Shown one piece after another: positions 1 through 64,000 of a stretch of DNA of 64,000 nt. Source of the stretch: Candidatus Omnitrophota bacterium (GTDB lineage: Bacteria; Omnitrophota; Omnitrophia; Omnitrophales; Aquincolibacteriaceae). How positions within the stretch are numbered: the first letter of the stretch is position 1; the number at the start of each line of letters is the position of its first letter. The notes below the pieces were generated by a model. It was not told the DNA's origin. It searched no databases and worked only from the letters and a program-made list of their open reading frames with translations. The stretch spans positions 51,642 through 115,641 of the forward strand of contig JBAYGD010000003.1 of the NCBI GenBank assembly GCA_041666865.1, given 5' to 3'. Both the position numbers and the translations under genes were made by a program.

Positions 1-343
1 GGCCCGCGGCAAAAGCCTCGCTGAACCGCTCGAACCCGCAGATCCGGATGTTGCGTTCAAGAAGCGCGCGTGTCGTCGCCGGAATCCGGAGCACCTCGGC
101 AAACATCCGGCCAAAATGGCCGTATTGTCGGCGCACCAGGGCCCAGCGTTCCTTCTCGCTCAGGTCCCCTCCAAGGGCCGCCTTAAGATCGGCATAGGCC
201 ACCGAGCGCCGGCTGTGCAGGTAAAAAGCTGCCCATCCGAGCAGGGAGCCCACCGCACCGGCAAGGCGCTCCGGCATCCATTGAAAAAACCGGGCGGCAA
301 GCTGCAGAGCCCCACAGCCGAGAACATCAAGAAGGCGTTTCAT
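1..343 (-). CDS. Lipid A biosynthesis acyltransferase (LpxL/HtrB lysophospholipid-acyltransferase family), 3' end beyond window start (partial)
   Basis: Not in ORF track (edge-truncated). Manual minus-strand translation from ATG 343..341 gives MKRLLDVLGCGALQLAARFFQWMPERLAGAVGSLLGWAAFYLHSRRSVAYADLKAALGGDLSEKERWALVRRQYGHFGRMFAEVLRIPATTRALLERNIRICGFERFSEAFAAG..., which fits the LpxL N-terminal architecture (hydrophobic anchor, then AYADL...E.ER motif region). Alternative in-frame ATGs at ~358 and ~373 lie inside the repeat. Confidence 0.55.
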   Translation of the reverse strand, partial: MKRLLDVLGCGALQLAARFFQWMPERLAGAVGSLLGWAAFYLHSRRSVAYADLKAALGGDLSEKERWALVRRQYGHFGRMFAEVLRIPATTRALLERNIRICGFERFSEAFAAG

Positions 344-1751
344 TCGGACAGTTTTCATCCGGACGGTTCTCATCCGAACAGTTCTCGTCCGGACGGTTCA
401 CATCCGGGAGGTTCACATCCGGACGGTTCTCATCCGGGAGGTTCTCATCTGGACGGTTTTCATCCGAACGGTTCTCATTCGGACGGTTTTCATTCGGACG
501 ATTTTCACGCGTCCGGTTTTCATTCGGACGGTTATCCCGCGACCGGTTCCCATTCGGACGGTTATCCCGCGACCGGTTCCCGTTCGGACGGTTATCCCGC
601 GACCGGTTCCCGTTCGGACGGTTATCCCGCGGGCGGTTCCCGTTCGGACGGTTATCCCGCGGGCGGTTATCATTCGGACGATCTTCACGCGGGCGGTTCT
701 CGCGCGGCAGTCCGCCGATCCAAGCGGTCAATTTAGAAATCAGGGCATCTTCGCCGGAGGAAATGCGCAGGCGCGTGGCCAAGATCAGCGGATTGAGGAT
801 TTCGGCGATTAACTTCGGGCTCCGGCAATAATCCTTTTCGGTGGTGATAATCTCATCGACCGAGGCCGACTCGCTGACACGCTTGATTTCCGTGAAGTCT
901 CCGGCCGTAAACGCGTGATGGTCGGGAAACTCGAAGTTCCGGACCGGCTTGATGCCGCAGTGGGACAAAAGCGCCTGAAAGGAGCGCGGCGTGCCGATGC
1001 CGGCAAAGGTCGTGACCCGCTGATTGCGCAGGCGGTCGATCATCACGCGCATTCTTTTTTTCGCCCGGTAGAAAAACAGGGGCTCCAGCAGGGCCTCCAC
1101 CAAAAGCGCTTTCGGGGCAGCCTTTGAGAGTTGGGCCCGAAGCCCCTCGAGCTGTTTGGCCTCGAGCAAGTTCGCATGGGTGATGACCACCACGTGGGCG
1201 CGATCCAGCAGCGTGAGGGGCTCGCGCAGGATTCCCCGGGGAATCAGCTTCCCGTTTCCGAAGGGGTTCAGGGCATTGAGGGTGATGATTTCCAAATCGC
1301 GACGGACCGGGAAATGCTGGAACCCGTCGTCCAGGACGGCCAAGCGGATGGGGGCTTGAGCAGCCATGCGAAGCGCCACCTCGGCCCGGTTCGCTCCGAC
1401 TCCGAAAAGGGCCCTGGGAAGCTGACGCTTCATTTGTTCGATTTCATCGTGACAGTAGCCGCGCGTCAGCACAAGGGGCGTCGCGCCGCGCTCGCCGGCT
1501 CGGCGGCACAAATACTCGACAAGCGGGGTTTTTCCCGTCCCTCCCCACGAAAGATTCCCGACGCTGATGACGGGAAACGGAAGCTTGGTTCTCTTGAGCT
1601 TGTCACGCTCATAAAGAGAGCGCCGCAACGCGGCGGCGGCTCCGTAAATCCACGCCGCCATTTCCAGGACGGGGCCCCAAAGCCTGGCCCCGAGGCCTCT
1701 CTCATTGCCTTCCGCTAGCCGCCGGAAATAATTTCTGATCGCATACCCCAT
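327..1751 (-). CDS. lpxK: Tetraacyldisaccharide 4'-kinase LpxK with ~140-aa C-terminal pentapeptide-repeat tail
   Basis: P-loop SVGNLSWGGTGKTPLVEYL and overall LpxK-like sequence. ORF is 474 aa against a typical ~330; C-terminus is (D/E)NRP(N/D) x ~25 encoded by the tandem repeat. Confidence 0.8.
   Translation of the reverse strand: MGYAIRNYFRRLAEGNERGLGARLWGPVLEMAAWIYGAAAALRRSLYERDKLKRTKLPFPVISVGNLSWGGTGKTPLVEYLCRRAGERGATPLVLTRGYCHDEIEQMKRQLPRALFGVGANRAEVALRMAAQAPIRLAVLDDGFQHFPVRRDLEIITLNALNPFGNGKLIPRGILREPLTLLDRAHVVVITHANLLEAKQLEGLRAQLSKAAPKALLVEALLEPLFFYRAKKRMRVMIDRLRNQRVTTFAGIGTPRSFQALLSHCGIKPVRNFEFPDHHAFTAGDFTEIKRVSESASVDEIITTEKDYCRSPKLIAEILNPLILATRLRISSGEDALISKLTAWIGGLPRENRPREDRPNDNRPRDNRPNGNRPRDNRPNGNRSRDNRPNGNRSRDNRPNGNRSRDNRPNENRTRENRPNENRPNENRSDENRPDENLPDENRPDVNLPDVNRPDENCSDENRPDENCPNETPS
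340..720. repeat. Tandem repeat, 15-bp unit (consensus CGGACGGTTCTCATC, ~25 copies), with five near-identical 30-bp super-units at 521-670
   Basis: Seen directly in the sequence. Period of 5 codons keeps all frames open: the plus frame reads HPDGS repeats, the lpxK frame reads ENRPD repeats. Confidence 0.9.
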
Positions 1752-3120
1752 GGTTTTTCATTTCCTCCGATGGTTGGTTCATGAAAGTCCCGAGCCAGTC
1801 CAGATGCCTGGGAGTCGCCCCCCGCAGGTTGACCACCGCGCGACAAGCGTTCGCCCCCATGGCGGACGCCGACGCCGGATCGCCGAGGAGCTCCTGCAGC
1901 GCCTCCTCAAGCTCCGGTTCACCTGCCACAAGCCTCCCCCCCCGGGACTCGCTGAGGGTTTGATAGATTTTCTCGAAATTAAAAACATGCGGCCCGTACA
2001 AAACCGGGCACCCGACAGACGCAGGCTCAATGGGATTTTGCCCGCCGTGCCGGACCCAGCTGCCTCCCAAAAAGGCAGCGGCCGCCACCGCATACATTTT
2101 GTTCAAAAGACCCATCGCATCCAAAATCAGGACGTCGAATTCGGCGCGCCCGTCCGTTTCGCTCGCGAGGCGTACGCTCAATCCCGCCTGGGTCAGCAAA
2201 CCCCGCACCTGAGGCGTCCGTTCGACGTGCCGCGGCGCCAGGACCCACTTGAGCGCGAGCCCGCGCCGGCGCAGAGCGAGAAAAACTCGCGCCAATTTTT
2301 CTTCCTCCCCAGGGTGCGTGCTCCCGGAAATCCAGATCTTGTCCTGCGGCCCAAAGCCGTACTGCCCGCGCAGCGCGCGGCGCTCTCCGTCGCTCACGCC
2401 TTCAAAAGAAGCGTTGTCGAATTTCATGTTCCCCAAAACCCGGATGTTTCCGCGTGCCGCACCCATGCCGTCAAAGCGCCCGGCATCTTCTTCGGTCTGG
2501 GCGAGCACAAAAGCAAGCGCCTTAAAGACCGGCCCGAGCAGGAACCTCAGCAGGCGGTAGCGCCGGAACGCGCGGGGCGAAAGACGCGCGTTGACAATGC
2601 CGATCGGGGTCCCTCGGCGAACGCCTTCCAGGACCAAGTTCGGCCAAATTTCGGTTTCCACCAGGAGAATCGCCTGCGGGCGGATCGTTGCAAAAAACCT
2701 TCTAACGGCAAATGAAAAATCGAAGGGGTAGTACCCCACCAGCACCCGATCCCCCGCCAGGGTCTGGGCCACCTTTTGCCCCGTGCCCGTCACCGTCGTC
2801 AGCACAATGGAATGAGACGGAAACCGGGCAAGGAATTCCTCGACGAACTTGCGGACGGCCATCACCTCGCCGACGCTGACGGCGTGGATCCAGACCGTCT
2901 TTTTGCCGTGAAGCCGCGCCGGCCAGTTTTCAGGAAGCTTCCCGAAGCGTTCCCTCATCAGCCGTGCGGGATCTTCGGCCTGCCGGATCTTGACGCGGAA
3001 AACGGGAAGGTACGCCAGGGAGAACAGGAAGAAAACCGCGTTGAAAAACCACCGGGCGGCCGCGTCCGCCACCCGGCTTCCGTAGACGGCGGGCTCAGGC
3101 CCTTGGATGCGCTGCATCAT
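1702..3120 (-). CDS. waaA: 3-deoxy-D-manno-octulosonic acid (Kdo) transferase
   Basis: 472 aa; N-terminal TM helix, HAVSVGEV motif, glycosyltransferase family 30 architecture; overlaps lpxK start. Confidence 0.8.
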   Translation of the reverse strand: MMQRIQGPEPAVYGSRVADAAARWFFNAVFFLFSLAYLPVFRVKIRQAEDPARLMRERFGKLPENWPARLHGKKTVWIHAVSVGEVMAVRKFVEEFLARFPSHSIVLTTVTGTGQKVAQTLAGDRVLVGYYPFDFSFAVRRFFATIRPQAILLVETEIWPNLVLEGVRRGTPIGIVNARLSPRAFRRYRLLRFLLGPVFKALAFVLAQTEEDAGRFDGMGAARGNIRVLGNMKFDNASFEGVSDGERRALRGQYGFGPQDKIWISGSTHPGEEEKLARVFLALRRRGLALKWVLAPRHVERTPQVRGLLTQAGLSVRLASETDGRAEFDVLILDAMGLLNKMYAVAAAAFLGGSWVRHGGQNPIEPASVGCPVLYGPHVFNFEKIYQTLSESRGGRLVAGEPELEEALQELLGDPASASAMGANACRAVVNLRGATPRHLDWLGTFMNQPSEEMKNHGVCDQKLFPAASGRQ

Positions 3121-3973
3121 AGGCCTCCTTGAGCCGTTTGGTTGTCACGTGCGTGTAGATCTGCGTCGTCGACAGGTTCTCATGGCCCAGGAGTTCCTGG
3201 ACGCTCCTCAAATCGGCGCCACGGTCCAGCATGTGGGTCGCAAACGAGTGCCTCAGCATATGAGGAGAAACTTCCTTACCGAGGCCGATGCGCTTCGAAT
3301 ATTTCAGAATCATGCGCCGTACGCTCCGGTCCGTCAGCCGGCCGCCGCGGCGGTTGACGAAAAGCGGTTTTTTGAGCGCGCCGTTTTCGTCGCGCGGCGG
3401 CTTCGTCTCGAGGTATTGCGCGATCGCCTGCAAAGCCACGCCGCCCATCGGCACGATCCGCTCCTTTTTGCCCTTGCCGCGCACTCTCACCAGGCCGCTG
3501 AAAACATCCAGGTCGTCGTGATTCAAGCCCACCAACTCGCTCACCCGAAGACCCGAGCTGTAGAGGGTCTCGAGAATCGCTTTGTCCCGCTTTTCCTTCC
3601 AGTTCTGTTTCGAGGGGGCCTCGAGCAGGCTCGTCACTTCATTCAAGTCAAGAAACCGCGGCAGGCGCTTGTCCCGCTTGGGGCTTGCGATATGCGCCGC
3701 GGGGCTGGCCTTGAGAACATTCTCGCGCACCAGGTATTTGAAAAAGGACCGCAGGCAGGCCAGCTTCCTGGAAATCGAGCTTTTGGAGTAGGCGCGCTCT
3801 TTGAGGACGGCCAAAAACGCTCGAATGTCGAGCGGGCCGATCTCGGCCACCTCTTTGGCCCCGAGCGTCTCGCAGAATTCCCTCAGATCAACGTGGTAAT
3901 TCTTCGTGGTGTGGCCCGATGCTTCTTTCTCGGCTGAAAGAAACTCCAGAAAGGCCTTGATCCATTTATCCAT
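3095..3973 (-). CDS. Tyrosine site-specific recombinase, XerC/XerD family
   Basis: 292 aa; N-terminal SAM-like domain and C-terminal catalytic region with R...HxxR...Y (LRHSFATHML...TQIYTHV). Confidence 0.8.
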   Translation of the reverse strand: MDKWIKAFLEFLSAEKEASGHTTKNYHVDLREFCETLGAKEVAEIGPLDIRAFLAVLKERAYSKSSISRKLACLRSFFKYLVRENVLKASPAAHIASPKRDKRLPRFLDLNEVTSLLEAPSKQNWKEKRDKAILETLYSSGLRVSELVGLNHDDLDVFSGLVRVRGKGKKERIVPMGGVALQAIAQYLETKPPRDENGALKKPLFVNRRGGRLTDRSVRRMILKYSKRIGLGKEVSPHMLRHSFATHMLDRGADLRSVQELLGHENLSTTQIYTHVTTKRLKEAYDAAHPRA

Positions 3974-6423
3974 TAGGGCCCTAACGTTTCACGGTCCGCT
4001 TCCGAGATCTTGTCGTCGTCCCCGAGCTCGTCTTCTGTCTTCGGAAGGCGGTTCACCAAATAAGTGCACTTAGGATATTTGGAGCAACCGTAAAACGTCC
4101 TTCGCTTTTTAGACATCCGTTTGACCAGTTCCCCCCCGCATCCGGGTTCCGGGCAGAAATGCCCGGTGGGAATCGAACGCGTAAATTTGCAATCCGGAAA
4201 TCCCGTACAGGCCATGAATTTCCCGAAGCGCCCCCACTTCATCACGAGCGGCTTCGCGCAAACGTCGCAGACATAGTCGGTGGGGGTCACTTCCCTGCGT
4301 ATGTTTTGCATCTCGTTTTTGGCGGCCTGAATATCGGCCTCGAACGGGCCGTAAAAAGTCTTGAGGACGCTCGTCCACTCCACCTGGCCGTCCTCGATTT
4401 TGTCGAGCTCCTCTTCCATCTCGGCCGTAAAAAAAACGTCGACAATTCTCGGAAAATGCTTGATCAAAAGCACGGCCACGATCTCGCCGAGCTCGGTGGG
4501 CATGAGGGCGCTTCCCTTGCGGCCGACGTAATCGCGGCTAAGCAGGGTATAGATTGTCGGGGCATACGTGCTCGGCCGGCCGATCCCCCTCTCTTCGAGG
4601 ATCTTGACGAGGCTGGCATCATTGTAGCGGCTCGGCGGCTTCGTAAAATGCTGATACCCCATGAGCTCATGCAGTTTCAGGATTTCTCCCTCCGAAAGGT
4701 TCGGGAGTTCACCGGGGGTGGCTTCCTCCTCGGCCTCCGACCCCTTGAGCGCGTCTTTGCCGTTTTCCGGCCCCTCGGCCGCAAGCTCCTCTTTGGCCGG
4801 CACCATCAGAATGTCGAATCCCGGAAAAAGGTTGCGCCGTCCCGAAGACCTAAAGTGGTAGCGGTCTCCGGCGGCAATCGCGACGGAGATCTGTTCGTCG
4901 ACGGCCGGAACCATCTGGCTGCCGAGAAACTTCCTCCAGATCAGATCATAAAGTTTGTATTCATCCTCTTCGAGCGCGTAGCGAATCGACTCCGGGTCGC
5001 GCCGGGCCGAAGTCGGACGGACCGCTTCGTGCGCCTCTTGCGCGCCTTTTTTAGATTTGTACACGGGAGGCTTCTCCGGAAGATATTCGGGGCCGAATTT
5101 GGCGCGGATGAACTCGGCCGCTTCGGCTTGCGCGGAAACCGCCACATGGACGGAGTCCGTTCTCATGTAACTGATCAAACCGACGCTCCCTTCTTCGCGC
5201 AGCTCCACCCCTTCGTAGAGCCTCTGGGCAATTTTCATCGTTTTCGCCGCGGGAAAACGCAGGCGGTTAAAGGCCTCCTGCTGGAGCTTGCTGGTCGTAA
5301 AGGGGGGCTGAGTTTTTCGGACGCGCTCTTTGCGCTCAACGCGCTCGACGCGAAAAGGCAGGCTCAGAATTTCCTGCCGTGCCGCTTCCGTGACGTCGCG
5401 GACCTTCAGGTCGGCCTTTTCATCGCCGATCCGGTCCAGCTTCGTCAAAAAAATCTTCCCTTCGTTTTCCGGCTTCTCGGAAGCAACTTTCGCCTCCAAC
5501 GTCCAGTACTCGACCGCCGTGAAGTCGCGGATCTCCTGCTCGCGCTCGACGATCAGACGCAGGGCCACCGACTGGACGCGCCCCGCACTAAGGCCTCGGC
5601 CGACTTTGCGCCACAAAAGAGGGCTTAATTCATAGCCTACGATACGGTCGAGAATCCTCCGGGCCTGCTGCGCGTCCACCAGGTTTTTCGCGATTTCGCG
5701 GGGGTGATGAAAAGCCTCCTGAATGGCCTCTTTTGTGATTTCGTTGAAAACGACACGCTGGATTGCAGCCTCCGGATTTTCGATGCCGAAGATGTACGCC
5801 AGGTGCCAGCTGATCGCCTCTCCTTCGCGGTCCGGGTCGGCAGCGAGGTAGATGTGGGTTTTTCCCTTCGCCTGCGCCTTGAGGTGCTTGACCGTCTTGG
5901 AGGCTTTCCGGATGATGATGTACTCGGGCTCGAAGTTGTTCTGGATATTGACCCCCATTTTACTTCTCGGGAGGTCCCGGACGTGCCCCATGGAAGCCTC
6001 GACCTGATAGTCCTGGCCGAGGAATTTATTGATCGTCTTGGCCTTGGCCGGCGATTCGACAATCACCAGATTTGCAGGCCCCCCGGACACCTTGGATTTT
6101 TTTGGGGACGATTTCTTTTTCGGGGCCCCTGCGGATTTTTTACGGGGCGGCTTTTCGACGGTAGGCGGCTCTTCGGCAGCAGACGGTCCTTCGGCGGCAG
6201 GCGGCTCTTCCGGGTCCGGCCTCCCGCCACCGACAAAATGCACGATTTCGATCCGGTCCCCTTCGGTCAACGGGCAGTGCTCCAGCTTTTCCCTTGGAAT
6301 CACAGCCTGGTTATGCTCCACCACAACCGTCTCCGGATCGACATCAAGGCGGCGAAGAAGCTCCCGCAGGGTGGCCGCTGAGTTGATTTCCTGTTTTTCC
6401 CCGTTAATGTATAAGTTCATCAT
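3973..6423 (-). CDS. topA: DNA topoisomerase I (type IA) with in-frame N-terminal ThiS/MoaD-like domain and K/P-rich linker
   Basis: IVESPAKAKTI and MGHVRDLP Toprim motifs, catalytic Tyr region, C-terminal Zn-ribbon Cys clusters. Residues 1-67 (MMNLYINGEKQ...IEIVHFVGGG) look like ThiS. Confidence 0.85.
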   Translation of the reverse strand: MMNLYINGEKQEINSAATLRELLRRLDVDPETVVVEHNQAVIPREKLEHCPLTEGDRIEIVHFVGGGRPDPEEPPAAEGPSAAEEPPTVEKPPRKKSAGAPKKKSSPKKSKVSGGPANLVIVESPAKAKTINKFLGQDYQVEASMGHVRDLPRSKMGVNIQNNFEPEYIIIRKASKTVKHLKAQAKGKTHIYLAADPDREGEAISWHLAYIFGIENPEAAIQRVVFNEITKEAIQEAFHHPREIAKNLVDAQQARRILDRIVGYELSPLLWRKVGRGLSAGRVQSVALRLIVEREQEIRDFTAVEYWTLEAKVASEKPENEGKIFLTKLDRIGDEKADLKVRDVTEAARQEILSLPFRVERVERKERVRKTQPPFTTSKLQQEAFNRLRFPAAKTMKIAQRLYEGVELREEGSVGLISYMRTDSVHVAVSAQAEAAEFIRAKFGPEYLPEKPPVYKSKKGAQEAHEAVRPTSARRDPESIRYALEEDEYKLYDLIWRKFLGSQMVPAVDEQISVAIAAGDRYHFRSSGRRNLFPGFDILMVPAKEELAAEGPENGKDALKGSEAEEEATPGELPNLSEGEILKLHELMGYQHFTKPPSRYNDASLVKILEERGIGRPSTYAPTIYTLLSRDYVGRKGSALMPTELGEIVAVLLIKHFPRIVDVFFTAEMEEELDKIEDGQVEWTSVLKTFYGPFEADIQAAKNEMQNIRREVTPTDYVCDVCAKPLVMKWGRFGKFMACTGFPDCKFTRSIPTGHFCPEPGCGGELVKRMSKKRRTFYGCSKYPKCTYLVNRLPKTEDELGDDDKISEADRETLGP

Positions 6424-6518
6424 AGGTTTTTTGGATTTTAATCAAAACCGGGTTGAATGTAAACGATAACTTTATCGGACGCTATTGAGATTTATTGAAC
6501 GGATTTTCCCATAAAGAC

Positions 6519-6914
6519 TTAAGAAACTTCGTCCCAGGGATCATTTCGGGGCGCAGAGGAAGGCGGACGAATTTTCTTGTTCGCCTCGGGGGCCATCTTG
6601 TACAGATTTTCGAGATGGAGGATCTGGGAATCACGGATCGCTTCTGTCTCGATCCGCTTGATGAGCCGCTTCAGAACGCCGATCCTCATTCCGAACTTCT
6701 CGATACAAAGAGTAGTCAACAAACGGGTTAGCAGATTGACATGAATCTCAAGGTCCTGCAAACGGTCTTCAGACTGGGCCGAAGTTTCCGTCAATTTTTC
6801 GATTTGCTTGCGGACCTCCGCCATTTCCGTATGAAAAGACAGCATCTGCTGAGGATCGGGAGCTTCGCTGGCCTTCCCGCAGTCCTTGGACTTCGCGGAT
6901 GCTTTCTTGGGCAT
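6519..6914 (-). CDS. Hypothetical small protein (K-rich N-terminus, predicted coiled coil)
   Basis: 131-aa ORF ending 95 bp upstream of topA on the same strand; no recognisable family. Coding status uncertain. Confidence 0.3.
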   Translation of the reverse strand: MPKKASAKSKDCGKASEAPDPQQMLSFHTEMAEVRKQIEKLTETSAQSEDRLQDLEIHVNLLTRLLTTLCIEKFGMRIGVLKRLIKRIETEAIRDSQILHLENLYKMAPEANKKIRPPSSAPRNDPWDEVS

Positions 6915-7028
6915 GGAGATTCGCTCCTTGAGTCGTCGTACCGGCTATCCGTCTATAAGACTAGCACCAAATCCACCCGGGCGCAAACTTACGGTCGTCG
7001 ACCAGGGCCCCTCTGAGCTTTTAAATAG

Positions 7029-7057
7029 CGCAGGGGCACGGCATGCCGTGCCCCTGC
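7029..7057 (-). terminator. Perfect GC-rich hairpin (13-bp stem, GCAGGGGCACGGC-ATG-GCCGTGCCCCTGC) downstream of the RDD gene
   Basis: Seen in sequence; on the minus strand it is followed by CTATTTAAAAG (moderately U-rich). Confidence 0.4.
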
Positions 7058-7098
7058 GTCTCCTTACATCAAATCAATGCCAATCGAGATACTAGTAG

Positions 7099-7512
7099 CT
7101 AGCCGCCTACCACCCTCGTTTTTGCCCAATTATCGGCAAGCCGCTCGCCCTTCGCGATCAGTGCGACCACTTCGACAATGTAGCCGATGACAAGAACAAA
7201 AGGGATCAAAAGCAGGACGTTGCGGATAAATGCCTGCGCAAGCGTCACCTTCGTACCCGTCAAACTGATCAATTTCGTTCCGACCATGGCCCGTCCGGGC
7301 GAATAAACCGCGTCACGGACAAGCAGCCAAGCGATATTGACCACGATCAAGATGATGCTCCGGACGAGATCCGGAACATTCAACAAAATGATTCCGATGA
7401 CCAGGCCAAGCACAATCGGGATGATGATCAAATCCACGATGCCTGCAGCAAAACGCTTCCCCTTCGATGCCGGTAACGGCCCCTGCATTCCCCCGCTGAT
7501 TGGATCCACCAT
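7099..7512 (-). CDS. RDD-family membrane protein
   Basis: Multiple TM helices with an R..D..D spacing; start moved to ATG 7512 with GGAGAG RBS. Confidence 0.55.
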   Translation of the reverse strand: MVDPISGGMQGPLPASKGKRFAAGIVDLIIIPIVLGLVIGIILLNVPDLVRSIILIVVNIAWLLVRDAVYSPGRAMVGTKLISLTGTKVTLAQAFIRNVLLLIPFVLVIGYIVEVVALIAKGERLADNWAKTRVVGG

Positions 7513-7639
7513 GAAACTCTCCTTTCCCTTAGTGAGCAAATCTCCGGTAACTGATAGGATGATATGCCATTTATTGCGATAACCTTGAATACATTATGCC
7601 TATTTTCGGTTGGGTCTGCAAGAAACTTTAAAAGAAAGC

Positions 7640-8770
7640 TCACCCGGTGGCAAGATAACGTCCGTCCCGCCGCCGGACGACCTTGCCAAGCACCTCGAGC
7701 CGGGTCAGGGTCATGACGGTTAACGCGGCCTCCAGAGAACACTTCCGGCTGATTTCTTCCATGGCAAGCGGACCCTCTCCCAGCGCTTTCAAAAGGATGG
7801 CTTCGCAGGGGTTGCCTCCCTCCTCGCCCTGCATGGGGACCGAACACGCAGACGCCCCGTCTTGGTCCGCAGAAGGGCACAAACGGGGCGGGCAGAGGGG
7901 TTGGCAGCGCGCCCTCAAGAGCATGGGCGCCAGCACTTCAAAAACGTCCCTGGGAGTCGCGGCAAAATTGGCGCCCTCTTTGAGAAGCCGGTGCGTGCCC
8001 AAGCTCGTCAGCTGATCGACCATGCCCGGCACGGCAAACACCTCACGCCCCTGGTCAGCGGCCTCATGGGCCGTAATCAAGGAGCCGCTCCGCTCATGTG
8101 CTTCGATCACAATGGTTCCGAGGGTCAATCCGGAAATGATGCGGTTGCGCCTCGGAAAATGCTCGGCCCTCGGGCGGGTCCCGAGAGCATATTCGGAAAC
8201 CACCGCGCCGCGGGAGGCGATTTTCCCGTAAATTCCTCGGCTGTCCTTCGGATAATCAACATCGAGACCGCAGCCCAGGACGGCAATCGTCCTACCGTGG
8301 GGAATTTCAAGCGAAGCCTCATGCGCCGAACGGTCGATCCCCCGCGCAAAACCGGAGACGATCGTCAGTCCTTTCTCGGCCAGTTCGCGCCCAAACCGCC
8401 TGGCCTGGCCCGTCCCGTAAAGACTTGGGTGGCGCGTTCCGACGATTGCGACGGCCGCTTCGTCGCATGGGAGGATCGAACCCGCCACGTAAAGAACCGG
8501 CGGAGGCCCCGGAATCTCGCGAAGCAACGCAGGATAATCTTCGTCAAAATAGGTGAGGATCCGGATCCCGAGCCGGCCGCACTCCTCGACTTCGCGCGCC
8601 GCGTCGAATGCGGGACCGTTGTCGTCTTGACGGGCCCGGCGCTCAAGAACGGTCTCGAGCAAATTCCCGGCCGGCACCTGCTGGTCGAGAAGCGCCGAGA
8701 TATCCCGCCCTTGGCCGTAGCGGTTTAGAAGCAGAAGCGTTTTGATCTCTTCGGGTCCGGGAGCGCTCAT
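7640..8770 (-). CDS. dprA: DNA processing protein DprA (Smf)
   Basis: Rossmann-like DprA core (GLTLGTIVIEAHERSGSLITA) and C-terminal winged-helix region. Confidence 0.8.
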   Translation of the reverse strand: MSAPGPEEIKTLLLLNRYGQGRDISALLDQQVPAGNLLETVLERRARQDDNGPAFDAAREVEECGRLGIRILTYFDEDYPALLREIPGPPPVLYVAGSILPCDEAAVAIVGTRHPSLYGTGQARRFGRELAEKGLTIVSGFARGIDRSAHEASLEIPHGRTIAVLGCGLDVDYPKDSRGIYGKIASRGAVVSEYALGTRPRAEHFPRRNRIISGLTLGTIVIEAHERSGSLITAHEAADQGREVFAVPGMVDQLTSLGTHRLLKEGANFAATPRDVFEVLAPMLLRARCQPLCPPRLCPSADQDGASACSVPMQGEEGGNPCEAILLKALGEGPLAMEEISRKCSLEAALTVMTLTRLEVLGKVVRRRDGRYLATG

Positions 8771-8817
8771 CGGCGCACCGTCATGATGGAATGGCAGGGA
8801 TCTTTCGGGAGAGGCAT

Positions 8818-9915
8818 CTAGGGGCAGTTGACATCCGCAACACTCTTCTCGGCGAGTTCGCTTGGGAGTCCTCCTTTCACGATGACTTTTCCGATCCGGA
8901 CGGGCAGGACAAACCGCAGCCGGCCCTCTTTGATTTTTTTATCCCGGCCCATGGCGCGGACGACTGCCCGGGTTTTTAACCCCAGACCCCCCGAAGAGAT
9001 CGGAAGGCCCAATCGCTCGATCAGCTTCTCGATCCTGCGCTCATCGGCCTCCTTCAGGAGCCCGAGCGTGACCGACAGTTTTGCGGCGCAGACCATTCCA
9101 AGAGCCACGGCCTCTCCGTGGAGAAACTTGCGGTAACCGCCCGCCTGCTCGAACCCGTGGCCGAACGTATGCCCGAAATTGAGAATCATCCGCTCCTGCC
9201 CGGTCTCAAACTCGTCGCGTCCCACGACCGCCGCCTTGATCGCAGCACAAGTCGCAACGATTTTTTCAAGAAGCCGGATGTCCCCCGCTAGAATCCGGGA
9301 GGCACGCCTCTCGAGGAATGCGAACAGCGCCGCATCACGGATCACTCCGTATTTGATAACTTCGGCGAGCGAAGCGCGCAGCTCGCGCTCCGGAAGGGTC
9401 CCGAGTGTCGCCACATCGGAAATCACGGCCTGAGGCGGATAAAAAGCTCCCACGAGATTTTTGCCTTCCGGCAGGTTGATGCCGGTTTTCCCGCCGATGG
9501 AGCTATCAACCTGGGCCAGAAGCGTCGTCCCCGCGTTGACGAACGGGACTCCGCGCAGATAGGTCGCCGCGGCAAATCCCGTCAGGTCTCCGACGACGCC
9601 GCCGCCGAAAGCAAGCATCGTGTCCCTTCGTTCGAAACGGCTCCGCACCAACTCTCGGTGGATCCGGAAAAGTTCCTTTTCGGATTTTGCAGTCTCAGAA
9701 TCCGGAACGAAACAAACCGAGACAGGATAACCGGCAAGGCGCAGCGACTGCCCGAGGGCCTTTCCGTACCGACGCCAAATTCCGGCCTGAGTGACCACCA
9801 TCACTTTTCCGCTCAGCCGCGACCGGCGCAGGATTTGTCCGGTCCGCGCCAAAAGGCCGCGGCCGATCGACACAGAATATTTCCCGGAACGGCTTTTGAC
9901 TTCGATCACTTTCAT
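8818..9915 (-). CDS. aroB: 3-dehydroquinate synthase
   Basis: GGGVVGDLTGFAAATYLRGVPFVNAGTTLLAQVDSSIGGKTGIN motifs; start at ATG 9915 (MKVIEVK) with GGAGG RBS. The track ORF's extra 27 aa were rejected. Confidence 0.85.
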   Translation of the reverse strand: MKVIEVKSRSGKYSVSIGRGLLARTGQILRRSRLSGKVMVVTQAGIWRRYGKALGQSLRLAGYPVSVCFVPDSETAKSEKELFRIHRELVRSRFERRDTMLAFGGGVVGDLTGFAAATYLRGVPFVNAGTTLLAQVDSSIGGKTGINLPEGKNLVGAFYPPQAVISDVATLGTLPERELRASLAEVIKYGVIRDAALFAFLERRASRILAGDIRLLEKIVATCAAIKAAVVGRDEFETGQERMILNFGHTFGHGFEQAGGYRKFLHGEAVALGMVCAAKLSVTLGLLKEADERRIEKLIERLGLPISSGGLGLKTRAVVRAMGRDKKIKEGRLRFVLPVRIGKVIVKGGLPSELAEKSVADVNCP

Positions 9916-10427
9916 GACGCTCCTCCCAGTTCCCGCAAGATCTCCCGAGCAACGGCCTCGGCGGTCTTCGAATCGGTTTTTACCCGGAAACGGCACGAGT
10001 TTTCATAAAGGCTCCGGCGCGCGGCCAGGATTTCTTCGAGCTTCGAGCACGGATCAGCCACCTTGAGAAGCGGCCGGCGCTCGTCTCCCCGGACCCTCGC
10101 CCAAAGCACTCCGGCCGAGGTCTCCAGATAAACCGCCGTCCCCGTCCGGCTCATGAGCTCGACGTTTTCGGGCCTCAGGATAATGCCCCCTCCCGTCGCC
10201 ACGACCAGCGGCTCGGTCTCATGGGCACAATCCGCCAAGGCCGAAGATTCCAGGCCCCGGAAAAAAGCTTCGCCCCGGGTCTCGAAAATTGTTGAAATCG
10301 CCATAGCATTCCGCGCTTCGATCCGCTCATCCAGATCCACAAAACCGCGCGCCGTGAGCTCCGCAAGTTTTTTGCCGGTGACGCTCTTGCCGGAGCCCAT
10401 CATGCCCACGAGGTAGACATGCCCCAC
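9912..10427 (-). CDS. aroK: Shikimate kinase
   Basis: Walker A LVGMMGSGKSVTGKKLA; likely GTG start at 10427, 2 nt after the aroC stop; 4-nt overlap with aroB. Confidence 0.7.
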   Translation of the reverse strand: MGHVYLVGMMGSGKSVTGKKLAELTARGFVDLDERIEARNAMAISTIFETRGEAFFRGLESSALADCAHETEPLVVATGGGIILRPENVELMSRTGTAVYLETSAGVLWARVRGDERRPLLKVADPCSKLEEILAARRSLYENSCRFRVKTDSKTAEAVAREILRELGGAS

Positions 10428-10429
10428 GT

Positions 10430-11551
10430 CTAAGCCCCGATCCGCTTCAGATACCCGTCGAAGTTTCTCCGGATCTCGGTCATCGAATCTCCGCCGAATT
10501 TTTCCAAAAAAGCACGGGCGAGCACAAAGGCGACGGAGTTTTCGCCGATCACGCTTCCGGCCGCAACCGCGCACACGTCGGAGCGTTCGAAGTCCGCGCG
10601 CTCCGGACGTTTCGTCTTCATATTCACCGAAGCGAGCGGCTGAGCCAGGGTCGAAATCGGTTTCATCGTCACACGAACCCGCAGGTCGCTGCCGTTGGTC
10701 ATTCCCCCCTCGACCCCCCCTGCACGGTTCGTCTTCCGGTAATATTTTCTTTTGCCGTCATAAAAAATTTCGTCATGCGCCTCGGAGCCGAAGAGCCCCG
10801 CGGCCCGGGTCCCGCACCCGATTTCCACCGCCTTGACGGACTGGAGGCTCATCAGATGCTGGGCCAACTGGCCGTCGAGTTTGCGGTCATGATGCACGTA
10901 ACTTCCGAGCCCGGGGGGCAGCCCCGCCGCACACACTTCAAAGGCGCCGCCCAGCGTGTCTTTTTTCCGGCGGGCCTGATCGATGGCGGCCTTCATGACC
11001 TGTTCGGCTTTGGGATATGCACAGTTGAGTTCCGAGCCTTCGGTGAGTTTGAGAAGGGTGTCCACCGAAAGATCCCCCGCCTCTTCCGCAACCGCCGGGC
11101 CGATTTGCACGACGTGGCTCGCGATCCGTATCCCGAACTCCGAGAGGAGAAGCCTCGCCAGGGCGCCCGCAGCGACCCGCATCGCCGTCTCACGCGCGCT
11201 CGCGCGCTCGAGGACGGCCCGGATCCCCTGGTCATACTTGAGCGCTCCGGCCAAATCGGCGTGCCCCGGCCTGGGACGCTCGAGCTCGCCCATTTGGTCG
11301 ATCTTGAAATCCCGGTTTGCCAGAAGCAGTCCGACCGGCGCGCCCGTCGAGATTCCCTTGAGGACGCCTCCGAGGATCTCGACCCGGTCGCTTTCGATCT
11401 TTTGCCTCCCGCCGCGGCCGTATCCGAGCTGGCGTCGCGCCAGTTCCCGCTGGACGGCTTCCAGGTCGACCCGCAGGCCGCTCGGCAGGCCTTCCACAAT
11501 GGCCGCAAGATATTTTCCGTGCGATTCACCCGTCGTCACATAGCTCAGCAT
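10430..11551 (-). CDS. aroC: Chorismate synthase
   Basis: 373 aa; MLSYVTTGESHGKYLAAIVEGLPSG N-terminus typical of AroC. Confidence 0.9.
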   Translation of the reverse strand: MLSYVTTGESHGKYLAAIVEGLPSGLRVDLEAVQRELARRQLGYGRGGRQKIESDRVEILGGVLKGISTGAPVGLLLANRDFKIDQMGELERPRPGHADLAGALKYDQGIRAVLERASARETAMRVAAGALARLLLSEFGIRIASHVVQIGPAVAEEAGDLSVDTLLKLTEGSELNCAYPKAEQVMKAAIDQARRKKDTLGGAFEVCAAGLPPGLGSYVHHDRKLDGQLAQHLMSLQSVKAVEIGCGTRAAGLFGSEAHDEIFYDGKRKYYRKTNRAGGVEGGMTNGSDLRVRVTMKPISTLAQPLASVNMKTKRPERADFERSDVCAVAAGSVIGENSVAFVLARAFLEKFGGDSMTEIRRNFDGYLKRIGA

Positions 11552-11570
11552 CGTCGGCCCCCTCGAGATC

Positions 11571-12362
11571 CTAGTTGGTCAGAAAAAAATACGCCATGAT
11601 CTTTTCCCCGAAGAAATAAAAAAGAATCCCCGCAAGCGCCAGGTAAGGCCCGAACGGGATCGTTTCCTGCTTGCGCGCAAATTTGGCATGGAGCGCGAAC
11701 GGAATCGCAAAAATCGGAGCGAAAAGAAAAACGAAAATCGCTTCCGACCATCCCACGAAGGCTCCGATGAGGGCCAGGAGCTTGACGTCGCCTCCGCCCA
11801 TCGTTTCTTTCCTGAAAATCAGGTTTCCCGCAAAGCCTACGGCCAGGAGGATCCCTCCTCCCGCCGCCAAACCGAGAAGCGAGCGGACAAGCCCCGCCCA
11901 CCAGAGCCCTTCATGCTGCAGGGCGGGAAAGGCCGCGCTCAGCAGAAGGCCGACCGCCATCCCCGGGTAGGTCATTTTATCAGGGATGAGCCCGGTTTCC
12001 AAATCCGTCATCGTTACGGCCAGGAGGACCGAAACGAGGACCGCGCCGGCCGCAAAAGACGCTCCGGCCCCGAAGCGCAGCCACAATAAAAACCAGAGGA
12101 GAGCGGTCACGAGCTCGACGACAAAATAACGCGGGGATATTTTCGCGCCGCACTGTCGGCACTTGCCGCGGAGCAGAAGGTAACTGACGAGCGGGACATT
12201 ATCGTACCAGGCAACCGGTTTTCCGCATGCCGGGCAGTGCGAGCCGGGCGAGACGATCGACTCCTCCTTCGGCATCCGGTGGATGCACACGTTCAGAAAA
12301 CTCCCCACGCACAATCCGAGCGCAATCACCAAAAACGGGATCCCTCCGTCGAGAAGCGTCAT
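11571..12362 (-). CDS. pilD: Type IV prepilin peptidase (A24 family)
   Basis: N-terminal CxxC...CxxC zinc motif (CPACGKPV...CRQCGAKI) and polytopic membrane domain. Confidence 0.8.
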   Translation of the reverse strand: MTLLDGGIPFLVIALGLCVGSFLNVCIHRMPKEESIVSPGSHCPACGKPVAWYDNVPLVSYLLLRGKCRQCGAKISPRYFVVELVTALLWFLLWLRFGAGASFAAGAVLVSVLLAVTMTDLETGLIPDKMTYPGMAVGLLLSAAFPALQHEGLWWAGLVRSLLGLAAGGGILLAVGFAGNLIFRKETMGGGDVKLLALIGAFVGWSEAIFVFLFAPIFAIPFALHAKFARKQETIPFGPYLALAGILFYFFGEKIMAYFFLTN

Positions 12363-13285
12363 CGCTTCACCGCCCGCGGGGCTTCCCGCTCTTTGAGCGC
12401 CTTCAGAAGCGCGGCGCGCATGACGGCAACCGGCGCTTTTTGGCCGGTCCAGTGTTCGAAGGCGGCGGTCCCCTGGTAGAGCAGCATGCCAAGGCCGTTC
12501 GAAGTCCGGTGTCCTTTCGCAGCGGCCGTTTTCAAAAAAGCCGTCTTCGAAGGGTGGTAAATGAGATCATAAAAAAACATCCTTCGCCCTGGCGCAGCGC
12601 GGGGAATCCACGCCGGATCGATCAGCGCCGGATCGCCTGGCCTCAGGCCGACGGTCGTCGCGTTGACGACCAAATGAACGCCGCGCAAAGCCGCCCGGAG
12701 CTCGCTTTCGCAGCAGGGAACGGCCGCAAACCGGGTCTTTGGAAAATGCCGTTTGAAATGGCTCGCAAGCGCGCGGGCCTTTTCGGGGATCATGTCGGTG
12801 AGTGTAAGCGTGCGAACTCCCCGGGAGGCCAAACCGCAGGCTACGGCGCGAGCCGCACCTCCGGCCCCCAAAAGCAGGGCGTCTTTGGCGCGCGGACGGA
12901 AGTCTCCGTCCTGTTCGAGCGAGCGCAGAAAGCCGTCGATATCGGTATTCGTCCCGATCCATTGCCCGCCCCGGCGGTAAACCGTGTTGACGGCCCCGAT
13001 CAGGCGTGCCTTGGGCGTCAGACAACCGAGAAACGCAATGACCCGCTCCTTATAGGGGACGGTCACGTTGAATCCGTCGAGCAAAAACCCCGGAAGGCCC
13101 TTCATGGCTTGCGTGAAATGCGCGGGATCGAGTTCAAAGGCGAGATAATGGTCCTTCCAGCCGTAAAAACCGAATCCGGCTTCTTGCATGGCGGGAGACA
13201 ACGTGTGCGAAAGCGGATATCCGAACAGGCCAAACAGGCGCGGCTTCCGGTCTTGACGCATGCGGATGACTTCCTCGTCGGACAA
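12359..13285 (-). CDS. aroE: Shikimate 5-dehydrogenase
   Basis: FGLFGYPLSHTLSPAMQ motif and NAD(P)-binding GAGGAARAV. Confidence 0.8.
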   Translation of the reverse strand: MSDEEVIRMRQDRKPRLFGLFGYPLSHTLSPAMQEAGFGFYGWKDHYLAFELDPAHFTQAMKGLPGFLLDGFNVTVPYKERVIAFLGCLTPKARLIGAVNTVYRRGGQWIGTNTDIDGFLRSLEQDGDFRPRAKDALLLGAGGAARAVACGLASRGVRTLTLTDMIPEKARALASHFKRHFPKTRFAAVPCCESELRAALRGVHLVVNATTVGLRPGDPALIDPAWIPRAAPGRRMFFYDLIYHPSKTAFLKTAAAKGHRTSNGLGMLLYQGTAAFEHWTGQKAPVAVMRAALLKALKEREAPRAVKR

Positions 13286-13335
13286 ATGCCTTAAGAATCC
13301 GTCTGCCGATCTGTTCTCTGCTCGGCTGGAAAAAA

Positions 13336-14889
13336 CTAAACCGGGGATGGATCTGCCGGCCCGTGAGAAAAGGACCGCCCGGAAATCTTGTTGATCGCAA
13401 AAAGATACGCCTTGACGCTGGCCTCGATGATATCGGTGCTGGTGCCCCGGCCCGACACTTCGCGGCCCGCAGCGTTCAGCTTGACGATGACTTCCCCGAG
13501 GGCGTCCTTGCCGCCCGTGACGGACTGAATCCCGTAGTGCGACAAACGCGCCCCCGAAGCGACGACCTTTTCAACGGCCTTGTAGCAGGCGTCGACCGGA
13601 CCGTCCCCTTCTGAAGAGGCCTCGTGAATCTGCCCTTTGAATTCGAGGCGGATTTCGGCGGACGGCACCCGTCCGGTTTCGCTCACGACCTTGAGAAAAA
13701 TCAGCTTCCAAACCTCGGGGACCTGGGAGATCTGCTCCTCAAGCAAGGCCTCGATGTCTTCGTCGAAAACATATTTTTTCTTGTCGGCGAGCATCTTGAA
13801 ACGCGCGAAGGCATTGTCCAATTCGGACGGATTGACCCGGAATCCAAGCTTGAGAACCCGCTGATTGAACGCATGGCGCCCCGACAATTTCCCGAGAATC
13901 AGCTGACTGCCCGACCAGCCGACCCGCTTCGGGTCGATGATCTCGTAGGTCTGGCGTTTTTTCAGGACGCCGTCCTGATGGATCCCCGATTCGTGGGAAA
14001 ACGCGTTGCGCCCGACAATGGCCTTGTTGGGCTGAACGACCATCCCGGTCAGGTGCGAAACGAGACGCGAGGTCTTCGTGATCTCTTTCATGCGGATCCC
14101 GGTCACACAACCTAGAAAATCCTTGCGGGTATCGATGGCCATCACGAGCTCTTCCAGGGACGCGTTGCCCGCGCGCTCGCCGATCCCGTTGATGGTGCAC
14201 TCCACCTGATTGGCACCGGCCAGCACCGCGGCCAGCGAGTTCGCTGTGGCAAGCCCCAGATCGTTGTGGCAGTGGACCGACAGCAAGACGCTTTTCCCAA
14301 GCTCCGGATTTTTCCGGATCAGATTCCGGATAAGCTCGCCGAATTCGAGCGGAACGGTGTAGCCCACCGTATCCGGGATGTTGATCGAAGTGGCGCCGGC
14401 GTCGATCGCCGCACGGACCGCCTCATGAAGAAACTTGGGCTCGGTTCGCGAAGCGTCCTCGGGAGAAAACTCGATCTGCGAAAAATCCTTCGCGGCCGAG
14501 CGGATGTTCCGCACGGCCATCTCCAGGATTTCTTTTTTGCCCTTCTTCAGCTTGTACTGGCGGTGGATCTGGGAAGTCGCCAGGAAGACGTGGAGCCGCT
14601 TGCGCCGTGCCTTTTCCAACGCGCGGCGGCAGGCGTCGATATCCGAAGGAATCATTCTCGACAAACCGCAAATGACGGGCTTGCGGACCTGTTCGGCAAT
14701 CATCGAAACCGCCTGAATTTCCCCCGGAGACGACGCGGGGAAACCGGCTTCGATGACGTCGACGTTGAGCCGCTCGAGCTGTTTGGCGATCTTGAGCTTC
14801 TCGTCGGGCACAAGGGAGGCCCCGGGCGACTGCTCTCCGTCGCGCAGCGTCGTATCGAAGATATAGATCCTTCTAGGTTTCTTGGGCAT
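13336..14889 (-). CDS. leuA: 2-isopropylmalate synthase
   Basis: IFDTTLRDGEQSPGASL DRE-TIM motif, HCHNDLGLATAN, C-terminal regulatory domain; 517 aa. Confidence 0.85.
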   Translation of the reverse strand: MPKKPRRIYIFDTTLRDGEQSPGASLVPDEKLKIAKQLERLNVDVIEAGFPASSPGEIQAVSMIAEQVRKPVICGLSRMIPSDIDACRRALEKARRKRLHVFLATSQIHRQYKLKKGKKEILEMAVRNIRSAAKDFSQIEFSPEDASRTEPKFLHEAVRAAIDAGATSINIPDTVGYTVPLEFGELIRNLIRKNPELGKSVLLSVHCHNDLGLATANSLAAVLAGANQVECTINGIGERAGNASLEELVMAIDTRKDFLGCVTGIRMKEITKTSRLVSHLTGMVVQPNKAIVGRNAFSHESGIHQDGVLKKRQTYEIIDPKRVGWSGSQLILGKLSGRHAFNQRVLKLGFRVNPSELDNAFARFKMLADKKKYVFDEDIEALLEEQISQVPEVWKLIFLKVVSETGRVPSAEIRLEFKGQIHEASSEGDGPVDACYKAVEKVVASGARLSHYGIQSVTGGKDALGEVIVKLNAAGREVSGRGTSTDIIEASVKAYLFAINKISGRSFSHGPADPSPV

Positions 14890-14969
14890 CGTCTATTCCT
14901 TGACCGCCAGGCAAAGGGGACAGTCACCTTGACGATCATTGCGCCAAAAGTGACGGTCACCCACGGCTT

Positions 14970-15968
14970 TTACTTCTTTTTCGTGATCCATTCCATCATG
15001 TTGCGCAGCTGCGCGCCGATCTTTTCGATCGGGTGCTGATCGCATTCCGCGCGCATCTTGTTGAACTGCGGGCGGCCTTTTTTATTTTCTTCGATCCACT
15101 CGCGCGCGAAATCCCCCGACTGGACTTCCTTCAGGATCTTCTTCATTTCCTTGCGCACGTCCGCGCTGATCACACGCTTGCCGCGGGAATAGTCGCCGTA
15201 TTCGGCAGTATCGGAAACCTTGCGGTGCATCCCGCTGATCCCGTCGGTGAAAATGGCGTCGACGATCAGCTTCACTTCGTGCTGGCATTCGAAATAGGCC
15301 ATCTCAGGCTGATACCCCGCTTCGACCAGCGTGTCATAGCCCGCGCGGATCAATTCGCTCAAGCCTCCGCACAAAACCGCCTGTTCGCCGAAAAGATCCG
15401 TCTCCGTCTCTTCCTTGAAATTCGTCTCGATCACGCCGGCACGGGTTCCGCCGATGGCCTTAGCATAAGCAAGGCCAAGCTTGAGAGCGTTCCCGGTCGC
15501 GTCTTGGTGCACGGCCACAAGACACGGCACCCCTCCGCCTTCGACGAACTGCGAGCGCACGAGCGAACCCGGCCCCTTGGGCGCCACCATGATCACGTCG
15601 AGGTCCTTGGCGGGCTTGATATATTGAAAATGGATATTGAACCCGTGAGAGAAAAGAAGGGCCTTCCCCGGCTTCATGTGAGGCTTCACGCTCTTTTCGA
15701 AGATCTCGGCCTGGAGATGATCTTGCGTCAGCATCTGGACGATATCCGCCTTCTCGGAGGCTTCTTCGGCGGTCATGGGCTTGAACCCGTCCTGGACTGC
15801 TTGGTCGTGATTTTTTCCGCCCGGCAGTTCCGCGATGAGGACCTCGACTCCGGAGTCCCGGAGATTGAGCCCCTGCCCGCGCCCCTGGATGCCGTAGCCG
15901 ATAATTGCGACCTTTTTGCCCTTCAGCTGGTTTAAATCCGCGTCCTTGTCATAGTAGATCTTGGCCAT
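14970..15968 (-). CDS. ilvC: Ketol-acid reductoisomerase
   Basis: [22 protein letters not shown] Rossmann motif; 332 aa. Confidence 0.9.
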
Positions 15969-15980
15969 GAAAATTTCTCC

Positions 15981-16553
15981 TTATGATTTTCTTTTTTTGG
16001 AGCCGGAAGGGGTCTTCGTGACCGCCTTTGTTTTGAGCTCGGGAACCGACGCCCCCGGAGCCCGAAGCTCGATTTTGCGCGAAAGGGCGATGATGCCGGT
16101 GCGCACCGTTTCGAGAATCCCGTACGGCTTGAGGAGCTCGATCATCGCGTCGATTTTCCCCTCGCCTCCCGTAACTTCCACGGTCAAGCTTTCGGGCTGA
16201 ACGTCGAGGATCTTGGCCCGGAAGGTGTTGGCGATTTGCATGACATCGTGCCGGCTCGAGGCGCTCGCGTTCACCTTGACGAGCACCAGCTCGCGGTCGA
16301 TGATGTCCTGGTCCGTGATGTCCACGACCTTGATCGTATCCACCAGCTTCTCGAGCTGTTTGACGATCTGGTCCAGGATCCTCTCGTCGCCGCGCGCCAC
16401 GATGGTCATGCGCGAAACCGTCGGGTCTTCCGTTTCTCCGACCGTGAGGCTGTCGATATTAAACCCCCGGGCCGAAAAAAGCCCCGCCACTCGGGCCAAA
16501 ACCCCGAAGTGATTTTCCACCAAAACCGAAATGGTATGCTGTAAGTCATTCAT
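15981..16553 (-). CDS. ilvN: Acetolactate synthase small (regulatory) subunit
   Basis: ACT domain HTISVLVENHFGVLARVAGLFSARGFNIDSL. Confidence 0.9.
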   Translation of the reverse strand: MNDLQHTISVLVENHFGVLARVAGLFSARGFNIDSLTVGETEDPTVSRMTIVARGDERILDQIVKQLEKLVDTIKVVDITDQDIIDRELVLVKVNASASSRHDVMQIANTFRAKILDVQPESLTVEVTGGEGKIDAMIELLKPYGILETVRTGIIALSRKIELRAPGASVPELKTKAVTKTPSGSKKRKS

Positions 16554-16799
16554 GTCATCTCCAATAGATCAAAACGTCAAGTTTTGATCTGCTTATTGTC
16601 CCGAAACATAGGTTTCGGGACTTGTGCTTCGTTGCTTTTCATGCCGCAGCCATGTTATTGCCCATAGGGGCCATGCGCGGCACCAAACCCGTTCGGTTTG
16701 GTGCGTGATCATCACAATGACTGCTTGCGATCATCACGGCACCAAACCCGTTCGGTTTGGTGCGTGATCATCACAATCACCGTTCGTGATTGTGTATGA
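16554..16799. repeat. Hairpin-rich repetitive element in the ilvB-ilvN spacer: 41-bp direct repeat x2 (16677-16717, 16736-16776) plus at least five perfect stem-loops
   Basis: Stem-loops at 16565-16589 (10-bp stem), 16597-16620 (10 bp), 16679-16703 and 16738-16762 (GCACCAAACC-CGTTC-GGTTTGGTGC), 16771-16793 (9 bp, same CGTTC loop); GTGATCATCAC palindromes occur three times. Confidence 0.6.
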
Positions 16800-18491
16800 T
16801 CACGCCATGTCCATAACCTGGTCCAGCGCATTGCCGGCCGGAACCATCGGATAAACATTGGCGTCCTGACAAACCTTCAGATGAACCATCACCGGCCCGT
16901 CGTGCGCAAGAGCCTCCTGGAGCGCCGGAACCACCTGACTTTTTTCCGTCACCCGGATCGCCTTGATCCCGTAAGCCTCGGCGATTTTCCCGAAGTCCGG
17001 ATTCGATGACGCAAGCTGGCTGGCCGAATACCGTTCCCGGTAAAACAGCTGCTGCCACTGCCTCACCATCCCGTGGTGGGAATTGTCCATGAGGATCAGC
17101 TTCACCGCCACTTTGTTCGCGGCCGCGGTTGCAAGCTCGGTCAGCGTCATCTGGAACGAGCCGTCTCCGTCGATGCAAAGAACCGTGTCCTGCGGACATC
17201 CGAGCTTGGCACCGATGGCCGCCGGGAAACCGTAGCCCATGGTTCCAAGACCGCCCGACGTAATCATGGTGCGCGGCCTCTCGAAGCCGTACCACTGGGC
17301 CGTCCACATTTGGTGCTGGCCGACGCCGGTCACGACCACCGCTTTGTGACCGGTCAGCTCGCCGAGTTTTTCGATGACGTATTCCTGACGGATGTCGTTT
17401 GTGTCCTGCTTGTATTTCATCGGATGTTTCGACTTCCACTCGACGATCTGGGCCAGCCACTCACCCATCTGCGGCCGGAGGTCGCCAAGGCGCTCCGTCA
17501 GGGCGCGCAGCGCCGGCTTCACATCGCCCAAGATAGGATAATGCACTCTCACGACTTTGGCGATCGAGGCCGGATCGATGTCGATATGGACGATTTTCGC
17601 GTTCGGCGCGAACTTGTCGATTTTTCCCGTCACCCGGTCGTCAAACCGGGCCCCGACCGAAATCAAAAGGTCGGAACCCTGGACTGAATAGTTGGCGTAG
17701 TGGGTCCCGTGCATGCCGAGCATGCGCAAAGAGGAGGGATGCGTCTCCGGAAAAGCCCCCAAGCCGAGGACAGTCGTCGTCACGGGAATCCCGGTTTTTT
17801 CCACCAATTCAAAAACTTCTTTTGCGGCATTGCCCGCGATCACCCCGCCTCCCACATAAAGACACGGCCTCCGGCTCTCCCGAATGGCCTTCGCGGCCGC
17901 TTCCACCTGAGCGCCGAACACGCCGGCGTCATAGTCGGGCTCGGGCCGGTAGCTTCGGATCGAAACCTTTTCGGGCCATTCAAACTCCACTTCCTGGCGG
18001 CTCACATCCACGGGAAAATCGATCAGGACCGGTCCGGGACGGCCGGTGCGCGCAATGTAAAAAGCTTCGCGGACGATCCGGCTAATGTCCTTCGCGTTCT
18101 TGACAAGATAGTTGTGTTTGGTCACCGGGCGCGTGATGCCGACCACGTCGGCCTCCTGAAACGCGTCGGAGCCGATAGCATGCGTGGCGACCTGCCCCGT
18201 GATGCAAACCAGCGGAACCGAGTCCATGTGAGCGGTCGCAAGCCCCGTGACCGTGTTCGTCGCTCCGGGCCCCGAAGTCACCAAACAGACGCCGACACGG
18301 CCTGTCGCGCGCGCGAAGCCGTCGGCCATGTGCGTCGCCCCCTGCTCGTGGCGCACCAAAACGAATTTGAGCTTGGAGTCCAGGAGGGCATCAAAGGTCG
18401 GCAGAATGACCCCTCCGGGGAGTCCGAACAAATAATCCACCCCTTCCATTTCCAAACTTTTGATCAATATCTGGGCGCCTGTCATTTTCAT
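16800..18491 (-). CDS. ilvB: Acetolactate synthase large subunit
   Basis: 563 aa; TPP-binding motifs (GDGSFQM), AHAS family. Confidence 0.9.
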   Translation of the reverse strand: MKMTGAQILIKSLEMEGVDYLFGLPGGVILPTFDALLDSKLKFVLVRHEQGATHMADGFARATGRVGVCLVTSGPGATNTVTGLATAHMDSVPLVCITGQVATHAIGSDAFQEADVVGITRPVTKHNYLVKNAKDISRIVREAFYIARTGRPGPVLIDFPVDVSRQEVEFEWPEKVSIRSYRPEPDYDAGVFGAQVEAAAKAIRESRRPCLYVGGGVIAGNAAKEVFELVEKTGIPVTTTVLGLGAFPETHPSSLRMLGMHGTHYANYSVQGSDLLISVGARFDDRVTGKIDKFAPNAKIVHIDIDPASIAKVVRVHYPILGDVKPALRALTERLGDLRPQMGEWLAQIVEWKSKHPMKYKQDTNDIRQEYVIEKLGELTGHKAVVVTGVGQHQMWTAQWYGFERPRTMITSGGLGTMGYGFPAAIGAKLGCPQDTVLCIDGDGSFQMTLTELATAAANKVAVKLILMDNSHHGMVRQWQQLFYRERYSASQLASSNPDFGKIAEAYGIKAIRVTEKSQVVPALQEALAHDGPVMVHLKVCQDANVYPMVPAGNALDQVMDMA

Positions 18492-18503
18492 GAGGAATGC
18501 TTC

Positions 18504-19331
18504 CTACGGTTTAATGTTACGTTCAAGCCACTGCCCGAAACGGGTTTTCCAGTTTTTCTTGCTCTGATCGCTGCGAAGATACCACTCCTGGCTTTTCTCC
18601 TCCAGCCAGTCGATCACCTGCCCCTTGAACTCGGCGGAATCGAAGACCTGATCGCCCTCGAGCTGAGTCAGATAGACCGAATAACCTTTCTTTTCGACGG
18701 CCATGGCTTTGGCCTTGGCCCGGGCCACCGAGTCCGGGTCCGCATTTTTTTCAAAGGCCAGAAAAAAAGGCGGCTGTTTTCGTACAACCGAGGCGTAGCG
18801 GACCATCGGCTCCATATAACCGTCCCACGATCCGCCCAGCAACGCCACGGCCCCGAATCGCTCGTGGTGCATGACCCCGAAGTAGGCCGCATAATGCGCC
18901 GATTCCGGGCTCATGCCGACCAAGTAGACCCGCTTTTTGTCGACTTGATAGCGGACGCTGATATCGTCTATCAGCTTGAGCACCCACTCGTCCATCAGAT
19001 AAGGCTCGGAACCGGGCCTCAGCAAACTGCCGGGACAAAGAACGATGAAGCTCCTCCGCTTGGCAATGGATGTCCAGAACTGGATACTATTGCCCGGGTC
19101 GTCCGCTCCGGCTGGGATCGATACGATCATCGGATAGGATTTGGCCGAATCGTAATTTTCCGGGACATATAAGAAGGCCGGGTGGTGCGTTTCCGGAAGC
19201 TGCATCACTCCCGTCGGCATCTTCGGCCCCAGGTTTTCATCGGCTCCCATGAGCACGCCGGGAGAAACGGCGAAGGCCAACGTGCCGATCAAAAAAATCC
19301 CGGCGGCAATCCCCAAAGAGTTTTTCTTCAT
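18504..19331 (-). CDS. Putative secreted alpha/beta-hydrolase (esterase / PHB-depolymerase-like)
   Basis: Start at ATG 19331 gives signal peptide MKKNSLGIAAGIFLIGTLAFAVS; esterase-like blocks YPMIVSIPAGADDPGN and LVGMSPESAHY. Family assignment is tentative. Confidence 0.4.
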   Translation of the reverse strand: MKKNSLGIAAGIFLIGTLAFAVSPGVLMGADENLGPKMPTGVMQLPETHHPAFLYVPENYDSAKSYPMIVSIPAGADDPGNSIQFWTSIAKRRSFIVLCPGSLLRPGSEPYLMDEWVLKLIDDISVRYQVDKKRVYLVGMSPESAHYAAYFGVMHHERFGAVALLGGSWDGYMEPMVRYASVVRKQPPFFLAFEKNADPDSVARAKAKAMAVEKKGYSVYLTQLEGDQVFDSAEFKGQVIDWLEEKSQEWYLRSDQSKKNWKTRFGQWLERNIKP

Positions 19332-19503
19332 CGTGTCCACCCGGCGCGGTTGATTTTTCGACTTGAAACAACCCGCAAAAAAACACAAACCCCCCTTTCG
19401 GGGGACTCGTATCCCTCGTAACTGGCTATGAAAACAAGACTTAATACTACACTCCGAAAAAACGATTGTCAATCGCGGAGGCTTGGAGGTTCCGAGGAAG
19501 GTT

Positions 19504-20142
19504 CTATTTCGTAATTTTGTGGGCTTCGAGGCGCTGGGTAAACTGTTTGGCCCTCTCGGTCATTTCAAGCCAGTTGTCCCGACGCACCAGAGGACGGTCA
19601 AAGATGGCTTCTCGGAGGGTCACGGCCACGCAGTGCTTGAGGTATTCGAAGGCACTTTCGAGGGTTGGCTCCGCATCGGCAATGAGCTTCACGAACGGCA
19701 GGGCCATCCGAAGGTCCTTGACGTACTCGACTCCGCCCATGGCACCCACCGGATAAATCTTCACCATGTCGGCACCGAGCTGAAAGGCGTTCACAGCTTC
19801 CGTGGGAGTCATGGCCCCCTGGATGACGAAGCTGTCGTTGTGCTTCGCCACGCTGATGATGTCCCGGTCGGTATACTGGCTGGAAACGAACTTGGCACCT
19901 GCGTTGAGGACCCGCTGGGTCATCTCGCCGTCGGTGACGCTGGCGGCCCCGACGAGAATCCCCTCGCGCTTGGAATGATTTTCGATCATGCGCAGGGCCT
20001 GCGGCGAATGCATGGAGATTTCGAAAAGGCGGATTCCCCCGGCCATCGCCGCCTTCATCATTTCTTCGGCGTCTTCAGCGGAACCCGAACGGATGAAGGC
20101 GACAAACTTATAATCGTCAAACCACTTCAAAACCTGATCCAT
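19504..20142 (-). CDS. eda: KDPG / 4-hydroxy-2-oxoglutarate aldolase (Eda family)
   Basis: Colinear similarity to E. coli Eda blocks (AGGIRLFEISMHSP, VGAASV, Schiff-base Lys region MVKIYP). Confidence 0.65.
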   Translation of the reverse strand: MDQVLKWFDDYKFVAFIRSGSAEDAEEMMKAAMAGGIRLFEISMHSPQALRMIENHSKREGILVGAASVTDGEMTQRVLNAGAKFVSSQYTDRDIISVAKHNDSFVIQGAMTPTEAVNAFQLGADMVKIYPVGAMGGVEYVKDLRMALPFVKLIADAEPTLESAFEYLKHCVAVTLREAIFDRPLVRRDNWLEMTERAKQFTQRLEAHKITK

Positions 20143-20231
20143 CCCCAGAGCGATTCTCCTTTGTCGTCACGCTTGCAGAGATTTTTATTATGGGATATTC
20201 CGTAGGCGCTGTCAACGTGAAATCATGCCGG

Positions 20232-20426
20232 GGGTGCCTACCACTTGATACAGTTGTTGCGCGGTCGGCAAAGAAAGGTTTCTCCAAAACGCGCCAGCCT
20301 CGCTCGGAGCTCTTAATCTGAGACTGCCGATTGCGCTGATCTCCTCGTCTCGGCAAGCAGCGCTAATTGTTTTTCCGAAACCTTTCTTTGCCTCCTGGGA
20401 GTTACTGTATCAAGTGGTAGGCACCC
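20232..20426. mobile_element. MITE-like non-autonomous element: 195 bp with 23-bp perfect TIRs (GGGTGCCTACCACTTGATACAGT), flanked by 9-bp direct repeat TCATGCCGG (20223-20231 and 20427-20435)
   Basis: TIRs and TSD read directly from the sequence; internal 16-bp inverted repeat GGCAAAGAAAGGTTTC (20267-20282 / 20377-20392); no ORF. The right TSD includes the uvrB stop codon. Confidence 0.6.
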
Positions 20427-22397
20427 TCATGCCGGCTCGCGGGCTTCAAGCTTTCGGATTTCGTCGCGGTAGCGGGCGGCCTTGTCGAATTCAAGGGCCT
20501 TGGCCGCGGTCTCCATACGGCTTTTGAGGAAGGCCAGATAGTTCTTCGCCTCATGCTCCTCGAGGGATTCTCCGACCGCCTCGGAAACGAAGACCTCGGC
20601 CGTGCGGTATTTTTCGATTCCGATTCTGATGGCTTTTCGGATCGAGACCGGCGTGATCTTGTTTTTGCGGTTGTAGGCCTCCTGGATCTTGCGGCGGCGC
20701 GCCGTCTCCCTCATGGCCGTCGCCATCGATTTCGTCACGCGGTCGGCGTAAAAAATCACCTTGCCGTGGAGGTGCCGCGCGGCGCGGCCCGCGATCTGGA
20801 TCAGCGAAACATCGCTGCGCAAAAATCCTTCCTTGTCGGCGTCGAGAACGGCGACCCGCGAGACCTCGGGAAGGTCAAGCCCCTCCCGGAGGAGATTGAC
20901 CCCGACCACGCAGTCGTACTTCTGGAGCCTCAAGTCGCGCAGGATTTCGACCCGCTCGAACGCGTCGAACTCCGAATGAAGGTAGTGCACCCGGATGCCG
21001 GCTTCGCGCAGATAGCGCGAAAGGTCCTCGGCCATTTTCTTCGTAAGCGTCGTGACAAGCACGCGCTCTTTTTTTCGGGTGCACTGTTTGATCTCCGCCA
21101 TCAGGTCGTCGATTTGATGCTTCGTCTTCCTCACCTCGATCCGGGGATCGAGAAGCCCTGTCGGCCGGATGATCTGCTCGACCACCCGGTCCGCGCGCCC
21201 CATTTCATAAGGCCCGGGCGTCGCCGAAACGTAGAGGCGCGGCCCCACCTTCTTCTCGAACTCCGCGAACTTCAGCGGCCGGTTGTCGAGCGCCGACGGA
21301 AGGCGGAACCCGTGCTCGACGAGAACCTTCTTACGGGACTGGTCGCCTTGAACCATCCCCCGGACCTGGGGAATGCTTTGATGCGATTCGTCGATCATCA
21401 CGAGGAAGTCCTTCGGAAAGTAATCGAGCAGCGTGTACGGCGTTGACCCAGGCGCTCTTCCTGCCAGATGCCTCGAATAATTTTCGATCCCCGAACAATA
21501 CCCCACTTCCCGGAGCATTTCGATATCGTAGCGGGTCCGGGACTCGAGGCGCTTGGCGGCCAGATCGTTGCCGTCGCGCAAAAGCTCGCGCACCCTCGAC
21601 GACAGTTCCTCTTCAATGCCGCGGACCGCCTCTTCGAGTCGCGACGACGCCGTGACGAAATGCTTGGCCGGGTAAACCGCCAACTTGGGACAAGCCTTCG
21701 CCGGCTTGAACGTCGTTGCGTCGAGCAAGGCAATGCCGGTCACCATGTCGCCGGCAAAAGTGATCCGGTACGGACTTTCCCCGTAGGACGGATAGAGGTC
21801 CACGGCATTGCCGCGGACGCGGAATGCGCCGCGCTTCAAATCGGTTTCCGCACGGTCGTATTGGATTCCGACAAGCGACTCCAGGAACCGGTCCCGCTCC
21901 AGGGCCTGGCCCGTTTCGATGCAGACCAAAAGACCCTGCCACTCTTCCGGGGAGCCGAGGCCATAAATACAGGAAACGCTCGCCACGATGATGCAGTCGG
22001 GCCGAGACAAAACGGAACTCGTCGCCGCCAGGCGCAGCCGGTCCAGGTCGTCGTTGATCGATGCATCTTTTTCGATGTAGGTGTCCGTGTGCGGGATGTA
22101 GGCCTCGGGCTGGTAATAGTCGTAGTAGGAAACAAAATATTCGACGGCGTTTTCGGGAAAGCATTCCTTGAGTTCGGCGTAGAGTTGGGCGGCAAGGGTC
22201 TTGTTGTGAGAGATCACGAGGGTGGGCTTTGACAACTCGGCAATCACATGGGCCATCGTGAAAGTTTTGCCGGAGCCCGTCACCCCGAGGAGGACCTGCT
22301 CGCGCAGGCCGGTCCGGAAACCTTCGACGATTGCCCGGATCGCTTTGGGCTGATCGCCCCGCGGCCTCATGGTGGAGGACAGGCGGAAAACGCTCAT
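20427..22397 (-). CDS. uvrB: Excinuclease ABC subunit B
   Basis: 656 aa; GVTGSGKT Walker A, helicase motifs, C-terminal UVR domain (ARYRDEIRKLE). Confidence 0.9.
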   Translation of the reverse strand: MSVFRLSSTMRPRGDQPKAIRAIVEGFRTGLREQVLLGVTGSGKTFTMAHVIAELSKPTLVISHNKTLAAQLYAELKECFPENAVEYFVSYYDYYQPEAYIPHTDTYIEKDASINDDLDRLRLAATSSVLSRPDCIIVASVSCIYGLGSPEEWQGLLVCIETGQALERDRFLESLVGIQYDRAETDLKRGAFRVRGNAVDLYPSYGESPYRITFAGDMVTGIALLDATTFKPAKACPKLAVYPAKHFVTASSRLEEAVRGIEEELSSRVRELLRDGNDLAAKRLESRTRYDIEMLREVGYCSGIENYSRHLAGRAPGSTPYTLLDYFPKDFLVMIDESHQSIPQVRGMVQGDQSRKKVLVEHGFRLPSALDNRPLKFAEFEKKVGPRLYVSATPGPYEMGRADRVVEQIIRPTGLLDPRIEVRKTKHQIDDLMAEIKQCTRKKERVLVTTLTKKMAEDLSRYLREAGIRVHYLHSEFDAFERVEILRDLRLQKYDCVVGVNLLREGLDLPEVSRVAVLDADKEGFLRSDVSLIQIAGRAARHLHGKVIFYADRVTKSMATAMRETARRRKIQEAYNRKNKITPVSIRKAIRIGIEKYRTAEVFVSEAVGESLEEHEAKNYLAFLKSRMETAAKALEFDKAARYRDEIRKLEAREPA

Positions 22398-22401
22398 CGT
22401 C

Positions 22402-23229
22402 TCAAACCATCGGCTTGATCAGGAGGGAAAAATCGACCGCCTTGACGGAGTGCGTGAGGGACCCGATCGAAATCTGATCAACCCCCGAGGCCGCGTAGCG
22501 GCGCGCATTGGCGGGCGTGATGCCGCCGGAGGCTTCAAGCAAAATATCGGGACGGATTTTCCGGACCCAGGCCACGGCCTTGCGGAGCCTGGAGACCGGA
22601 AAATTATCGAGCAGGATCGACTTGGGATGATAGCGGGCGGCCTCGCGAAGCTCCCGGAAATCGCGGACCTCGATGACGAACTGGCCGTGGAACCGCGAGA
22701 GGCGGCTCAAATCGCCGAACGGCCGGTGGTTTTCCTTCACGAAAACCGCGTCGTAGAGCCCCATCCGGTGATTCGTGCCCCCGCCGGTGAGGACCGCGTA
22801 TTTCTCGAGTTCGCGCCAAAGAGGGGTCGTCTTGCGGGTGTCGAGGACCCTCACTCCGTAAGGCGACGCGTGCCGGACAAACCCGGACGTCGCGGTTGCA
22901 ATCCCGCATAGCCTGGCTAGAAAATTAAGCAGGGTCCTCTCGATCTTCAGGATGGAACGGACCTTTCCGTCGAGCTCAAAAAGGGTTTGGCGCTTGCGGA
23001 AGGGCAAACCGTCGCGGACGAAAAATTTGACCCGGATCGACGGATCAGCCAGCGCGATCACGGTACGCACCAGCGACTCGCCGCAAAAAACGCCGCGGTC
23101 CTTCGCAAGGACAAACGCCCTGGCCACCGCGCGACTTGCGACCAGGCAGTTGGAGGTCTTGTCTCCCGGGCCGATATCTTCGCGCAGGGCGGCTCGAACT
23201 TGAGCAACGGTTCGACGGGAAAGTTTCAT
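22402..23229 (-). CDS. nadC: Nicotinate-nucleotide pyrophosphorylase (quinolinate phosphoribosyltransferase)
   Basis: 275 aa; characteristic DTRKTTPLWRELEKYAVLTGGGTNHRMGL block. Confidence 0.85.
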   Translation of the reverse strand: MKLSRRTVAQVRAALREDIGPGDKTSNCLVASRAVARAFVLAKDRGVFCGESLVRTVIALADPSIRVKFFVRDGLPFRKRQTLFELDGKVRSILKIERTLLNFLARLCGIATATSGFVRHASPYGVRVLDTRKTTPLWRELEKYAVLTGGGTNHRMGLYDAVFVKENHRPFGDLSRLSRFHGQFVIEVRDFRELREAARYHPKSILLDNFPVSRLRKAVAWVRKIRPDILLEASGGITPANARRYAASGVDQISIGSLTHSVKAVDFSLLIKPMV

Positions 23230-23244
23230 GAGAGGAGTCAGGGG

Positions 23245-24168
23245 CTACCTGGTGACGGCTTTTTGCCTGGTTTTCTTTTGTTCGTAGAGGGCCCGGTCGG
23301 CCTGGGCGATCAGCTGCTCGACAAAAACGGAGTTCCGGCTGTCGAAGTGTGCAAAACCGGTGCTCAACGACAGCGAGAAAGGCAGCAAGTTCTGCCGGTT
23401 GAATTCGCGTATATTCGCCTCGAGGCGGCCCGCAATGATCCCAGACTCCGGAAAATCCGCTTCCACCGCGAGGGCGGCAAACTCGTCGCCCCCCAGACGG
23501 GCAAGGATGTCGGACTTGCGAAACGTCTGGCGTAAAAGCTCAGCCGTTTTTTGGAGGGCCAGATCCCCCTGCCGGTGACCGTGGCCGTCATTGATCGCCT
23601 TGAGCCCGTCCAGATCGCTCATAAAAAAGAGGAGCCCTTTGCGCGAGCGGCTCGCAAGCCTCATCTGCTGTTCGGCCAAAATCATGAAACCTCTCCGATT
23701 GTAAAGCCCGGTCAGGTCATCCATCACCGACAGGCTGAAAAGCCGCATCTGCATGCGATGCCGCTCGATCGAGTAAAGAAGAACCCTTCGCAGCGATTTC
23801 GTATCGAACTCGGATTTCAGGAGATAGTCCTGGGCCCCTTCCCGGACCGCCTGCAGCGCAAGCAGCTCGTCATCCAGGTAGGTGAGAATGACCACCGGGC
23901 TCGACGGAGCCGCCGCCCGGATCGTCTTGAAGGTATTCATCCCGCTCGAATCCGGCAGGGAAAGCTCCAGCAGGATCGCGTCGAACTTCTCCCGGGACAA
24001 GGCCTCCATGGCCTCGGCAAGGGTTGCGGCGGCCCGGAGCTCGAACAAGAGCTGCGAGCTCTCGGGCGCCGCATCGTTCAGGTGCGCGGTATATTCCGGA
24101 TTGTCCTGCACGAGCAGAACCCGGATTTTCGCGATATCTTGTCCCGGCTTCGGGGGTCCTTCCGTCAC
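23245..24168 (-). CDS. Response-regulator receiver + GGDEF diguanylate cyclase
   Basis: REC domain with phospho-acceptor region (FDAILLELSLPDSSG); GGDEF active site RLGGDEFAAL. Confidence 0.8.
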   Translation of the reverse strand: MTEGPPKPGQDIAKIRVLLVQDNPEYTAHLNDAAPESSQLLFELRAAATLAEAMEALSREKFDAILLELSLPDSSGMNTFKTIRAAAPSSPVVILTYLDDELLALQAVREGAQDYLLKSEFDTKSLRRVLLYSIERHRMQMRLFSLSVMDDLTGLYNRRGFMILAEQQMRLASRSRKGLLFFMSDLDGLKAINDGHGHRQGDLALQKTAELLRQTFRKSDILARLGGDEFAALAVEADFPESGIIAGRLEANIREFNRQNLLPFSLSLSTGFAHFDSRNSVFVEQLIAQADRALYEQKKTRQKAVTR

Positions 24169-24240
24169 GGGGGTCTCCTTCCCGTCAAAGTTAGCCCTGA
24201 TTATACAACGGAAGGCCGGAAAAACTCAAAATGAAAATCG

Positions 24241-24585
24241 CTAAATGGCCTTTCCTCCGCTTTCGCCGGTCCGGATCCGAATGCACTGCTCGAGCGCCGT
24301 CACGAAAATCTTGCCATCTCCCACACGCCCTTCCTCGCCGTGGCGGGCGGCGCGAATGATCGCGTCGCAGGTGATTTTGACGAATTCGTCGTTGCAGGCG
24401 ATATCGAGCCGGGCCTTCGGGATCAGGTTCGGCGCGACGATCTGCCCCCGGTACAAATCCTCTTCGGCTTGCCGGCCGTGCCCGCTGACGCGGCTGATCG
24501 TGATGCGCGTGATTTCGGCCGCGATCAGGGCCTCTCGCACCGCATCGAGTTTGTCCGGTTGAATGATCGCTGTAATGAGTTTCAT
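24241..24585 (-). CDS. glnK: Nitrogen regulatory protein P-II
   Basis: 114 aa; MKLITAIIQP...RVSGHGRQ...GDGKIFV signature, T-loop Tyr (EDLYRGQ). Confidence 0.85.
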   Translation of the reverse strand: MKLITAIIQPDKLDAVREALIAAEITRITISRVSGHGRQAEEDLYRGQIVAPNLIPKARLDIACNDEFVKITCDAIIRAARHGEEGRVGDGKIFVTALEQCIRIRTGESGGKAI

Positions 24586-24598
24586 GACCGTTTCCTCC

Positions 24599-25930
24599 TT
24601 AGTTGGGATTCAAAAGGCCGTAGCCTTGTTCGCGGTGAAGACTGTGGTCCATGCCGGACATTTCGGAGGCCTTATCCAGTTTGAATCCGACCGTTTTTTG
24701 GATCAGGACCAGCAGGACAATCGAGACGGCGGCCGCGTAGGCCACCGTGATCAAGACGGCACTCGCCTGCACCCCGAATTGCTGTCCAACCGTCCAAACT
24801 CCCCCGGCCGCCGCGCGTGCCTCCGCCATCCATGCCGGACGGATGAAAAACGTCAGGGCCAGGGCCCCGGTCATGCCCGAAATACCGTGAATGCCGAAGA
24901 CGTCCAGGCTGTCGTCATAGCCCAGCTTGCCTTTGAGCATGATGGCAAAATAAGACATGAAAGAAGCGATAAACCCCAGCGCAATGGCTCCGTCGACCTG
25001 CACAACGCCGGCCGCCGGCGTAATCGCCACGAGCCCCGCAAGGATGCCGCTTGAAAGCCCGAGGCTCGTCGCCTTCCGGTGATGGAGCCCTTCAATAATC
25101 ATCCACGCGACAGCCCCGGAAGCCGCAGCCACTTGAGTCACGGTCAGCGCGCGTGCCGTATCAAGCCCGCTCGAAACGGAGCTCCCGGCATTGAATCCGA
25201 ACCACCCGACCCAGAGAAGCCCCGCGCCGGTGAGCGTCATCACTAAATTGCTCGGGTTCATCGTCGTTTTCGGATAACCTCGGCGTGAGCCCAGGTACAG
25301 GGCGGCCACGAGCGCCGTAATCCCGGAAGAAATATGAACAACGGTGCCTCCGGCAAAATCAATGGCCCCTTTGGCCCCCATGTTGAAAAGAAAACCGTCT
25401 GAAGCCCAGACCCAATGACATAGCGGGCAGTAAACCAGAAGGATCCATAGGACGAGAAAAACACAGTAGCCCCTGAATTTCACCCGCTCGGCAAAAGCTC
25501 CCGCAATCAGGGCGGGCGTGATGATCGCGAACTTGCCTTGAAACATGGCAAAAACGTATTCGGGAACTTTCGTGCTCATGATCGTCGTGTCGATCCCCTT
25601 GAGGAGAAAAAGCCCGGGGCTCCATCCCACCCATCCCCCGAGGACACTCGGGCCGAAGCTCAGGGCGTATCCGCAGACGGCCCACAGCAAGCCGACGATC
25701 GCCATCGAGGCAAAACTGTGCATCATCGTCCCGAGAACGTTCTTGGTTCTGACCAGCCCTCCGTAGAACATCGCTAGGCCCGGAACCATGAGAAGCACAA
25801 GGGCCGTGGAGGTCAGCATCCAAGACGTAATTCCGTGATCGACTTCCGGCTCCCCAGCTGCCAAGGCTAAGCCCGGCAGAAGCAGCAAAGGCGCCAGAAA
25901 CCCCAATAATTTCCTCATACGGTCATTCAT
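24599..25930 (-). CDS. amt: Ammonium transporter (Amt family)
   Basis: ~11 TM helices, Amt signature blocks; start at ATG 25930 (MNDRMRKLLGF) with GGAGGG RBS. The track ORF's 33 upstream aa were rejected. Confidence 0.85.
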   Translation of the reverse strand: MNDRMRKLLGFLAPLLLLPGLALAAGEPEVDHGITSWMLTSTALVLLMVPGLAMFYGGLVRTKNVLGTMMHSFASMAIVGLLWAVCGYALSFGPSVLGGWVGWSPGLFLLKGIDTTIMSTKVPEYVFAMFQGKFAIITPALIAGAFAERVKFRGYCVFLVLWILLVYCPLCHWVWASDGFLFNMGAKGAIDFAGGTVVHISSGITALVAALYLGSRRGYPKTTMNPSNLVMTLTGAGLLWVGWFGFNAGSSVSSGLDTARALTVTQVAAASGAVAWMIIEGLHHRKATSLGLSSGILAGLVAITPAAGVVQVDGAIALGFIASFMSYFAIMLKGKLGYDDSLDVFGIHGISGMTGALALTFFIRPAWMAEARAAAGGVWTVGQQFGVQASAVLITVAYAAAVSIVLLVLIQKTVGFKLDKASEMSGMDHSLHREQGYGLLNPN

Positions 25931-26078
25931 AGAAACCCTCCTTTGATTTGCAAATTTGTAGGGAATGGCATGAGCCCTACACCTACCTAACAACAATTTT
26001 GTAGCGCGCTCTATACGCCTTATCTTCATACGCCTTGTTAATCAATAATCATGCCAATCGAATAAACATCGTAAATCT

Positions 26079-26108
26079 TTGATCCGAAATATTGCCCGGA
26101 GGTATAAT
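26079..26108 (+). promoter_or_regulatory. Candidate sigma-70 promoter for the CBS gene: -35 TTGATC (26079-84), 18-nt spacer, -10 TATAAT (26103-08)
   Basis: Motifs seen in sequence ~60 nt upstream of ATG 26167. Confidence 0.35.
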
Positions 26109-26166
26109 AGGCCCGCGAAAAGCAGCGGAGCGGTTCAACGTTTTTGACTTGAAAAGGACGGGCAAG

Positions 26167-26646
26167 ATGATATCTCTCGAAGCTCAATTTTTGATGGTCC
26201 ACACGGATGTTGCCGTTTATGAAAACATGCCCGTCCCTCAGCTTGCTGAGAAACTTTACCGGATGCGCATCGGCGGATTGCCCGTCATCAACGAATCAAA
26301 AAAATATTGCGGCATGGTGACCGTCGCCGATATCTTTCAAGGACTCAAAGTGGCCCGGTCAGTTTTCGGCAAAAAAGCCCTCTGGATTTCTCTTTATCTG
26401 ACCCAGAATAAAATCATCCGCGTGAAGGACATTTACCGGCGCGAGAAAGTTTCTATCCGCCGGGATGCCCCGGTCGAACAGATCATCGATCTGATGCTGA
26501 AAAAAGACCTGTACGCCGTCCCGGTCACCAACGAAGGAGAAACGACGTTTTACGGCGTCATCGGCCGGTATGAAATTACGAGAGTCATCTTTCAATCTCC
26601 CGACGGGCTGGAGGATACCCCGTGGGTCCCGACTCAAGACGCTTGA
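26167..26646 (+). CDS. CBS-pair domain protein
   Basis: Two CBS motifs; start at ATG 26167 (AGGA RBS), downstream of the predicted promoter. Confidence 0.6.
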   Translation: MISLEAQFLMVHTDVAVYENMPVPQLAEKLYRMRIGGLPVINESKKYCGMVTVADIFQGLKVARSVFGKKALWISLYLTQNKIIRVKDIYRREKVSIRRDAPVEQIIDLMLKKDLYAVPVTNEGETTFYGVIGRYEITRVIFQSPDGLEDTPWVPTQDA

Positions 26647-28289
26647 TTCAGCATTTCCGCCGCATGCCTTCTTGAAATTTCAGTTTCCCGAAGCCCGCTC
26701 ATCATCTGGGCCAACTCACGGACCCGCTCATCGCCTTCGAGGATCTCGTAGGAAACGGCCGTTTTCCCCTTGCGGATCGCTTTGGTGACTTTGATGTGCC
26801 GGTCGGCAAACGACGCGATCTGGGGAAGATGGGTAATCAAAAGCACCTGCCGCTCGCCCGCGATGCTTTTGAGCTTTTGGCCCGTGACCTGCCCGAGCCG
26901 CCCCCCGATATTCGTGTCGATTTCGTCGAAGATCAAAGTGGGAATCGGATCGACTTCCATGAGGGCCTTTTTCATGGCCAGCATCACCCGGGAAGCCTCG
27001 CCTCCCGAAATAATCTTCTTCAGGGGAAGCAGCGGCTGTCCCGGATTCATCCGGATCATGAACTCCACGCGGTCGGTACCCTCGGCCGCATAGTCCGTTT
27101 TTTCGATCCCGGACTCGAAGCAAGCGTGCAGGATATGCAAATCCTTCAGCTCGGATTCGATCGTCCGCTTGAGCAGTTCGGCCGCCTTCCTTCTTTTTTG
27201 GGACAGCTTGGAAGCCAGCGCATCGAGCTGGGGCACGAGGGATTTCATTTTCATTTCGATGTCCCGCCGGGTCACCGCCGTGTCGATCAGCCTGTCATAT
27301 TTGGCCTTGGCCTCCCGGTAGAACTCGAGGACATTTGCAAAACTGCCGCCGTATTTGCGTTTGAGGTGCTCGAGCAAATCCAGCTTCTTCTCGATTTCGG
27401 CAAGCCGTGCGGGATCAAAGGTCAGGTTCTCGCGGTAGTCACGAAGTGCGCTGATGATTTCAAGGAGCGAATAGCGCAGGGCCTCGCCTTCCCCTTTGAA
27501 TTTTTCCATCGATCCGTCGAGCCTCGCAAGAGCCCCGATGTCGCGCAGGGCCTCGGCCACAAGGCCGGACGCCGAAACATCCTGCTCGTCTAAAACGGAA
27601 AGCGCACGCGTCGCAGCCTCGCTCAATTTTTCCGCATTCGCGAGGCGGATGCGCTCATGATCGAGCGCGTCCTCATCCATATCGGAGATTTCGGCACGCT
27701 CGATTTCCTGGATCTGGTATTTCAAAAGATCGAGCTCGCGCTCCTTATGTTCCTCGAGCCGCGCGATCTCCTCCGTTTCACCCGCCAAAGCCCGGTATTG
27801 CTCATAAAGCAGGCCGTAGGCCCTCAAAAGGTCCGCGTTCCCCGCCAACCGGTCGGTCAGCGCCATGTGGGATTTCCCGTCCAAAAGCAGCTGATGGTCG
27901 TACTGGCCGTGGATGTCGATCAGACATGATCCGGCTTCTTTAAGCTGGGCCAGGGCGACGAGGCGGTTGTTGATCCAGGCCCTGGACTTCCCTTGAGCAT
28001 GCTCCCTGCGTAAGACGAGCAGGCCTTCCTCTTCAAGGTAGGGTTCGAACACCGGATGGGCTTTGAGAAAATCTTCCCCCGCTTCAAAAGCGGCCTCCAC
28101 AAAACAGGCCGCCGCTTGATCAGCCCCGCGCAAGCCGTCCATGCGCTCACCGAGGACAAACCGGATGGCATCGATCAGGATGGATTTGCCCGCGCCCGTC
28201 TCTCCGGTCAGAACGTTGAGCTTCCCCGAAAACTCGAGGCTGAGATTTTCGATGAGTGCAAAATTCTTAATGTGGAGTTGTGTCAGCAT
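26634..28289 (-). CDS. recN: DNA repair protein RecN
   Basis: SMC-like protein: N-terminal Walker A LTGETGAGKSIL, long coiled coil, C-terminal signature/Walker B (LLITHLPQIA). Confidence 0.85.
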   Translation of the reverse strand: MLTQLHIKNFALIENLSLEFSGKLNVLTGETGAGKSILIDAIRFVLGERMDGLRGADQAAACFVEAAFEAGEDFLKAHPVFEPYLEEEGLLVLRREHAQGKSRAWINNRLVALAQLKEAGSCLIDIHGQYDHQLLLDGKSHMALTDRLAGNADLLRAYGLLYEQYRALAGETEEIARLEEHKERELDLLKYQIQEIERAEISDMDEDALDHERIRLANAEKLSEAATRALSVLDEQDVSASGLVAEALRDIGALARLDGSMEKFKGEGEALRYSLLEIISALRDYRENLTFDPARLAEIEKKLDLLEHLKRKYGGSFANVLEFYREAKAKYDRLIDTAVTRRDIEMKMKSLVPQLDALASKLSQKRRKAAELLKRTIESELKDLHILHACFESGIEKTDYAAEGTDRVEFMIRMNPGQPLLPLKKIISGGEASRVMLAMKKALMEVDPIPTLIFDEIDTNIGGRLGQVTGQKLKSIAGERQVLLITHLPQIASFADRHIKVTKAIRKGKTAVSYEILEGDERVRELAQMMSGLRETEISRRHAAEMLNQAS

Positions 28290-28372
28290 AGCCATGGCCC
28301 GCAATGGGGCATCTGCATTATAACGAAACTTCGGGAAATTCGGAAAAGGAATGGGAAAGGCCTAGGGGACAT

Positions 28373-29344
28373 TTAGCGCATGAGCTCGCGGAAAAAACCG
28401 CCGGCAGTGAACTGACGGATATCCAGGATGGTCAGGAAAATGGGAATATATTCGCGGAGCCGGTGATCGAGCCGGTCGATCTGCGACCAGTCAATCGGCC
28501 GTGTGCTCTGGTACCCTTCCACAAAGTGGGCGCGTGCGGCGGTAACGCATTGCGCCGGCAAGCGGATGATCACCGAAATCAAAAAGAATGCGGCATCCCA
28601 AACACGGTAGTCGGCACGCGTGCAAAATTCCATGTCGAGGAAGCAAACCTCCCGGCGTTCGGGGATCCAAATGCAGTTGACCGGCTGGGTATCGATGAGA
28701 GAAAAACCCCCGGCATGGATCTTTCCGAGGCCGCGGCCGCATTCGCGAATCATAACGGCTTCTTCCTCGCTCAAAACACCTCGCTGCGCGGCGTCCTTGA
28801 GGACGTCGTCAACCACGAGTCCCTTGAGATGCTCGGTCACCATGACTTTCTCGCGCGCACCGAAAGCCACAAGGCGCGGCACGGCAATGCCCTTCTCGGC
28901 CAGCTGTGCACGGCTCATCAAATCGACCGTAAAACGCTCCTCCATCTTACCGTCGTGGACGAACGGAAAGGGGCTTGCCATGGCATTCACCTGCGCCCAT
29001 AAGCTTCCGAGCGGCAAAAAAACTTTAGCGTAAAACTCGACTTCCCGGCCCGCGGCGTCCCGCATGCGCCAAATCTCGTTGAGATTGTTGAGGCCGCCAG
29101 AAATCTGCCGTACGCTCAAGGTCGCGGGATCCAAACCTTCAAAAGCCAAATGGTGGCGCTTGATAAAACGCCGGCAAAGCCCCAGGCTGCGCCAACGGTA
29201 GGTCTTGATAAGACTCCAGGCCAAAACAACGACCCAAATGGGGAAAAGCAGGATGCCAACGCAAACAATTCTGGCTAAAATTCGGCGGCGGGTCTGGCGG
29301 ATCCTCAGCGCGAGGTTATTCTTGAAATGAACCGCATTTTGCAT
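28373..29344 (-). CDS. Membrane-anchored protein-kinase-like fold protein, possibly LPS (Kdo/WaaP-family) kinase
   Basis: N-terminal TM helix (ARIVCVGILLFPIWVVVLAWSLI); kinase-like elements ISGGLNNLNEIW, EFYAKVF, VTEHLKG hinge, HAGGFSLIDTQPVN and FLDME. Specific family not resolved. Confidence 0.4.
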   Translation of the reverse strand: MQNAVHFKNNLALRIRQTRRRILARIVCVGILLFPIWVVVLAWSLIKTYRWRSLGLCRRFIKRHHLAFEGLDPATLSVRQISGGLNNLNEIWRMRDAAGREVEFYAKVFLPLGSLWAQVNAMASPFPFVHDGKMEERFTVDLMSRAQLAEKGIAVPRLVAFGAREKVMVTEHLKGLVVDDVLKDAAQRGVLSEEEAVMIRECGRGLGKIHAGGFSLIDTQPVNCIWIPERREVCFLDMEFCTRADYRVWDAAFFLISVIIRLPAQCVTAARAHFVEGYQSTRPIDWSQIDRLDHRLREYIPIFLTILDIRQFTAGGFFRELMR

Positions 29345-29371
29345 GGGTCTCCCCCAAAACCGGGGTCGAAG

Positions 29372-32095
29372 CTACTGGAACAGTTGAAGATGGTCTTGGT
29401 GCGTTTGGAGCACTTTTTCGGCGTCGGCGAGCTTCTCGCGTTCTTTGGCCACGACTTCCCCGGGAGCATGCTTGACGAAATCGTCGTTGGAAAGCTTTTG
29501 GCGCATCGAGCGGATCCACTTGCTCAATTCCTCGATTTTCCCGGAAAGCCGTTCGCGTTCCTTCGCGGGGTCCAGGACCCCTTCGATCCGGATGAAAACC
29601 TCGATTTCCGCATAGGCGTTCCCGACCCAGGCTTTGGTCTTTTTGAAATCACTCTGAAACGCCGCTTCCGAAAGCCTTCCGAGGGTCTTGATTTGCTCAT
29701 AAAACGCCGCGGCCGCTTCAAGGGCCTTGGCGTTCCTGGATACCAGAACGGCGCTCAAGGCCTGAGCCGGCGGAATATTGAGGCTGGCGCGAAGATCCCG
29801 GATTCCCACGACCGCCTGCTGGATCAGCCCGAGGGCCTTTTCGGCTTCAAGGTCCTCGAAGAGTTCACCGGCCTCCATCGGCCAGGCCGCAAGCGACAGC
29901 GTTTCGGGCCAAGAGGCCTTGTCCTGCGCCATTTCCTTCAGCGTTTGCCAGATTTCCTCGCTGATAAACGGCATGAAAGGATGAAGCAAGCGCATGATTT
30001 TTTCTAGCGTAAAAAAGAGGACTCGGCGGGTCCGTGCCCTGTCATCGGCCGAGGCGCCAAGCAAGGTCGGCTTGACGAGCTCGATGTACCAGTCGCAAAA
30101 ATCATTCCACACGAAATGATAAAGAACGCCCGCGGCTTGGCTCATGGCAAAGCCGTCGAGGGCCTTGTCGATTTCTGAGGTCACTTTGGCAAGGCGCGAG
30201 AGGATCCAGCGGTCGGCAAGGGCAAGTTGGCGCGGGTCCAGGCCCAACCGGGCGGCCCCTTGAGAAAAGTCACTCATGTTCATCAGCGCAAAGCGGGCCG
30301 CGTTCCATATCTTGTTGGTAAAATTCCGACCCACTTCGAATTTTTCGCGGGAAAGGTAGACGTCCTGCGCTGAAAGCATCACCAAGCTGTAGCGGAGGGC
30401 ATCGGAGCCCATCTCCCCGATCACTTCCAGGGGGTCGATCGCGTTGCCGAGCGACTTGGACATCTTGAGACCGCTTTGCGCCCGCACCGTCCCGTGAATA
30501 TAGATCCGCCGGAACGGGACCTCTCCCATGAATTCGAGGCCCGCCATGATCATGCGCGCCACCCAGAAGAAGATGATCTCGGGCGCCGTGCACAAATCCG
30601 AAGTCGGATAAAACCGCCGGAGGTCCCCCGACGGCTCCGGCCAGCCGAGGGTCGAAAAGGGCCAAAGCCAGGAGGAAAACCAGGTATCCAGAACATCGGG
30701 ATCCTGGCGGAGCACAACCTCGCGGCCATGCTTTTCACGCGCCCGGGCCTTCGCTTCCTCTTCGGTCCTCGCGACGAAGAAATTCCCGTCTTCGTCATAC
30801 CAAACCGGAATCTGATGCCCCCACCAGATCTGGCGCGAAATGCACCAGTCGCGAATGCCTTCGAGCCAATGCGTGTAGACCTTCGTCCACCGGTCGGGAT
30901 AAAAAACCGTCTTGCCTTCCGCGTGTGCCTGAAGCGCCTTATCGGCAAGCGGTTTCATCTTTACAAACCACTGCTTCGACAGATAAGGCTCGACCATCGT
31001 GTTGCACCGGTAGCAGTGACCGACAGCGTGCAGATGCGAATCGCGCCGCACGAAAAGGCCTCGGGCCTCGAGGTCCTCGATGATTTTTTTCCGCGCGTCG
31101 AAGCGGTCCATCCCGCAGTAGGGCCCGCCGTTTGCATTGACCTTCCCGTCGGGCCCGAGCACGTTGATTTGCTCGAGGCCGTGTCGCGCTCCCATGGCAA
31201 AGTCGTTCGGGTCATGAGCCGGAGTGACCTTCACCATCCCGGTCCCGAATTCCGGATCGACGAAATCGTCTTCGATAACCGGGATCTCGCGCCCGAGAAG
31301 CGGCAGGACCAGTTTTTTTCCGGCCAAGTGCCGGTATCGGGAATCCCCGGGATTCACCGCCACCGCCGTGTCGCCGAGCATGGTCTCGGGCCGAGTGGTC
31401 GCGACAACGATGTGGTCCTCGTTGATCTTCTCGGCGGCAGTCCCCGCGCCCGCAATCGGATATTTGATGTGATAGAGAGCGCCTTGAACGTCCTTGTGGG
31501 CGGCCTCTTCGTCGGAAAGGGCGGTCTGACAGCGCGGGCACCAGTTGATGATATAGTGGCCCTGATAAATGAGGCCCCGCTCGTAAAGCGTCACAAAGGC
31601 TTCGCGCACGGCTTTGGACAAGCCCTCGTCCATGGTAAAGCGCTCGCGCGTCCAGTCGCAGGAGGCTCCGAGGCGGCGCAGCTGGCGGGTGATCGTCGAG
31701 CCGTGCTCGTCTTTCCACTTCCAGACTTCTTTGAGAAAATTTTCACGCCCGAGCTGCTGGCGGGTTTTTTTCTCCTTGGCGAGTTTTTTCTCGACGACGT
31801 TCTGGGTGGCAATGCCCGCGTGGTCGACCCCGGGAACCCACAAGGTGTCGCAGCCCTTCATCCGCTGCCACCGGACCAGAATGTCCTGGATCGAATTGTT
31901 CAGGGCGTGGCCCATGTGCAAAATGCCGGTCACATTCGGCGGAGGGATGACGATGACATACCGGTTTCCGGAATCGGTCCCGCTCATCGAGTCGCTTCGG
32001 GGCCGGAAGTACCCCCGGGATTCCCACACCTCATACCATTTGGCTTCGGTTTCGGGGGCGTTATAACGAGGGGACAATTCCCGGACGGGGCTCAC
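29372..32095 (-). CDS. valS: Valyl-tRNA synthetase
   Basis: 907 aa; HMGH (ILHMGHALN) and KMSKS motifs, C-terminal coiled coil. Confidence 0.9.
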   Translation of the reverse strand: MSPVRELSPRYNAPETEAKWYEVWESRGYFRPRSDSMSGTDSGNRYVIVIPPPNVTGILHMGHALNNSIQDILVRWQRMKGCDTLWVPGVDHAGIATQNVVEKKLAKEKKTRQQLGRENFLKEVWKWKDEHGSTITRQLRRLGASCDWTRERFTMDEGLSKAVREAFVTLYERGLIYQGHYIINWCPRCQTALSDEEAAHKDVQGALYHIKYPIAGAGTAAEKINEDHIVVATTRPETMLGDTAVAVNPGDSRYRHLAGKKLVLPLLGREIPVIEDDFVDPEFGTGMVKVTPAHDPNDFAMGARHGLEQINVLGPDGKVNANGGPYCGMDRFDARKKIIEDLEARGLFVRRDSHLHAVGHCYRCNTMVEPYLSKQWFVKMKPLADKALQAHAEGKTVFYPDRWTKVYTHWLEGIRDWCISRQIWWGHQIPVWYDEDGNFFVARTEEEAKARAREKHGREVVLRQDPDVLDTWFSSWLWPFSTLGWPEPSGDLRRFYPTSDLCTAPEIIFFWVARMIMAGLEFMGEVPFRRIYIHGTVRAQSGLKMSKSLGNAIDPLEVIGEMGSDALRYSLVMLSAQDVYLSREKFEVGRNFTNKIWNAARFALMNMSDFSQGAARLGLDPRQLALADRWILSRLAKVTSEIDKALDGFAMSQAAGVLYHFVWNDFCDWYIELVKPTLLGASADDRARTRRVLFFTLEKIMRLLHPFMPFISEEIWQTLKEMAQDKASWPETLSLAAWPMEAGELFEDLEAEKALGLIQQAVVGIRDLRASLNIPPAQALSAVLVSRNAKALEAAAAFYEQIKTLGRLSEAAFQSDFKKTKAWVGNAYAEIEVFIRIEGVLDPAKERERLSGKIEELSKWIRSMRQKLSNDDFVKHAPGEVVAKEREKLADAEKVLQTHQDHLQLFQ

Positions 32096-32100
32096 GAGGA

Positions 32101-33660
32101 TTATCCTTTGAGAAGTTTGTATTCGATGGCTTCCACCAGAGCTCGCCAGCTGGCTTCCACGATATTTTCATGGACGCCGACAGTCGTCCACTCCCGGCCC
32201 CGGTCTTGAAACTGGATAAAAACGCGAACCTTGGCCGCCGTGCCGGCGTCTGAATTGACCACCCGAACCTTATAGTCGGTCAGGTGGATCTCGTCGATCA
32301 CGGGATAGGAATCCCGCAGCGCTTTGCGAAGGGCGCGGTCGAGCGCGTTGACCGGGCCGTCCCCGTCGGCCACCTCGAAAAATTCACGGCCCCTGGCGAC
32401 CAAGCGGACTTCCGCCACAGATTTCGGAGACGCGCCGCCGATCTCCTCGGTACGCACCGATACGGTTTTCACGTCAAAAAAGGTCCCCTGCTTGCCCATG
32501 AGCCGGTGCATGAGGAGCTCAAAGCTGGCCTCGGCCGCCTCAAACTGATAGCCCTCGTGCTCGAGTTTTTGGATCTCCGCAAGGATCCTCCGGGTCTCGG
32601 GAGACTCCTTGTCGAGCGGGATCCTGAGCTCGCGCGCCTTGAGCATAATGTTCGTCTTGCCTCCAAGCTCCGAGACCAGATACCGGCGGTTATTGCCCAC
32701 GGCCTTCGGTTCGACGTGCTCGTAGGTGCGCGGGTTCTTCATCATCGCGTTGATGTGGACCCCGCCTTTGTGAGCGAAGGCCGAACGCCCCGTGAAGGGC
32801 TGATTCGTGGGAATCACCATGTTGCAGATCTCGGCCACATAATGCGACACGGAGGTCAGCGATTTGAGGGCCGCCGGAGGAAGGCACGGGCGGCCGAGCT
32901 TCAGCTGCAGGACGGCAATGACGCTCGTGAGATTGACGTTCCCGCAGCGCTCGCCGTAGCCGTTGATCGTGCCCTGGACGAGGACGCACCCCTCGCCGAC
33001 GGCCTGGATGGTGTTGGCGACCGCATGCTCGGAATCGTTGTGGCAGTGAATCCCGAGCGGAACTTTGACGGCGCGCTTAACCCGGAGAATAGCCCTGCGG
33101 ACCTCGTGCGGAAGCGAGCCTCCGTTCGTGTCGCACAAGGTGATGTTGTCGGCTCCGGCGCGCGCGGCCTGCTGAAGAGTTTTCAGAGCATAATCGGGAT
33201 TGGCCTTGAAGCCGTCGAAGAAATGTTCAGCGTCGTAAATCACCTCGAGCTTTTTGGCCTTCAGGTAATGGACCGTGTCGTAAATCATCTCGAGGTTTTC
33301 CTTCAGCGACGTTTTGAACACCTCCGCAACATGAAAGTCCCAAGACTTCCCGAAAATCGTCACCGTCTTGGTCCCGGCCTCGAGCAGCGCCTTGACCTGC
33401 GGGTCTTCGCTCGCCTTGGTATGCGGGCGGCGCGTCGATCCGAAAGCGGCGATCTTGGCGCGGCGGATCCCGGCTTTTTTGACGTCACGGAAAAACGCGA
33501 GGTCCTTGGGGTTCGAGCCCGGCCATCCTCCTTCAATATAAGGGATGCCGAACTTGTCGAGGCGCTTGGCGATCAGGATCTTGTCGTGTACCGAGAGGCT
33601 CATGCCCTCCGACTGCGTCCCGTCCCGGAGCGTCGTGTCGTACAGCAGGATTTTTTTCAT
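32101..33660 (-). CDS. cimA: (R)-citramalate synthase (CimA-type, LeuA family)
   Basis: LYDTTLRDGTQSEGMSLS and the CimA-typical YIEGGWPGSNPKD block; ~519 aa from ATG 33660. The track ORF's 73-aa R-rich N-terminal extension was rejected. Confidence 0.7.
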   Translation of the reverse strand: MKKILLYDTTLRDGTQSEGMSLSVHDKILIAKRLDKFGIPYIEGGWPGSNPKDLAFFRDVKKAGIRRAKIAAFGSTRRPHTKASEDPQVKALLEAGTKTVTIFGKSWDFHVAEVFKTSLKENLEMIYDTVHYLKAKKLEVIYDAEHFFDGFKANPDYALKTLQQAARAGADNITLCDTNGGSLPHEVRRAILRVKRAVKVPLGIHCHNDSEHAVANTIQAVGEGCVLVQGTINGYGERCGNVNLTSVIAVLQLKLGRPCLPPAALKSLTSVSHYVAEICNMVIPTNQPFTGRSAFAHKGGVHINAMMKNPRTYEHVEPKAVGNNRRYLVSELGGKTNIMLKARELRIPLDKESPETRRILAEIQKLEHEGYQFEAAEASFELLMHRLMGKQGTFFDVKTVSVRTEEIGGASPKSVAEVRLVARGREFFEVADGDGPVNALDRALRKALRDSYPVIDEIHLTDYKVRVVNSDAGTAAKVRVFIQFQDRGREWTTVGVHENIVEASWRALVEAIEYKLLKG

Positions 33661-34880
33661 TTCCCCTTTTTCCCCAGCCCGAACTCCTGGTGAATGACGC
33701 GGACGGCTTCCTTGCCCTTCTCGCCGTCGATGACGCACGAAATCTTGATTTCGGAAGTCGAGATCATATCGATATTGATCCTCTTGCGCGCAAGAGCGGC
33801 AAACATACGTGAGGCAATACCCGCGTGAGCCTTCATGCCGACCCCGACGATCGAAACCTTGGCGATGTTCTCGTCGCAAACGACCTGCTTGGCGCCCGAT
33901 TCCCGGACCACCTCTTTGATCACGGTCATGGCGCGCGCCAGCTCGTTCTTGAACACGGTAAACGAAATGTCGGTGGTGTTCGTCTGCGTCTTATTCTGAA
34001 TGATCATGTCGATATTGACGTTCGCTTTGGCCAAACGGGCGAAGATCCTGGCCGCAACGCCGGGCTTGTCTTGAACCTTGAAAATCGTAATCTTGGCTTC
34101 GTTCTGGGCCAAAGCCACGCCGCTGACCACAATCTCTTCCATTTTTTTCGTCTCCTTTGTAATCAAAGTTCCGTTGACCTCGCGAAACGAACTGAGGACA
34201 TAGATGGGCACGTTGAATTTTTTTCCGACCTCGATCGAGCGAGAATGCATCACCGCGGCCCCGAGGGCCGCAAGCTCGAGGATTTCGTCATAGCTGATGA
34301 CATCGATCTTGCGGGCATCGGGGACGACCCTTGGATCGGCCGTGTAGACCCCGTCGACGTCCGTGTAGATTTCGCAGTGCTTCGCCTTCAGGGCCTTGGC
34401 AAGCGCCACGGCCGTCAGGTCGGAGCCGCCGCGCCCGAGCGTGGTGATCTCCCCGTTCAGGGTCTTGCCCTGAAAGCCCGCAACGATCACGATATTGCCT
34501 TCGTCGAGCGCCACCCGGATCCTGCGGGTATTGATGTCTAAAATCCGCGCCTTCGTGTGAAACTTGTCGGTAATGATTCCGACCTGCGGGCCGGTCAAAG
34601 AAATCGCCTTTTCGCCGATCGCGTGGAGCGCCGAGGCCAGAAGCGCCACCGACACCTGCTCGCCGGTCGAAAGGAGCATGTCCATTTCGCGCTCGCTCGG
34701 GCGGGAAGTGATCTGCGCCATGAGGTCAATCAACTCATCAGTCATGTCCCCCATCGCGGAAACGACCACAACCAATTCATGCCCTTGCCGTTTGGCTTTC
34801 ACGATACGCCTGGCCACATTCCGGATGCGGTCGGCGTTTGCGACCGAAGAACCGCCGTATTTTTGAACGATCAAAGCCAT
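33657..34880 (-). CDS. lysC: Aspartate kinase
   Basis: MALIVQKYGGSSV start (ATG 34880, GGGGGA RBS), amino-acid-kinase domain and two C-terminal ACT domains. Confidence 0.85.
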   Translation of the reverse strand: MALIVQKYGGSSVANADRIRNVARRIVKAKRQGHELVVVVSAMGDMTDELIDLMAQITSRPSEREMDMLLSTGEQVSVALLASALHAIGEKAISLTGPQVGIITDKFHTKARILDINTRRIRVALDEGNIVIVAGFQGKTLNGEITTLGRGGSDLTAVALAKALKAKHCEIYTDVDGVYTADPRVVPDARKIDVISYDEILELAALGAAVMHSRSIEVGKKFNVPIYVLSSFREVNGTLITKETKKMEEIVVSGVALAQNEAKITIFKVQDKPGVAARIFARLAKANVNIDMIIQNKTQTNTTDISFTVFKNELARAMTVIKEVVRESGAKQVVCDENIAKVSIVGVGMKAHAGIASRMFAALARKRINIDMISTSEIKISCVIDGEKGKEAVRVIHQEFGLGKKGK

Positions 34881-34945
34881 ACTTTCCCCCCGTGTCATTC
34901 GCTCTTGATGGATGATGCGCCGGACCCGCCGCCCGGGGCCTCGGG

Positions 34946-36142
34946 CTATTTTAAAAGCAGATATTCCAGCAATTCCGCGCCGTTTTTCATTTTGAGTTCC
35001 GAAACCTTCGCGGTCGTCTCCGTCAACTCTTCGATGTCGTCGCCGGTCACGTTCTTGCCCGCAATCACAAACGGAACCGCCTCGCGGGTGCGCTTGCGGG
35101 TCTTCCAAAGCGCCGCATGACAGGGTGTCACGAGGACGCGGACTTGCTTGACGTCTTCCAGGTATTTCTTCGCTTTAGAAAGAAGGAAGTGGTCGGCCGC
35201 CTCGATCGCCGTGATTTTCGCTCGGACGTCTCCGCGCCGGGAAGCCTCGTCAATCGCGTTGATGTGCACCACGACGAAATCTTTCTCTTCGAGGGCCGTC
35301 AGGAGCATCTTGCCTTTCTTCTCATAATCGGTTTCGAGGTCCCCCGTGGCGCCCTGGACTTCCAGAACGGTGAGGCCAGCTGCCCGCGCGATGCCTTTCG
35401 CAAATTCGATGCCCGCGACGGCCGCGCCCGACAGCCCCGACATCTCCTGAAACTTCTTGAGCCGCAAAGGCCGGCCCTGCCCCCACAGCCAGATCATGTT
35501 GGCCGGATTCTCTCCCAGGTCGACCCGGACCTGGTTGATCTCGTGATCCTGGAGGAGAAGCCTCGCGTCCATCATCAGCTTTTTTAGAAGTTCGTCCCCC
35601 GGACCTTTGGGGAAATAATCTTCCATCGGCTGGCCCGTGACCGCTTCGGGAGAATGGGTCCGCGCCGAGAGGGCCTCGAAGCCGTGCGAATCCTTGATCA
35701 CCGCCACATGGCGGTACTCGGCCCCCGCAAAGAAACGGACAAAATCACTCCCGAGTTTTTTGTTCAGGAAATTGATGAGCGCGCGCGCTTCCTTGGTCGG
35801 GATCCGCCCGGAGGTCGGATCGGCCAGGCGTCCTTCTGCCTCCGTGATGAAATTCATGCGGAACGCCACTTCGTTATCCTCGAGCTTCAAATCCAGATTG
35901 GCCGCCTCCACCGGGCCGAGACCGGTGTAGACCTTGTCGGCGTCATAGCCGAGCAGATTCAGGAGGCTGACGTCGGGGGTAGGCTCGACTTTGTCGGAGC
36001 ACAGGCGAACAAGCCCCACCTTTCCGACCTTCGCCAAATGATGAAGGTTGGGCGTTTTTGCGAGCTCGAGCGGCGTCTTGGTCCCGAGTTCCTCGACCGG
36101 CTGATCCGCCGCGCCCGACATTGCCACCACGATGTACTTCAT
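34946..36142 (-). CDS. Cofactor-independent phosphoglycerate-mutase-like (ApgM family) protein; proposed non-canonical homoserine kinase
   Basis: 398 aa with alkaline-phosphatase-superfamily/ApgM blocks (MKYIVVAMSGAADQP..., DAMGLL-like region). Sits between lysC and thrC-hom, and no thrB is present in the operon. Confidence 0.6.
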   Translation of the reverse strand: MKYIVVAMSGAADQPVEELGTKTPLELAKTPNLHHLAKVGKVGLVRLCSDKVEPTPDVSLLNLLGYDADKVYTGLGPVEAANLDLKLEDNEVAFRMNFITEAEGRLADPTSGRIPTKEARALINFLNKKLGSDFVRFFAGAEYRHVAVIKDSHGFEALSARTHSPEAVTGQPMEDYFPKGPGDELLKKLMMDARLLLQDHEINQVRVDLGENPANMIWLWGQGRPLRLKKFQEMSGLSGAAVAGIEFAKGIARAAGLTVLEVQGATGDLETDYEKKGKMLLTALEEKDFVVVHINAIDEASRRGDVRAKITAIEAADHFLLSKAKKYLEDVKQVRVLVTPCHAALWKTRKRTREAVPFVIAGKNVTGDDIEELTETTAKVSELKMKNGAELLEYLLLK

Positions 36143-37224
36143 GCTTCCACCACTTCCCGCAACTGGCCGATCTGCGGCTCGATTTTTTCGGTTTTATCTT
36201 GAAAACTCAGGGCATAATCGGGATCTTTGAGTCCCGCCCCGGTCAGCGTGATGACGATGCGAGTATTGTCCCGGAAATACCCTCTTTTGGCAAGGGCCAT
36301 GACTCCCGCGACCCCCGCCGCCGAAGCCGGCTCGGCAAAGACCCCATCTTTCTCGGCAATCCACCGGTACGCCTGGGTAATTTCCTCGTCGGTCACCGCC
36401 TCAATCAGCCCTCCCGACTCGTCACGCGCAGCGACCGCTTGCTGCCAGCTCGCGGGATTTCCGATACGGATCGCTGTCGCGATCGTCTCGGGTTTTTCGA
36501 CCGGATGACCGAGCACAATCGGCGCGGATCCCGCGGCCTGAAACCCCAGCATGACGGGAAGCCGGGTCGACTTTCCGGCCCGGCGGTATTCCTTGTACCC
36601 CTTCCAATAAGCGGTGATGTTCCCGGCGTTCCCGACCGGGATAACGTGATATTCGGGGGCATCGTCCAGGTCGTCGATGATTTCAAAAGCCGCCGTTTTC
36701 TGCCCCTCGATCCGGTAGGGATTCAGCGAGTTGACCAGCGTGATCTTGCCTTCCGAGGAGATCTCCTTGACGAGCTCGAGCGCCTGATCGAAATTCCCCT
36801 TGATGACGATGACCTTCGCGCCATAGCGGTACGCCTGCACGAGCTTTCCCTTGGCGATCTTGCCGTCGGGAATCAGAACAAAGCATTTGAGACCGCAGCG
36901 CGACGCGTACGCCGCCGCCGAAGCCGAGGTATTTCCCGTCGAGGCGCAAATCACGGCCTTGGAGCCTTCCTCGACCGCCTTCGAGATAGCCATCGTCATC
37001 CCGCGGTCTTTAAAGGAGCCCGTGGGATTCAGGCCTTCGAACTTGTAATAAATTTTGACGTTCTTCAGACCGAGTTCCCTCGGCAGGGCTTCAGACAAAA
37101 TGAGCGGCGTGTGCCCCTCGTTCAGGGATACGATGGCCCGCGGATCCAGGGCCGGAAGATATTCCTGGTAGCGTTCGATGATCCCGATCTTGTGGACGTC
37201 TCTGGACTCGCTCATGACGATCAA
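36139..37224 (-). CDS. thrC: Threonine synthase
   Basis: PLP-Lys motif FEGLNPTGSFKDRGMT; 361 aa. Confidence 0.9.
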   Translation of the reverse strand: MIVMSESRDVHKIGIIERYQEYLPALDPRAIVSLNEGHTPLILSEALPRELGLKNVKIYYKFEGLNPTGSFKDRGMTMAISKAVEEGSKAVICASTGNTSASAAAYASRCGLKCFVLIPDGKIAKGKLVQAYRYGAKVIVIKGNFDQALELVKEISSEGKITLVNSLNPYRIEGQKTAAFEIIDDLDDAPEYHVIPVGNAGNITAYWKGYKEYRRAGKSTRLPVMLGFQAAGSAPIVLGHPVEKPETIATAIRIGNPASWQQAVAARDESGGLIEAVTDEEITQAYRWIAEKDGVFAEPASAAGVAGVMALAKRGYFRDNTRIVITLTGAGLKDPDYALSFQDKTEKIEPQIGQLREVVEA

Positions 37225-38516
37225 TTCCCTTCGATTCGGATGACTTGCGACGGATCGCGCACGATGCCCAGGCGGTCGATCCGCCCAATGGCTTTACGCA
37301 AGTCGTGTTCGAACGCATCATGGGTCAGGAGGATCAGCGGAACGACTTTGCCGGCGCTGCGCTCGCGCTGAATCACGTCCGAAATACTGATCCTGGATTT
37401 TCCGAGAACGCTGGAGATTTTTGCCAGAACGCCCGGGCGGTCCACCACCTGAAAACGCAAATAATACCGGGATTCGATCGAGGAAATGCTCTTGATCGCA
37501 AGTCGACGTCCGAGCGCCCGCATAAGGATCGCATCCTCGGTCAGCCGGGCCTCGCGACGGACCGCGATATCCACCAGGTCGGCCACCACAGCGCTCGACG
37601 TCGGTTTGGAACCCGCGCCGCGGCCGTAGAAAAGAACGTCCCCCACCTCATCTCCTCGGAACAGGATGGCGTTGAACGAGCCGTTGACGTTCGCCAAAAT
37701 GTGGGATTTCGGAAGCAAAGTCGGCTGGACCCGTGCCTCCACCCCTCCCTTCGCGGCCTTGGCAATGGCCAAGAGCTTGATCCGATAACCGAACTCTTCC
37801 GCAAAAGCGATGTCGGCCCCGCGGATCCTTGAAATTCCTTCACAGTAGATGTCGCGAAAACGCACCCGGCCCCCGAAGGCCAAACGCACAAGGATCGCAA
37901 GCTTGTGGGCCGCGTCGATCCCCTCGACGTCGAAAGTCGGATCCGCCTCGGCAAAGCCCTTTTCCTGGGCTTCCTTGAGAGCAGCGCCAAAGTCCTGCCC
38001 CGATTCGGTCATGCGGGTCAGGATGTAATTGGTCGTGCCGTTGATGATGGAGTGGATAGAATCAAAGCGGTTTGCGATCAGGCCTTCGCGAAGGGCCTTG
38101 ATGACGGGGATTCCTCCCCCGACACTGGCCTCAAAGAAGACCCAGCGGCGCATCCGGTGGGCCAGGGTAAAAATTTCGTCGCCGTGCTCGGCCAGAAGGG
38201 CTTTGTTGGCCGTCACCACATGTTTGCCGCGGCGTAGCGCCTCGAGAACAAGTTCCCGGGCCGCCCGGGTGCCGCCGATCAGCTCGACGATGACGTCGAT
38301 GGCAGGATCCGAGACCACCGACAGCGCGTCGGCCGAAAAGCGCCCGGGAGGAACCTTCAGCTTACGGGCTCTGCCGGCATCTTTGTCGGCCACCCGGCAA
38401 ATCTCAAGGTCCACGCCGATTTCATTACGGAAATAGGATGATTTGTCTTTCAGCAGCGAATAGACGCCCGAGCCGATCTGCCCGAGACCGAGGAGCCCGA
38501 TGCGAAGCTTTTTCAT
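37221..38516 (-). CDS. hom: Homoserine dehydrogenase
   Basis: N-terminal NAD-binding (IGLLGLGQIGSGV), catalytic domain, C-terminal ACT domain. Confidence 0.85.
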   Translation of the reverse strand: MKKLRIGLLGLGQIGSGVYSLLKDKSSYFRNEIGVDLEICRVADKDAGRARKLKVPPGRFSADALSVVSDPAIDVIVELIGGTRAARELVLEALRRGKHVVTANKALLAEHGDEIFTLAHRMRRWVFFEASVGGGIPVIKALREGLIANRFDSIHSIINGTTNYILTRMTESGQDFGAALKEAQEKGFAEADPTFDVEGIDAAHKLAILVRLAFGGRVRFRDIYCEGISRIRGADIAFAEEFGYRIKLLAIAKAAKGGVEARVQPTLLPKSHILANVNGSFNAILFRGDEVGDVLFYGRGAGSKPTSSAVVADLVDIAVRREARLTEDAILMRALGRRLAIKSISSIESRYYLRFQVVDRPGVLAKISSVLGKSRISISDVIQRERSAGKVVPLILLTHDAFEHDLRKAIGRIDRLGIVRDPSQVIRIEGN

Positions 38517-38675
38517 GAGTGCACCCTTGATGACTTAAAAATCGCCTAAACTGACGGAAAATGCGGGGGTAGTATATCGCAGGGGTATCAAAAAAGCAAA
38601 CCACCCACTGCTGAATTCCTGATGTTCAAAAATCGAAAGTTTCGGTATACTAATGCCCGTCAAACAGGAGGCAAC

Positions 38676-39107
38676 GTGAAAGCGCACAAAGGATTGTGGA
38701 TCGTTTTGATTTTGGCCGGAGCTTTTCTTCAGGCCGGCGCCGCAAGGAACCGCGGGCAATATGACGAGGAAGCACGGGCGCAAGAGAAACTCGAAAAGGA
38801 GGCCACCAAGGAAAATAAGCCGTCGGAACGGAAAAATCCCGCCAAGGGGATGGTCCAAGGAGTTAAGGAAACCACGTTCGATTCTACGGAGCAGCTGCTT
38901 TCGGATACAGCCGAAGGGACCAAGGACGGAGCTCCCGTCGTCGGGACCATCGACGGAGCCCGGGAAGGAAGCGGCAGGGCCGTCGACACCGCCATCAAGG
39001 GCGCCTTCAAGGTCGCAACCCTCGGCTATGCCGATGTCAAGAAAGTCGACGTCCAGGAACCCAAAGCGGATTCGGACGATGTGACGAAGTTCCGAATCAA
39101 TCTTTAG
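38676..39107 (+). CDS. Hypothetical secreted K/E-rich protein
   Basis: GTG start at 38676 preceded by AGGAGG; signal peptide LWIVLILAGAFLQAGAA; no recognisable family. Confidence 0.4.
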   Translation: MKAHKGLWIVLILAGAFLQAGAARNRGQYDEEARAQEKLEKEATKENKPSERKNPAKGMVQGVKETTFDSTEQLLSDTAEGTKDGAPVVGTIDGAREGSGRAVDTAIKGAFKVATLGYADVKKVDVQEPKADSDDVTKFRINL

Positions 39108-39171
39108 TACGCTGTACCGCTTACCTCTAAAATCTAATGTCAGGCGGTACAAATCCGTCCGGACGGTTCTC

Positions 39172-40548
39172 TCAGGAAAGCTTTTTCCCGAGGTATTCCC
39201 CGGTCAGGGTTTTCAGAAACTCGGCGACCCGGGAAGCTTCTGCGTCACTCATCGGATTCTCAGTCTGGTATTTGGCCATCACTTTCACCGCTTGAGTGAG
39301 ATCCCCCGTGGATCCGTCGTGAAAGTAAGGATAGGTCAGCGCGATGTTCCGGAGCGTCGGCACTTTGAAGAAGTGCCTGTCCTCTTCTTTCTTCGTGACG
39401 TTGTAGCGCCCGGCGTCGGCCTCCGTCACGTTCCCGCGATCAGCAAAGTAATTCCTCCGAAGCCCCATTTTTTCATAGGATTGCCCACCCACGATTTTTC
39501 CGACATGGCAGGTGTAACATCCCCTCTGGCGAAAGAGCCTCAGGCCTTCCCGCTCCCGCGGCGTCAAAGCCTCCGGGTTTCCTTTCAGATACCGGTCGAA
39601 AGCCGAGTCGGGCGTCACCAGCGTCTTTTCGAATTCGGCAATCGCATCCTGAATATTGCCGGCAGATAGTCCGTCCCGGTAGACGGCCCTGAACTGCTCC
39701 GTAAACGTTGAGTCCTTGGAGAGGGTGGCCAGCACGTCCGGCCAGTTGGCCCCCATTTCCTTGGGATTCGTAACAGGTCCTCCGGCCTGTTCCTTCAGGT
39801 CTTTTGCGCGGCCGTCCCAAAACTGCACAAAATTAAAGACCGCGTTAAAAACCGTCGGCGCGTTGATCGGCCCGAGCTGGTCGCGGATGCCCGTTGAAAC
39901 CTTTTCCCTGTCGGTTCCTCCGAGCGCGAGATCGTGACAAGTGGCGCAGGAAATCTTTCCGTCCCCCGAGAGGCGGACGTCGTGGTAGAGCTTGCTGCCA
40001 AGCGTCACTTTCACCGGATTGGTCGGCACCTTGTCGGGAAGTGGCTGAAGCGCGTCGTCTTGGTGAAGCGGCGCCGCGAGGCGGGTTGCATAATGGGCCT
40101 TGCGGGTTTCATGAATGAAGTTCATGAAAAGACGCTTGTCTTCGGCGAGGAGGAGACTGTCCCAGTGCAGGGCCAAAAATTTGAGCGGAGGCATGCTCCC
40201 GTTTCCGGTCACATATTCCAGCTCGGCCAAAGCGGCCTCCCCCACGGGGCCCCCGCCGGGCGGATTAAAATGCCGTTGCGCGTTGAATCGCGCGGTCCCC
40301 GCCCGGATATCGGCGCCGATGATCTCGCGGGCCACCGGCCAGGCGGCATAATAAGGAACCTCGGCGTGAGGCGAGTGACAGCTGACGCATTTTTTTTCGA
40401 GAATCGGCCTGATCGCGGCAGCCGCCGGGCCCGTCTGGGCATACTGCCGGAACGGCGTCCCCTTAAAAATCAGGATGTTTGAAACCGGCAGCGCGAGGCC
40501 CCCCGCAAGGGCAAGAGCCGCGAGAATCAGAAGTTTTTTCATGCTCAT
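39172..40548 (-). CDS. Tri-heme cytochrome c peroxidase (CCP/MauG family with extra N-terminal heme domain; YhjA/quinol-peroxidase-like)
   Basis: Three CxxCH motifs (CVSCH, CATCH, CYTCH), N-terminal hydrophobic anchor, CCP-family blocks (FWDGRAKDLKEQA, PTLRNIALTYPYFHDGS). Confidence 0.7.
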   Translation of the reverse strand: MSMKKLLILAALALAGGLALPVSNILIFKGTPFRQYAQTGPAAAAIRPILEKKCVSCHSPHAEVPYYAAWPVAREIIGADIRAGTARFNAQRHFNPPGGGPVGEAALAELEYVTGNGSMPPLKFLALHWDSLLLAEDKRLFMNFIHETRKAHYATRLAAPLHQDDALQPLPDKVPTNPVKVTLGSKLYHDVRLSGDGKISCATCHDLALGGTDREKVSTGIRDQLGPINAPTVFNAVFNFVQFWDGRAKDLKEQAGGPVTNPKEMGANWPDVLATLSKDSTFTEQFRAVYRDGLSAGNIQDAIAEFEKTLVTPDSAFDRYLKGNPEALTPREREGLRLFRQRGCYTCHVGKIVGGQSYEKMGLRRNYFADRGNVTEADAGRYNVTKKEEDRHFFKVPTLRNIALTYPYFHDGSTGDLTQAVKVMAKYQTENPMSDAEASRVAEFLKTLTGEYLGKKLS

Positions 40549-40559
40549 TTCCTTTGGGG

Positions 40560-41636
40560 TTAAAGCGTTTTCATGTCGATGACGAAGCGGTACCGGACAT
40601 CGGCCTTGAGCATCCGGGTATAAGCCTCTTCGAGTTTCTGGACGCCGATCAGCTCGATGTCCGCCGTAATATTGTGTTCGGCGCAGAAGTCCAGCATCTC
40701 CTGGGTCTCCCGAATTCCGCCGATCACCGAGCCGGCCAGGCTTCTTCGCTTCATGATGAGCGAGAAGGCATGCAACGCGGCGGGCCGTTCGGGAACGCCG
40801 ATCAGCACCATGGTCCCGTCGCGGCGCACGAGGTTGATATAGGCGTTGAGGTCATGGTCGGCCGAAACGGTATCGAGGAGAAAATCGAAACGGCCCGCAA
40901 GAGCCTCAAGATTTCCGGGGACCCTCGTCGTCACGAAATGTTTGGCTCCGAAGCGGCGGGCGTCGAGTTCCTTGGCGATCGATGAGCTGAACACCGTCAC
41001 TTCCGCGCCCATCGCCGCGGCGAGCTTGACGGCCATATGTCCAAGCCCCCCCATTCCGATGATCCCCACGCGCTGGCCGCGGGTTACTCCGAAATGCCTG
41101 AGCGGCGAATAGGTCGTGATCCCGGCGCAAAGAAGCGGCGCGGCGTTGGCGAGGGAAAGTTTCGCGGGAATCCTCAGCGCATAATTTTCATCCACGACGA
41201 TCTGGGAAGAATATCCGCCGTAGGTCGGCGTCTTCTTGTCTTTCTCGGTCCCGTTGTAAGTCCAGACCGTATGCTCCTCGCAATACTGCTCGAGGCCTTC
41301 CTGACAGCTCGGGCACGCGCGGCAGGAATCGACGAAGCAGCCCACCCCCGCCAGATCGCCCGCTTTGAACCGCTTGACCCCGGAGCCGATACGAACCACA
41401 TGGCCGACGATCTCATGGCCGGGAACCATCGGGTAGATCGAAGTGCCCCATTCGTTGCGCGCCTGATGAATGTCGGAATGGCAAATGCCGCAATAATCGA
41501 TTTCAATCAGAATGTCCTGGGCCCCGGGTTCGCGGCGTTCAAAGCTGAAGGGCTCAAGCCGGGCAGCGGGTCCCCGGGTGGCGAATCCTCGTGTCGGGAT
41601 CATGGCAGGTCCTCCTCCTCGGGTCTTACGTTTCAA
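40560..41636 (-). CDS. Zn-dependent alcohol dehydrogenase (cinnamyl-ADH / YahK-like)
   Basis: GICHSDIHQ...GHEIVG zinc motif and GxGxxG Rossmann (GIIGMGGLGHMAV). Confidence 0.8.
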   Translation of the reverse strand: MKRKTRGGGPAMIPTRGFATRGPAARLEPFSFERREPGAQDILIEIDYCGICHSDIHQARNEWGTSIYPMVPGHEIVGHVVRIGSGVKRFKAGDLAGVGCFVDSCRACPSCQEGLEQYCEEHTVWTYNGTEKDKKTPTYGGYSSQIVVDENYALRIPAKLSLANAAPLLCAGITTYSPLRHFGVTRGQRVGIIGMGGLGHMAVKLAAAMGAEVTVFSSSIAKELDARRFGAKHFVTTRVPGNLEALAGRFDFLLDTVSADHDLNAYINLVRRDGTMVLIGVPERPAALHAFSLIMKRRSLAGSVIGGIRETQEMLDFCAEHNITADIELIGVQKLEEAYTRMLKADVRYRFVIDMKTL

Positions 41637-41742
41637 GATCTTGTCAAAAGAAGCTGGTCAGGTCTCTATTCTACCGCCGTATGGCAAAATATCAAACGCC
41701 AATGCACGTGAAGGCGGGGGACTGTGCTCCGCCTTCACGTCC

Positions 41743-41781
41743 CAAAAAAAGAGCCACATCCGCTTTCCCGGATGTGGCTCC
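41743..41781 (-). terminator. Rho-independent terminator for the cytochrome c gene: 12-bp perfect stem (GAGCCACATCCG / CGGATGTGGCTC) followed by U7 on the minus strand
   Basis: Seen in sequence; a second perfect hairpin (12-bp stem) lies just downstream at 41706-41742. Confidence 0.5.
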
Positions 41782-41807
41782 CCAGAAAAAAAACTTGTGA
41801 ACGTAAG

Positions 41808-42074
41808 CTAGGCTTTTCCCGCCTGCTTATAGTTTTCGACCGTCGCAGGCTTGCCGAGCTCGTAAACTTTCTTCCCGTAAGCGTTCAGCTCGTGTTTGCC
41901 GTCGTCCTTCTTGGGCAAAGCGTCTAGGTGACAGGACGCGCACTTGGGTTTCTCCCCCGGAAACGCTTCCTTGTATTTTTTCATTTCGTCCATGTCGGCG
42001 CGCGCGGTCGAAAACACGGCCAAAGTCAAAAAAACGGCAAGACCCGCGACTGAGATGAAAGGCTTCAGCGTCAT
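41808..42074 (-). CDS. Small secreted mono-heme c-type cytochrome
   Basis: Start at ATG 42074 (GGAGGG RBS) gives signal peptide MTLKPFISVAGLAVFLTLAVFSTARA; single CASCH heme motif. Confidence 0.55.
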   Translation of the reverse strand: MTLKPFISVAGLAVFLTLAVFSTARADMDEMKKYKEAFPGEKPKCASCHLDALPKKDDGKHELNAYGKKVYELGKPATVENYKQAGKA

Positions 42075-42212
42075 CGATTGCTCCCTCCGTTTATCTGCTA
42101 TTTCAGGTATGATCAAAACCGGCCCCTTCGTTCGAGTACGCTGTGGCGGCACTCAAGGCCTATCTATTATGGATATCCGGTGAGACGATCTCAAGCAGTT
42201 TATTATTCAACC

Positions 42213-43982
42213 TCAAAGGTTGAACTGGAGGTCGTAGAGCTTCTTGTAGGCCCCGCCCGACTCAAGGAGCGATTCATTCGTTCCTTCCTGGATGATCTTG
42301 CCGTCCTGGAGGACGATGATCCGGTCGGCCCGCTGTACGGTCGAAAGCCGGTGGGCAATCACAAAAACAGTCCTGCCCTGCATCAGATTCTCGAGCGCCT
42401 TCTGGACCTCGCGCTCGCTTTGCGTATCCAGGTGAGAAGTCGCCTCATCGAGCACCAAAATAGGCGGATCCTTGAGAATCGCCCGGGCGATTGCCAGGCG
42501 CTGGCGCTGGCCGCCCGAAAGCTTGAGGCCCCGCTCTCCGAGCTGCGTCTGGTAGCCCATCGGCAGTTCCTCGATGAAATGATCGGCATAGGCCCCCGCC
42601 GCGGCCCGATGGATCTCTTCGATCGAAGCGTGCGGCTTCCCGTAGCTGATGTTCTCGGCGACGCTCATATTGAACAGAATCGTATCCTGCGAAACAATTC
42701 CGATCAGCTCGCGCACGGAGTGCAGGGTCAGGCTTCGGATGTCCTTGCCGTTGATGCGAATGCCCCCTTCGGTCGGATCATAAAAACGCGGAAGGAGATT
42801 GACCATCGTCGTTTTGCCGGACCCGCTCGGGCCCACGATCGCAAACACCTCTCCGTGACGGATCCGGAACTGGATATGGTCGAGAACCTTTTCGCCGGTT
42901 TCGTAGGCAAAGCCGACCCCCTCAAAGGCGATCTCCTCGATCGTCCCCGTGAAAGGCACCGCCTCGGGGCCGTCCTTGATGCTCGGGACCGCGTCGAGAA
43001 TCTCGAAAATCCTGCTTCCGGCGGCAATCGACTGCTGGATGGTGCTGTTCATCTTGCTCATTTTCTTGAGCGGCTCGTAGAAAATAAAAAGCGAAATGAC
43101 GAAGGCCCCGAAGCGGTCCGCCGAAAGGTTCTCGATCGCGAACCAAATGGCGAGCGCCGCGCCCACGGCCCCCATGATCTCGATCAGTGGCCGCTGGATG
43201 ATGCTGATCCGGATCGTCCTCTTAAAAAAATCAAAAACGTTCTTGTTGATCTTCGCGAACTTCTCGTTTTCATCCTTTTCCCGGTTGAAGGCCTTGACCA
43301 CGTTGATCCCGGCCAGGGTCTCTCCGATAAAGGCCGTAATGTCGGCGGAGCGCTCCTGCATCTGCTTTGTGATCCTGCGCAGATTTTTTCCAAGCAGGGT
43401 GATGGGGATCGCCACCAGCGGAAAGATGGCGATGGCAAAAAAGGCGTACTTCCCGCCCCAAATGAAGACCATCGGAATGTTGTACATCACGACAAACGGC
43501 TGCTTGACGGCGTCGGTGACCACATCGGTGATCGCCCCCTGGATCGAGCCGACGTCGTTCATGATGCGGCTCAAAAAGTCCCCGGTGCGTCCCCGGGAAT
43601 AGAAATCGTTCGACAGGCCTATGAGGTGCTTGTAAAGGTCGTCGCGGATCTTGCGGATGGCCGAAATGCCGACACTGGCCATGGCATAGGTCGAGAGATA
43701 TTCGAAAAAGCTCCGCATCACGAAAACAGCCACCATAATGAAAGGGATCCACACGGCCGGAAACCGGATCTCCTGCATGAAGGGAACATGCGGGATATTA
43801 TTGATAATGACTTCTTTTTTGTTCTGGAGGCCGTTGATGATCAGGTAGAGGGTGCCCGACACAAGGGCCGTCGCCAGGGCATAGCCCTGGGACGCCAGAA
43901 AAGCCAGGGCAATCTTGCCCCGGTAGGGTTTCACATATCCGAGGAGCCTACGATAGATCGTCCAACCGCTTTGTTTTTTCAT
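42213..43982 (-). CDS. msbA: ABC transporter, fused permease/ATPase (MsbA-like lipid A / lipid exporter)
   Basis: 6-TM domain plus NBD with Walker A GPSGSGKTT, signature LSGGQRQR, Walker B ILVLDEATS. Confidence 0.75.
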   Translation of the reverse strand: MKKQSGWTIYRRLLGYVKPYRGKIALAFLASQGYALATALVSGTLYLIINGLQNKKEVIINNIPHVPFMQEIRFPAVWIPFIMVAVFVMRSFFEYLSTYAMASVGISAIRKIRDDLYKHLIGLSNDFYSRGRTGDFLSRIMNDVGSIQGAITDVVTDAVKQPFVVMYNIPMVFIWGGKYAFFAIAIFPLVAIPITLLGKNLRRITKQMQERSADITAFIGETLAGINVVKAFNREKDENEKFAKINKNVFDFFKRTIRISIIQRPLIEIMGAVGAALAIWFAIENLSADRFGAFVISLFIFYEPLKKMSKMNSTIQQSIAAGSRIFEILDAVPSIKDGPEAVPFTGTIEEIAFEGVGFAYETGEKVLDHIQFRIRHGEVFAIVGPSGSGKTTMVNLLPRFYDPTEGGIRINGKDIRSLTLHSVRELIGIVSQDTILFNMSVAENISYGKPHASIEEIHRAAAGAYADHFIEELPMGYQTQLGERGLKLSGGQRQRLAIARAILKDPPILVLDEATSHLDTQSEREVQKALENLMQGRTVFVIAHRLSTVQRADRIIVLQDGKIIQEGTNESLLESGGAYKKLYDLQFNL

Positions 43983-44008
43983 GAAGAAGGGTTATTGTAA
44001 CATATCGG

Positions 44009-44038
44009 TTGACATCCCTCAAGGGTATTTGCTAGGAT
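44009..44038 (+). promoter_or_regulatory. Candidate sigma-70 promoter for the oxidoreductase-lpxB operon: -35 TTGACA (44009-14), 18-nt spacer, -10 TAGGAT (44033-38)
   Basis: Motifs seen in sequence in the divergent msbA / oxidoreductase spacer. Confidence 0.35.
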
Positions 44039-44084
44039 GAACTCTCGCAATCGATCGTAACTGAATGTCCTCGAAGAGGTTAGG

Positions 44085-45029
44085 ATGAAACCAAAGATCC
44101 GGGTCGGAGTGGTCGGCGTAGGGCATCTCGGCAAAGAGCACGCCCGTATCTACCATGAACTCCCCGACACCGAACTGGTCGGTCTTGCAGATCGGGACCC
44201 ATCCAAAAAGGAGAAGGCGGACCAGTGCCAATGCTCCTTTTTCACCGAATACCGCGACCTCCTCGGCAAAGTGGATGCCGTCAGCATCGCGACACCCACG
44301 GGGACACACGCCGAGGTGGCCAGAGAGTTCCTGCGCTCCGGCATCCACACGCTGATCGAAAAGCCTATCACCTTGAAGCTCGAAGACGCCGATGAGCTGA
44401 TCGAACTGGCCCGCGGACAAAAGCTGATTATGCACGTCGGACATATCGAACGGCACAATCCGGGGCTCAAGCGAATCGGGGAAATCGCGAAGAACATCCG
44501 TTTTTTTGAAATTCACCGGCTCGGGCCTTTTACCGGCAGGATCAACGATTGCGGCGTAGTGCTCGACCTTATGATCCACGACCTCGACATCGTCATGGGC
44601 CTTGTTAAGTCCGAGGTCGCAGGATTCGACGCCGTCGGCATCAACGTCCTCACGCCCTTCGAAGACATCGCCAATGTCCGCATCAAGTTCGCGAACGGAG
44701 CGGTCGCCAATCTGACCGCCTCGCGCCTGACCCCCGAAAAACAGCGCAAGATCCGTATCTTCCAGGACGACGCCTACATCTCGCTCGATTACGGCGAGCA
44801 ATCTGCGAAGATCTTCCGGAAAATCGGGCCCATGATCACTCAGGAAAAAGTAGACATCCAGAAAGCCGAGCCCCTGCGCGAAGAGCTCAAATTTTTTATT
44901 TCCGAAATTCAGTCGGGGCAAAACAAGGGGCGCCCTGACGTCGCGGCCCGCGATGCCCTCCGCTTTGCCCTGGAAATCGTCGACCGGATCCAGAAGAATC
45001 ATCCGGACGCGGCCTCTCTTCACCGCTGA
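44085..45029 (+). CDS. Gfo/Idh/MocA-family NAD(P)-dependent oxidoreductase, co-transcribed with lpxB
   Basis: N-terminal Rossmann IRVGVVGVGHLGKEHARIY; GAGG RBS; stop is 4 nt before lpxB ATG. Confidence 0.75.
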   Translation: MKPKIRVGVVGVGHLGKEHARIYHELPDTELVGLADRDPSKKEKADQCQCSFFTEYRDLLGKVDAVSIATPTGTHAEVAREFLRSGIHTLIEKPITLKLEDADELIELARGQKLIMHVGHIERHNPGLKRIGEIAKNIRFFEIHRLGPFTGRINDCGVVLDLMIHDLDIVMGLVKSEVAGFDAVGINVLTPFEDIANVRIKFANGAVANLTASRLTPEKQRKIRIFQDDAYISLDYGEQSAKIFRKIGPMITQEKVDIQKAEPLREELKFFISEIQSGQNKGRPDVAARDALRFALEIVDRIQKNHPDAASLHR

Positions 45030-45033
45030 TCCC

Positions 45034-46167
45034 ATGGCGAAAACTATTTTTATTCTCGCCGGCGAAGCTTCCGGCGACAACCACGGAGCCCATCTCGTCC
45101 GGGAGCTCAAAGCCCTGCATCCGGACCTCGAATTCACGGGCCTCGGTGGCCCCCGCATGGCGTCGGCCGGCGTCCGGCTCCTTCACGACATGACGCGCCT
45201 CTCGGTCCTGGGCCTGGGCGACGTCCTCCGGAAATATTTCGAATACCGGAAAATTTTTTACTCGGCCTTGGACGAAGCGCGCCGGCTCAAACCCGACGCG
45301 GTCATCCTCATCGATTCCCCGGCCTTCAATCTCCGGTTCGCCAAAAAGATCCGCCGGGCCTTTCCGGTCTTCTATTATATCTCCCCTCAAATCTGGGCGT
45401 GGGGCGGCCGGAGAATCCATACGATCCGCAGAACCGTGAGCCGCATGCTGGTCATTCTGCCGTTCGAGGAAGAGCTTTACCGCAAGGGCCGCGTCCCCTG
45501 TACGTTTGTCGGCCACCCCCTCCTGGATCAGGTCCGGCCGTCGAAACCCCGCGAAGCGCTCCGCCGCGAATTGGGCCTGGAAGCCTCGGAGCGGGCCATC
45601 GGACTTTTGTCGGGGTCCCGCGAAACCGAAGTCTTGAGGATTTTACCTCCGATGCTCGAAACGGCCCGCCGGATGAGAGCCCTGTGCCGTGAAGCCGTTT
45701 TTTACGTCTCCCTGGCTCCGAACGTCAACCCCGGCGTCTATGCGAAGATTCTCAAGCCCTATGCCGACCTCCCCTTGAGGACACCACCTCCGGGGAATCT
45801 CTATGATCTCATGACCGCGATGGATTTTGCCCTGATCGCTTCCGGAACGACGACCCTGGAAGCGGCCTTGCTCGGGGTCCCCTTTTTCCTTCTCTATAAA
45901 GCCAGCTGGTCGACCTACTTCCTGGGCCGGCAGTTGATCCGAGTGCCCTACCTGGGGCTGGTCAATCTCCTCGCCGGGGAAAGAGTCGTCCCTGAATTCA
46001 TCCAAAACGACATCCATCCGGAAACAATCGCCCACGAAGCAAAAATCCTGCTTGAAAATCCGGAGCTGATCGAGGCCATGAAGGCCAAGTTCCGTGAAGT
46101 CCGAGAAAAATTGGGGGAGCCCGGCGCGAGCCGGCGCGCCGCCGAAACCATCCTTGCAAACATCTAG
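45034..46167 (+). CDS. lpxB: Lipid-A-disaccharide synthase
   Basis: MAKTIFILAGEASGDNHGAHL N-terminus and GT-B LpxB architecture. Start at ATG 45034, not the track's 44953. Confidence 0.85.
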   Translation: MAKTIFILAGEASGDNHGAHLVRELKALHPDLEFTGLGGPRMASAGVRLLHDMTRLSVLGLGDVLRKYFEYRKIFYSALDEARRLKPDAVILIDSPAFNLRFAKKIRRAFPVFYYISPQIWAWGGRRIHTIRRTVSRMLVILPFEEELYRKGRVPCTFVGHPLLDQVRPSKPREALRRELGLEASERAIGLLSGSRETEVLRILPPMLETARRMRALCREAVFYVSLAPNVNPGVYAKILKPYADLPLRTPPPGNLYDLMTAMDFALIASGTTTLEAALLGVPFFLLYKASWSTYFLGRQLIRVPYLGLVNLLAGERVVPEFIQNDIHPETIAHEAKILLENPELIEAMKAKFREVREKLGEPGASRRAAETILANI

Positions 46168-46168
46168 C

Positions 46169-46558
46169 TTACTTCTTCTGCGGGGGGTCCTGCGGAAGCT
46201 TCTGCCAGGCAAATTCGGGATAGATCACCGGCTCGTACCGGGCCGGATAGGGAATCAGGAAAGTGACCATTTCATACACGCCCGTGAGAGCCCGGCCCAC
46301 GGCGTAGCAACCGCCGCGGCCTGCCGCAAGAGCCCAGCTTGGAGGAAAAGTTTCGCGTGTCTGCTCTTTCTGAAATTCGGTCGTCAGATCGATCGGGGAA
46401 AGGGCGACATTGAGGAAGCCGCGCTGAAGTTTTCGGACCGGGGAGCCTTCCGCCGCGATTTGCCCTTGCTCGCCAGGGCAAAGCTCTGAGGCCGCCGCCT
46501 GCGCGGAAAAAATCAAGCCCATGACCGTCGAAAGGACGAGCAGTTTTCTGAATTTCAT
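46169..46558 (-). CDS. Small secreted protein, exosortase-system-associated-like (resembles TIGR04073 family)
   Basis: Signal peptide MKFRKLLVLSTVMGLIFSAQAAA; motifs KLQRGFLNVALSPIDL and GRALTGVYEMVTFLIPYP recalled from that family (from memory, not verified). Confidence 0.4.
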   Translation of the reverse strand: MKFRKLLVLSTVMGLIFSAQAAASELCPGEQGQIAAEGSPVRKLQRGFLNVALSPIDLTTEFQKEQTRETFPPSWALAAGRGGCYAVGRALTGVYEMVTFLIPYPARYEPVIYPEFAWQKLPQDPPQKK

Positions 46559-46601
46559 AGCGGCCGATACTCTAACAAAAATCGACTCCCGAGGCAAGTT
46601 G

Positions 46602-46776
46602 CGTCTAACCCGGATGTCTCATCGCCAATGAGACATCCGCTCGTAAGAGCTTCCGAGCAAAGTGGTTAATCCTTTGCGAGGAAGGGTTAGTCTTTTGCAC
46701 TCCGTTTTTTTGTGAGTGCAAAACTTTGGCTGTACTTCATACAGCCAAAGCGACTTTCTCATTGATTCGCAAAATC
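46602..46776. repeat. Array of four unrelated perfect palindromes/stem-loops: 46602-46628 (11-bp arms), 46683-46713 (10 bp), 46715-46739 (10 bp), 46744-46776 (14 bp)
   Basis: Seen directly; three have exactly 5-nt loops/spacers. Lies between the stop of the sigma-54 activator gene and the start of the small secreted-protein gene. Confidence 0.6.
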
Positions 46777-46791
46777 AATGAGAAAGTCGGG

Positions 46792-48426
46792 CTAGGTTTT
46801 GTTTTCGCTGTCTGATTTGAGGCCGTACCTTTTGATCTTGTAGCCAAGGATCCGCTCCGTCACCGCGAGCATCTTAGCCGCCTTGCGCTGGTTGCCACCC
46901 GCCTTGCGCAGCGCTTCCTCGACCATCCGCTTTTCGAGGGCCTCCACGGCCCCCGTAAGGGAAGCCGGCGGAGCCCCCGGCGCGTTTCTGGTCTCTGCAG
47001 ACGATAAAGCCTCACCGCCTCCAAGCACCGTCTTGACTTCCGGGATCGGAAAATGCTCCGTCTCGAGGGTATCCGAAGTGGAAAGCACCACGGCCCGGGC
47101 CATCGCGTTCTCAAGCTCGCGAACATTGCCCGGCCAAGAATAATTCACGAGCGACTCCATGGCTGCATCCGAGATATAGCGGACCTTCTTGCCGTTTTCT
47201 TCGTTCGCTTTTTTCAGAAAATGGTTCACCAGGAGAGGAATGTCTTCCTTTCTTTCCCGAAGGGCCGGAAGAAAAATCGGCACCACATTGAGGCGGTAGT
47301 AAAGGTCCTCGCGGAAACGTTTGGCGGCCACCTCCTCCTCGAGATTTTTATTCGTCGCCGTAATCAGGCGCAGGTTCACGCGAATCGTCCCGGTCCCTCC
47401 GACGCGTTCAAACTCTTTTTCCTGAAGAACCCGCAGGAGCTTGACCTGGGTGCTCATCGGGATGTCGCCGATTTCGTCCAAAAAAAGCGTCCCGCCGTTG
47501 GCCAGCTCAAAACGCCCCATCTTGCTGGCTACGGCGCCCGTAAAAGCGCCCTTCTCGTAGCCGAACAGCTCGCTTTCAAGCAGGGTGTCCGGAAGTGCTG
47601 CGCAGGACACTTTAATAAACGGCTTTCCGGCCCGGTCGCTCGCGTAGTGGATCGCGTGGGCCACAAGCTCCTTGCCCGTTCCGCTCGCCCCGCGCAGGAG
47701 GACGGTTGCGGGAGTTTGACTGACCAGCTGGATCGAGGCATAGACGTCGGCCATGCGTTTCGACTCGCCAAGAATATTCGAAGGCCGGAACTTCTTCTGG
47801 AGCTCCTGCTGGAAGATCGTATTCTGCTGTTCGAGCTTCTGCCGCTCCCGCTTGCGCAGCCGGTGGAGCCGCACGGCCTGAGCCACGAGGGAACTGATGA
47901 GGGTGAGAAGCCGGACGTCTTCTTCGAAAGAAACATTTTCGCGGAAAAGCCGGTCCGCGCTCAAGACCCCGACTGTTTTTTGGTCCACTTTGATGGGAAC
48001 GCAAATAAAAGAAACGTTCCGGCGGGCGATGTCGCGCGAACGCGTCCGGTTCAAAAACAGGGGCTCGTCGCCGATGTTGGGAACAACGATGGGCTCCCCC
48101 GTCGCGACGACCTTGCCGGTAATTCCCTCGCCGACGCGGTAGCGGCCCCTTTGAATCGCCTTGGTGTCGAGACCGTGCGCCACTTCGATCGCAAGCTCAT
48201 TGGTCTCGTCATCGAGCAGGCACAGAGTCCCGCGCTCCATGCCCATCTTCTCGTGGAGAATGGTGAGAATCTGCCTCATGTTGCTCTCGAGTTCAAGCGA
48301 AGCATTGACGGCTTTCGCAATCTCATAGAGCGTGGCAAGTTCGACGAGCTCGCGCTCGAGCTTGGCTTCGTGCTTTGCGGGGCCATATGTCGGCTCGTCG
48401 GCGGACCCGGCCTTGCTGTTTTTCAA
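46792..48426 (-). CDS. Sigma-54-dependent transcriptional activator with N-terminal GAF sensor domain (NifA/FhlA-like)
   Basis: GAF domain, AAA+ sigma-54 interaction domain (GASGTGKELVAHAIH, GAFTGA, ESELFGYEKGAFTGA), C-terminal Fis-type HTH. Confidence 0.85.
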   Translation of the reverse strand: MKNSKAGSADEPTYGPAKHEAKLERELVELATLYEIAKAVNASLELESNMRQILTILHEKMGMERGTLCLLDDETNELAIEVAHGLDTKAIQRGRYRVGEGITGKVVATGEPIVVPNIGDEPLFLNRTRSRDIARRNVSFICVPIKVDQKTVGVLSADRLFRENVSFEEDVRLLTLISSLVAQAVRLHRLRKRERQKLEQQNTIFQQELQKKFRPSNILGESKRMADVYASIQLVSQTPATVLLRGASGTGKELVAHAIHYASDRAGKPFIKVSCAALPDTLLESELFGYEKGAFTGAVASKMGRFELANGGTLFLDEIGDIPMSTQVKLLRVLQEKEFERVGGTGTIRVNLRLITATNKNLEEEVAAKRFREDLYYRLNVVPIFLPALRERKEDIPLLVNHFLKKANEENGKKVRYISDAAMESLVNYSWPGNVRELENAMARAVVLSTSDTLETEHFPIPEVKTVLGGGEALSSAETRNAPGAPPASLTGAVEALEKRMVEEALRKAGGNQRKAAKMLAVTERILGYKIKRYGLKSDSENKT

Positions 48427-49259
48427 GGGGTGCTCCCCCCGGCCGGTTGGGCGCTCACGCCGTAGAGGACGATGCCCTTGGCATCGGCCTCCCGGATGAA
48501 CTCTTCGAGATCCAAAAAAATCGTCTTCCCGGCCTCAAAGGCGAAGGCCCGCGCCTTGACGGCCGCCAGTTCTTTGAGCGTTTTCAGCCCCACGGCCGGA
48601 ACGTCGAAGCGCATGTCTTGCCGGGGCTTGGCCACTTTGACGACGGTAACCCGCCCCCCCGCAAGTTCCCCTCCCCGGCGGATGGCGCGGTCAGTGCCTT
48701 CAATCGCTTCAATCGCCATAACGGCTTTTCTGCGAACCACCACCGTCTGACCGATATCGAGGCCCGCGATCGCCTTGGCCGTTTCATAACCGAAGGCGAT
48801 GTCTTCGAGGACTTCCTTGGAGGGCTTCCGTTTCCCGAGAGGGCCCGCCCCGGGCAGGGCATCCCGGAGGTAATAAGTGGAATCCATCAGATCAATGCCC
48901 TGGGCGTGGAGGTAATCGGCAATCCCGCCCAAAAGCGAGTCGTCTTTGAAATCCCGGGTTTTCATGACGACCTTGAACATCTCGAAATCGGGACGGACAT
49001 TTTCCTGGAACAGCCGGACCTTCTCGATCTTGCCCGCCATCACGGCCTCATGAACGCCCTCGCGCCGGAAGAACTTGACGATCCGTCCAAGCTCGCCGAG
49101 CTTCACCCACTGGAAGGCGTCCGAGAGCTTTTCCAGAATCGGGTCGGCTTCCTTCTCGACGGCGCAGACGACGGTCCGGTGCCCTTCGCGATGGGCTTCC
49201 TTGACCACAAAAACGGGAAAACGGCCGTTTCCCGCGATCACTCCGACAGTTTTGCTCAT
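48423..49259 (-). CDS. lpxI: UDP-2,3-diacylglucosamine hydrolase LpxI (DUF1009 family)
   Basis: MSKTVGVIAGNGRFP N-terminus typical of LpxI; positioned immediately downstream of lpxA; start ATG 49259 with GGAGGA RBS. Confidence 0.65.
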   Translation of the reverse strand: MSKTVGVIAGNGRFPVFVVKEAHREGHRTVVCAVEKEADPILEKLSDAFQWVKLGELGRIVKFFRREGVHEAVMAGKIEKVRLFQENVRPDFEMFKVVMKTRDFKDDSLLGGIADYLHAQGIDLMDSTYYLRDALPGAGPLGKRKPSKEVLEDIAFGYETAKAIAGLDIGQTVVVRRKAVMAIEAIEGTDRAIRRGGELAGGRVTVVKVAKPRQDMRFDVPAVGLKTLKELAAVKARAFAFEAGKTIFLDLEEFIREADAKGIVLYGVSAQPAGGSTP

Positions 49260-49338
49260 GTTCAGAAAATCCTCCGGGGGCCCCAAGCCTCTTCACGCAC
49301 GCGTCCGGAAAGACAAACCAGGACGCCCGCGCGGTGGC

Positions 49339-50106
49339 TCAGCGGCAAATGCCGCGTTCGGATTGTTTCAAAAATTCGAGGAGGTCAGCCACCGCACGCG
49401 AGGAGGAATTTTCCGCGCTCAGAGTCGCAATGGCCTTTTTCAGGGTAAGACCCGATTTGAAGACGATCCTGAACGCATTCTTCAGGGCATCCTTGTCCTC
49501 TTTCGTAAATCCGGCCCGGTCGAGGCCGACCACGTTAATACCGTAAACACGGGCCGGGTGGCCGTCAGCAATGGTATACGGAGGCACATCCTGAACCACC
49601 TTGGTGCAGCCTCCAATCAAAGACAGCTTCCCGATCCGCACGAACTGGTGGACGGCACTCAAGCCCCCGATGATCCCGCGGTCTTCGACGATGACGTGGC
49701 CCGCCAGGGTCGCCGCGTTGGCCAAAGTGGCATCATTGCCGATCACACAGTCGTGGGCTACGTGGCTGTAGGCCATTAAGAGGTTATCGCTGCCGATGAC
49801 GGTGGCGGTTCCGTCCTTCGTGCCGGGATTGATGGTGACATACTCGCGGATCTTATTGCGGTCGCCGATGCGCAAATAACTCATCCCACCGTCGAATTTC
49901 TTGTCCTGCGTCATACTTCCGACGACGGCTCCCGTGAAGATTTCGTTGTCGCAGCCCAAGGTCGTGTGCCCCTCGAGGGTCACACGCGGCCCCACCACCG
50001 TCCGGTCTCCGATTCTGACCGTTCCGGCGATACAGCAGAAAGGGCCGATCTCGACCCCTTCCCCGAGTTGGGCCCCCGGGTCCACAATCGCCGTCGGATG
50101 AATCAT
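49339..50106 (-). CDS. lpxA: UDP-N-acetylglucosamine O-acyltransferase
   Basis: Left-handed beta-helix hexapeptide repeats, MIHPTAIVDPGAQLGEGVEIGPF start (ATG 50106). Confidence 0.85.
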   Translation of the reverse strand: MIHPTAIVDPGAQLGEGVEIGPFCCIAGTVRIGDRTVVGPRVTLEGHTTLGCDNEIFTGAVVGSMTQDKKFDGGMSYLRIGDRNKIREYVTINPGTKDGTATVIGSDNLLMAYSHVAHDCVIGNDATLANAATLAGHVIVEDRGIIGGLSAVHQFVRIGKLSLIGGCTKVVQDVPPYTIADGHPARVYGINVVGLDRAGFTKEDKDALKNAFRIVFKSGLTLKKAIATLSAENSSSRAVADLLEFLKQSERGICR

Positions 50107-51395
50107 CACCGATCGACCACTGCGAACTTCACCTCCGCTTCGCATACCAGCTTCTCCCCCACGTAGGCCAGCCCGAGGCACTGCCCGGTTCTTGCTCTGA
50201 TTTTCTGCACTTTGACTTCCATCCGCAAAACATCGCCGGGAGTCACCGGGGCTCTGAACTTTGCGGAATCGATGCTCATGAAATAGGCGATCTTCCCGTG
50301 ATTTTCGGCTTTGCTCAGCATCACGACCCCGCCGACTTGCGCCATCGCCTCGATGATGAGGACTCCCGGCATCACCGGGTGCCCTGGGAAATGCCCCTGG
50401 AAAAAGTAATCGTTCATCGTCACCTGCTTGTATCCGACCGCCCCCACCCCGGGCTCAAATTTTTCGATGCGGTCGACAAACAAAAAGGGATAGCGATGCG
50501 GAATGATCTTTTGGATCTGTTCGACTGTCAGGCTAGAGGGGTACGACACGTTGGCCTCCTGCTTTGTTTCAGATTCCATGACCAGTTTCCTCACGAATTC
50601 CACGTTAAGCGCGTGCCCGCTCCTGCTGGCGATCACATGCCCCCGGATGAACCGGCCCGCCAGGAACAAATCTCCGAGGAGATCCACGATCTTGTGGCGG
50701 CAGGCCTCGTTGGGATATCTCAGGGTATTGTCGATGGGAACGTTCTGTTCGAACACCAGCGTATTGGCCAGGTTCGCACCCTTCCCGAAGCCCTTGGCCA
50801 AAAGGAGCTCGGCCTCCTGCTTTAGGCAAAAGGTCCTTGCCGCAGCCAATTCGCTTTCGAAAACCTCAGGGAGGACCCGCAGAGTCATGAACTGGTCGCC
50901 CAGGTCTTCGTGCCGGTAACTCAGCGTATAGGAAACGCTGAAATGCGGCGCCGGCAAAAGCACGATGGATTGGTCGCCCCGGTCGCAAAAAACCGGCCGA
51001 GCGATCTCAATCCATTTGCGCTCGGCGTCCAGTTCTTCGAGCCCGACACCCATGAAGGCCTCCGTAAATTCCCGGGCGCTTCCGTCCATCGCCGGAATTT
51101 CCTCTCCGTCGACCTCCACCAAGGCATTGTCGATCCCGAGTCCGTGGAAGGAGGCCATGAGATGCTCGATCGTCCTGACCACCCCTGTTCCGACCGCAAG
51201 CGCCGTCTGCCGCGCATCATCGCTATGGACATTTTCGATGCAAGCCTTGACGCGAAGGCCCGGATCCAAATCCACCCGCGAGAAAAGGATGCCGGCGTCC
51301 GAGCCCGAGGGCAGGACGCGCAGGCGAACCGGGATCCCCGTATGGATCCCGTTGCCCTCGAAAGAAACTTCGCTTTTTAAGGTCCTCTGCTTCAT
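50106..51395 (-). CDS. lpxC-fabZ: Bifunctional UDP-3-O-acyl-GlcNAc deacetylase / 3-hydroxyacyl-ACP dehydratase (LpxC-FabZ fusion)
   Basis: N-terminal ~280 aa LpxC (GIHTG..., HTLEH-like HLMASFHGLGID), C-terminal FabZ hot-dog (FFQGHFPGHPVMPGVLIIEAMAQ). Confidence 0.85.
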   Translation of the reverse strand: MKQRTLKSEVSFEGNGIHTGIPVRLRVLPSGSDAGILFSRVDLDPGLRVKACIENVHSDDARQTALAVGTGVVRTIEHLMASFHGLGIDNALVEVDGEEIPAMDGSAREFTEAFMGVGLEELDAERKWIEIARPVFCDRGDQSIVLLPAPHFSVSYTLSYRHEDLGDQFMTLRVLPEVFESELAAARTFCLKQEAELLLAKGFGKGANLANTLVFEQNVPIDNTLRYPNEACRHKIVDLLGDLFLAGRFIRGHVIASRSGHALNVEFVRKLVMESETKQEANVSYPSSLTVEQIQKIIPHRYPFLFVDRIEKFEPGVGAVGYKQVTMNDYFFQGHFPGHPVMPGVLIIEAMAQVGGVVMLSKAENHGKIAYFMSIDSAKFRAPVTPGDVLRMEVKVQKIRARTGQCLGLAYVGEKLVCEAEVKFAVVDR

Positions 51396-51420
51396 GGGTC
51401 GTTCGATTCCCCTTTGCGAT

Positions 51421-51948
51421 TTATTTTTTCTTCGAATAATTCGAATTCAGCTCGGTCAGAATATCCTGGGTCACGTCGAACTTCGGATTGTGGTAGACCA
51501 GGACGCGCTCGTTGAAAATGAAGTCGACGGCTTTGCGCTCCCCGTAACGCTGAACGGTGTCGTCGATATCCTGGAAGATTTCCTTCAGGATCTTGTTTCT
51601 CTGCTGCGTCAGGTCCCGCTGGGTCACTTGATCGAAGTCCTGGAGGGTGCGGACCTTTTCATCGATGCCCTCCTGCTTTTTGGCTTTGGCGTCATCGGCC
51701 AAAAGCGCAAGCTCGTCCTTCATCTGCTTGACTTCCTTGACCAGAATCTGCCGCTCGTCTTCCTTCTGTTTCCCGAGCGCCTGGAAGGAATTGTCATTGT
51801 CCTTGGTCTTCTGGTATTCCTCGACGACTTTTGCGACATCAACAAACGCGTAACTGCCTTCGGCAGCCAGCGCGGCCCTGGAGCCCCACGCTAAAACGAT
51901 CGCCGTCAAAATGAGTCCAACCACTGCAAGTCTGCTTTTCTTCTTCAT
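51421..51948 (-). CDS. skp: Periplasmic chaperone Skp (OmpH)
   Basis: Signal peptide from ATG 51948 (GGAGAAG RBS), K/E/Q-rich coiled-coil body typical of OmpH. Confidence 0.7.
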   Translation of the reverse strand: MKKKSRLAVVGLILTAIVLAWGSRAALAAEGSYAFVDVAKVVEEYQKTKDNDNSFQALGKQKEDERQILVKEVKQMKDELALLADDAKAKKQEGIDEKVRTLQDFDQVTQRDLTQQRNKILKEIFQDIDDTVQRYGERKAVDFIFNERVLVYHNPKFDVTQDILTELNSNYSKKK

Positions 51949-51976
51949 CGCTTCTTCTCCTTGGTTAGATTTACCT

Positions 51977-54382
51977 TTAAAAGCCACGCCCAAAACTGAA
52001 TTCAAAACGGCCGTTTTCATTTTTCTCATCCGGATTGGCCACCGGATATCCGTAATAGAACGCGATAGGGCCAATCGGAGTCTTCATCTTGAGCCCCGGG
52101 CCGACGCTCATGGCGACCTCGTTAAACCCGAAGTCGAAAGTATCCGAATTCACCTGCCCGGCATCCATAAAAACCGCGCCCCGGAAACCCTCCAGGTAGG
52201 GAATGGGAACAGAATACTCCATGTTGATGATAGCCATCGACTGGCCTCCGACGGCATCCCCGTTTTCCATGGGACCAACCCTGCGGTATTCGTAACCGCG
52301 GACCGTCCCCAAACCTCCGGCGTAAAAACGGTCGAAAACAGGAACCTCGTCGGAACCGCTGAGCGAGTCGGAAACGCCGACCCTGGCCTTCATTTCCAGC
52401 AAGTGCTTTTTGAAAACATTCCAATAATACGTATAAGCGGCGTTCAAGATGTAATAACTCTCGTCTCCCCCGAGAAAAGTCCCGATGAGCTCGCCGCCGA
52501 GCGAGGCCAGTTGTCCCTTCATCGGACTGATGATGCTATCGCGGGTGTCGTAAGAGCCGAAAGTCTTCATACGCGAAAGCCATGTCTTCCCGTCGAATTT
52601 CCGGACGGTATCCGGGGCATCGTCGGCAAGGTCATAAAGCTCGACCCTCTCGAAGGTATACCCGCCGCCCGCGCGGAAAACGTCCTTGAAGGCCCTCGAC
52701 AAGGTGGTCCCGGCCCCGAGGCGCCCTTCGTTATAATCGACGTTCTTGTCGTCGCGACGCGTATTGTAAAGGTCCGTGCTTAACGCATACGGGCGGTTGA
52801 AAAGATAGGGCTCCGTAAAATTAAGGTTGAAATTCTGGCTGATCGTCCCGATGCGCGCTCCGAGGGAAACCGACTGCCCGCCTCCGGTGAAGCGCGGCCA
52901 GTTGAAAAGATCGAAATTGCGCTGGGCGATTTCGGCGAAGCCGACGAGATTGTCCACGGAGCTGATCCCGCCTCCGAACGACAGCTCTCCGGTCCGCTTT
53001 TCCTTGACGCGGAAAATGAGGTCCTTGCGGTTCGGGGTCTGCGTCGGCTCCGTGTCATAGGTGATTTCTTCGAAATAATTCAGGTTTTCGAGGCGCTGCT
53101 TCGACTTCTTGATTTTTTCACCGTCAAAGCGCTCTCCCGGCCGGATCCGAAGCTCGCGGCGGATGACCATATCCTTGGTTTTCGTGTTGCCCCGGACCAC
53201 CACCTTCTCGACGAAGTAAAGGTCCCCTTCCTCGATCTGATAGGTGACGTCCACTTTCCCCGTGTCTTTGTTGAGGCCGATGTCGGGCACGACCCGGGCG
53301 TCCATGTATCCCTGCTCCTGATAATAATCGCGGGCCGCCTCGACGTCCTTGGAGAGGTAATATTGGGAATAGGTCATCCCCGGCAGCATCTCGAGCCGCT
53401 GCCAGATCTCGGATTCTGGGAAGAGCTTGTTGCCCTGAATCTTGATCTCTCCGGTCACGTAGTGTTTGCCCTCTTCTGCGCTGATCGCAATCAGAATCGC
53501 GCGATGCTCCTTGTCGTAATCGAAACGAGGTTCGACCCGGACGTCCAGATAACCTTCCTGCTGGTAATAAAGCTTGATCCGCTCAATGTCTTTCTGAAAC
53601 TTGCCCTCGTTGAAGACGCCCCTGCGGAAAAGCCAGAGGTTCCGTTGCTTGGTCTTCATCAGCTTGGCCAGCTTCTTGGGCTTGAACGCTTTCACCCCTT
53701 CGAACTTGACGGAGCGGATGCGGTAGGATTCGCCCTCCAGGATCGTAATCGTCACGATGGCCTCTTTGGTCGTCGAATCGACGTCGGCCTCCGACTGCAC
53801 GTCGACAAACCGGTAGCCCTTCTCGGCGTACATCTTCCGGATTTCCTCGACGCCCTGCTTGACGGCCTGGCGGTCAAGGATCTGGCCTTCCACGACCTTG
53901 AGAGTTTTGCGCAGCTTCTCTTCCTTAAAGATACTGAACCCCTTGATCTTGATCGTCCGGATGATCGGTTTCTCGACGACGCTCACGACGAGGACATAGC
54001 CCTCGGGCTTTTCCTCCACTTCCATCTGGATGTCTTCGAAAAAGCCGGCGCTGTAAAGCCGCTTGACGTCGCCGTTGACCGTTTCCTGCACGAGCTGTCC
54101 GCCCTTTCGGGACTGGATTTTACTCAAGATCGTGTTGGTACTGACGATCCGGTTGCCCTTGACCTGGACATCGGCAATGATGTTCGGCTGTTGGGCAGGG
54201 CTTTGCTGCGTGGGAGCCGCGGGCTTTCCCGCGGCGGCAGGCTCGGCTGCTTCGGGCGCTTCATCGAGGGCCTGGACCGCCTTCGCGAGCTCGTCGCTTT
54301 TGCCCCCGGATTCCTGAGCGTATCCGGCGAGAGCTCCGGCGAGCAGGGCCAGAAAAAAAACAGACCAAAAACGCCGACTCAT
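51977..54382 (-). CDS. bamA: Outer-membrane protein assembly factor BamA
   Basis: Signal peptide, low-complexity spacer, 5 POTRA domains, C-terminal 16-strand barrel ending ...FSFGRGF; ATGA overlap with dnaB stop. Confidence 0.85.
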   Translation of the reverse strand: MSRRFWSVFFLALLAGALAGYAQESGGKSDELAKAVQALDEAPEAAEPAAAGKPAAPTQQSPAQQPNIIADVQVKGNRIVSTNTILSKIQSRKGGQLVQETVNGDVKRLYSAGFFEDIQMEVEEKPEGYVLVVSVVEKPIIRTIKIKGFSIFKEEKLRKTLKVVEGQILDRQAVKQGVEEIRKMYAEKGYRFVDVQSEADVDSTTKEAIVTITILEGESYRIRSVKFEGVKAFKPKKLAKLMKTKQRNLWLFRRGVFNEGKFQKDIERIKLYYQQEGYLDVRVEPRFDYDKEHRAILIAISAEEGKHYVTGEIKIQGNKLFPESEIWQRLEMLPGMTYSQYYLSKDVEAARDYYQEQGYMDARVVPDIGLNKDTGKVDVTYQIEEGDLYFVEKVVVRGNTKTKDMVIRRELRIRPGERFDGEKIKKSKQRLENLNYFEEITYDTEPTQTPNRKDLIFRVKEKRTGELSFGGGISSVDNLVGFAEIAQRNFDLFNWPRFTGGGQSVSLGARIGTISQNFNLNFTEPYLFNRPYALSTDLYNTRRDDKNVDYNEGRLGAGTTLSRAFKDVFRAGGGYTFERVELYDLADDAPDTVRKFDGKTWLSRMKTFGSYDTRDSIISPMKGQLASLGGELIGTFLGGDESYYILNAAYTYYWNVFKKHLLEMKARVGVSDSLSGSDEVPVFDRFYAGGLGTVRGYEYRRVGPMENGDAVGGQSMAIINMEYSVPIPYLEGFRGAVFMDAGQVNSDTFDFGFNEVAMSVGPGLKMKTPIGPIAFYYGYPVANPDEKNENGRFEFSFGRGF

Positions 54383-55746
54383 GACATATCCCCTTCCCGA
54401 TGCTGAAACTCCGGATTCTCGAAACGCGTCAGGTCCTTCAAAAAGACGAGGTCGCAAGTTCCGATCGGCCCGTTACGCTGTTTGGCGATGATGGCCTCGG
54501 CCTTGTTTCTATTTTCCTCGGTAGGATTGTAATATTCTTCGCGAAAAAGGAAAACAACTAAATCTGCATCCTGCTCGATGGCTCCCGACTCCCGGAGATC
54601 CGAAAGCTGGGGACGGTTTCCGGTGCGGCTTTCGACGGCGCGCGACAGCTGGCTGACGGCGATCACCGGCACCCTGAGTTCGCGCGCAAGCGCCTTGAGA
54701 GAGCGCGAAATCTCGGAGATTTCCTGCTGCCGGCTTTCCGCGCGCCCCACACCCTGCATGAGCTGCATATAGTCGATCACGATGAGTTCCACCCCGTGCT
54801 GCATTTTCAGGCGCCTCGCCTTGGCGCGCACCTCGAGGACCGTCTGGGCCGGCGTGTCGTCAATGTAGATGGGCGACTCGGAAAGCTTGCCCGCGGCGCT
54901 GGTCAGTTTCGGCCAGTCCTGATGCGAAAGATAGCCGGTCCTGACTTTTTGGGCATCGACCCGGCCGTGCGAACAAAGCATCCTCTGGACAAGCTGTTCT
55001 TTGCTCATTTCAAGGGAAAAAAAAGCAATCGGCCGTTTTTCGAGGATAGCCGCATGCTCGCATAGGCACGAGACGAAGGCCGATTTGCCCATGGAGGGCC
55101 GGCCGGCCACGATGATCAGGTCGGAGGGTTGGAGGCCCGCCGTCTTGACGTCAAACTCATGGAAGCCCGTCGGGATTCCGGTGACGTGCTCTTTCTGCTG
55201 ATAGAGCTTGTCGATCGATTCCATGCTGTCCCGGATGATATCCCTCATCGCATAAAAGCGGCCTTCGATCCGGTCCTGACTGACTTCGAAAACCATCCGC
55301 TCGGCGTCCTCGAGGACCGCATTGACCTCGCTCGAGGGGTCAAAACAGCGCTGAATGATTTGAGTGGTGTTTTGGATCAGCCCGCGCAGCAGGGCCTTTT
55401 CCTTGACGATGTGCGCGTAATGCTCGATGTGGGCCGCCGTCGGAACCGAAGCCGTCAGCTGCGTCAAATAGTTCAGCCCCCCGACCGATTCGAGCTCGCC
55501 GCGCTTGCCGAGCTCCTCGCCGAGTGTGACAAGATCGACGGGGCGGTTTTTTTCGAAAAGGGCTTGAACGACCGAGAAAATACGGCGGTGGGCGTCTTCG
55601 TAAAAATAGGCGGGACGGAGCAGCTCAATCGCGCGAACAAGCGCCTGCTCGTCAAAAAGCATCGAGCCGAGGACACTTGCCTCGGCTTCGCGGTTTTGCG
55701 GGGGAACCTTCTCGAGAAGGTTCAAAGATGAATCCGAATGGGCCAC
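54379..55746 (-). CDS. dnaB: Replicative DNA helicase
   Basis: 455 aa; Walker A GRPSMGKSAF, DnaB N- and C-terminal domains; no intein. Confidence 0.9.
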   Translation of the reverse strand: MAHSDSSLNLLEKVPPQNREAEASVLGSMLFDEQALVRAIELLRPAYFYEDAHRRIFSVVQALFEKNRPVDLVTLGEELGKRGELESVGGLNYLTQLTASVPTAAHIEHYAHIVKEKALLRGLIQNTTQIIQRCFDPSSEVNAVLEDAERMVFEVSQDRIEGRFYAMRDIIRDSMESIDKLYQQKEHVTGIPTGFHEFDVKTAGLQPSDLIIVAGRPSMGKSAFVSCLCEHAAILEKRPIAFFSLEMSKEQLVQRMLCSHGRVDAQKVRTGYLSHQDWPKLTSAAGKLSESPIYIDDTPAQTVLEVRAKARRLKMQHGVELIVIDYMQLMQGVGRAESRQQEISEISRSLKALARELRVPVIAVSQLSRAVESRTGNRPQLSDLRESGAIEQDADLVVFLFREEYYNPTEENRNKAEAIIAKQRNGPIGTCDLVFLKDLTRFENPEFQHREGDMS

Positions 55747-55767
55747 CGGTCACACGCCCCTTTGACG

Positions 55768-56223
55768 TCAGGGTTGGGTTTGCTCTTCGACCACTTCGAC
55801 GGAAACCGATGCCTTGACCCCCGGATAAATCTCGACCGGCACGGTATAGCTGCCAATCAGCCGGATGTGCTCCTTGAGAAGGACGTGCTTTTTGTCGGTT
55901 TCGAACCCTTGAAGCTTCAGGGCTTCGGCCACATGCTCGGAGGTCACGGACCCAAAAAGCTTTCCCTTTTCACCCGTCTTGGCAGGGATCACGAGATTGA
56001 GCTTGCCGAGTTCGCCGGCGCGGATCTGAGCCTTTTGCTTTTCCTTGGCCTTGCGTTCGGCGCTTCGGGTGCGCTGCTCTTCGACGAACTTCTGATTGGT
56101 CCGGGTCGAGGCCATCGCCAGTTTTCTGGGAAAAAGAAAATTACGCGCGTAGCCGTCACTGACCTTGACGACATCGCCCTTACGGCCAACATTCGTAACA
56201 TCGTTTAACAGGATCAACTCCAT
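55768..56223 (-). CDS. rplI: 50S ribosomal protein L9
   Basis: MELILLNDVTNVGRKGDVVKVSDGYARNFL; start ATG 56223 with GGGAGGG RBS. Confidence 0.85.
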   Translation of the reverse strand: MELILLNDVTNVGRKGDVVKVSDGYARNFLFPRKLAMASTRTNQKFVEEQRTRSAERKAKEKQKAQIRAGELGKLNLVIPAKTGEKGKLFGSVTSEHVAEALKLQGFETDKKHVLLKEHIRLIGSYTVPVEIYPGVKASVSVEVVEEQTQP

Positions 56224-56293
56224 AACCCACACCCTCCCAAAGAGAACGTTCAAAAATTTCGTGATTGCCGGTCAATGACGTCCGGCGGCCCGA

Positions 56294-56668
56294 TCAATCC
56301 AGCTGAAAGGGAAGCAACCCGGCCTGGCGCGAGCGCTTGATCGCGCGGGCCAGCAGGCGCTGCTGCTTGGCCGTCAATCCCGTCATACGCCGGGGAATAA
56401 TCTTTGCCTTTTCCGTGAGGAATTTGGACAGACGCTCGGTATCCTTAGGATCAACGGCGGCGGGTCCCTCGGCAAAAATCGAATAAAACCGGTTGATTTT
56501 TCGGCGGTATCCCCCCGAGCGCATGCCGCCCGAGTCTCCGTAGCCGCCGGATCTCGGCCGGCCCGGCCCCCTCGAATCATCCGAGGAAGATTTTCGGCCT
56601 CCGGGTCTTGCCCCTGGGCGCCCGGACGGTCCGCCGGTTCTTGAAGGTGGTCTTTTTCCTGGAATCAT
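56294..56668 (-). CDS. rpsR: 30S ribosomal protein S18 with ~50-aa G/R-rich N-terminal extension
   Basis: Conserved S18 core (RRKINRFY...[31 protein letters not shown]); ATG 56668 with AAGGAG RBS. Confidence 0.8.
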
Positions 56669-56683
56669 GTTCAAGCTCCTTAA

Positions 56684-57169
56684 CTAAAAAGGGATATCCT
56701 CGTCCGGCTTGAGTTCCTTGTCGGAAATCGACACGGGAGCCTTGCCTGCAGAGGGTTGATGAGAATCTTCTTCGTAAAGTGCGTCTTCGGGGGCAACCGA
56801 AGCCGCGGCGCCGTCGCGCTCGCCGTCCTTTGCGCCGCCGCGGGAAAGGAACTGCACGTCGAGTGCAACCACTTCGATCGTCGACCGCTTGGTCCCGTCA
56901 GGCGCGTCCCAACTCCGGCTTTGGAGCCGCCCCTCGACATACACGGGGCTGCCTTTCTTGAGGTACTCGTTGCAAACTTCGCCGCGCCGTCCCCAGACGA
57001 CGACCCGTATGAAACTGACTTCTTCTTTCTTCTCACCCGCCTGCGAGACATAACGGCGGTTGCACGCCACCGTAAACGAAGTCACGCCCTGGCCGGAAGG
57101 AAGATAACGAAGCTCCGGATCCCGGGTCAGATTGCCGATCAGCATCACCTTGTTTAAACTTGCCGCCAT
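56684..57169 (-). CDS. ssb: Single-stranded DNA-binding protein
   Basis: OB-fold N-terminus (LNKVMLIGNLTRDPELRY) and acidic C-terminal tip DEDIPF. Confidence 0.9.
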   Translation of the reverse strand: MAASLNKVMLIGNLTRDPELRYLPSGQGVTSFTVACNRRYVSQAGEKKEEVSFIRVVVWGRRGEVCNEYLKKGSPVYVEGRLQSRSWDAPDGTKRSTIEVVALDVQFLSRGGAKDGERDGAAASVAPEDALYEEDSHQPSAGKAPVSISDKELKPDEDIPF

Positions 57170-57213
57170 AAATTTATCTCTTTCGAATCAATCGGTTTAC
57201 AGACCTTCAAGAA

Positions 57214-57573
57214 TCAGGAGCCCGCCGGGGCAGGTACCACGGTCTCGGTCACAACCGCAGGTTTCGCAGGGGCGGCCTTGACAACCGTCGGCCCCTTGAT
57301 GAGCACCGTATACTTCAGCAGCCCCTCCTGCAGGTTGAGCGTCTTCGTCAATTCCTGCATGCGGGAGGGATCCATGCGAAAATCGTAGACGAAGAACAAA
57401 CCATCGCGGTATTTCCGGATTTCATAGCCGAGCGTTTTCTTTCCGAACTCGGTCTTCTGGACCACCGTGCCCCCGAATTTCTGGAAGGTATCTTCCAAAA
57501 CCTTTTCCTGTTTCTTGAGGGCCTCCGGCGTCACATCCGGAGGAAAAATAAAAATCCCTTCATAAACTTTCAT
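57214..57573 (-). CDS. rpsF: 30S ribosomal protein S6
   Basis: MKVYEGIFIFPPDV...; first gene of the rpsF-ssb-rpsR-rplI operon. Confidence 0.9.
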   Translation of the reverse strand: MKVYEGIFIFPPDVTPEALKKQEKVLEDTFQKFGGTVVQKTEFGKKTLGYEIRKYRDGLFFVYDFRMDPSRMQELTKTLNLQEGLLKYTVLIKGPTVVKAAPAKPAVVTETVVPAPAGS

Positions 57574-57750
57574 AGTGTTCTCCGATCATCTGAAATTGAA
57601 ACGACACTGCCCTTGCGCTTCCTTCGAATGACCCAGGGCTTTTTTTGATTGAATGCTTCAAGTGGCAGCCTGATAAGGACATAAGAACAGCGCTGAAGTG
57701 CCAACAATGTAACATAAATTCCGAAAACACGCAAGAGCGGATTTTAACAT

Positions 57751-58368
57751 CTAACTTGAATGATCACTATGATTTACGACGTTCATCGCCTTTTCGATGG
57801 GCTCCTGGATCCAAAGACAAACCGCTTCGACTCCGCGGTCGAGGAGGGCAGGAATCGCCTTTTCCTCTTCGGACAAAAAATCGGAGAGGACAAACTCTTC
57901 AAGAGGAACCGATTCGGGAGGGCCGAACACCCGCGCCAAGGCAGGAGCACTATGGCCGATTCCGATGCGGAGACGGGCAAAGCGAGAGATCCCTAAATCC
58001 GCCGTGATCGATTTGAGTCCGTTGTGTCCTCCGTCGCTCCCTCCGGCACGAAGCCGAAGCCTTCCGAAGCCCAGGGCCGCGTCATCGACCAGCACAAGAA
58101 GATCCCCTCCGTCCTGTAACTCAAAATGGCGGCACAGGGCCGCGACAGAACGGCCGGACAAATTCATGAAGTTGTGCGGACAAGCAACCACAACCTCGCT
58201 GCCTCCGACTTGGCTCCGGGCCACGTCGGACTGGCAGCTTTTGAGCTTTGAGAACGAAAGAGCGAAACGACGCGCACATTGAACGGCCAAACGCCGGCCG
58301 ATGTTGTGCCTGGTCGCCGAATAGGCCGTCCCCGGATTACCAAGGCCGACGACCAATTTCAACGCCAT
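57751..58368 (-). CDS. pth: Peptidyl-tRNA hydrolase
   Basis: MALKLVVGLGNPGTAYSATRHNIG; start ATG 58368 in TAATG overlap with rplY stop. The track's 100-aa R-rich extension was rejected. Confidence 0.85.
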   Translation of the reverse strand: MALKLVVGLGNPGTAYSATRHNIGRRLAVQCARRFALSFSKLKSCQSDVARSQVGGSEVVVACPHNFMNLSGRSVAALCRHFELQDGGDLLVLVDDAALGFGRLRLRAGGSDGGHNGLKSITADLGISRFARLRIGIGHSAPALARVFGPPESVPLEEFVLSDFLSEEEKAIPALLDRGVEAVCLWIQEPIEKAMNVVNHSDHSS

Positions 58369-59081
58369 TATTTTTTCTCGGCCTTCGTCGCCGCTTTGTC
58401 GGCCGCCGCCGGCGCTGCCGCCTCGGTCCCCGCGCCCTCTTCGGGCTTCTTGCCTTTTTCGATGACTTCCGGCGCCGCGACGACTTCTCCCTCTGCCGGC
58501 GCAACAACCTCTTCGCGCACAGCATGGACCGCGATCACAGCTTCGTCCTGGCCGAGGTTGCAGGTAACGTCCGCGGGAATCGCAAGATCCTTCACGTACA
58601 AAACGTCTTCGAGCTTCATCCCCTTGACGTCCACTTCGATTTTTTCCGGAATGGCCGTTGGAAGGCACTCAACCTCGATTTCGTGATGGATCAATTCGAG
58701 AACGCCGCCTTCCTTGACCCCCGGGGCTTCTGCCGTGTTTTTGACCACCAGCGGGACCCGGACCGTAATTTTCTCGGTCATGGAGATCACCGTCAGATCG
58801 ACGTGGCAAATCAGGTCCGTGACCGGATTGTGCTGAAGCTCCTTGATGACGCAGGTAGATTCCTTGAGCTTGACGCCCGGCACGCTCAGCGTCAAAAGCA
58901 CGTTGGCTCCGGCCTTGGTATGAATGGCCCGGCTGAACTCCCGGTACTCGAGCTCGAGGCCGAGAGGCTTCATGCCGTGGCCGTATAAAATGGCCGGCAC
59001 ACCCCCGCGCCGGCGCACTTCCTTCGCTGCCTGTTTTCCCGATTCTTCGCGGACCTTCGCCGCCAAAGTCACTGTTTCCAT
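58368..59081 (-). CDS. rplY: 50S ribosomal protein L25 / general stress protein Ctc
   Basis: Ctc-type L25 with A/E/K-rich C-terminal tail. Confidence 0.85.
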   Translation of the reverse strand: METVTLAAKVREESGKQAAKEVRRRGGVPAILYGHGMKPLGLELEYREFSRAIHTKAGANVLLTLSVPGVKLKESTCVIKELQHNPVTDLICHVDLTVISMTEKITVRVPLVVKNTAEAPGVKEGGVLELIHHEIEVECLPTAIPEKIEVDVKGMKLEDVLYVKDLAIPADVTCNLGQDEAVIAVHAVREEVVAPAEGEVVAAPEVIEKGKKPEEGAGTEAAAPAAADKAATKAEKK

Positions 59082-59115
59082 GATGGATCTCCTTTGAAAT
59101 TGATGTTAAAAAAAA

Positions 59116-60114
59116 CTAAGCCTCGACGCCGACCTGGGCAAACAAGGTACTCACCGATTCGTTCGAGTGGATCCGGTAGATCGCCTCGGCGAGAAGGGGC
59201 GCCACCGATAATTGCGTAATCTTCGGGATTCTTTTTTCCGGCGCGAGCGGGATCGAGTTCGTCACGATCAGCTCCTTGATCACCGACTGACCGATCCGCT
59301 CGACGGCGGGTCCCGCCAGCACAGGGTGGACCACCGTCGCATAGACGTCGAGAGCCCCGTGCTTGGCAAGCGCCCCGGCGGCCTCGACGAGCGATCCCCC
59401 GGTCGAAATCAGGTCGTCGACGATCACGACATTCTTGCCCCGGACTTCCCCGATGATGTTCATGACATGGGTCCGTGTCGCGTCTTCGCGGCGCTTATCG
59501 ACGATCGCAAAAGGACACTCGAGCAGTTTCGAATAAGCGCGCGCCATGCGGATGCCGCCGACGTCGGGGGAAACCACCACGAGATTTTTCAGCTCCTTCT
59601 TCTTGAGGTAGTCGCCGATCACGCGGATCGAATAAAGGTGGTCGACGGGAATATCGAAAAATCCCTGGATCTGTCCGGCATGCAGATCCATGGTCAGGAC
59701 GCGGTTGGCTCCCGCGACGGTAATGATATTGGCCACAAGCTTCGCCGTAATCGGGACGCGCGGCCGGTCTTTGCGGTCCTGGCGGGCGTAGCCGAAAAAG
59801 GGCAACACCGCCGTAATCCGCTTGGCCGAGGCCCGGCGGGCCGCATCCATCAGAATGAGCAGCTCCATCAGGTTGTCGTTCGGGGGCGTGCAGGTCGACT
59901 GTACGATGAAGACGTCTTTGCCCCGCACGTTCTCGCGGATCTGCACTTGCGTCTCGCCTTCGGGGAACCTCCCGCAGACCACTTCCCCGAGCGGCTTGGA
60001 AAGCAAGTGCGCGATTTCGCCGACGAGCTCCGGGTTGGAGTTCCCCCCAAAAATCACCAGGGCATCGTCTCCATTATGTATTCCGTCCATCCTGTTGCGA
60101 TCCATGCCTGACAT
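59116..60114 (-). CDS. prs: Ribose-phosphate pyrophosphokinase
   Basis: PRPP-binding and Prs signature blocks (DLHAGQIQGFFDIPVDHL, VVSPDVGG); exact start among the first 3 Met codons is uncertain. Confidence 0.9.
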   Translation of the reverse strand: MSGMDRNRMDGIHNGDDALVIFGGNSNPELVGEIAHLLSKPLGEVVCGRFPEGETQVQIRENVRGKDVFIVQSTCTPPNDNLMELLILMDAARRASAKRITAVLPFFGYARQDRKDRPRVPITAKLVANIITVAGANRVLTMDLHAGQIQGFFDIPVDHLYSIRVIGDYLKKKELKNLVVVSPDVGGIRMARAYSKLLECPFAIVDKRREDATRTHVMNIIGEVRGKNVVIVDDLISTGGSLVEAAGALAKHGALDVYATVVHPVLAGPAVERIGQSVIKELIVTNSIPLAPEKRIPKITQLSVAPLLAEAIYRIHSNESVSTLFAQVGVEA

Positions 60115-60129
60115 AGAAGTTCCTTCTGG

Positions 60130-61395
60130 TTAGCGGCGTTTTGAAAGGGGCCTGGCGGGAACACCCGCCACGACACATCCCCGGCGGACCCGTGTCCCGC
60201 GGGTCAGGACGGCTCCGGCACCCGTCCTGGATCCGTCCTCGAGCGATACGGGCGCGATCAGGACCGTGTCGGACCCCACAAAAACCTTTTTTCCGATTCG
60301 TGTCACGTGTTTGTCTTTGCCGTCATAATTCGCGGTGATCGTCCCCGCGCCGATATTGGTTCCATCGCCGATCCGGGCATCGCCCAGATAACTGAGGTGC
60401 TTGGCCAAAACCTTGTTTCCGATCTTCGAGCGGTTGACCTCGACGAAAGAACCGATCACGCAATCGTCGCCGAGGACCGTCCCGCTGCGGATTTTCGCAA
60501 AAGGACCGATCCGGCACCCGGCGCCGATCTTCACGCCGGATTCGATATAACACCAGGGGTAAATGACCGAGTCCCTGCCGATCCGTACTCCCGGAGCCAC
60601 AAACGTCTGCTCCGGGCAAACAAACGTGACCCCGTTGTCCTGATGAGCGCGAATCTCCCGTCCGTTCATAATCAAGGTCCCTTCCGCCAGATGCTGTCGC
60701 GAGTTGATCCCGTGCGCTTCGCGCGGGGAAGCCGCCGGAAACGCCTCGACCCGTGCGCCTTGACGCGCGAGGATCTCGATGACATCGGTCAAATAATATT
60801 CCTGTTTCCTGTTTTGCGGCCGGATGCTCCGCAGAGCGCCGAACAGCCGCTCTCGGCCAAACGCATAGACGCCGGTGTTGATCTCCTGAATGCGCCGTTC
60901 GGTCTCCGAGGCGTCCAACTCTTCGCGGATCCCGTAAAACCGCCCGCCGGCTCTCAGGATCCTTCCGTACCCTTTCGGTTCGCTCTGCAAAGCCGACAGA
61001 ACGCTCGCGTCGGCGCGCGTCTGGCGGTGCCTGCGCAAAAACTCCCGAATCGTTGAGGCATCAAGGAAGGGCATATCCCCCGGCCATATCAGCACATCCT
61101 GCGACGACCCCGCGAGCGCCCCGCGGGCCGTCATCACCGCATGCCCGGTGCCCTTTTGCTCGCGCTGCAAAACCGTCACGGCACGGATCCGCGACGTCTT
61201 CGCCTTGGCGTCTAAAAAGGCCCTGACCTCCGAGGCCCCGTTCCCGATCACGACGACCGGACCCGGGATCCCGATTTCCTCGAGGGTCTCGAGGACATAG
61301 TCCAAAACGGGCCGGTCAAAAATTTCATGGAGGACCTTGGGACGTTCCGAGCACATCCTCGTCCCCTTCCCCGCCGCCAGGATAAGCGCCTGCAC
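60130..61395 (-). CDS. glmU: Bifunctional GlcNAc-1-P uridyltransferase / GlcN-1-P acetyltransferase
   Basis: MQALILAAGKGTRM nucleotidyltransferase N-terminus and C-terminal left-handed beta-helix hexapeptide repeats. Confidence 0.85.
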   Translation of the reverse strand: MQALILAAGKGTRMCSERPKVLHEIFDRPVLDYVLETLEEIGIPGPVVVIGNGASEVRAFLDAKAKTSRIRAVTVLQREQKGTGHAVMTARGALAGSSQDVLIWPGDMPFLDASTIREFLRRHRQTRADASVLSALQSEPKGYGRILRAGGRFYGIREELDASETERRIQEINTGVYAFGRERLFGALRSIRPQNRKQEYYLTDVIEILARQGARVEAFPAASPREAHGINSRQHLAEGTLIMNGREIRAHQDNGVTFVCPEQTFVAPGVRIGRDSVIYPWCYIESGVKIGAGCRIGPFAKIRSGTVLGDDCVIGSFVEVNRSKIGNKVLAKHLSYLGDARIGDGTNIGAGTITANYDGKDKHVTRIGKKVFVGSDTVLIAPVSLEDGSRTGAGAVLTRGTRVRRGCVVAGVPARPLSKRR

Positions 61396-61401
61396 GGCCC
61401 C

Positions 61402-62304
61402 TTACCCTTTGATGCCCGTGAGCTTGATGCCTTCGACGAAGAAACGCTGGTTGAAAATGAACACCAGCAAGATCGGAAGGATCATCATCACCGAGGCCGC
61501 CATGAGCAGGGTCCAGTCGGTGTGATGCAAGCTCTGAAAATACGCCAGCCCGACCGGAAGCGTGAATTTTTCCTGAGTATTGATCACGATCAGGGGCCAC
61601 ATGAAATTCATCCACGACCCCATGAACGTGAACGTCGTCAGCGTCGCGAGCGCGGGCTTGGAAAGCGGCAAAATAATTCTCCAGAAAATGCCCAAATAGT
61701 TGCAGCCGTCCATCTTGGCCGCATCCTCCAGGTCCTTGGGCAACGTCATGAAAAACTGACGGAGCATGAACGTCCCGTACGCGGTAAAGATCCCGGGAAG
61801 GATCATGGCTTTATAGGTATCCACCCATCCAAGGGTCTTCAGCAAAATAAAAACGGGGATCATGGTCACAGCCCCCGGGACCATCATCGTCGACAGGTAG
61901 CCGAAGAAAATCCTGTCCCGGCCCGGGAATTTGAGCCGCGCAAAAGCGTAACCGGCCATCGCGCTCGTCGCAACCTGCCCCAAGGTCACGCATAACGTGA
62001 CAAAAATCGAATTAAGATAAAAATTCAAAAACGGCACGACCCGCATGGCTTTCACGTAATTTTCCCATACGAAGGAAGTCGGGATCCATTCTTCCCACCA
62101 AGTCTGCTGGAAGGAAAAGACGGCCCCCGGCGCTTTCAGAGAAGTCGAAATCATCCAGAGAAAGGGCGCCACCATGGACACGGCTCCGGCGCTCAAAAGA
62201 GCGTAGGACCCTATCTTTTGCAGGATCAGCCGGTGCAAATGCGAACGCTTAACTTGATCCAGCGTTCTGCGCCTCTCCAGCCTGTTGTTGTCCGTTTCGA
62301 CGTC
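61402..62304 (-). CDS. Carbohydrate ABC transporter permease (MalG/UgpE-like)
   Basis: 6-TM binding-protein-dependent permease with EAA loop; start uncertain (probable GTG ~62304). The track ORF start overlaps the upstream gene by 108 nt. Confidence 0.65.
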   Translation of the reverse strand, partial: DVETDNNRLERRRTLDQVKRSHLHRLILQKIGSYALLSAGAVSMVAPFLWMISTSLKAPGAVFSFQQTWWEEWIPTSFVWENYVKAMRVVPFLNFYLNSIFVTLCVTLGQVATSAMAGYAFARLKFPGRDRIFFGYLSTMMVPGAVTMIPVFILLKTLGWVDTYKAMILPGIFTAYGTFMLRQFFMTLPKDLEDAAKMDGCNYLGIFWRIILPLSKPALATLTTFTFMGSWMNFMWPLIVINTQEKFTLPVGLAYFQSLHHTDWTLLMAASVMMILPILLVFIFNQRFFVEGIKLTGIKG

Positions 62305-62333
62305 CACGATGCCTGTCTCCCCTGGGCTACGAA

Positions 62334-63251
62334 TCAATAATGAACGTTCTTGCCGTAAAAACGCCATTGGAAAAGCGTGAAGGCGAACACAATCACGAAC
62401 AGCACCCACGCGATAGCCGCCGCGTACCCCATGTTGTGCCACTGGAACGCGTTGTTATACAAATAGAAAATAATCGTCGTCGTGGACCCGTTCGGACCGC
62501 CGCCGGTCATGATATACGCCGGATCAAAGCCCGCCTGAAAGCCGCCGATGATACTCATGATGGCGATAAAAAAAGTCGTCGGCGAAATCTGCGGCCAGGT
62601 CACGGCCCAAAATTTCTGCCACCCGTTGGCCCCGTCAACCTCCGCGGCATCGTAATAGTCCCGCGGCACTCCCTGCAGGGCGGCCAGGTAAAGGATCATG
62701 TTGTACCCGCCGACCATTTGCCAGACTCCCATGATGATCAGCGCCGGTTTGGCCCAGCGCTCGTCGGTCAGCCACTGGGGTCCGGTCAGACGCAGGTTCA
62801 GGAGTTCGCCCGCCTTGGCGATGAACTGATTAAAAACCCCGAACTCGGGATTATAAATCAGCCTCCACAGCATATAAATCGCCACCCCCGAGCACAGGGT
62901 CGGCAGGAAATAAACTGTCCGAAAAAAAACGATTCCCCGGAGTTTCTGGTTCAGGGCCAGGGCCAGGATGAGCGAACCGGCCATGCTGAAAGGAATGCTC
63001 ATCATCAGATAAACCGTGTTCCCGCAGTATTGCCAGAAATAGGGGTCGCGCAGCAGCGCGACAAAATTAGCCCCGCCGACAAACCGCGGCGGCCAGGACA
63101 AAAGGTCCCACTCCACAAAGCTCAAAAGCAGGGACGCCATCACCGGCACCGAAGTAAAAACCAAAAAACCCAGAAGGTTCGGCAGCAGGAAAAGATACGC
63201 CGCCATCGTTTCTTTGCACGAGTGGCAATGGAACCATGAGAGCTTTTTCAT
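62334..63251 (-). CDS. Carbohydrate ABC transporter permease (MalF/UgpA-like)
   Basis: 6-TM permease; start at ATG 63251 (MKKLSW...) in ATGA overlap with the clpX stop. Confidence 0.7.
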
Positions 63252-64000
63252 GCCGTTTTTTCGATCTCTGCGCTGCGAACCAGGATCGGGGCTTGTTTGC
63301 CTTCGACCACCTCCGCAGTGACCACGCACTCTGCGATATCGGTCTCCGAGGGAATGTCGTACATCACATCGAGCATCATCGTCTCCAAAATCGTCCGCAG
63401 CGCCCGGGCGCCGGTGGCTTTCTTGATGGCCTTGCGGGCGATGGCTTCGAGCGCCCCCGGTTCGAAAGTCAGTTTCACGCCCTCCATCCTGAAAAATTCT
63501 TCGTATTGTTTGACCAGCGCGTTGCGAGGCTCCTTCAAAACCCGAACCAGGTCGGACTCACAGAGCCCGTTCAAGGTCCCCAGCACGGCAAAGCGGCCGA
63601 CGAACTCGGGAATGAAACCGAATTTGAGGAGATCTTCGGTTTCGACAAGCTCCAGGGTTTGGCCGATTGAGCGGTCGGGCTCCGAGCCCGCATGGAACGC
63701 CGCTCCGAACCCCATCGAACGGGAATCGACCCGTCGGTGGATGATCTTCTCGAGGCCAGAAAAAGTCCCGCCGCAGATGAACAGGATATTCCGGGTGTTG
63801 ATCTGGATATACTCCTGCTGCGGATGTTTTCGTCCGCCCTGAGGCGGCACGTTTGCCACGGTCCCCTCAAGAATTTTCAGAAGGGCCTGCTGGACCCCCT
63901 CGCCGGAAACATCCCGCGTAATCGAAACATTCTCCGAGGTGCGTGCGATTTTGTCGATTTCGTCGATATAAATGATCCCGAGCTCCGCGCGTTTGGCATC
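63248..64000 (-). CDS. clpX: ATP-dependent Clp protease ATP-binding subunit ClpX, C-terminal ~250 aa (5' end beyond window)
   Basis: Manual translation to the window edge reads ...[73 protein letters not shown]...ARALRTILE...; the track lists only the part from an internal GTG. Confidence 0.85.

What the first reader, a model, noticed from the sequence alone, without database searches (positions are those of the whole stretch)
327..720. Recently expanded 15-/30-bp tandem repeat builds a pentapeptide-repeat tail on LpxK and engulfs the lpxL start
About 25 copies of a 15-bp unit (CGGACGGTTCTCATC and variants) occupy 340-720. The copies at 521-670 are five almost identical 30-bp super-units, which points to recent expansion or contraction. 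Because the period is exactly 5 codons, the array is open in the lpxK frame and extends LpxK from ~330 to 474 aa with (D/E)NRP(N/D) x ~25. The plus strand reads HPDGS repeats. The lpxL-family start codon (ATG 343) sits inside the last units, with alternative in-frame ATGs at ~358 and ~373. A hypermutable repeat fused to an essential lipid A kinase and overlapping the next lipid A acyltransferase is not a standard feature of lpxK. It could be a contingency/length-variable locus or a disordered cytoplasmic tail.
Basis: seen in the sequence. Interest (0 to 1): 0.55.

Follow-up and report, generated by a model that had tools for sequence, protein, structure and literature searches.

The report
Repeat-built disordered tail on LpxK
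In one uncultured Omnitrophota bacterium, 24 in-frame copies of a 15-bp repeat sit just before the stop codon of the lipid A kinase gene lpxK, giving the enzyme a 120-residue floppy charged tail and moving the next gene's start away from its ribosome-binding site; the repeat is real, but it is most likely a tolerated lineage-specific oddity, not a new system.

Summary
Window 342-701 (minus strand) holds 24 perfectly phased 15-bp units in the lpxK frame. A central block (522-671) consists of five 30-bp super-units that differ from their neighbours by 0-2 nt. LpxK is 474 aa, whereas 118 of the 120 best homologues are 341-360 aa. The nearest syntenic relatives (73% and 70% identity) lack the array. 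Removing exactly 360 nt restores their C-terminus (GGLPR|ETPS*) and the same 17-nt lpxK/lpxL overlap. The tail ([DEG]NR[PS][RND]) is not a Pfam pentapeptide-repeat domain, and AlphaFold predicts it to be unstructured. Its net charge is zero but segregated: the proximal half is +10 and the distal half is -10. Two different assemblies carry the same copy number. A third contig breaks exactly where a k=31 graph must branch. No word of 50 nt or more is repeated, so an assembly artefact is unlikely. No copy-number variant is on record, and a 15-bp period cannot switch the frame, so the contingency-locus idea is unsupported. One new point: relatives place lpxL's GGAGG ribosome-binding site in LpxK's Gly-Gly codons, 8 nt before the start. 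Here that site has decayed and lies about 360 nt upstream, so lpxL probably depends on ribosomes that read through the array. Interest is low to moderate.

The parts
327..1751 (-). lpxK coding sequence, 474 aa (NCBI MFA6599723.1, Candidatus Omnitrophota MAG)
   Evidence: ORF list; Pfam PF02606 E=4.7e-68 over aa 28-342; exact match in the protein collection
726..1670 (-). LpxK catalytic domain (aa 28-342), confidently folded
   Evidence: Pfam; AlphaFold pLDDT above 90 up to about aa 345; A. aeolicus LpxK 4EHX is the only solved relative
342..701 (-). Array of 24 in-frame 15-bp units (5 codons each), encoding [DEG]NR[PST][RND]; LpxK aa 351-470
   Evidence: absent from syntenic relatives L002, L003 and L004
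522..671 (-). Recently homogenised core: five 30-bp super-units (units 3-12, GNR[PS]R-DNRPN) differing from their neighbours by 0-2 nt
   Evidence: longest exact self-match is 49 nt at lag 30
507..701 (-). Basic half of the tail (units 1-13, summed charge +10)
   Evidence: Per-unit charges
342..506 (-). Acidic half of the tail (units 14-24, ENRP[DN] type, summed charge -10), with more diverged units
327..341 (-). Ancestral lpxK 3' end (ETPS + TGA), overlapping the lpxL start by 17 nt as in relatives
1..343 (-). 5' part of lpxL-family acyltransferase gene (runs off the window; 648-658 aa LpxL+Elm1-like fusion on the full contig); start ATG 343-341 is homologous to the relatives' GTG
   Evidence: Pfam PF03279; gene tables; junction comparison
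356..373 (-). Two extra in-frame ATGs (373-371, 358-356) that are repeat copies of the start-codon position; none of the three ATGs has a Shine-Dalgarno site
   Evidence: one pipeline called the start at 373
398..415 (-). Two TGA stops in the lpxL frame (415-413, 400-398), created by the GTG-AAC units. They close the lpxL frame across the rest of the array.
711..716 (-). Decayed remnant (GGCGGA) of the GGAGG site that serves as the lpxL Shine-Dalgarno in relatives; it now lies about 365 nt upstream of the lpxL start

Best explanation
This is a lineage-specific, in-frame coding minisatellite. A 15-bp unit, later organised as a 30-bp super-unit, was amplified by replication slippage or unequal recombination between the last conserved residues of LpxK (..GGLPR) and its last four codons (ETPS-stop). 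Because the period is five codons and no indel has accumulated, any ribosome translating lpxK must read the array. It therefore makes a 120-residue, proline-punctuated, highly charged tail that is intrinsically disordered and attached to the cytoplasmic C-terminus of a normal LpxK kinase. The ancestral stop codon and the 17-nt overlap with lpxL survive at the distal end. However, the lpxL start is now about 360 nt from the Shine-Dalgarno site that relatives embed in LpxK's Gly-Gly codons, and that site has decayed. LpxL translation therefore most likely depends on ribosomes that finish lpxK and re-initiate 17 nt back. That dependence would select for keeping the array open in the lpxK frame, whether or not the peptide itself does anything. 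The tail itself is most likely tolerated rather than functional. Shown: the array, its frame, its absence in relatives, the predicted disorder and the loss of the SD. Inferred: the slippage mechanism, the translational coupling and the neutrality of the tail.
For: The array anatomy and perfect 15-nt phasing are. There is no stop in the lpxK frame before 329-327. All 118 other close homologues are 341-372 aa. The syntenic relatives at 73% and 70% identity have no array, and deleting exactly 360 nt gives GGLPRETPS*, colinear with GGPQRESHS*, with the same 17-nt overlap. Variability among units follows codon position 3 > 1 > 2 in the lpxK frame (0.96, 0.64, 0.47 bits). Array codons are atypical for the genome (CGT 15/27 against 11%; GAT 14/15 against 38%), as expected for an amplified founder unit. 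AlphaFold gives pLDDT above 90 for the kinase and 36-52 with no secondary structure for aa 351-474. Two different assemblies (150,561-bp ENA MEGAHIT contig; 158,185-bp JGI/NCBI contig) encode the identical tail. A Logan contig from run SRR6484324 is identical to window 639-6058 and stops exactly at the first repeated 30-mer, 668-639. No word of 50 nt or more is repeated. For the SD: relatives have GGAGG 8 nt before the lpxL start (dG -10.9 and -9.5), while the window's three ATGs score -3.2 to -3.3 with no core motif. That value matches xerC, which is SD-less, overlaps the topA stop, and is conserved that way in the same operon. Other Omnitrophota LpxKs carry non-repetitive polar C-terminal extensions of 22 and 62 aa, so the C-terminus tolerates additions.
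Against: Neutrality of the tail is not demonstrated. The clean charge segregation (+10 then -10), the invariant Asn-Arg core and the absence of any indel across units that are about 30% diverged could reflect selection on the peptide. Counts of synonymous and non-synonymous variants (6/12) do not separate the lpxK frame from one antisense frame. Codon-usage scoring does not favour the lpxK frame over one antisense frame either. The founder unit could not be traced to the junction sequence: best matches were 10/15, within the null range of 8-12. Translational coupling is inferred from geometry only, and the anti-SD sequence used was a generic assumption. It is unknown whether the assemblies come from independent samples.
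Confidence: 0.7

Rival explanations
1. The tail is a selected functional module. It would be a block-polyampholyte disordered arm on LpxK, Arg-rich next to the enzyme and acidic at the tip. It could tether LpxK to anionic membrane or lipid A intermediates, recruit the neighbouring late lipid A enzymes, or auto-regulate the kinase.
For: The charge segregation is +10/-10 with net zero and 45% charged residues. N at unit position 2 occurs in 23 of 24 units and R at position 3 in 20 of 24. There are no indels, and variability follows codon position 3 > 1 > 2. Other Omnitrophota LpxKs have independent N/R/Q/P-rich C-terminal extensions.
Against: The tail is found in only one lineage among about 15 billion proteins. 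The nearest relatives function without it. The central units are nearly identical at the DNA level, so their conservation reflects recency, not selection. The two charge blocks coincide with two unit subfamilies, which stepwise amplification would produce on its own. The codon usage has not adapted to the genome.
Confidence: 0.15
2. This is a length-variable (contingency-like) locus. Frequent gain and loss of units would change tail length, or the distance ribosomes travel before reaching lpxL, and so tune LpxK/LpxL activity within the population.
For: The central block has near-identical 30-bp units with a 49-nt exact self-match, which is a substrate for slippage. The array strand folds slightly better than shuffles (z -1.96 as RNA, -1.82 as DNA, against +0.44 for the control).
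Against: The 15-nt period cannot switch the frame on and off. Every record that spans the array has the same 24 units. The Logan contig break is fully explained by k=31 graph branching on the same sequence. No variant-length protein is in the 90% cluster. The folding signal is marginal: 4-5 of 100 shuffles fold equally well.
Confidence: 0.07
3. This is an assembly artefact: the array, or its copy number, was created by mis-assembly of short reads.
For: Tandem repeats are a known source of assembly error (PMC6868369, title and abstract seen). One small-k assembly breaks inside the array.
Against: No word of 50 nt or more is repeated, so k=141 MEGAHIT paths and 100-150-nt reads resolve it uniquely. 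18 distinct unit variants in perfect frame are not what collapse or expansion errors produce. The Logan contig independently reproduces units 1-5 with 0 mismatches.
Confidence: 0.04
4. The plus-strand ORF 116..736 (206 aa, HPDGS-like repeats) is the real gene, and the repeat serves that protein.
For: The ORF is open, and all three plus-strand frames lack stops across the array.
Against: The ORF lies antisense to the conserved lpxL N-terminus and the lpxK 3' end. None of the pipelines called it. Its third codon positions fall on the least variable columns of the repeat. It has no significant Pfam match (PMG at 16.9 bits against a cut-off of 29). Relatives have no room for it.
Confidence: 0.02

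Closest known systems
In-frame intragenic tandem repeats (coding minisatellites/VNTRs) and low-complexity regions of prokaryotic proteins (background: PMC2996958, PMC6821194, abstracts seen)
   Same: Head-to-tail DNA units whose length is a multiple of three, translated as a periodic low-complexity peptide. The array is lineage-specific, with a homogenised core and degenerate edges.
   Different: From my own knowledge, such arrays are mostly described in surface or secreted proteins. Here the array sits on the cytoplasmic C-terminus of an essential lipid A enzyme and inside an overlapping gene junction, where it duplicates the downstream gene's start codon and strands it from its SD. Length polymorphism has not been shown.
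Canonical LpxK (tetraacyldisaccharide 4'-kinase; A. aeolicus structure 4EHX)
   Same: Full Pfam LpxK domain, P-loop GGTGKTP, a confident AlphaFold model of the kinase domain (not compared by fold search), and waaA-lpxK-lpxL synteny.
   Different: It has 120 extra C-terminal residues. 118 of the 120 nearest homologues are 341-360 aa, and the solved protein is 315 aa.
Pentapeptide repeat protein family (Pfam PF00805 and relatives; Qnr, MfpA; A[D/N]LXX; right-handed quadrilateral beta-helix; family definition from my own knowledge)
   Same: The period is five residues.
   Different: There is no Pfam match even at E<=10. The central position is Arg or Pro rather than Leu or Phe. The region is predicted to be unstructured, not a beta-helix.
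Phase-variable contingency loci driven by simple-sequence repeats (Neisseria and Haemophilus type; my own knowledge)
   Same: A slippage-prone repeat sits inside a cell-envelope biosynthesis gene cluster.
   Different: The unit is 15 nt, so copy changes keep the frame and give no on/off switch. The units are diverged, and no variation has been observed.
Unrelated proteins with N[RKQL]Pxx pentapeptide arrays (P0121 NRPEV x~45, P0136 NRP[ND][VE], P0142 NRPSY, P0264 NRPRG; L013 Lachnospiraceae DENYS/DENCS)
   Same: Very similar peptide periodicity and composition. P0136 contains ENRPD, VNRPN and DNRPD units.
   Different: The host proteins and organisms differ, and none of the eight that were read is an LpxK. 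These are best read as convergent low-complexity arrays, not homologues.
Translationally coupled overlapping genes (termination-reinitiation; my own knowledge)
   Same: The lpxK stop lies 17 nt downstream of the lpxL start, conserved in relatives. The overlapping topA/xerC pair in the same operon also lacks an SD.
   Different: In relatives the overlap is backed by a strong GGAGG. Here the array has removed that support, so coupling would be obligatory and would pass through 360 nt of repeat.

Membership tests
LpxK (PF02606) | Match to the family profile above the curated cut-off | tested here: met
   230.1 bits against a cut-off of 27, aa 28-342, profile positions 4-324 of 328
LpxK (PF02606) | P-loop nucleotide-binding motif and conserved catalytic-core residues | tested here: met
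   G70 G71 G73 K74 T75 P76 and D141 D142 G143 Q145 are invariant in the 8- and 50-sequence alignments. Their catalytic role is from my own knowledge.
LpxK (PF02606) | Usual length and architecture (single domain, about 315-360 aa) | tested here: not met
   474 aa. Homologues are 341-372 aa and the PDB chain is 315 aa. The extra 120 aa are the array.
Pentapeptide repeat family (PF00805 and related Pfam models) | Profile match | tested here: not met
   The tail alone at E<=10 matches only Extensin_1, at 17.3 bits against a cut-off of 105. The whole protein matches only LpxK.
Pentapeptide repeat family (PF00805 and related Pfam models) | Hydrophobic central residue (A[D/N]LXX) and beta-helical fold | tested here: not met
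   Units are [DEG]-N-R-[PST]-[RND]. AlphaFold gives pLDDT 36-52 and no strands for aa 351-474.
Coding minisatellite / in-frame VNTR | Head-to-tail copies with a period that is a multiple of 3, open in the host gene's frame | tested here: met
   24 x 15 nt, no indel, no stop in the lpxK frame
Coding minisatellite / in-frame VNTR | Insertion relative to orthologues | tested here: met
   Absent in the syntenic loci L002, L003 and L004 and in more distant Omnitrophota. Deleting 360 nt restores colinearity.
Coding minisatellite / in-frame VNTR | Copy-number polymorphism between strains or within populations | tested here: inconclusive
   Only two full-length records exist and both have 24 units. 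No reads are available. Scans of the metagenome and genome collections found no further copy of this locus.
Phase-variable contingency locus | A change in copy number switches the reading frame or promoter spacing on and off | tested here: not met
   The unit is 15 nt (five codons), so gain or loss of units keeps both the lpxK frame and the distal stop/start overlap.
Translational coupling (lpxK to lpxL) | Stop of the upstream gene overlaps or abuts the start of the downstream gene | tested here: met
   There is a 17-nt overlap in the window and in L002 and L004, and ATGA/GTGA overlaps in L009 and L010.
Translational coupling (lpxK to lpxL) | Downstream translation depends on upstream translation | not testable with these tools
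   The only evidence is indirect: no SD before ATG 343, 358 or 373 (dG -3.2 to -3.3) against -9.5 and -10.9 in relatives.

The most novel reading that the evidence does not exclude
The array is not passive. It would be a translated spacer that makes LpxL synthesis strictly dependent on completed LpxK translation, so that array length and the Arg/Pro-rich codon run set the LpxK:LpxL ratio. In addition, or instead, the charge-segregated disordered tail would act as a tether that organises the late lipid A enzymes at the membrane. That would be a repeat-encoded regulatory or scaffolding device on an essential envelope pathway.
Probability: 0.1. Interest if true: 0.5.

Novelty: new member of a known kind. 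Interest (0 to 1): 0.25.

Why it matters
The finding shows that the C-terminus of an essential lipid A kinase can carry a 120-residue repeat-built disordered extension. It is also a clean natural example of a tandem expansion born inside an overlapping gene junction. The expansion copied the downstream gene's start codon many times, the extra copies were silenced by two in-frame stops, and the real start was stranded without its ribosome-binding site. It therefore works as a small natural experiment on translational coupling and on how low-complexity tails arise in bacteria. On the practical side, it shows annotators that the 474-aa LpxK and the choice of lpxL start (343, not 373) are real features and not errors. 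Nothing here points to a new biochemical system.

Tried and rejected
1. The 444-aa protein P0001 first looked like a shorter-array variant. The alignment showed that the 30-aa difference is a later N-terminal start call and that the tail is identical. Its contig could not be retrieved.
2. Scans of the metagenome and genome collections for strain variants found no other copy of this locus. They returned only distant LpxKs and unrelated repeat proteins.
3. I looked up the neighbouring WaaA and XerC proteins by exact sequence to catch contigs with other copy numbers. This found two more contigs of the same strain (L016, L018), but neither spans the array.
4. I tested whether the unit originated from the junction sequence. 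The best matches were 10/15, within the null range of 8-12, so this is not supported.
5. I tested for selection on the peptide with synonymous/non-synonymous counts and codon-usage likelihood in all six frames. Neither is decisive, because one antisense frame scores as well.
6. I tested RNA and DNA secondary structure of the array. The z-scores were -1.96 and -1.82, with 4-5 of 100 shuffles folding equally well, so the signal is too weak to build on.
7. Rfam gave no match at E<=1 over window 1-2000.
8. The plus-strand HPDGS ORF was rejected as a gene (see the rival explanations).
9. A literature search for LpxK together with tandem repeats found nothing relevant.
Full report
OBSERVATION. Tandem Repeats Finder reports a period-15 array at 340-680 (22.7 copies, score 222), with 60- and 90-bp super-periods over 480-699. 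No other array in the 64-kb window scores above 81. Read on the minus strand in the frame of the 327..1751 ORF, the region 342-701 divides into 24 units of exactly 15 nt with no indel. Unit positions 1 (G), 5 (A) and 11 (C) are invariant in all 24 units, and 18 of the units are distinct. A 25th block (327-341) encodes ETPS and the stop codon and is not a repeat unit: its in-register identity to the units is at most 7/15. The 19 nt at 702-720 are not repeat either. Identity between units is 0.86 at lag 2 and 0.68 at lag 1, so the working period is 30 bp. The super-units made of units 3-12 (522-671) differ from their neighbours by 2, 2, 1 and 0 nt. The consensus 15-mer with up to 3 mismatches occurs 13 times in the window, against 3.2 +/- 1.6 in shuffles, and 11 of those lie in the array.

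GENES. The ORF 327..1751(-) is 474 aa, and Pfam LpxK covers aa 28-342 (230 bits). Upstream lie waaA and xerC. Downstream, running off the window's left end, is an LpxL-family acyltransferase (PF03279). On the full contig that acyltransferase is a 658-aa fusion with an Elm1-like domain. The exact protein is NCBI MFA6599723.1, 'MAG: tetraacyldisaccharide 4'-kinase [Candidatus Omnitrophota bacterium]'. The lpxL start homologous to the relatives' start is ATG 343-341, 17 nt upstream of the lpxK stop (329-327). ATGs at 358 and 373 are in the same frame, and one pipeline called the start at 373.

COMPARATIVE EVIDENCE. Among the 120 best LpxK homologues, 118 are 341-360 aa and one is 372 aa. The only long one (P0001, 444 aa) is this same protein with a later start call and an identical tail. 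The nearest distinct relatives (P0002 at 73% identity and 350 aa; P0003 at 70% and 354 aa) sit in the same gene order: topA-xerC-waaA-lpxK-lpxL/Elm1-GT4/GT9. Their lpxK genes end ..GGPQRESHS* and ..GGAWRAGNP*, and lpxL begins at a GTG 17 nt before the stop. Deleting exactly the 24 units from the window gives ..GGLPRETPS*, with the same 17-nt overlap. The array is therefore an insertion upstream of a conserved stop codon.

IS IT REAL? Two assemblies of different contig length (ENA MEGAHIT k141 contig, 150,561 bp; JGI/NCBI contig, 158,185 bp) encode the identical tail. A Logan contig from run SRR6484324 matches window 639-6058 with 0 mismatches and ends at 639. Reading along the gene, the first repeated 30-mer spans 668-639, which is exactly where a k=31 graph must branch. 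No word of 50 nt or more is repeated anywhere in the region, and the longest exact self-match is 49 nt. Ordinary reads and large-k assemblers therefore resolve the copy number. I cannot tell whether these data sets are independent samples. No record with a different copy number exists in the collections I could query.

THE PEPTIDE. The units read [DEG]-N-R-[PST]-[RND]. The composition is N32 R27 P18 D15 E12 out of 120 residues, and the net charge is 0. Units 1-13 sum to +10 and units 14-24 sum to -10 (an earlier notebook entry of mine said +12, which was an arithmetic slip). AlphaFold, run with a 50-sequence alignment, models the kinase at pLDDT above 90 up to about aa 345. It gives aa 351-474 a pLDDT of 36-52 with no secondary structure. 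The tail alone matches no Pfam pentapeptide-repeat model even at E<=10; the only hit is Extensin_1 at 17 bits against a cut-off of 105. The only solved relative is the 315-aa A. aeolicus LpxK. A search of 1.84 billion representative proteins with the tail gave 291 hits at E<=1e-3. The eight I read are unrelated proteins with their own N[RKQL]Pxx arrays (NRPEV, NRPSY, NRPRG, NKPEQ, and NRP[ND][VE] in P0136), and none is an LpxK. A Lachnospiraceae ORF has DENYS/DENCS repeats built from a 15-bp unit. I read these as convergent low-complexity arrays.

WHICH FRAME MATTERS? Because lpxK has no stop before 329-327, its ribosomes must translate the array. Variability among units is ordered codon position 3 > 1 > 2 in that frame (0.96, 0.64, 0.47 bits), which is the pattern expected of a coding frame. 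The plus-strand ORF 116..736 has its third positions on the least variable columns. Counts of synonymous and non-synonymous variants (6/12) and codon-usage likelihood do not discriminate cleanly between frames. The array uses codons that are minor in this genome (CGT 15/27 against 11%; GAT 14/15 against 38%). That fits amplification of a founder unit better than long adaptation.

CONSEQUENCE FOR lpxL. In relatives the lpxL Shine-Dalgarno is GGAG(G), formed by LpxK's conserved C-terminal Gly codons 8-10 nt before the start. With a generic anti-SD sequence, which is my assumption, the duplex energies are -10.9 and -9.5 kcal/mol. In the window the equivalent site reads GGCGGA (716-711) and lies about 365 nt upstream of the start. 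The three candidate ATGs score -3.2 to -3.3 and have no core motif. That value equals the one for xerC, whose start overlaps the topA stop and lacks an SD in all three genomes. SD-less re-initiation therefore appears to be used in this operon. In the lpxL frame the array carries many ATG/GTG codons, which are copies of the start position. Two TGA codons (415-413 and 400-398) close that frame, so only the last three ATGs can yield LpxL. I infer that LpxL now depends on ribosomes that read lpxK through the array and re-initiate. This would also explain why no frame-breaking indel is tolerated: the third minus-strand frame has 17 stops, and the lpxL frame stops 70 nt before ATG 343.

MECHANISM AND ALTERNATIVES. 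The best-supported reading is a lineage-specific in-frame minisatellite, expanded by slippage or unequal recombination, with a young homogenised core and older diverged edges. It is tolerated because it adds only a disordered cytoplasmic tail and preserves the distal stop/start overlap. Other Omnitrophota LpxKs carry non-repetitive polar C-terminal extensions (22 aa in P0087, 62 aa in L011), which shows that the C-terminus accepts additions. A functional charge-block tail cannot be excluded. The contingency-locus reading lacks support: the period is a multiple of three and no variant has been seen. The folding of the array strand is only marginally unusual (z about -1.9). Rfam finds nothing. 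I could not show that the unit derives from the junction sequence. A literature search found no report of repeats in LpxK. General background on intragenic repeats, prokaryotic low-complexity regions and repeat-driven assembly errors is in PMC2996958, PMC6821194 and PMC6868369 (abstracts only).

VERDICT. The feature is real and was accurately observed. It is a new instance of a known kind of event, a coding tandem repeat that creates a disordered tail, sitting in an unusual place: an essential lipid A kinase and an overlapping gene junction. It has one instructive side effect, the loss of lpxL's ribosome-binding site. Interest is low to moderate (0.25).

Noticed in passing
window 1-343 (-) and L001 7379-9355: The gene after lpxK is a 648-658-aa fusion of a lipid A acyltransferase domain (PF03279) with a Mito_fiss_Elm1-like domain (PF06258). 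The fusion is conserved in the 70-73% identical relatives.
   Followed up: partly
L001 9352-13425 (beyond the window's left end): The next genes are a 704-aa GT4 + GT9 (heptosyltransferase-like) fusion and a further 680-aa GT9 protein. They form a conserved envelope-glycolipid operon with waaA, lpxK and lpxL.
   Followed up: no
window ~3973-6423 (-); L001 1329-3779: The 816-824-aa topoisomerase I carries a precomputed ThiS/MoaD-like (PF02597) hit, listed ahead of the Toprim domain, in all three related genomes.
   Followed up: no
window ~3973 (-); L017 6001: The xerC start overlaps the topA stop and has no Shine-Dalgarno (dG -3.0). The arrangement is identical in both relatives, which suggests routine SD-less translational coupling in this operon.
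   Followed up: partly
L013 2545-3222 (Lachnospiraceae MAG CANQMR010000018.1): A 225-aa ORF has about 9 DENYS/DENCS/DENYP pentapeptide units from a 15-bp repeat (CTCCGATGAAAACTA, TRF score 178). Both the peptide and the DNA core (GATGAAAAC) resemble the distal units of the window array. The resemblance is presumably convergent.
   Followed up: partly
L007 1831-3549 (human gut metagenome): A 572-aa protein carries an internal run of CSDGN/CSDEN/CSDGI pentapeptide repeats. It is another unrelated 15-bp-period coding array.
   Followed up: no
L011 ~4030-4221: A 48%-identical Omnitrophota LpxK has a 62-aa non-repetitive N/R/Q/P-rich C-terminal extension, and P0087 has a 22-aa one. Polar tails on LpxK recur in this phylum.
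   Followed up: partly
window 6146-6210: A short 18-bp-period tandem repeat (3.6 copies, TRF score 81) lies inside the topA coding region. It is the second-best array in the window.
   Followed up: no

What the first reader, a model, noticed from the sequence alone, without database searches (positions are those of the whole stretch)
16554..16800. Unusual 246-bp ilvB-ilvN intercistronic spacer filled by a hairpin-rich repeated element
ilvB and ilvN normally abut or overlap. Here they are separated by 246 bp made almost entirely of perfect stem-loops. These are AGATCAAAAC-GTCAA-GTTTTGATCT, GTCCCGAAAC-ATAG-GTTTCGGGAC, and a 41-bp direct repeat present twice (CGGCACCAAACC-CGTTC-GGTTTGGTGCGTGATCATCACAAT). 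That direct repeat itself contains a 10-bp-stem hairpin plus the palindrome GTGATCATCAC. A further hairpin, CACAATCAC-CGTTC-GTGATTGTG, reuses the same CGTTC loop. On the mRNA these lie between the two cistrons. Candidate roles are an inserted REP/MITE-like element, an RNA-stability or processing module, or a cis-regulatory RNA that uncouples ilvN from ilvB.
Basis: seen in the sequence. Interest (0 to 1): 0.5.

Follow-up and report, generated by a model that had tools for sequence, protein, structure and literature searches.

The report
Conserved hairpin-array spacer between ilvB and ilvN
In an uncultured Omnitrophota bacterium, the two subunit genes of acetolactate synthase are separated by 246 bases of stacked stem-loops; two of these are conserved with compensating base changes in related genomes, so they are most likely an mRNA-level insulating or stabilising element rather than junk, an assembly error or a dispersed repeat.

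Summary
The spacer is 16554-16799 on the minus-strand ilv operon of a Candidatus Omnitrophota MAG. It holds 5 of the roughly 10 perfect hairpins (stem of 9 bp or more) in the 64-kb window, plus an exact 41-nt repeat in two 59-nt tandem units. Fold z-scores are -12.6 and -10 on the two strands. A second assembly carries the identical spacer.

The spacer is modular. Hairpin A (16762-16805, 19 bp, GAACG loop) base-pairs the ilvB stop codon. It recurs in two relatives, with 6 of 19 pairs changed on both sides. H1 (16566-16590), just 5' of the ilvN Shine-Dalgarno sequence, recurs in two relatives with 3 double changes and 2 G·U pairs that are valid only on the mRNA strand. Synonymous sites between these genomes are saturated, so both anchors are under selection. 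The middle (B/B') arose by tandem duplication and turns over fast: related spacers are 10, 11, 21, 32, 67, 294 and 490 bp.

Covariance models found these hairpins only in ilvB-ilvN spacers across 172 kb of clade DNA. There is no Rfam match, U-tailed terminator, promoter, target-site duplication or terminal inverted repeat.

Best reading (inferred): intercistronic protective and uncoupling RNA structures of the malEF/papBA type. Genome-wide copy number could not be tested.

The parts
16800..18491 (-). ilvB (acetolactate synthase large subunit, 563 aa). The stop codon TGA is at 16800-16802.
   Evidence: ORF. TPP_enzyme_N/M/C domains on the identical gene in L001. The C-terminus ...VMDMA is conserved in all relatives.
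16762..16805 (-). Hairpin A. The outer 10-bp stem is 16796-16805 with 16762-16771. There is a bulged A at 16795. The inner 9-bp stem is 16786-16794 with 16772-16780. The loop is GAACG on the mRNA (16781-16785). The last ilvB codon and the TGA stop lie in the 5' arm.
   Evidence: Inverted repeats I9 and I10. Homologues are at L038 9797-9840 and L025 2517-2560. Of 19 pairs, 6 changed on both sides, 1 cell is broken and none changed on one side only. Model R2 finds it only at these three places in 171.7 kb.
16739..16763 (-). Hairpin B (10-bp stem, GAACG loop on the mRNA), directly 3' of hairpin A on the mRNA. It shares positions 16762-16763 with the outer stem of A.
   Evidence: Pair I5. Its homologue in L025 (2559-2583) has 4 of 10 pairs changed on both sides. 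In L038 the loop and 3' arm CCGAACGGGTTTGGTGCCG are identical, but the 5' arm is broken.
16705..16738 (-). Linker between B and B'. It is a degenerate duplicate of the 3' half of hairpin A and carries repeated GTGATGATC(A/G)C motifs.
   Evidence: Direct repeats D1 and D4. In the MFE structure it forms the top of a long B-B' composite stem.
16680..16704 (-). Hairpin B', an exact second copy of B.
   Evidence: Pair I4. The 41-nt exact repeat is at 16678-16718 and 16737-16777. Model R1 hit, E = 1.9e-7.
16678..16795 (.). Two 59-nt tandem units (16678-16736 and 16737-16795): a 41-nt identical core followed by diverged tails.
   Evidence: Family D1: 54 nt, 91% identity, spacing 59.
16622..16679 (-). 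Middle segment without perfect hairpins. It has a weak imperfect stem, then an A-rich stretch (AUGAAAAGCAACGAAGCACAA on the mRNA) that is mostly unpaired in the MFE. This is the candidate endonuclease entry site, by inference only.
   Evidence: MFE dot-bracket. No homologue was recognised in relatives.
16598..16621 (-). Hairpin H2 (10-bp stem, loop CUAU on the mRNA).
   Evidence: Pair I7. It is conserved in the 67-bp spacer of L003-L006, with one deletion that bulges a G. It is degenerate in L038.
16566..16590 (-). Hairpin H1 (10-bp stem, loop UUGAC on the mRNA). It ends 3 nt 5' of the ilvN Shine-Dalgarno sequence.
   Evidence: Pair I6. Homologues are in L003 (9963-9987) and L038 (10055-10079). 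Of 10 pairs, 3 changed on both sides and 2 are G·U pairs valid only on the mRNA strand. The loop and flanks are conserved.
16559..16562 (-). The ilvN Shine-Dalgarno sequence GGAG, 5 nt before the ATG at 16553-16551. It is unpaired in the MFE.
   Evidence: Sequence and fold.
15981..16553 (-). ilvN (acetolactate synthase small subunit, 190 aa).
   Evidence: ACT, ACT_AHAS_ss and ALS_ss_C domains. It is 100% identical to a protein named 'MAG: acetolactate synthase small subunit [Candidatus Omnitrophota bacterium]'.

Best explanation
The spacer is a locus-specific, modular array of stem-loops that acts on the ilv operon mRNA. It has two anchor modules under purifying selection.

- Hairpin A (plus B) starts at the ilvB stop codon, which is itself base-paired in the stem.
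- H1 (plus H2) sits immediately 5' of the ilvN ribosome-binding site.

Between them lies filler that grows and shrinks by tandem duplication and deletion (B', linker).

Proposed mechanism (inferred, not shown):
1. The 246-nt untranslated stretch breaks translational coupling, so ilvN is translated from its own exposed Shine-Dalgarno sequence.
2. The dense helices keep the untranslated RNA from being a loading site for endonucleases or Rho.
3. After an endonucleolytic cut in the unstructured middle, or by RNase III in the 19-bp A stem or the long B-B' composite stem, A/B act as a 3' barrier to exonucleases for the ilvB segment, and H2/H1 act as a 5' protective structure for the ilvN-ilvC-leuA segment.

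The result would be that the levels of the two acetolactate synthase subunits can be set independently. This is the malE-malF and papBA type of differential decay.
For: Shown:
- Extreme, non-random structure.
- Position inside a same-strand operon whose other gaps are 12-80 bp.
- Between the window and L003, L025 or L038, four-fold degenerate sites are about 40% identical, against about 33% expected by chance. Neutral DNA should therefore be unalignable.
- Yet hairpin A is 38/44 identical between the window and L038, and all six differences form three compensatory pairs. One of these pairs the middle base of the stop codon (TGA to TAA, with C to T opposite).
- The A-B module compared with L025: 51/70 identical; of 27 pairs, 7 changed on both sides, 1 is broken and none changed on one side.
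- The H2-H1 module compared with L003 is about 85% identical by mean column identity.
- H1 across three lineages keeps its loop and flanks, has 3 double changes, and has 2 G·U pairs that would be A·C mismatches on the other strand.
- The differences between the window and L025 show no codon periodicity (read), and no ORF is shared.
- The ilvN Shine-Dalgarno sequence is unpaired.
- No sigma-70-like or sigma-54-like promoter, and no U-tailed terminator, lies on the mRNA strand in the spacer.
- ilvB-ilvN spacers in other lineages are also often structured (z -4 to -5).

Established knowledge: 3' protective hairpins after an upstream cistron, and RNase E cuts just 5' of a protective hairpin before a downstream cistron, reshape operon stoichiometry (PMC5927463, read).
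Against: - There are no expression, RNA-end or half-life data.
- Only 3-4 lineages carry each module.
- Close relatives lack them: L024 has a 21-bp spacer, L027 11 bp, L028 32 bp, and L003 lacks A/B. They are therefore dispensable.
- Both strands fold about equally well.
- A, B and H2 are pure Watson-Crick with no G·U, which fits DNA-level palindromy as well as RNA function.
- In L025, GAACG-loop hairpins occur in both orientations.
- In L038 the B stem is broken while its sequence is kept.
- Between the sister genomes L025 and L038 (four-fold sites 75% identical), hairpin A differs at 13 of 44 positions yet stays paired. That is about as fast as neutral change, which is hard to reconcile with classical two-step compensation.
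- Whether this organism has RNase E/G, RNase Y, RNase III or Rho was not checked.
Confidence: 0.42

Rival explanations
1. The array is a by-product of mutation with no function of its own. Replication slippage makes the tandem units. Intra-strand template switching creates perfect palindromes in a permissive untranslated gap, and keeps correcting them.
For: - Tandem duplications are evident here and in relatives: 59-nt units, 63-nt units and a 96-nt repeat in L025, and a 42-nt duplicate of the ilvB 3' end in L026.
- Spacer length varies from 10 to 490 bp among relatives. Spacers of 294 and 490 bp occur between genomes that are 97.5% identical in protein.
- Stems are perfect Watson-Crick and fold equally on both strands.
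- Zero one-sided changes against 7 double changes, and about neutral-rate change of a still-paired hairpin A between L025 and L038, are what single-event template switches would give. PMC8794818, found, proposes exactly this for RNA hairpins.
Against: - Template switching cannot explain conservation of unpaired sequence at saturated divergence. The GAACG loop of A, the UUGAC loop of H1, the flanks CAGAU and AUCUAU, and the 19-nt identity of the B loop plus 3' arm between the window and L038 are all kept.
- The modules keep fixed positions relative to the ilvB stop codon and the ilvN Shine-Dalgarno sequence.
- The G·U pairs in H1 favour one strand.

This rival is plausible for the B' and linker filler, but less so for A and H1.
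Confidence: 0.22
2. It is a specific regulatory RNA that binds a trans-acting factor. The C-GAACG-G hairpins and H1 would be recognition sites for a protein (or a small RNA) that controls ilvN translation or processing, possibly switched by the ribosome that terminates on the stop codon buried in hairpin A.
For: - Seven different stems share the invariant loop and closing pair C-GAACG-G.
- The B loop and 3' arm are conserved in L038 even without the stem.
- The stop codon is base-paired in A in both the window and L038, with compensation.
- The 3' arm of A is duplicated 59 nt downstream, which allows alternative pairings.
- In L025, GAACG and CGUUC loops are complementary and could form loop-loop contacts.
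Against: - No candidate factor is known.
- The hairpins for one search were chosen because they are hairpins with this loop, so the covariation there is partly by construction.
- In L025 hairpin A lies 14 nt after the stop codon, so the overlap is not universal.
- The modules are absent in close relatives.
- There is no Rfam family.
Confidence: 0.15
3. It is a REP/BIME-like or MITE-like repeated palindromic element that inserted between the genes.
For: - Short palindromes in tandem and, in L025, in alternating orientation, in an intercistronic position. This is the classic REP/BIME setting (PMC12306157).
- Presence varies among relatives.
- A second, unrelated hairpin cluster lies at 46598-46791.
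Against: - There is no other copy in the 64-kb window or in about 108 kb of related loci, by exact, loop-based and covariance-model searches.
- At E. coli-like REP density, which I recall as about one per 8-10 kb (not checked here), about 6-8 further copies would be expected in the window.
- The five stems have different sequences, so there is no common consensus.
- No GTAG or CGTC tag is present at the stem bases (read).
- There are no terminal inverted repeats or target-site duplication.
- Homologues sit at the same locus in diverged genomes.
- Nothing was found in plasmid, phage or viral collections.
Confidence: 0.08
4. The palindromes work as DNA: cruciforms or operators for a DNA-binding protein, or Dam/SeqA-type GATC clusters.
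For: - The palindromes are perfect and strand-symmetric.
- There are six GATC sites in 246 bp, which puts the spacer in the top 1.6% of windows.
Against: - Operators conserve sequence, not complementarity, whereas here the stems covary.
- GATC is absent from the L025 spacer and is common genome-wide at 8.3 per kb.
- No promoter is nearby.
- The G·U pairs in H1 would be mismatches in DNA hairpins on the other strand.
Confidence: 0.06

Closest known systems
REP/BIME stem-loops in the malE-malF intercistronic region of E. coli (3' protective structures; Newbury et al. 1987, as cited in PMC5927463)
   Same: Stable palindromic stem-loops sit directly after the upstream cistron of an operon, in tandem. 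No U-tract follows. Their presence varies between relatives. The proposed effect is a barrier to 3'-5' exonucleases, and hence a different level of the two gene products.
   Different: REPs are one consensus sequence dispersed in hundreds of copies. Here the stems differ from each other, and no copy was found outside the ilvB-ilvN spacer in 172 kb. There is no GTAG or CGTC tag. Hairpin A overlaps the stop codon.
papBA-type 5' protective hairpin after an intercistronic RNase E cut, and the 'programmed differential decay' structures of Dar & Sorek 2018 (PMC5927463)
   Same: A conserved hairpin lies just upstream of the downstream cistron's ribosome-binding site, preceded by an unstructured stretch. 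The structure is conserved between related species, with raised sequence conservation.
   Different: No cleavage site or RNA end is known here. The organism's RNases are unknown. The enterobacterial structures usually lie inside coding sequence, whereas these lie in a long dedicated spacer.
Intercistronic stem-loops of the Rhodobacter capsulatus puf operon (mRNA decay terminator; Chen et al. 1988, as cited in PMC5927463)
   Same: A cluster of several strong hairpins between cistrons that segments the stability of an operon mRNA.
   Different: There is no sequence relationship, and function is untested here.
Hairpins created and maintained by template-switch mutations (PMC8794818)
   Same: Perfect stems, double changes without one-sided intermediates, and rapid change with pairing kept.
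   Different: That work describes a mutational origin, not a function. It does not account for the conserved loops and flanks seen here.
RNase III processing stems between cistrons (for example phage T7 early mRNA, rpsO-pnp; from my own knowledge, not checked here)
   Same: About two helical turns of near-perfect duplex (hairpin A, 19 bp with one bulge; the B-B' composite stem) between cistrons.
   Different: There is no evidence of cleavage, and no internal-loop signature was examined.

Membership tests
REP / BIME (repetitive extragenic palindromes) | Multiple dispersed copies per genome | tested here: inconclusive
   There were no copies outside the spacer in the 64-kb window or in about 108 kb of related loci. 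The whole genome was not available, and the metagenome scan did not contain the source contigs.
REP / BIME (repetitive extragenic palindromes) | Copies share a common consensus sequence | tested here: not met
   The five hairpins have four unrelated stem sequences. Only B and B' are copies, and only the GAACG loop is shared by A and B.
REP / BIME (repetitive extragenic palindromes) | Conserved GTAG or CGTC tag at the base of the palindrome (Di Nocera et al. 2013, cited in PMC12306157) | tested here: not met
   Read from the sequence: no GTAG or CGTC abuts any stem. The only CGTC lies in the H1 loop, on the plus strand.
REP / BIME (repetitive extragenic palindromes) | Associated RAYT (Y1 transposase) gene in the genome | not tested
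   Only 8 of the roughly 55 window proteins were scanned against Pfam. None was a transposase, and the rest of the genome is out of reach.
MITE | Terminal inverted repeats plus a target-site duplication flanking the insert | tested here: not met
   The only candidate duplication, ACATGGC, is no better than chance: 361 of 500 shuffles score as high. The insert's ends (GTGATCAT... and ...GGGCAATA) are not inverted repeats.
Any Rfam family (riboswitch, T-box, leader, sRNA) | Match at or above the family's gathering score | tested here: not met
   There were 0 matches in the whole window at gathering thresholds. On the spacer, only sub-threshold chance hits appeared (19 bits or less, against gathering scores of 37-98).
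Intrinsic (Rho-independent) terminator or attenuator | G+C-rich hairpin followed by a U-run on the transcribed strand | tested here: not met
   The scan finds no such site on the minus (mRNA) strand inside 16554-16799. The two sites in the spacer are on the plus strand, which has no upstream gene.
Intercistronic protective mRNA structures (functional class: malEF, puf, papBA) | Stable structure between cistrons of one transcript, conserved in relatives | tested here: met
   It lies in a same-strand operon, with z -12.6 and covariation in A and H1, at saturated synonymous divergence. That the operon is one transcript is assumed from gene spacing.
Intercistronic protective mRNA structures (functional class: malEF, puf, papBA) | RNA 3' or 5' ends at the structure, and different half-lives of the flanking segments | not testable with these tools
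   This needs transcriptome, end-mapping or decay data.
Bacterial SECIS (selenocysteine insertion element) | In-frame UGA followed by the hairpin, with the UGA conserved | tested here: not met
   L038 has TAA at the homologous position and L025 has TAA upstream of the hairpin. All IlvB proteins end at ...VMDMA.
Integron attC site | Outer core sites RYYYAAC ... GTTRRRY bracketing an imperfect palindrome | tested here: not met
   Read: the AAAC...GTTT motifs lie at the loop-proximal centre of the stems, not at the outer ends. No integrase was seen among the 8 window proteins scanned.

The most novel reading that the evidence does not exclude
Hairpin A (with the ilvB stop codon paired in its stem), the C-GAACG-G hairpins and H1 would together form a previously undescribed, clade-specific riboregulator in Omnitrophota. 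A factor that recognises the invariant loops, or the terminating ribosome itself melting hairpin A, would switch the spacer between alternative folds. This would set ilvN translation or processing, that is, the stoichiometry of the catalytic and regulatory subunits of acetolactate synthase.
Probability: 0.12. Interest if true: 0.6.

Novelty: new variant of a known kind. Interest (0 to 1): 0.4.

Why it matters
If the reading is right, this gives a clean natural example, in a phylum with no genetics, of how an operon's fixed 1:1 transcription is re-tuned after transcription. The elements involved are conserved 'anchor' hairpins at a stop codon and at a ribosome-binding site, with a rapidly expanding and contracting hairpin filler between them.

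The series of related spacers (10 to 490 bp, some between genomes 97.5% identical in protein) is also a useful test bed for a separate question: whether perfect hairpins are maintained by selection or by template-switch mutation.

It does not open a new category of biology. No known family matches, but the kind of element, intercistronic stem-loops, has been known since the 1980s.

Tried and rejected
1. Target-site duplication or a relic of the ilvB 3' end inside the window's spacer. The shared ACATGGC(T) is at chance level, and all IlvB proteins end at VMDMA. Rejected for the window, although L026 does carry a clear 42-nt duplicate.
2. Dispersed copies. Exact 41-mer search, 11-mer sharing (a 14-mer at 62387 is an ordinary coding match), loop-anchored hairpin scans and covariance models R1 and R2 found nothing outside ilvB-ilvN spacers.
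3. Public collections.
   - The genome-contig scan with IlvN gave only one useful relative.
   - The metagenome scan with CAAANCGAACGGNTTTGGTGCCG returned three copies of an unrelated coding sequence and not the source contigs, so it is uninformative.
   - Viral contigs gave one chance coding hit and nothing else.
   - Plasmids and phages gave no match.
4. Rfam: nothing.
5. No sigma-70-like or sigma-54-like promoter, and no terminator on the mRNA strand.
6. Small conserved ORF or read-through extension. The differences show no codon periodicity, no ORF is shared, and UGA is not conserved.
7. GATC/Dam cluster: not conserved in L025.
8. Relationship to the second hairpin cluster at 46598-46791: no shared sequence.
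9. A protein search with the IlvB C-terminal half, meant to find closer relatives on broken contigs, listed only fragments of 73% identity or less.
Full report
**1. What is in the sequence**

The window comes from an uncultured Candidatus Omnitrophota bacterium. Its IlvN is 100% identical to a protein of that name. On the minus strand lies a long same-direction gene row: KDPG-type aldolase, a 322-aa protein, ilvB, ilvN, ilvC, leuA, aroE, a prepilin peptidase, aroC and aroK. The gaps in this row are 12-80 bp, except for the 246 bp between ilvB (stop codon at 16800-16802) and ilvN (ATG at 16553).

It turns the last hairpin into a 19-bp stem with one bulged A, and it places the final ilvB codon and the TGA stop inside the helix (pairs I9 and I10).

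In the whole 64-kb window, perfect hairpins with a stem of at least 9 bp occur at about ten places, five of them here. The RNA folds at -131 kcal/mol with z = -12.6. The opposite strand folds nearly as well, at -122 kcal/mol with z = -10.

An ENA contig with different ends carries the identical spacer, and a k=31 Logan contig breaks inside it. The spacer is therefore real, and it is the kind of sequence that breaks short-k assemblies.

**2. Relatives show that the spacer is modular**

I fetched the ilvB-ilvN junction of every close relative I could reach.

| Locus | Spacer (bp) | IlvN identity to the window |
|---|---|---|
| L037 | 10 | 73% |
| L027 | 11 | 83% |
| L024 | 21 | 81% |
| L028 | 32 | 82% |
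| L003-L006 | 67 | 84% |
| L026 | 75 | 71% |
| L036 | 91 | 74% |
| L033 | 93 | 76% |
| L007 | 128 | 68% |
| L038/L039/L040 | 294 (identical in three samples) | not separately computed |
| L025 | 490 | 80% |

The window, L003 and L025/L038 are about equally distant from each other, at 83-86% amino-acid identity over four genes. Their four-fold degenerate sites are only 36-41% identical, against about 33% expected from composition. Synonymous change is therefore saturated. L025 and L038 are sisters: 97.5% amino-acid identity and 75% at four-fold sites.

Against that background, three pieces of the window's spacer are recognisably conserved.

(a) Hairpin A
- Window against L038: 38/44 identical, and the six differences are three compensatory pairs. 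One of them is the middle base of the stop codon (TGA to TAA), with the opposite C changed to T.
- With L025 added: 6 of 19 pairs changed on both sides, one broken cell, and none changed on one side. The GAACG loop is invariant.
- In L025 the hairpin sits 14 nt after the stop codon instead of over it.

(b) Hairpin B
- Against L025, 4 of 10 pairs changed on both sides.
- In L038 the 5' arm is broken, yet the loop plus 3' arm (19 nt) is identical to the window.

(c) H2-H1
- The whole 67-bp spacer of L003 aligns to the ilvN-proximal 72 nt of the window at about 85% mean column identity.
- H1 recurs in L038 with three double changes.
- The two one-sided changes (one in L003, one in L038) are G·U pairs on the mRNA strand. 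They would be A·C mismatches on the other strand.
- The H1 loop (UUGAC or UCGAC) and the flanks are kept.

The stretch between these anchors has no recognisable homologue in relatives. In the window it consists of B', a degenerate copy of the 3' half of A, and a 58-nt weakly structured segment. It is built by tandem duplication: 59-nt units in the window, and 63-nt units plus a 96-nt repeat 283 nt apart in L025. It differs grossly even between the sister genomes L025 and L038.

**3. Is it a dispersed repeat?**

Not in the DNA I could examine.
- The 41-mer search, allowing up to 3 mismatches, matched only the two copies inside the spacer.
- Hairpins with GAACG or CGTTC loops occur only in the ilvB-ilvN spacers of the window, L025 and L038.
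- Two covariance models were run over 171.7 kb of clade DNA, both strands. One models the generic C-GAACG-G hairpin and the other models hairpin A. Significant hits lie only in those spacers.
- The five stems in the window have four unrelated sequences.
- No GTAG or CGTC tag, terminal inverted repeat or target-site duplication is present.

The limitation is that my single metagenome scan returned only an unrelated coding sequence, and not even the source contigs. Low-copy dispersal elsewhere in the genome therefore remains untested.

A second hairpin cluster in the window lies at 46598-46791, between a sigma-54 activator gene and a 142-aa ORF (z = -13). It shares no sequence with this one.

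**4. What it is not**

- It matches no Rfam family.
- It has no U-tailed terminator and no sigma-70-like or sigma-54-like promoter on the mRNA strand.
- It holds no conserved small ORF, and the differences between the window and L025 show no codon periodicity.
- It is not a SECIS, because UGA is not conserved.
- It is not a Dam/GATC cluster conserved in relatives.

**5. How it most likely works**

Shown:
- The array is extreme in structure.
- It is locus-specific within the sample.
- Two modules are under purifying selection, with base-pairing preserved through double substitutions.
- One module is anchored at the ilvB stop codon and the other at the ilvN Shine-Dalgarno sequence, which is itself left unpaired.
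- For H1, the mRNA strand is the favoured strand.

Inferred:
- These are cis-acting mRNA structures.
- The long untranslated gap abolishes translational coupling.
- The helices shield the untranslated RNA.
- After a cut in the unstructured middle, or in the long duplexes, A/B would serve as a 3' barrier for the ilvB segment and H2/H1 as a 5' protective structure for ilvN-ilvC-leuA.

This follows the malEF and papBA models summarised in PMC5927463. ilvB-ilvN spacers of other bacteria, where present, also tend to be structured (z about -4 to -5). The window and L025 are the extremes, at z about -9 to -10 by mononucleotide shuffles.

I put this reading at about 0.4.

**6. Why I am not more confident**

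- A, B and H2 are pure Watson-Crick stems, and the two strands fold equally well.
- In L025, GAACG-loop hairpins occur in both orientations.
- Several close relatives do without any of it.
- Between the sister genomes L025 and L038, hairpin A changed at 13 of 44 positions, about the neutral rate, and yet stayed paired.

These points fit a mutational engine: slippage plus template switching that creates and corrects palindromes (PMC8794818). That engine very likely produces the filler. It cannot by itself explain the conserved loops, flanks and positions of A and H1.

A specific loop-recognising factor, or a termination-coupled switch at hairpin A, is the more novel possibility, and it is not excluded.

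**7. Verdict**

- The premise about the normal ilvB-ilvN arrangement is too strong.
- The REP/MITE reading is not supported in the sample.
- The RNA-level module reading is favoured.

This is a new, clade-restricted variant of a long-known kind of element, intercistronic stem-loops. It is of moderate interest, mainly because of two features:
- the stop-codon-embedded, covarying hairpin;
- the natural series of expanding and contracting spacers.

Noticed in passing
window 46598-46791: A second intercistronic hairpin cluster. Three perfect hairpins (stems of 12, 11 and 17 bp) and further helices are enclosed by a long-range stem, with z = -13. It lies between a sigma-54 activator gene (46792-48426, minus strand) and a 142-aa ORF with no Pfam match (46169-46597, minus strand). 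It shares no sequence with the ilv spacer.
   Followed up: partly
window 340-699 (inside ORF 327-1751, minus strand): A 15-nt tandem repeat of about 23 copies, with 60-nt and 90-nt super-periods. It encodes a C-terminal pentapeptide array (NRPxD/NRPNG...) in a 474-aa protein.
   Followed up: partly
L026 553-660: In a 71%-identical relative, the 75-bp ilvB-ilvN spacer is a 42-nt duplicate of the ilvB 3' end (37 of 42 positions identical; 0 of 500 shuffles score as high), separated from the original by a 24-nt G+C-rich insert. The old stop codon and Shine-Dalgarno sequence are retained downstream. This looks like a footprint of slippage or insertion at the same junction.
   Followed up: partly
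L007 4966-5105: The 128-bp ilvB-ilvN spacer of a 68%-identical Omnitrophota relative is closed by a perfect 13-bp long-range stem (CCCCGTTAGAAGC ... GCTTCTAACGGGG) that brackets the whole gap. Its z is about -4.4.
   Followed up: no
L026 1270-1582: A 313-bp gap between ilvN and ilvC in this relative. It is A+T-rich with short repeats (AACCTTTCC x3). The window has only 12 bp at this position.
   Followed up: no
L025 2511-3000 and L038 9803-10096: Sister genomes (97.5% protein identity) have ilvB-ilvN spacers of 490 and 294 bp that align only in part. L025 carries GAACG-loop and CGTTC-loop hairpins on the same strand, so the loops are mutually complementary.
   Followed up: partly
window, whole: GATC occurs 8.3 times per kb, against 3.7 expected from base composition. 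The ilv spacer has 6 in 246 bp.
   Followed up: partly
window 7029-7058 and 41751-41780: Two isolated strong perfect hairpins (13-bp G+C-rich stem with loop CATG; 12-bp stem with loop CTTTCC) in intergenic gaps. They may be transcript-end structures.
   Followed up: no
window 16518-16541 (ilvN codons about 5-12): The 5' coding region of ilvN contains CACCAAAACCG on the plus strand, a near copy of one arm of hairpin B. A 19-nt stretch is 79% complementary to B and B' (D3, I2, I3). By shuffling this is not significant, with 67 of 500 shuffles scoring as high.
   Followed up: partly
L003 1-6398: The closest relative has two very large adjacent ORFs (more than 1178 aa and 1248 aa) with no Pfam hits, upstream of the aldolase-ilv gene row. 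The window has uvrB at that position.
   Followed up: no
tool behaviour: metagenome contigs: The metagenome DNA scan did not return the JGI contigs that demonstrably carry the pattern (Ga0451520_0014299 is L025, which contains CAAATCGAACGGATTTGGTGCCG). That sample is therefore apparently not in the scanned collection, and negative results from the scan are weak.
   Followed up: no

Follow-up and report, generated by a model that had tools for sequence, protein, structure and literature searches.

A MITE-type element, probably derived from ISKra4-family insertion sequences, upstream of the predicted eda promoter in an Omnitrophota genome

Introduction

The classical MITEs of bacteria include the Correia elements of Neisseria and the MITEs derived from IS630 or IS200/IS605, whose families number from tens to hundreds of copies in a genome and are flanked by other duplications than the one described here (e.g. 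TA). To our knowledge, no classical MITE has been tied to a promoter-targeting transposase. Promoter targeting is a described property of TnGBS, ISLre2 and 13 insertion sequences of the ISKra4 group, which insert 15-17 bp upstream of the -35 boxes of sigma-A promoters with a peak at 16 bp, and do so in either orientation where their two ends are near-identical (Guerillot et al. 2014; PMC3942029). The ISKra4 family represents the prokaryotic Mutator-like transposases of p-MULT 4 and comprises the ISAzba1, ISMich2 and ISKra4 groups, with inverted repeats of 18-39 bp bearing a terminal C and direct repeats of 8-9 bp; promoter targeting was ascribed to the last of these groups and frameshifting to the second, and Omnitrophota is absent from the phyla listed (Guerillot et al. 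2014; PMC3942029).

The DNA analysed here, a 64-kb stretch of a Candidatus Omnitrophota genome referred to as the window, carries a short element between uvrB and eda that is very probably a non-autonomous, MITE-type derivative of an Omnitrophota lineage of ISKra4-family insertion sequences, sited by promoter targeting. Like the classical MITEs, it is short, non-coding and intergenic, bears terminal inverted repeats (TIRs), a duplication and a long hairpin, and carries the ends of an autonomous insertion sequence, but it is documented in one copy. It agrees with the ISKra4 family in its inverted repeat, 23 bp long with a terminal C (CACCC), in its 9-bp direct repeat and in a position upstream of a promoter, as described for the 13 ISKra4-group insertion sequences, whereas it spans 195 bp and lacks a transposase gene. 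TnGBS and ISLre2 resemble it in their distance from the -35 box, 16 nt at this locus, and in duplications of 8-9 bp, but they employ another family of transposase, move autonomously or by conjugation and are found for the most part in Firmicutes.

Structure of the element

The features of the locus are collected in Table 1. The two TIRs are 100% complementary over 23 bp and form the longest perfect inverted repeat of the entire window, in which no other matches to the TIR occur at up to 3 mismatches. The 9-bp duplication is likewise perfect; by arithmetic, two 9-mers at fixed positions would agree 9/9 with a probability of about 4e-6. Beyond the TIRs, the two 59-nt ends of the element are inverted copies of one another that are 81% alike, and each strand of the whole element folds into a single long hairpin (-102.8 and -101 kcal/mol; z of about -10), a stability attained by none of 200 shuffled sequences. 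All reading frames of the element contain stop codons and no protein-family match lies inside it; the sole open reading frame that overlaps it (79 aa) has no family match and no tblastn match to a transposase. Without the element and one copy of the duplication, the uvrB-eda spacer measures 80 nt instead of 284. The perfect 23-bp TIRs, 9-bp duplication and ORF-less 195 bp had been described in a first-pass annotation of this DNA, together with the stop codon of uvrB in the right copy of the duplication, a second inverted repeat within the first, a hairpin formed by the whole element and a compact spacer upon its removal; each was recovered at the same coordinates.

Table 1. Features of the uvrB-eda junction, with positions numbered from the first nucleotide of the window
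Feature	Position	Strand	Description
eda (KDPG/KHG aldolase)	19504..20142	minus	212 aa; Pfam PF01081; gene served by the predicted target promoter
Predicted sigma-70-type eda promoter	20187..20215	minus	TTGACA-17 nt-CATAAT
-10 box of eda promoter (predicted)	20192..20187	minus	
-35 box of eda promoter (predicted)	20215..20210	minus	
Target-site duplication, eda-proximal copy	20223-20231		TCATGCCGG (CCGGCATGA on the gene strand); abuts left TIR
MITE-type element	20232-20426		195 bp, ORF-less
Left TIR	20232-20254		GGGTGCCTACCACTTGATACAGT, 23 bp
Interior	20255-20403		149 bp, non-coding, largely palindromic
Sub-terminal inverted repeat	20267-20290 / 20369-20392		24 nt at 88%, first 16 nt perfect
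Right TIR	20404-20426		ACTGTATCAAGTGGTAGGCACCC, exact reverse complement of left TIR
Target-site duplication, uvrB-proximal copy	20427-20435		TCATGCCGG; abuts right TIR
uvrB stop codon	20427-20429	minus	TGA (TCA on plus strand); inside uvrB-proximal duplication copy
uvrB	20427..22397	minus	656 aa; Pfam UvrB_inter, UvrB, Helicase_C, UVR; upstream of the insertion
Reconstructed pre-insertion (empty) uvrB-eda site			GAGCCGGCATGATTTCACGTTGACA

Insertion sequences with the same ends

The TIR was sought elsewhere, as the first-pass annotation had proposed, and it was found at the ends of insertion sequences with an ISKra4-family transposase. Exact matches over 23 bp were returned by a genome scan from Candidatus Omnitrophus fodinae and from another Omnitrophota metagenome-assembled genome (MAG), and by a metagenome scan from 13 stretches. 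The left TIR is identical to the transposase-proximal end of a 1358-bp insertion sequence of Candidatus Omnitrophus fodinae (locus L004, 3759-3781), and paired ends that lie 1357-1359 bp apart around a transposase gene are present in loci L003, L004, L010, L013, L015 and L025-L034. The transposase scores 221 bits against the NCBIfam model of the ISKra4 family, NF033572 (cut-off 205), as opposed to 92 bits against the ISLre2 model NF033529 (cut-off 200), and is remote from plasmid-borne members of the family, at 24-33% identity. Four diverged copies (L004, L010, L013, L015) retain a slippery run of eight A residues and an orfB that lies in the -1 frame, and conceptual -1 fusion, to a product of 421 aa, raises the NF033572 score to 234 bits and extends the match from profile positions 68-422 to 26-422. 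In size and in this orfA/orfB frameshift the insertion sequences resemble the ISMich2 group as described, and their lineage differs from the described ISKra4 family in apparently combining promoter targeting with a frameshift. Lacking a transposase and keeping only the 23-bp ends, the window element is a derivative of the ISKra4 family rather than a full member of it.

Most full-length copies have two ends that differ at 1-3 positions, e.g. TTGATACAGT versus TCCATACAGT or TTCATACAGT, unlike the identical ends of the window element. Other elements with these ends are a short one with a different interior (L008, 2213-2479) and one with different adjoining sequence that is cut by the end of its locus (L006). 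Perfect duplications flank the copies in L035 (9 bp) and L025 (8 bp) and those of a more distant relative in L038-40 (9 bp); imperfect ones flank the short element of L008 (8/9) and the copy in L004 (7/8). No matching duplication was found at the full-length copies of L010, L013, L015, L030 and L031, which lie on short metagenome contigs, an absence attributed to chimeric contigs produced by collapsed repeats; in one case the two copies of a 9-bp duplication (GTCACCGGA) are divided among contigs, with L027 on one side and L031/L033 on the other. Many flanks of the insertion sequences stem from such short and possibly chimeric contigs, a source that weakens their duplication evidence and leaves unaffected the statistic on single flanks presented below. 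The first-pass annotation had expected a transposase that recognizes this TIR somewhere in the same genome. Insertion sequences of the parent type were found in other Omnitrophota genomes and in metagenomes, and none in the accessible part of the window genome: the window has no transposase of the ISKra4-type family, and the transposase-bearing contigs that were looked up (NCBI- or ENA-sourced homologues) all come from samples other than that of the window.

Position relative to the eda promoter

The element stops exactly 16 nt (20216-20231) away from the -35 box of the predicted eda promoter, which matches the consensus at 11 of 12 positions and lies in a region with 2 such sites against 0.2 expected by a consensus scan. 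All promoters discussed here are predictions of this consensus type. The same promoter, equally far from the eda ATG, is present in two relatives of the window genome (L023 and L024). Of 31 independent flanks that adjoin elements with this TIR, 11 carry a full sigma-70-type promoter with its -35 box 15-16 nt from the element end, as against only 2 matches at all other offsets from 0 to 39 nt; shuffled flanks yield a mean of 0.09 promoters at offset 15-16, and none of 3000 shuffles reaches 11. In L035 and L025, both well-assembled insertion sequence copies, the duplication is followed by 7 nt and then TTGACA, as in the window.

In the first-pass annotation, the uvrB stop codon was the exact point of insertion. 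The position is right, but the informative landmark is the eda -35 box, 16 nt away. Since the stop codon occupies the positions 8-10 nt upstream of this box in the window genome, the 9-bp target covered the last two uvrB codons and the stop. Contact with the stop codon is therefore better explained as incidental, the element having probably been sited by the neighbouring eda promoter, the usual target of ISKra4-family elements with these ends. The seeming precision at the stop codon would thereby acquire a mechanistic reason, the element having homed to the adjoining promoter and spared both genes. Because the stop codon lies within the duplicated 9-mer, it predates the insertion, which left the UvrB protein as it was; a protein identical to it is named UvrB by NCBI in a Candidatus Omnitrophota MAG. 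Truncation of UvrB by the element was considered, the protein being 3-13 aa shorter than those of relatives, and was rejected on account of the same stop codon. The core eda promoter would likewise remain intact after the insertion, and a transcript reading through from uvrB would gain a 195-nt hairpin with a perfect stem between uvrB and eda.

In the mechanism proposed, a transposase supplied in trans would have bound the two identical ends and moved the element, probably by way of the circular intermediate proposed for the Mutator-like superfamily. Integration would have proceeded by a 9-bp staggered cut with its promoter-side edge 7 nt upstream of the -35 box, and targeting would probably consist in recognition of a sigma-70 promoter, or of RNA polymerase bound to it, rather than of a DNA word. 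Promoter-targeted Mutator-like transposition would thus be extended to Omnitrophota and to a non-autonomous element, which implies that the 23-bp ends and a transposase suffice for targeting.

Copy number and origin of the element

The description of the element as a textbook MITE, a term that suggests numerous copies, stands in part. It is shorter than 500 bp, has no transposase gene, bears TIRs with an abutting duplication, and shares its ends with autonomous insertion sequences of the ISKra4 type, but only one copy was found and its interior is unmatched. No second copy occurs in the roughly 74 kb of genome sequence that were accessible, namely the window and 10 kb of an ENA contig beyond the window start, where there is no TIR either. 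A blastn search of the window and 41 fetched loci (164 kb) with the element returned only the same locus in the assemblies L001 and L002. A plasmid collection held no match to the 195 bp, a scan of viral contigs none to the TIR, and a search of 5.8 billion proteins none to the concatenated six-frame peptides of the element, by which copies miscalled as genes would be detected. The large genome and metagenome DNA scans used the TIR as sole query; because neither returned the window's own locus, the window genome is not in them and its copy number is not readable from these two scans.

A single known copy with a unique interior would also fit a full-length insertion sequence that decayed in place, lost its interior and never moved as a short, mobile element, and promoter-targeted insertion at full length would leave the same duplication and position. 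Such an origin is nonetheless unlikely. An internal deletion would keep sub-terminal sequence, whereas past the 23-24-nt ends the interior resembles no copy of the parent-type insertion sequence, a point that also weighs somewhat against the derivation favoured here; the identical ends and inverted outer 59 nt point instead to construction from one type of end, and the elements of L008 and L006 show that these ends also occur with a different interior or different adjoining sequence.

Relatives of the window genome bear on a further reading, in which the 195 bp would be a structured RNA or regulatory hairpin of the host, such as a stabilizer of the uvrB 3' end, a terminator or a small RNA, with only an incidental likeness to transposon ends. 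In both L023 and L024 the uvrB-eda gene order is conserved (UvrB 78% and 76% identical to that of the window), and the orthologous spacers, of 179 and 92 nt as compared with 80 nt in the window without the element, are empty of it, a presence/absence polymorphism; nothing resembling the TIR was found in L020-L024. The first-pass annotation had called for such an empty site, and had named conservation of the 195 bp at this locus across distant relatives, together with a TIR occurring nowhere else, as the sign of a structured RNA; neither was observed. The very stable fold (-103 kcal/mol, z = -10) and the intergenic location on the transcribed strand would suit an RNA. Against it stand the empty spacers and the lack of any relevant Rfam match, at E <= 1 in 19900-20800 or at the gathering score across the window. 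Both strands, moreover, fold equally well, as expected of a DNA palindrome, and the ends match those of an insertion sequence at 23 of 23 positions and are flanked by a 9-bp duplication, such that this reading is highly improbable. A terminator role was separately rejected, the stem having no T-tract behind it and no terminator being called by the scan.

Less credible still is an origin of the inverted repeat by chance or in assembly, for which nothing speaks beyond the metagenomic source of the sequence: the TIR has no match in 100 dinucleotide-preserving shuffles of the window, and assembly artefact is excluded because the identical element recurs beside the same uvrB in the independent L001 (JGI) and L002 (ENA) assemblies.

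Implications

The MITE-type element of the uvrB-eda junction is no new kind of system, and instead adds a member to a known type of element. Insertion sites of elements with this TIR mark likely sigma-70 promoters without the need for transcript data, those of eda in the window and of tRNA-Pro in L006 being examples. A wider reading can be offered tentatively, and is somewhat less probable than its opposite: Omnitrophota may host an ISKra4-family lineage that joins the -1 frameshift of the ISMich2 type with the sigma-70 promoter homing of TnGBS and the ISKra4 group, and that mobilizes short, non-autonomous hairpin elements. If so, the window element would be the first documented promoter-homing MITE, and targeting would need only the 23-bp ends and a transposase acting in trans. 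Long hairpins would be placed directly upstream of promoters, where they would insulate against read-through from upstream, and such elements would be natural signposts to genuine promoters in Omnitrophota, an uncultivated phylum known almost only from metagenomes.

The element and the predicted eda promoter

The 195-bp element between uvrB and eda has the structure ascribed to it in the first-pass annotation, down to its coordinates: perfect 23-nt terminal inverted repeats (TIRs) are bracketed by a 9-nt duplication, and the right copy of the latter does contain the uvrB stop codon, as its first triplet. At up to 3 mismatches, the 23-mer occurs in the window only at the two TIR positions and not once in 100 shuffles, and the pair ranks best among the inverted repeats of the full 64 kb. 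The inner 16-nt inverted repeat claimed earlier is also present, as the perfect initial part of a 24-nt repeat (88%).

Features of the insertion locus and of related insertion sequences
Feature	Position	Strand	Description
Left TIR	20232-20254		GGGTGCCTACCACTTGATACAGT; 23 nt, perfect inverted match to 20404-20426
Right TIR	20404-20426		23 nt, perfect inverted repeat of 20232-20254
Direct repeat	20223-20231 and 20427-20435		TCATGCCGG; 9 nt, perfect, brackets both TIRs
Predicted eda promoter	20215..20187		independent consensus scan, 11/12 matches
uvrB	20427..22397	minus	656-aa ORF, UvrB
eda	19504..20142	minus	212-aa ORF, KDPG/KHG aldolase
Parent-type copies with A8 run	L004 2424-3781; L010 128-1484; L013 12-1370; L015 10-1367		A8 at about element position 242-249

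Outward from the element on the gene strand lie CCGGCATGA (the duplication), TTTCACG (7 nt), TTGACA, 17 nt and CATAAT, and the gap between the element end and the −35 box of the predicted eda promoter is exactly 16 nt. In the two relatives that keep the uvrB-eda gene order, this promoter recurs at an equal distance from the start of eda, as TTGACA-17-CATAAT (L023) and TTGACT-17-TATAAT (L024).

The identical UvrB named by NCBI is from a Candidatus Omnitrophota MAG, and the named close homologues are almost all from Omnitrophota/Omnitrophica. The C-terminus of the window UvrB (...EIRKLEAREPA; 20427-20470) is 3-13 residues shorter than those of its closest relatives. The insertion is ruled out as the cause, since the duplicated 9-mer contains the stop codon, which is thus older than the insertion; tail length past the UVR motif differs across Omnitrophota. 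A 322-aa minus-strand ORF with no Pfam hit (18504-19472) is a conserved hypothetical gene; at its position, flanked by eda and the acetolactate synthase large subunit, a 274-277-aa product, likewise with no Pfam hit, is called in L023, L024 and the two loci with the same uvrB (L001, L002).

Insertion sequences sharing the ends

The first-pass annotation had taken the TIRs to point to a transposase recognising them somewhere in the genome. No ISKra4-family transposase lies within the 64-kb window, and the TIR search shows the 23-mer to form the ends of 1357-1359-bp insertion sequences with a transposase of this family. The large DNA scans (genomes, metagenomes) covered collections that exclude the window's own genome. 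Scanned exactly against one genome per prokaryotic species, the 23-mer matches one Omnitrophota MAG besides three contigs of Candidatus Omnitrophus fodinae SCGC AAA011-A17; relaxing two of its positions in a scan of metagenomes adds 13 further stretches, and a scan of viral contigs found none. Ends face each other at the full-length distance in L003 and L004 (both Ca. Omnitrophus fodinae), L010, L013, L015 and L025-L034, and between them lie a 64-aa orfA and a 335-398-aa orfB. OrfB scores 221 bits on the NCBIfam model NF033572 'ISKra4 family transposase' (cut-off 205) and far under each cut-off of the ISLre2, ISH6 and ISL3 models. An A8 run closes orfA, orfB follows in the −1 frame, and this arrangement is kept in four copies diverged elsewhere; the conceptual −1 fusion, a 421-aa protein, scores 234 bits on NF033572 and covers positions 26-422 of the 422 in the profile, where OrfB alone covers 68-422. 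The L003 copy has A7 instead, so that a −1 shift cannot join its two ORFs; the copy may be dead, or the single-cell genome may have a homopolymer error here.

Public data contain about 316 homologues at E <= 1e-20, nearly all on contigs of about 1.36 kb, as is usual where metagenome assembly meets a multi-copy repeat. Among plasmid-borne relatives of the transposase, even the nearest, which carry an ISKra4-family annotation, share only 24-33% identity with it. In L004, a group II intron reverse transcriptase/maturase ORF (948-2393; Pfam RVT_1 and GIIM) stops 30 nt short of the insertion sequence on its left side, and because L003 has the same 16-nt left flank, the insertion sequence may sit inside or beside a repeated intron.

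The 149-bp interior of the window element has no match in the insertion sequences or any other fetched locus. Neither the window, nor 10 kb past its start, nor plasmids yielded a second 195-bp copy, and a search of 5.8 billion proteins with six-frame peptides gave none. Another short element, in L008 (2213-2479), is degenerate and about 267 bp long, with one good and one decayed TIR, an 8/9 duplication (GTAAATCGG / GAAAATCGG) and an interior unrelated to that of the window element; its head-to-tail neighbour is a full-length insertion sequence of this family (2490 onward), and a predicted promoter lies 16 nt from the outer end of the short element. In L006, from another Omnitrophota MAG, the sequence adjoining the TIR (60 nt readable before the locus end) differs from the window interior. 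Palindromes with the motif GTCATTGCGAGC...GAAGCAATC occur in L035 (3535-3685) and L008 (2236-2452), and in the form GTCATTCTGAG...GAAGAATC in L006 (4112-4160); on these three unrelated contigs they adjoin or sit inside TIR-family elements, and may represent a separate widespread hairpin repeat.

Probable promoter targeting across the family

According to Guerillot et al. 2014 (PMC3942029), the p-MULT 4 transposases comprise three groups, ISAzba1, ISMich2 and ISKra4, whose inverted repeats span 18-39 bp and end in a conserved cytosine and whose direct repeats are 8 or 9 bp long. The window element matches every one of these DNA-level traits, its 23-bp ends terminating in C and its duplication spanning 9 bp. 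In the ISMich2 group, a −1 frameshift joins a two-ORF transposase; TnGBS, ISLre2 and 13 ISKra4-group insertion sequences insert 15-17 bp (peak 16) upstream of the sigma-A −35 box, near-identical ends giving promoter-upstream insertion in both orientations (PMC3942029). An independent survey found ISLre2 and ISKra4 insertion sequences to favour positions 50-250 bp from the nearest gene (PMC9208149); the window element ends 89 nt from the eda ATG.

All independent outward flanks of at least 45 nt adjoining a TIR with up to 4 mismatches were compared (n=31). A full sigma-70-type match places its −35 box at offset 15 or 16 in 11 of the 31, and only two such matches fall at the remaining offsets from 0 to 39; shuffled flanks gave a mean of 0.09 matches and reached 11 in 0 of 3000 shuffles. 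Hexamers matching TTGACA at 5/6 or better spike likewise, with 9 at offset 16. Visual comparison of the 7-nt spacers and of the duplicated 8-9-mers shows no evident common sequence, which suggests recognition of the promoter or its bound polymerase rather than a local DNA word. Two well-assembled insertion sequence copies match the window layout exactly: L035, within the his operon of a 68-kb contig, has a perfect 9-bp duplication (CCATAGTTG), 7 nt and TTGACA, and L025 has a perfect 8-bp duplication (ACCTAACC), 7 nt and TTGACA-17-TATAAT. In L006 (3955-4111), a predicted promoter, TTTACA-18-TACAAT, precedes a tRNA-Pro(TGG) gene, and an element bearing the exact window TIR sits 16 nt upstream of that promoter. 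A more distant relative with ends GGGCGCATCCCACTTCAGACGGT (L038-40) also has a perfect 9-bp duplication.

Origin of the element

The element is very probably of MITE type, derived from an Omnitrophota ISKra4-family insertion sequence, mobilised in trans and integrated by promoter targeting, which placed it 16 nt ahead of the eda −35 box and duplicated 9 bp that incidentally include the uvrB stop codon. Insertion of a full-length copy that then decayed in place is an unlikely alternative. The two ends of the element are identical, whereas those of most full-length copies differ at 1-3 positions, and its outer 59-nt segments, compared as inverted copies, share 81% identity; simple internal deletion is disfavoured by these identical ends and mirrored halves, and the element looks, from its sequence, as if built from one end type.

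A structured RNA of the host is a far more doubtful reading. The whole-element hairpin proposed earlier is borne out by folding, the 195 nt forming a single hairpin on both strands (−102.8 and −101 kcal/mol; z of about −10, shuffle mean −57 kcal/mol). The closest relatives with the uvrB-eda order, L023 and L024 (UvrB 78% and 76% identical), have no TIR-like sequence; nor was a TIR found in L020, the closest relative (83%), which has another gene downstream. The uvrB-eda spacers of L023 and L024 measure 179 and 92 nt, and that of the window (284 nt) is the sum of 80 nt and the 204 nt of element and duplication. The window site as reconstructed resembles the compact layout of L024, whose spacer has its first TTGACA 12 nt downstream of the stop codon. 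Chance or artefact can practically be dismissed, the latter because the identical element is present in two other assemblies with identical UvrB (JGI 3300037810 and ENA ERZ27249449).

The promoter-targeted MITE reading counts as shown the end identity, the duplication, the absence from relatives, and the promoter layout with its family-wide enrichment. The transposase would have been supplied in trans, possibly acting, as analogy with other members of the superfamily suggests, through a circular intermediate, and polymerase bound at the promoter would be recognised as the target; the insertion is presumably neutral for uvrB and eda. The searched literature yielded no description of MITEs of this promoter-homing kind. 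The novelty is modest, and lies in promoter homing by a non-autonomous element, in the presence of the ISKra4 family in Omnitrophota, and in a lineage that joins a frameshift like that of the ISMich2 group to the targeting that had been ascribed to the ISKra4 group.
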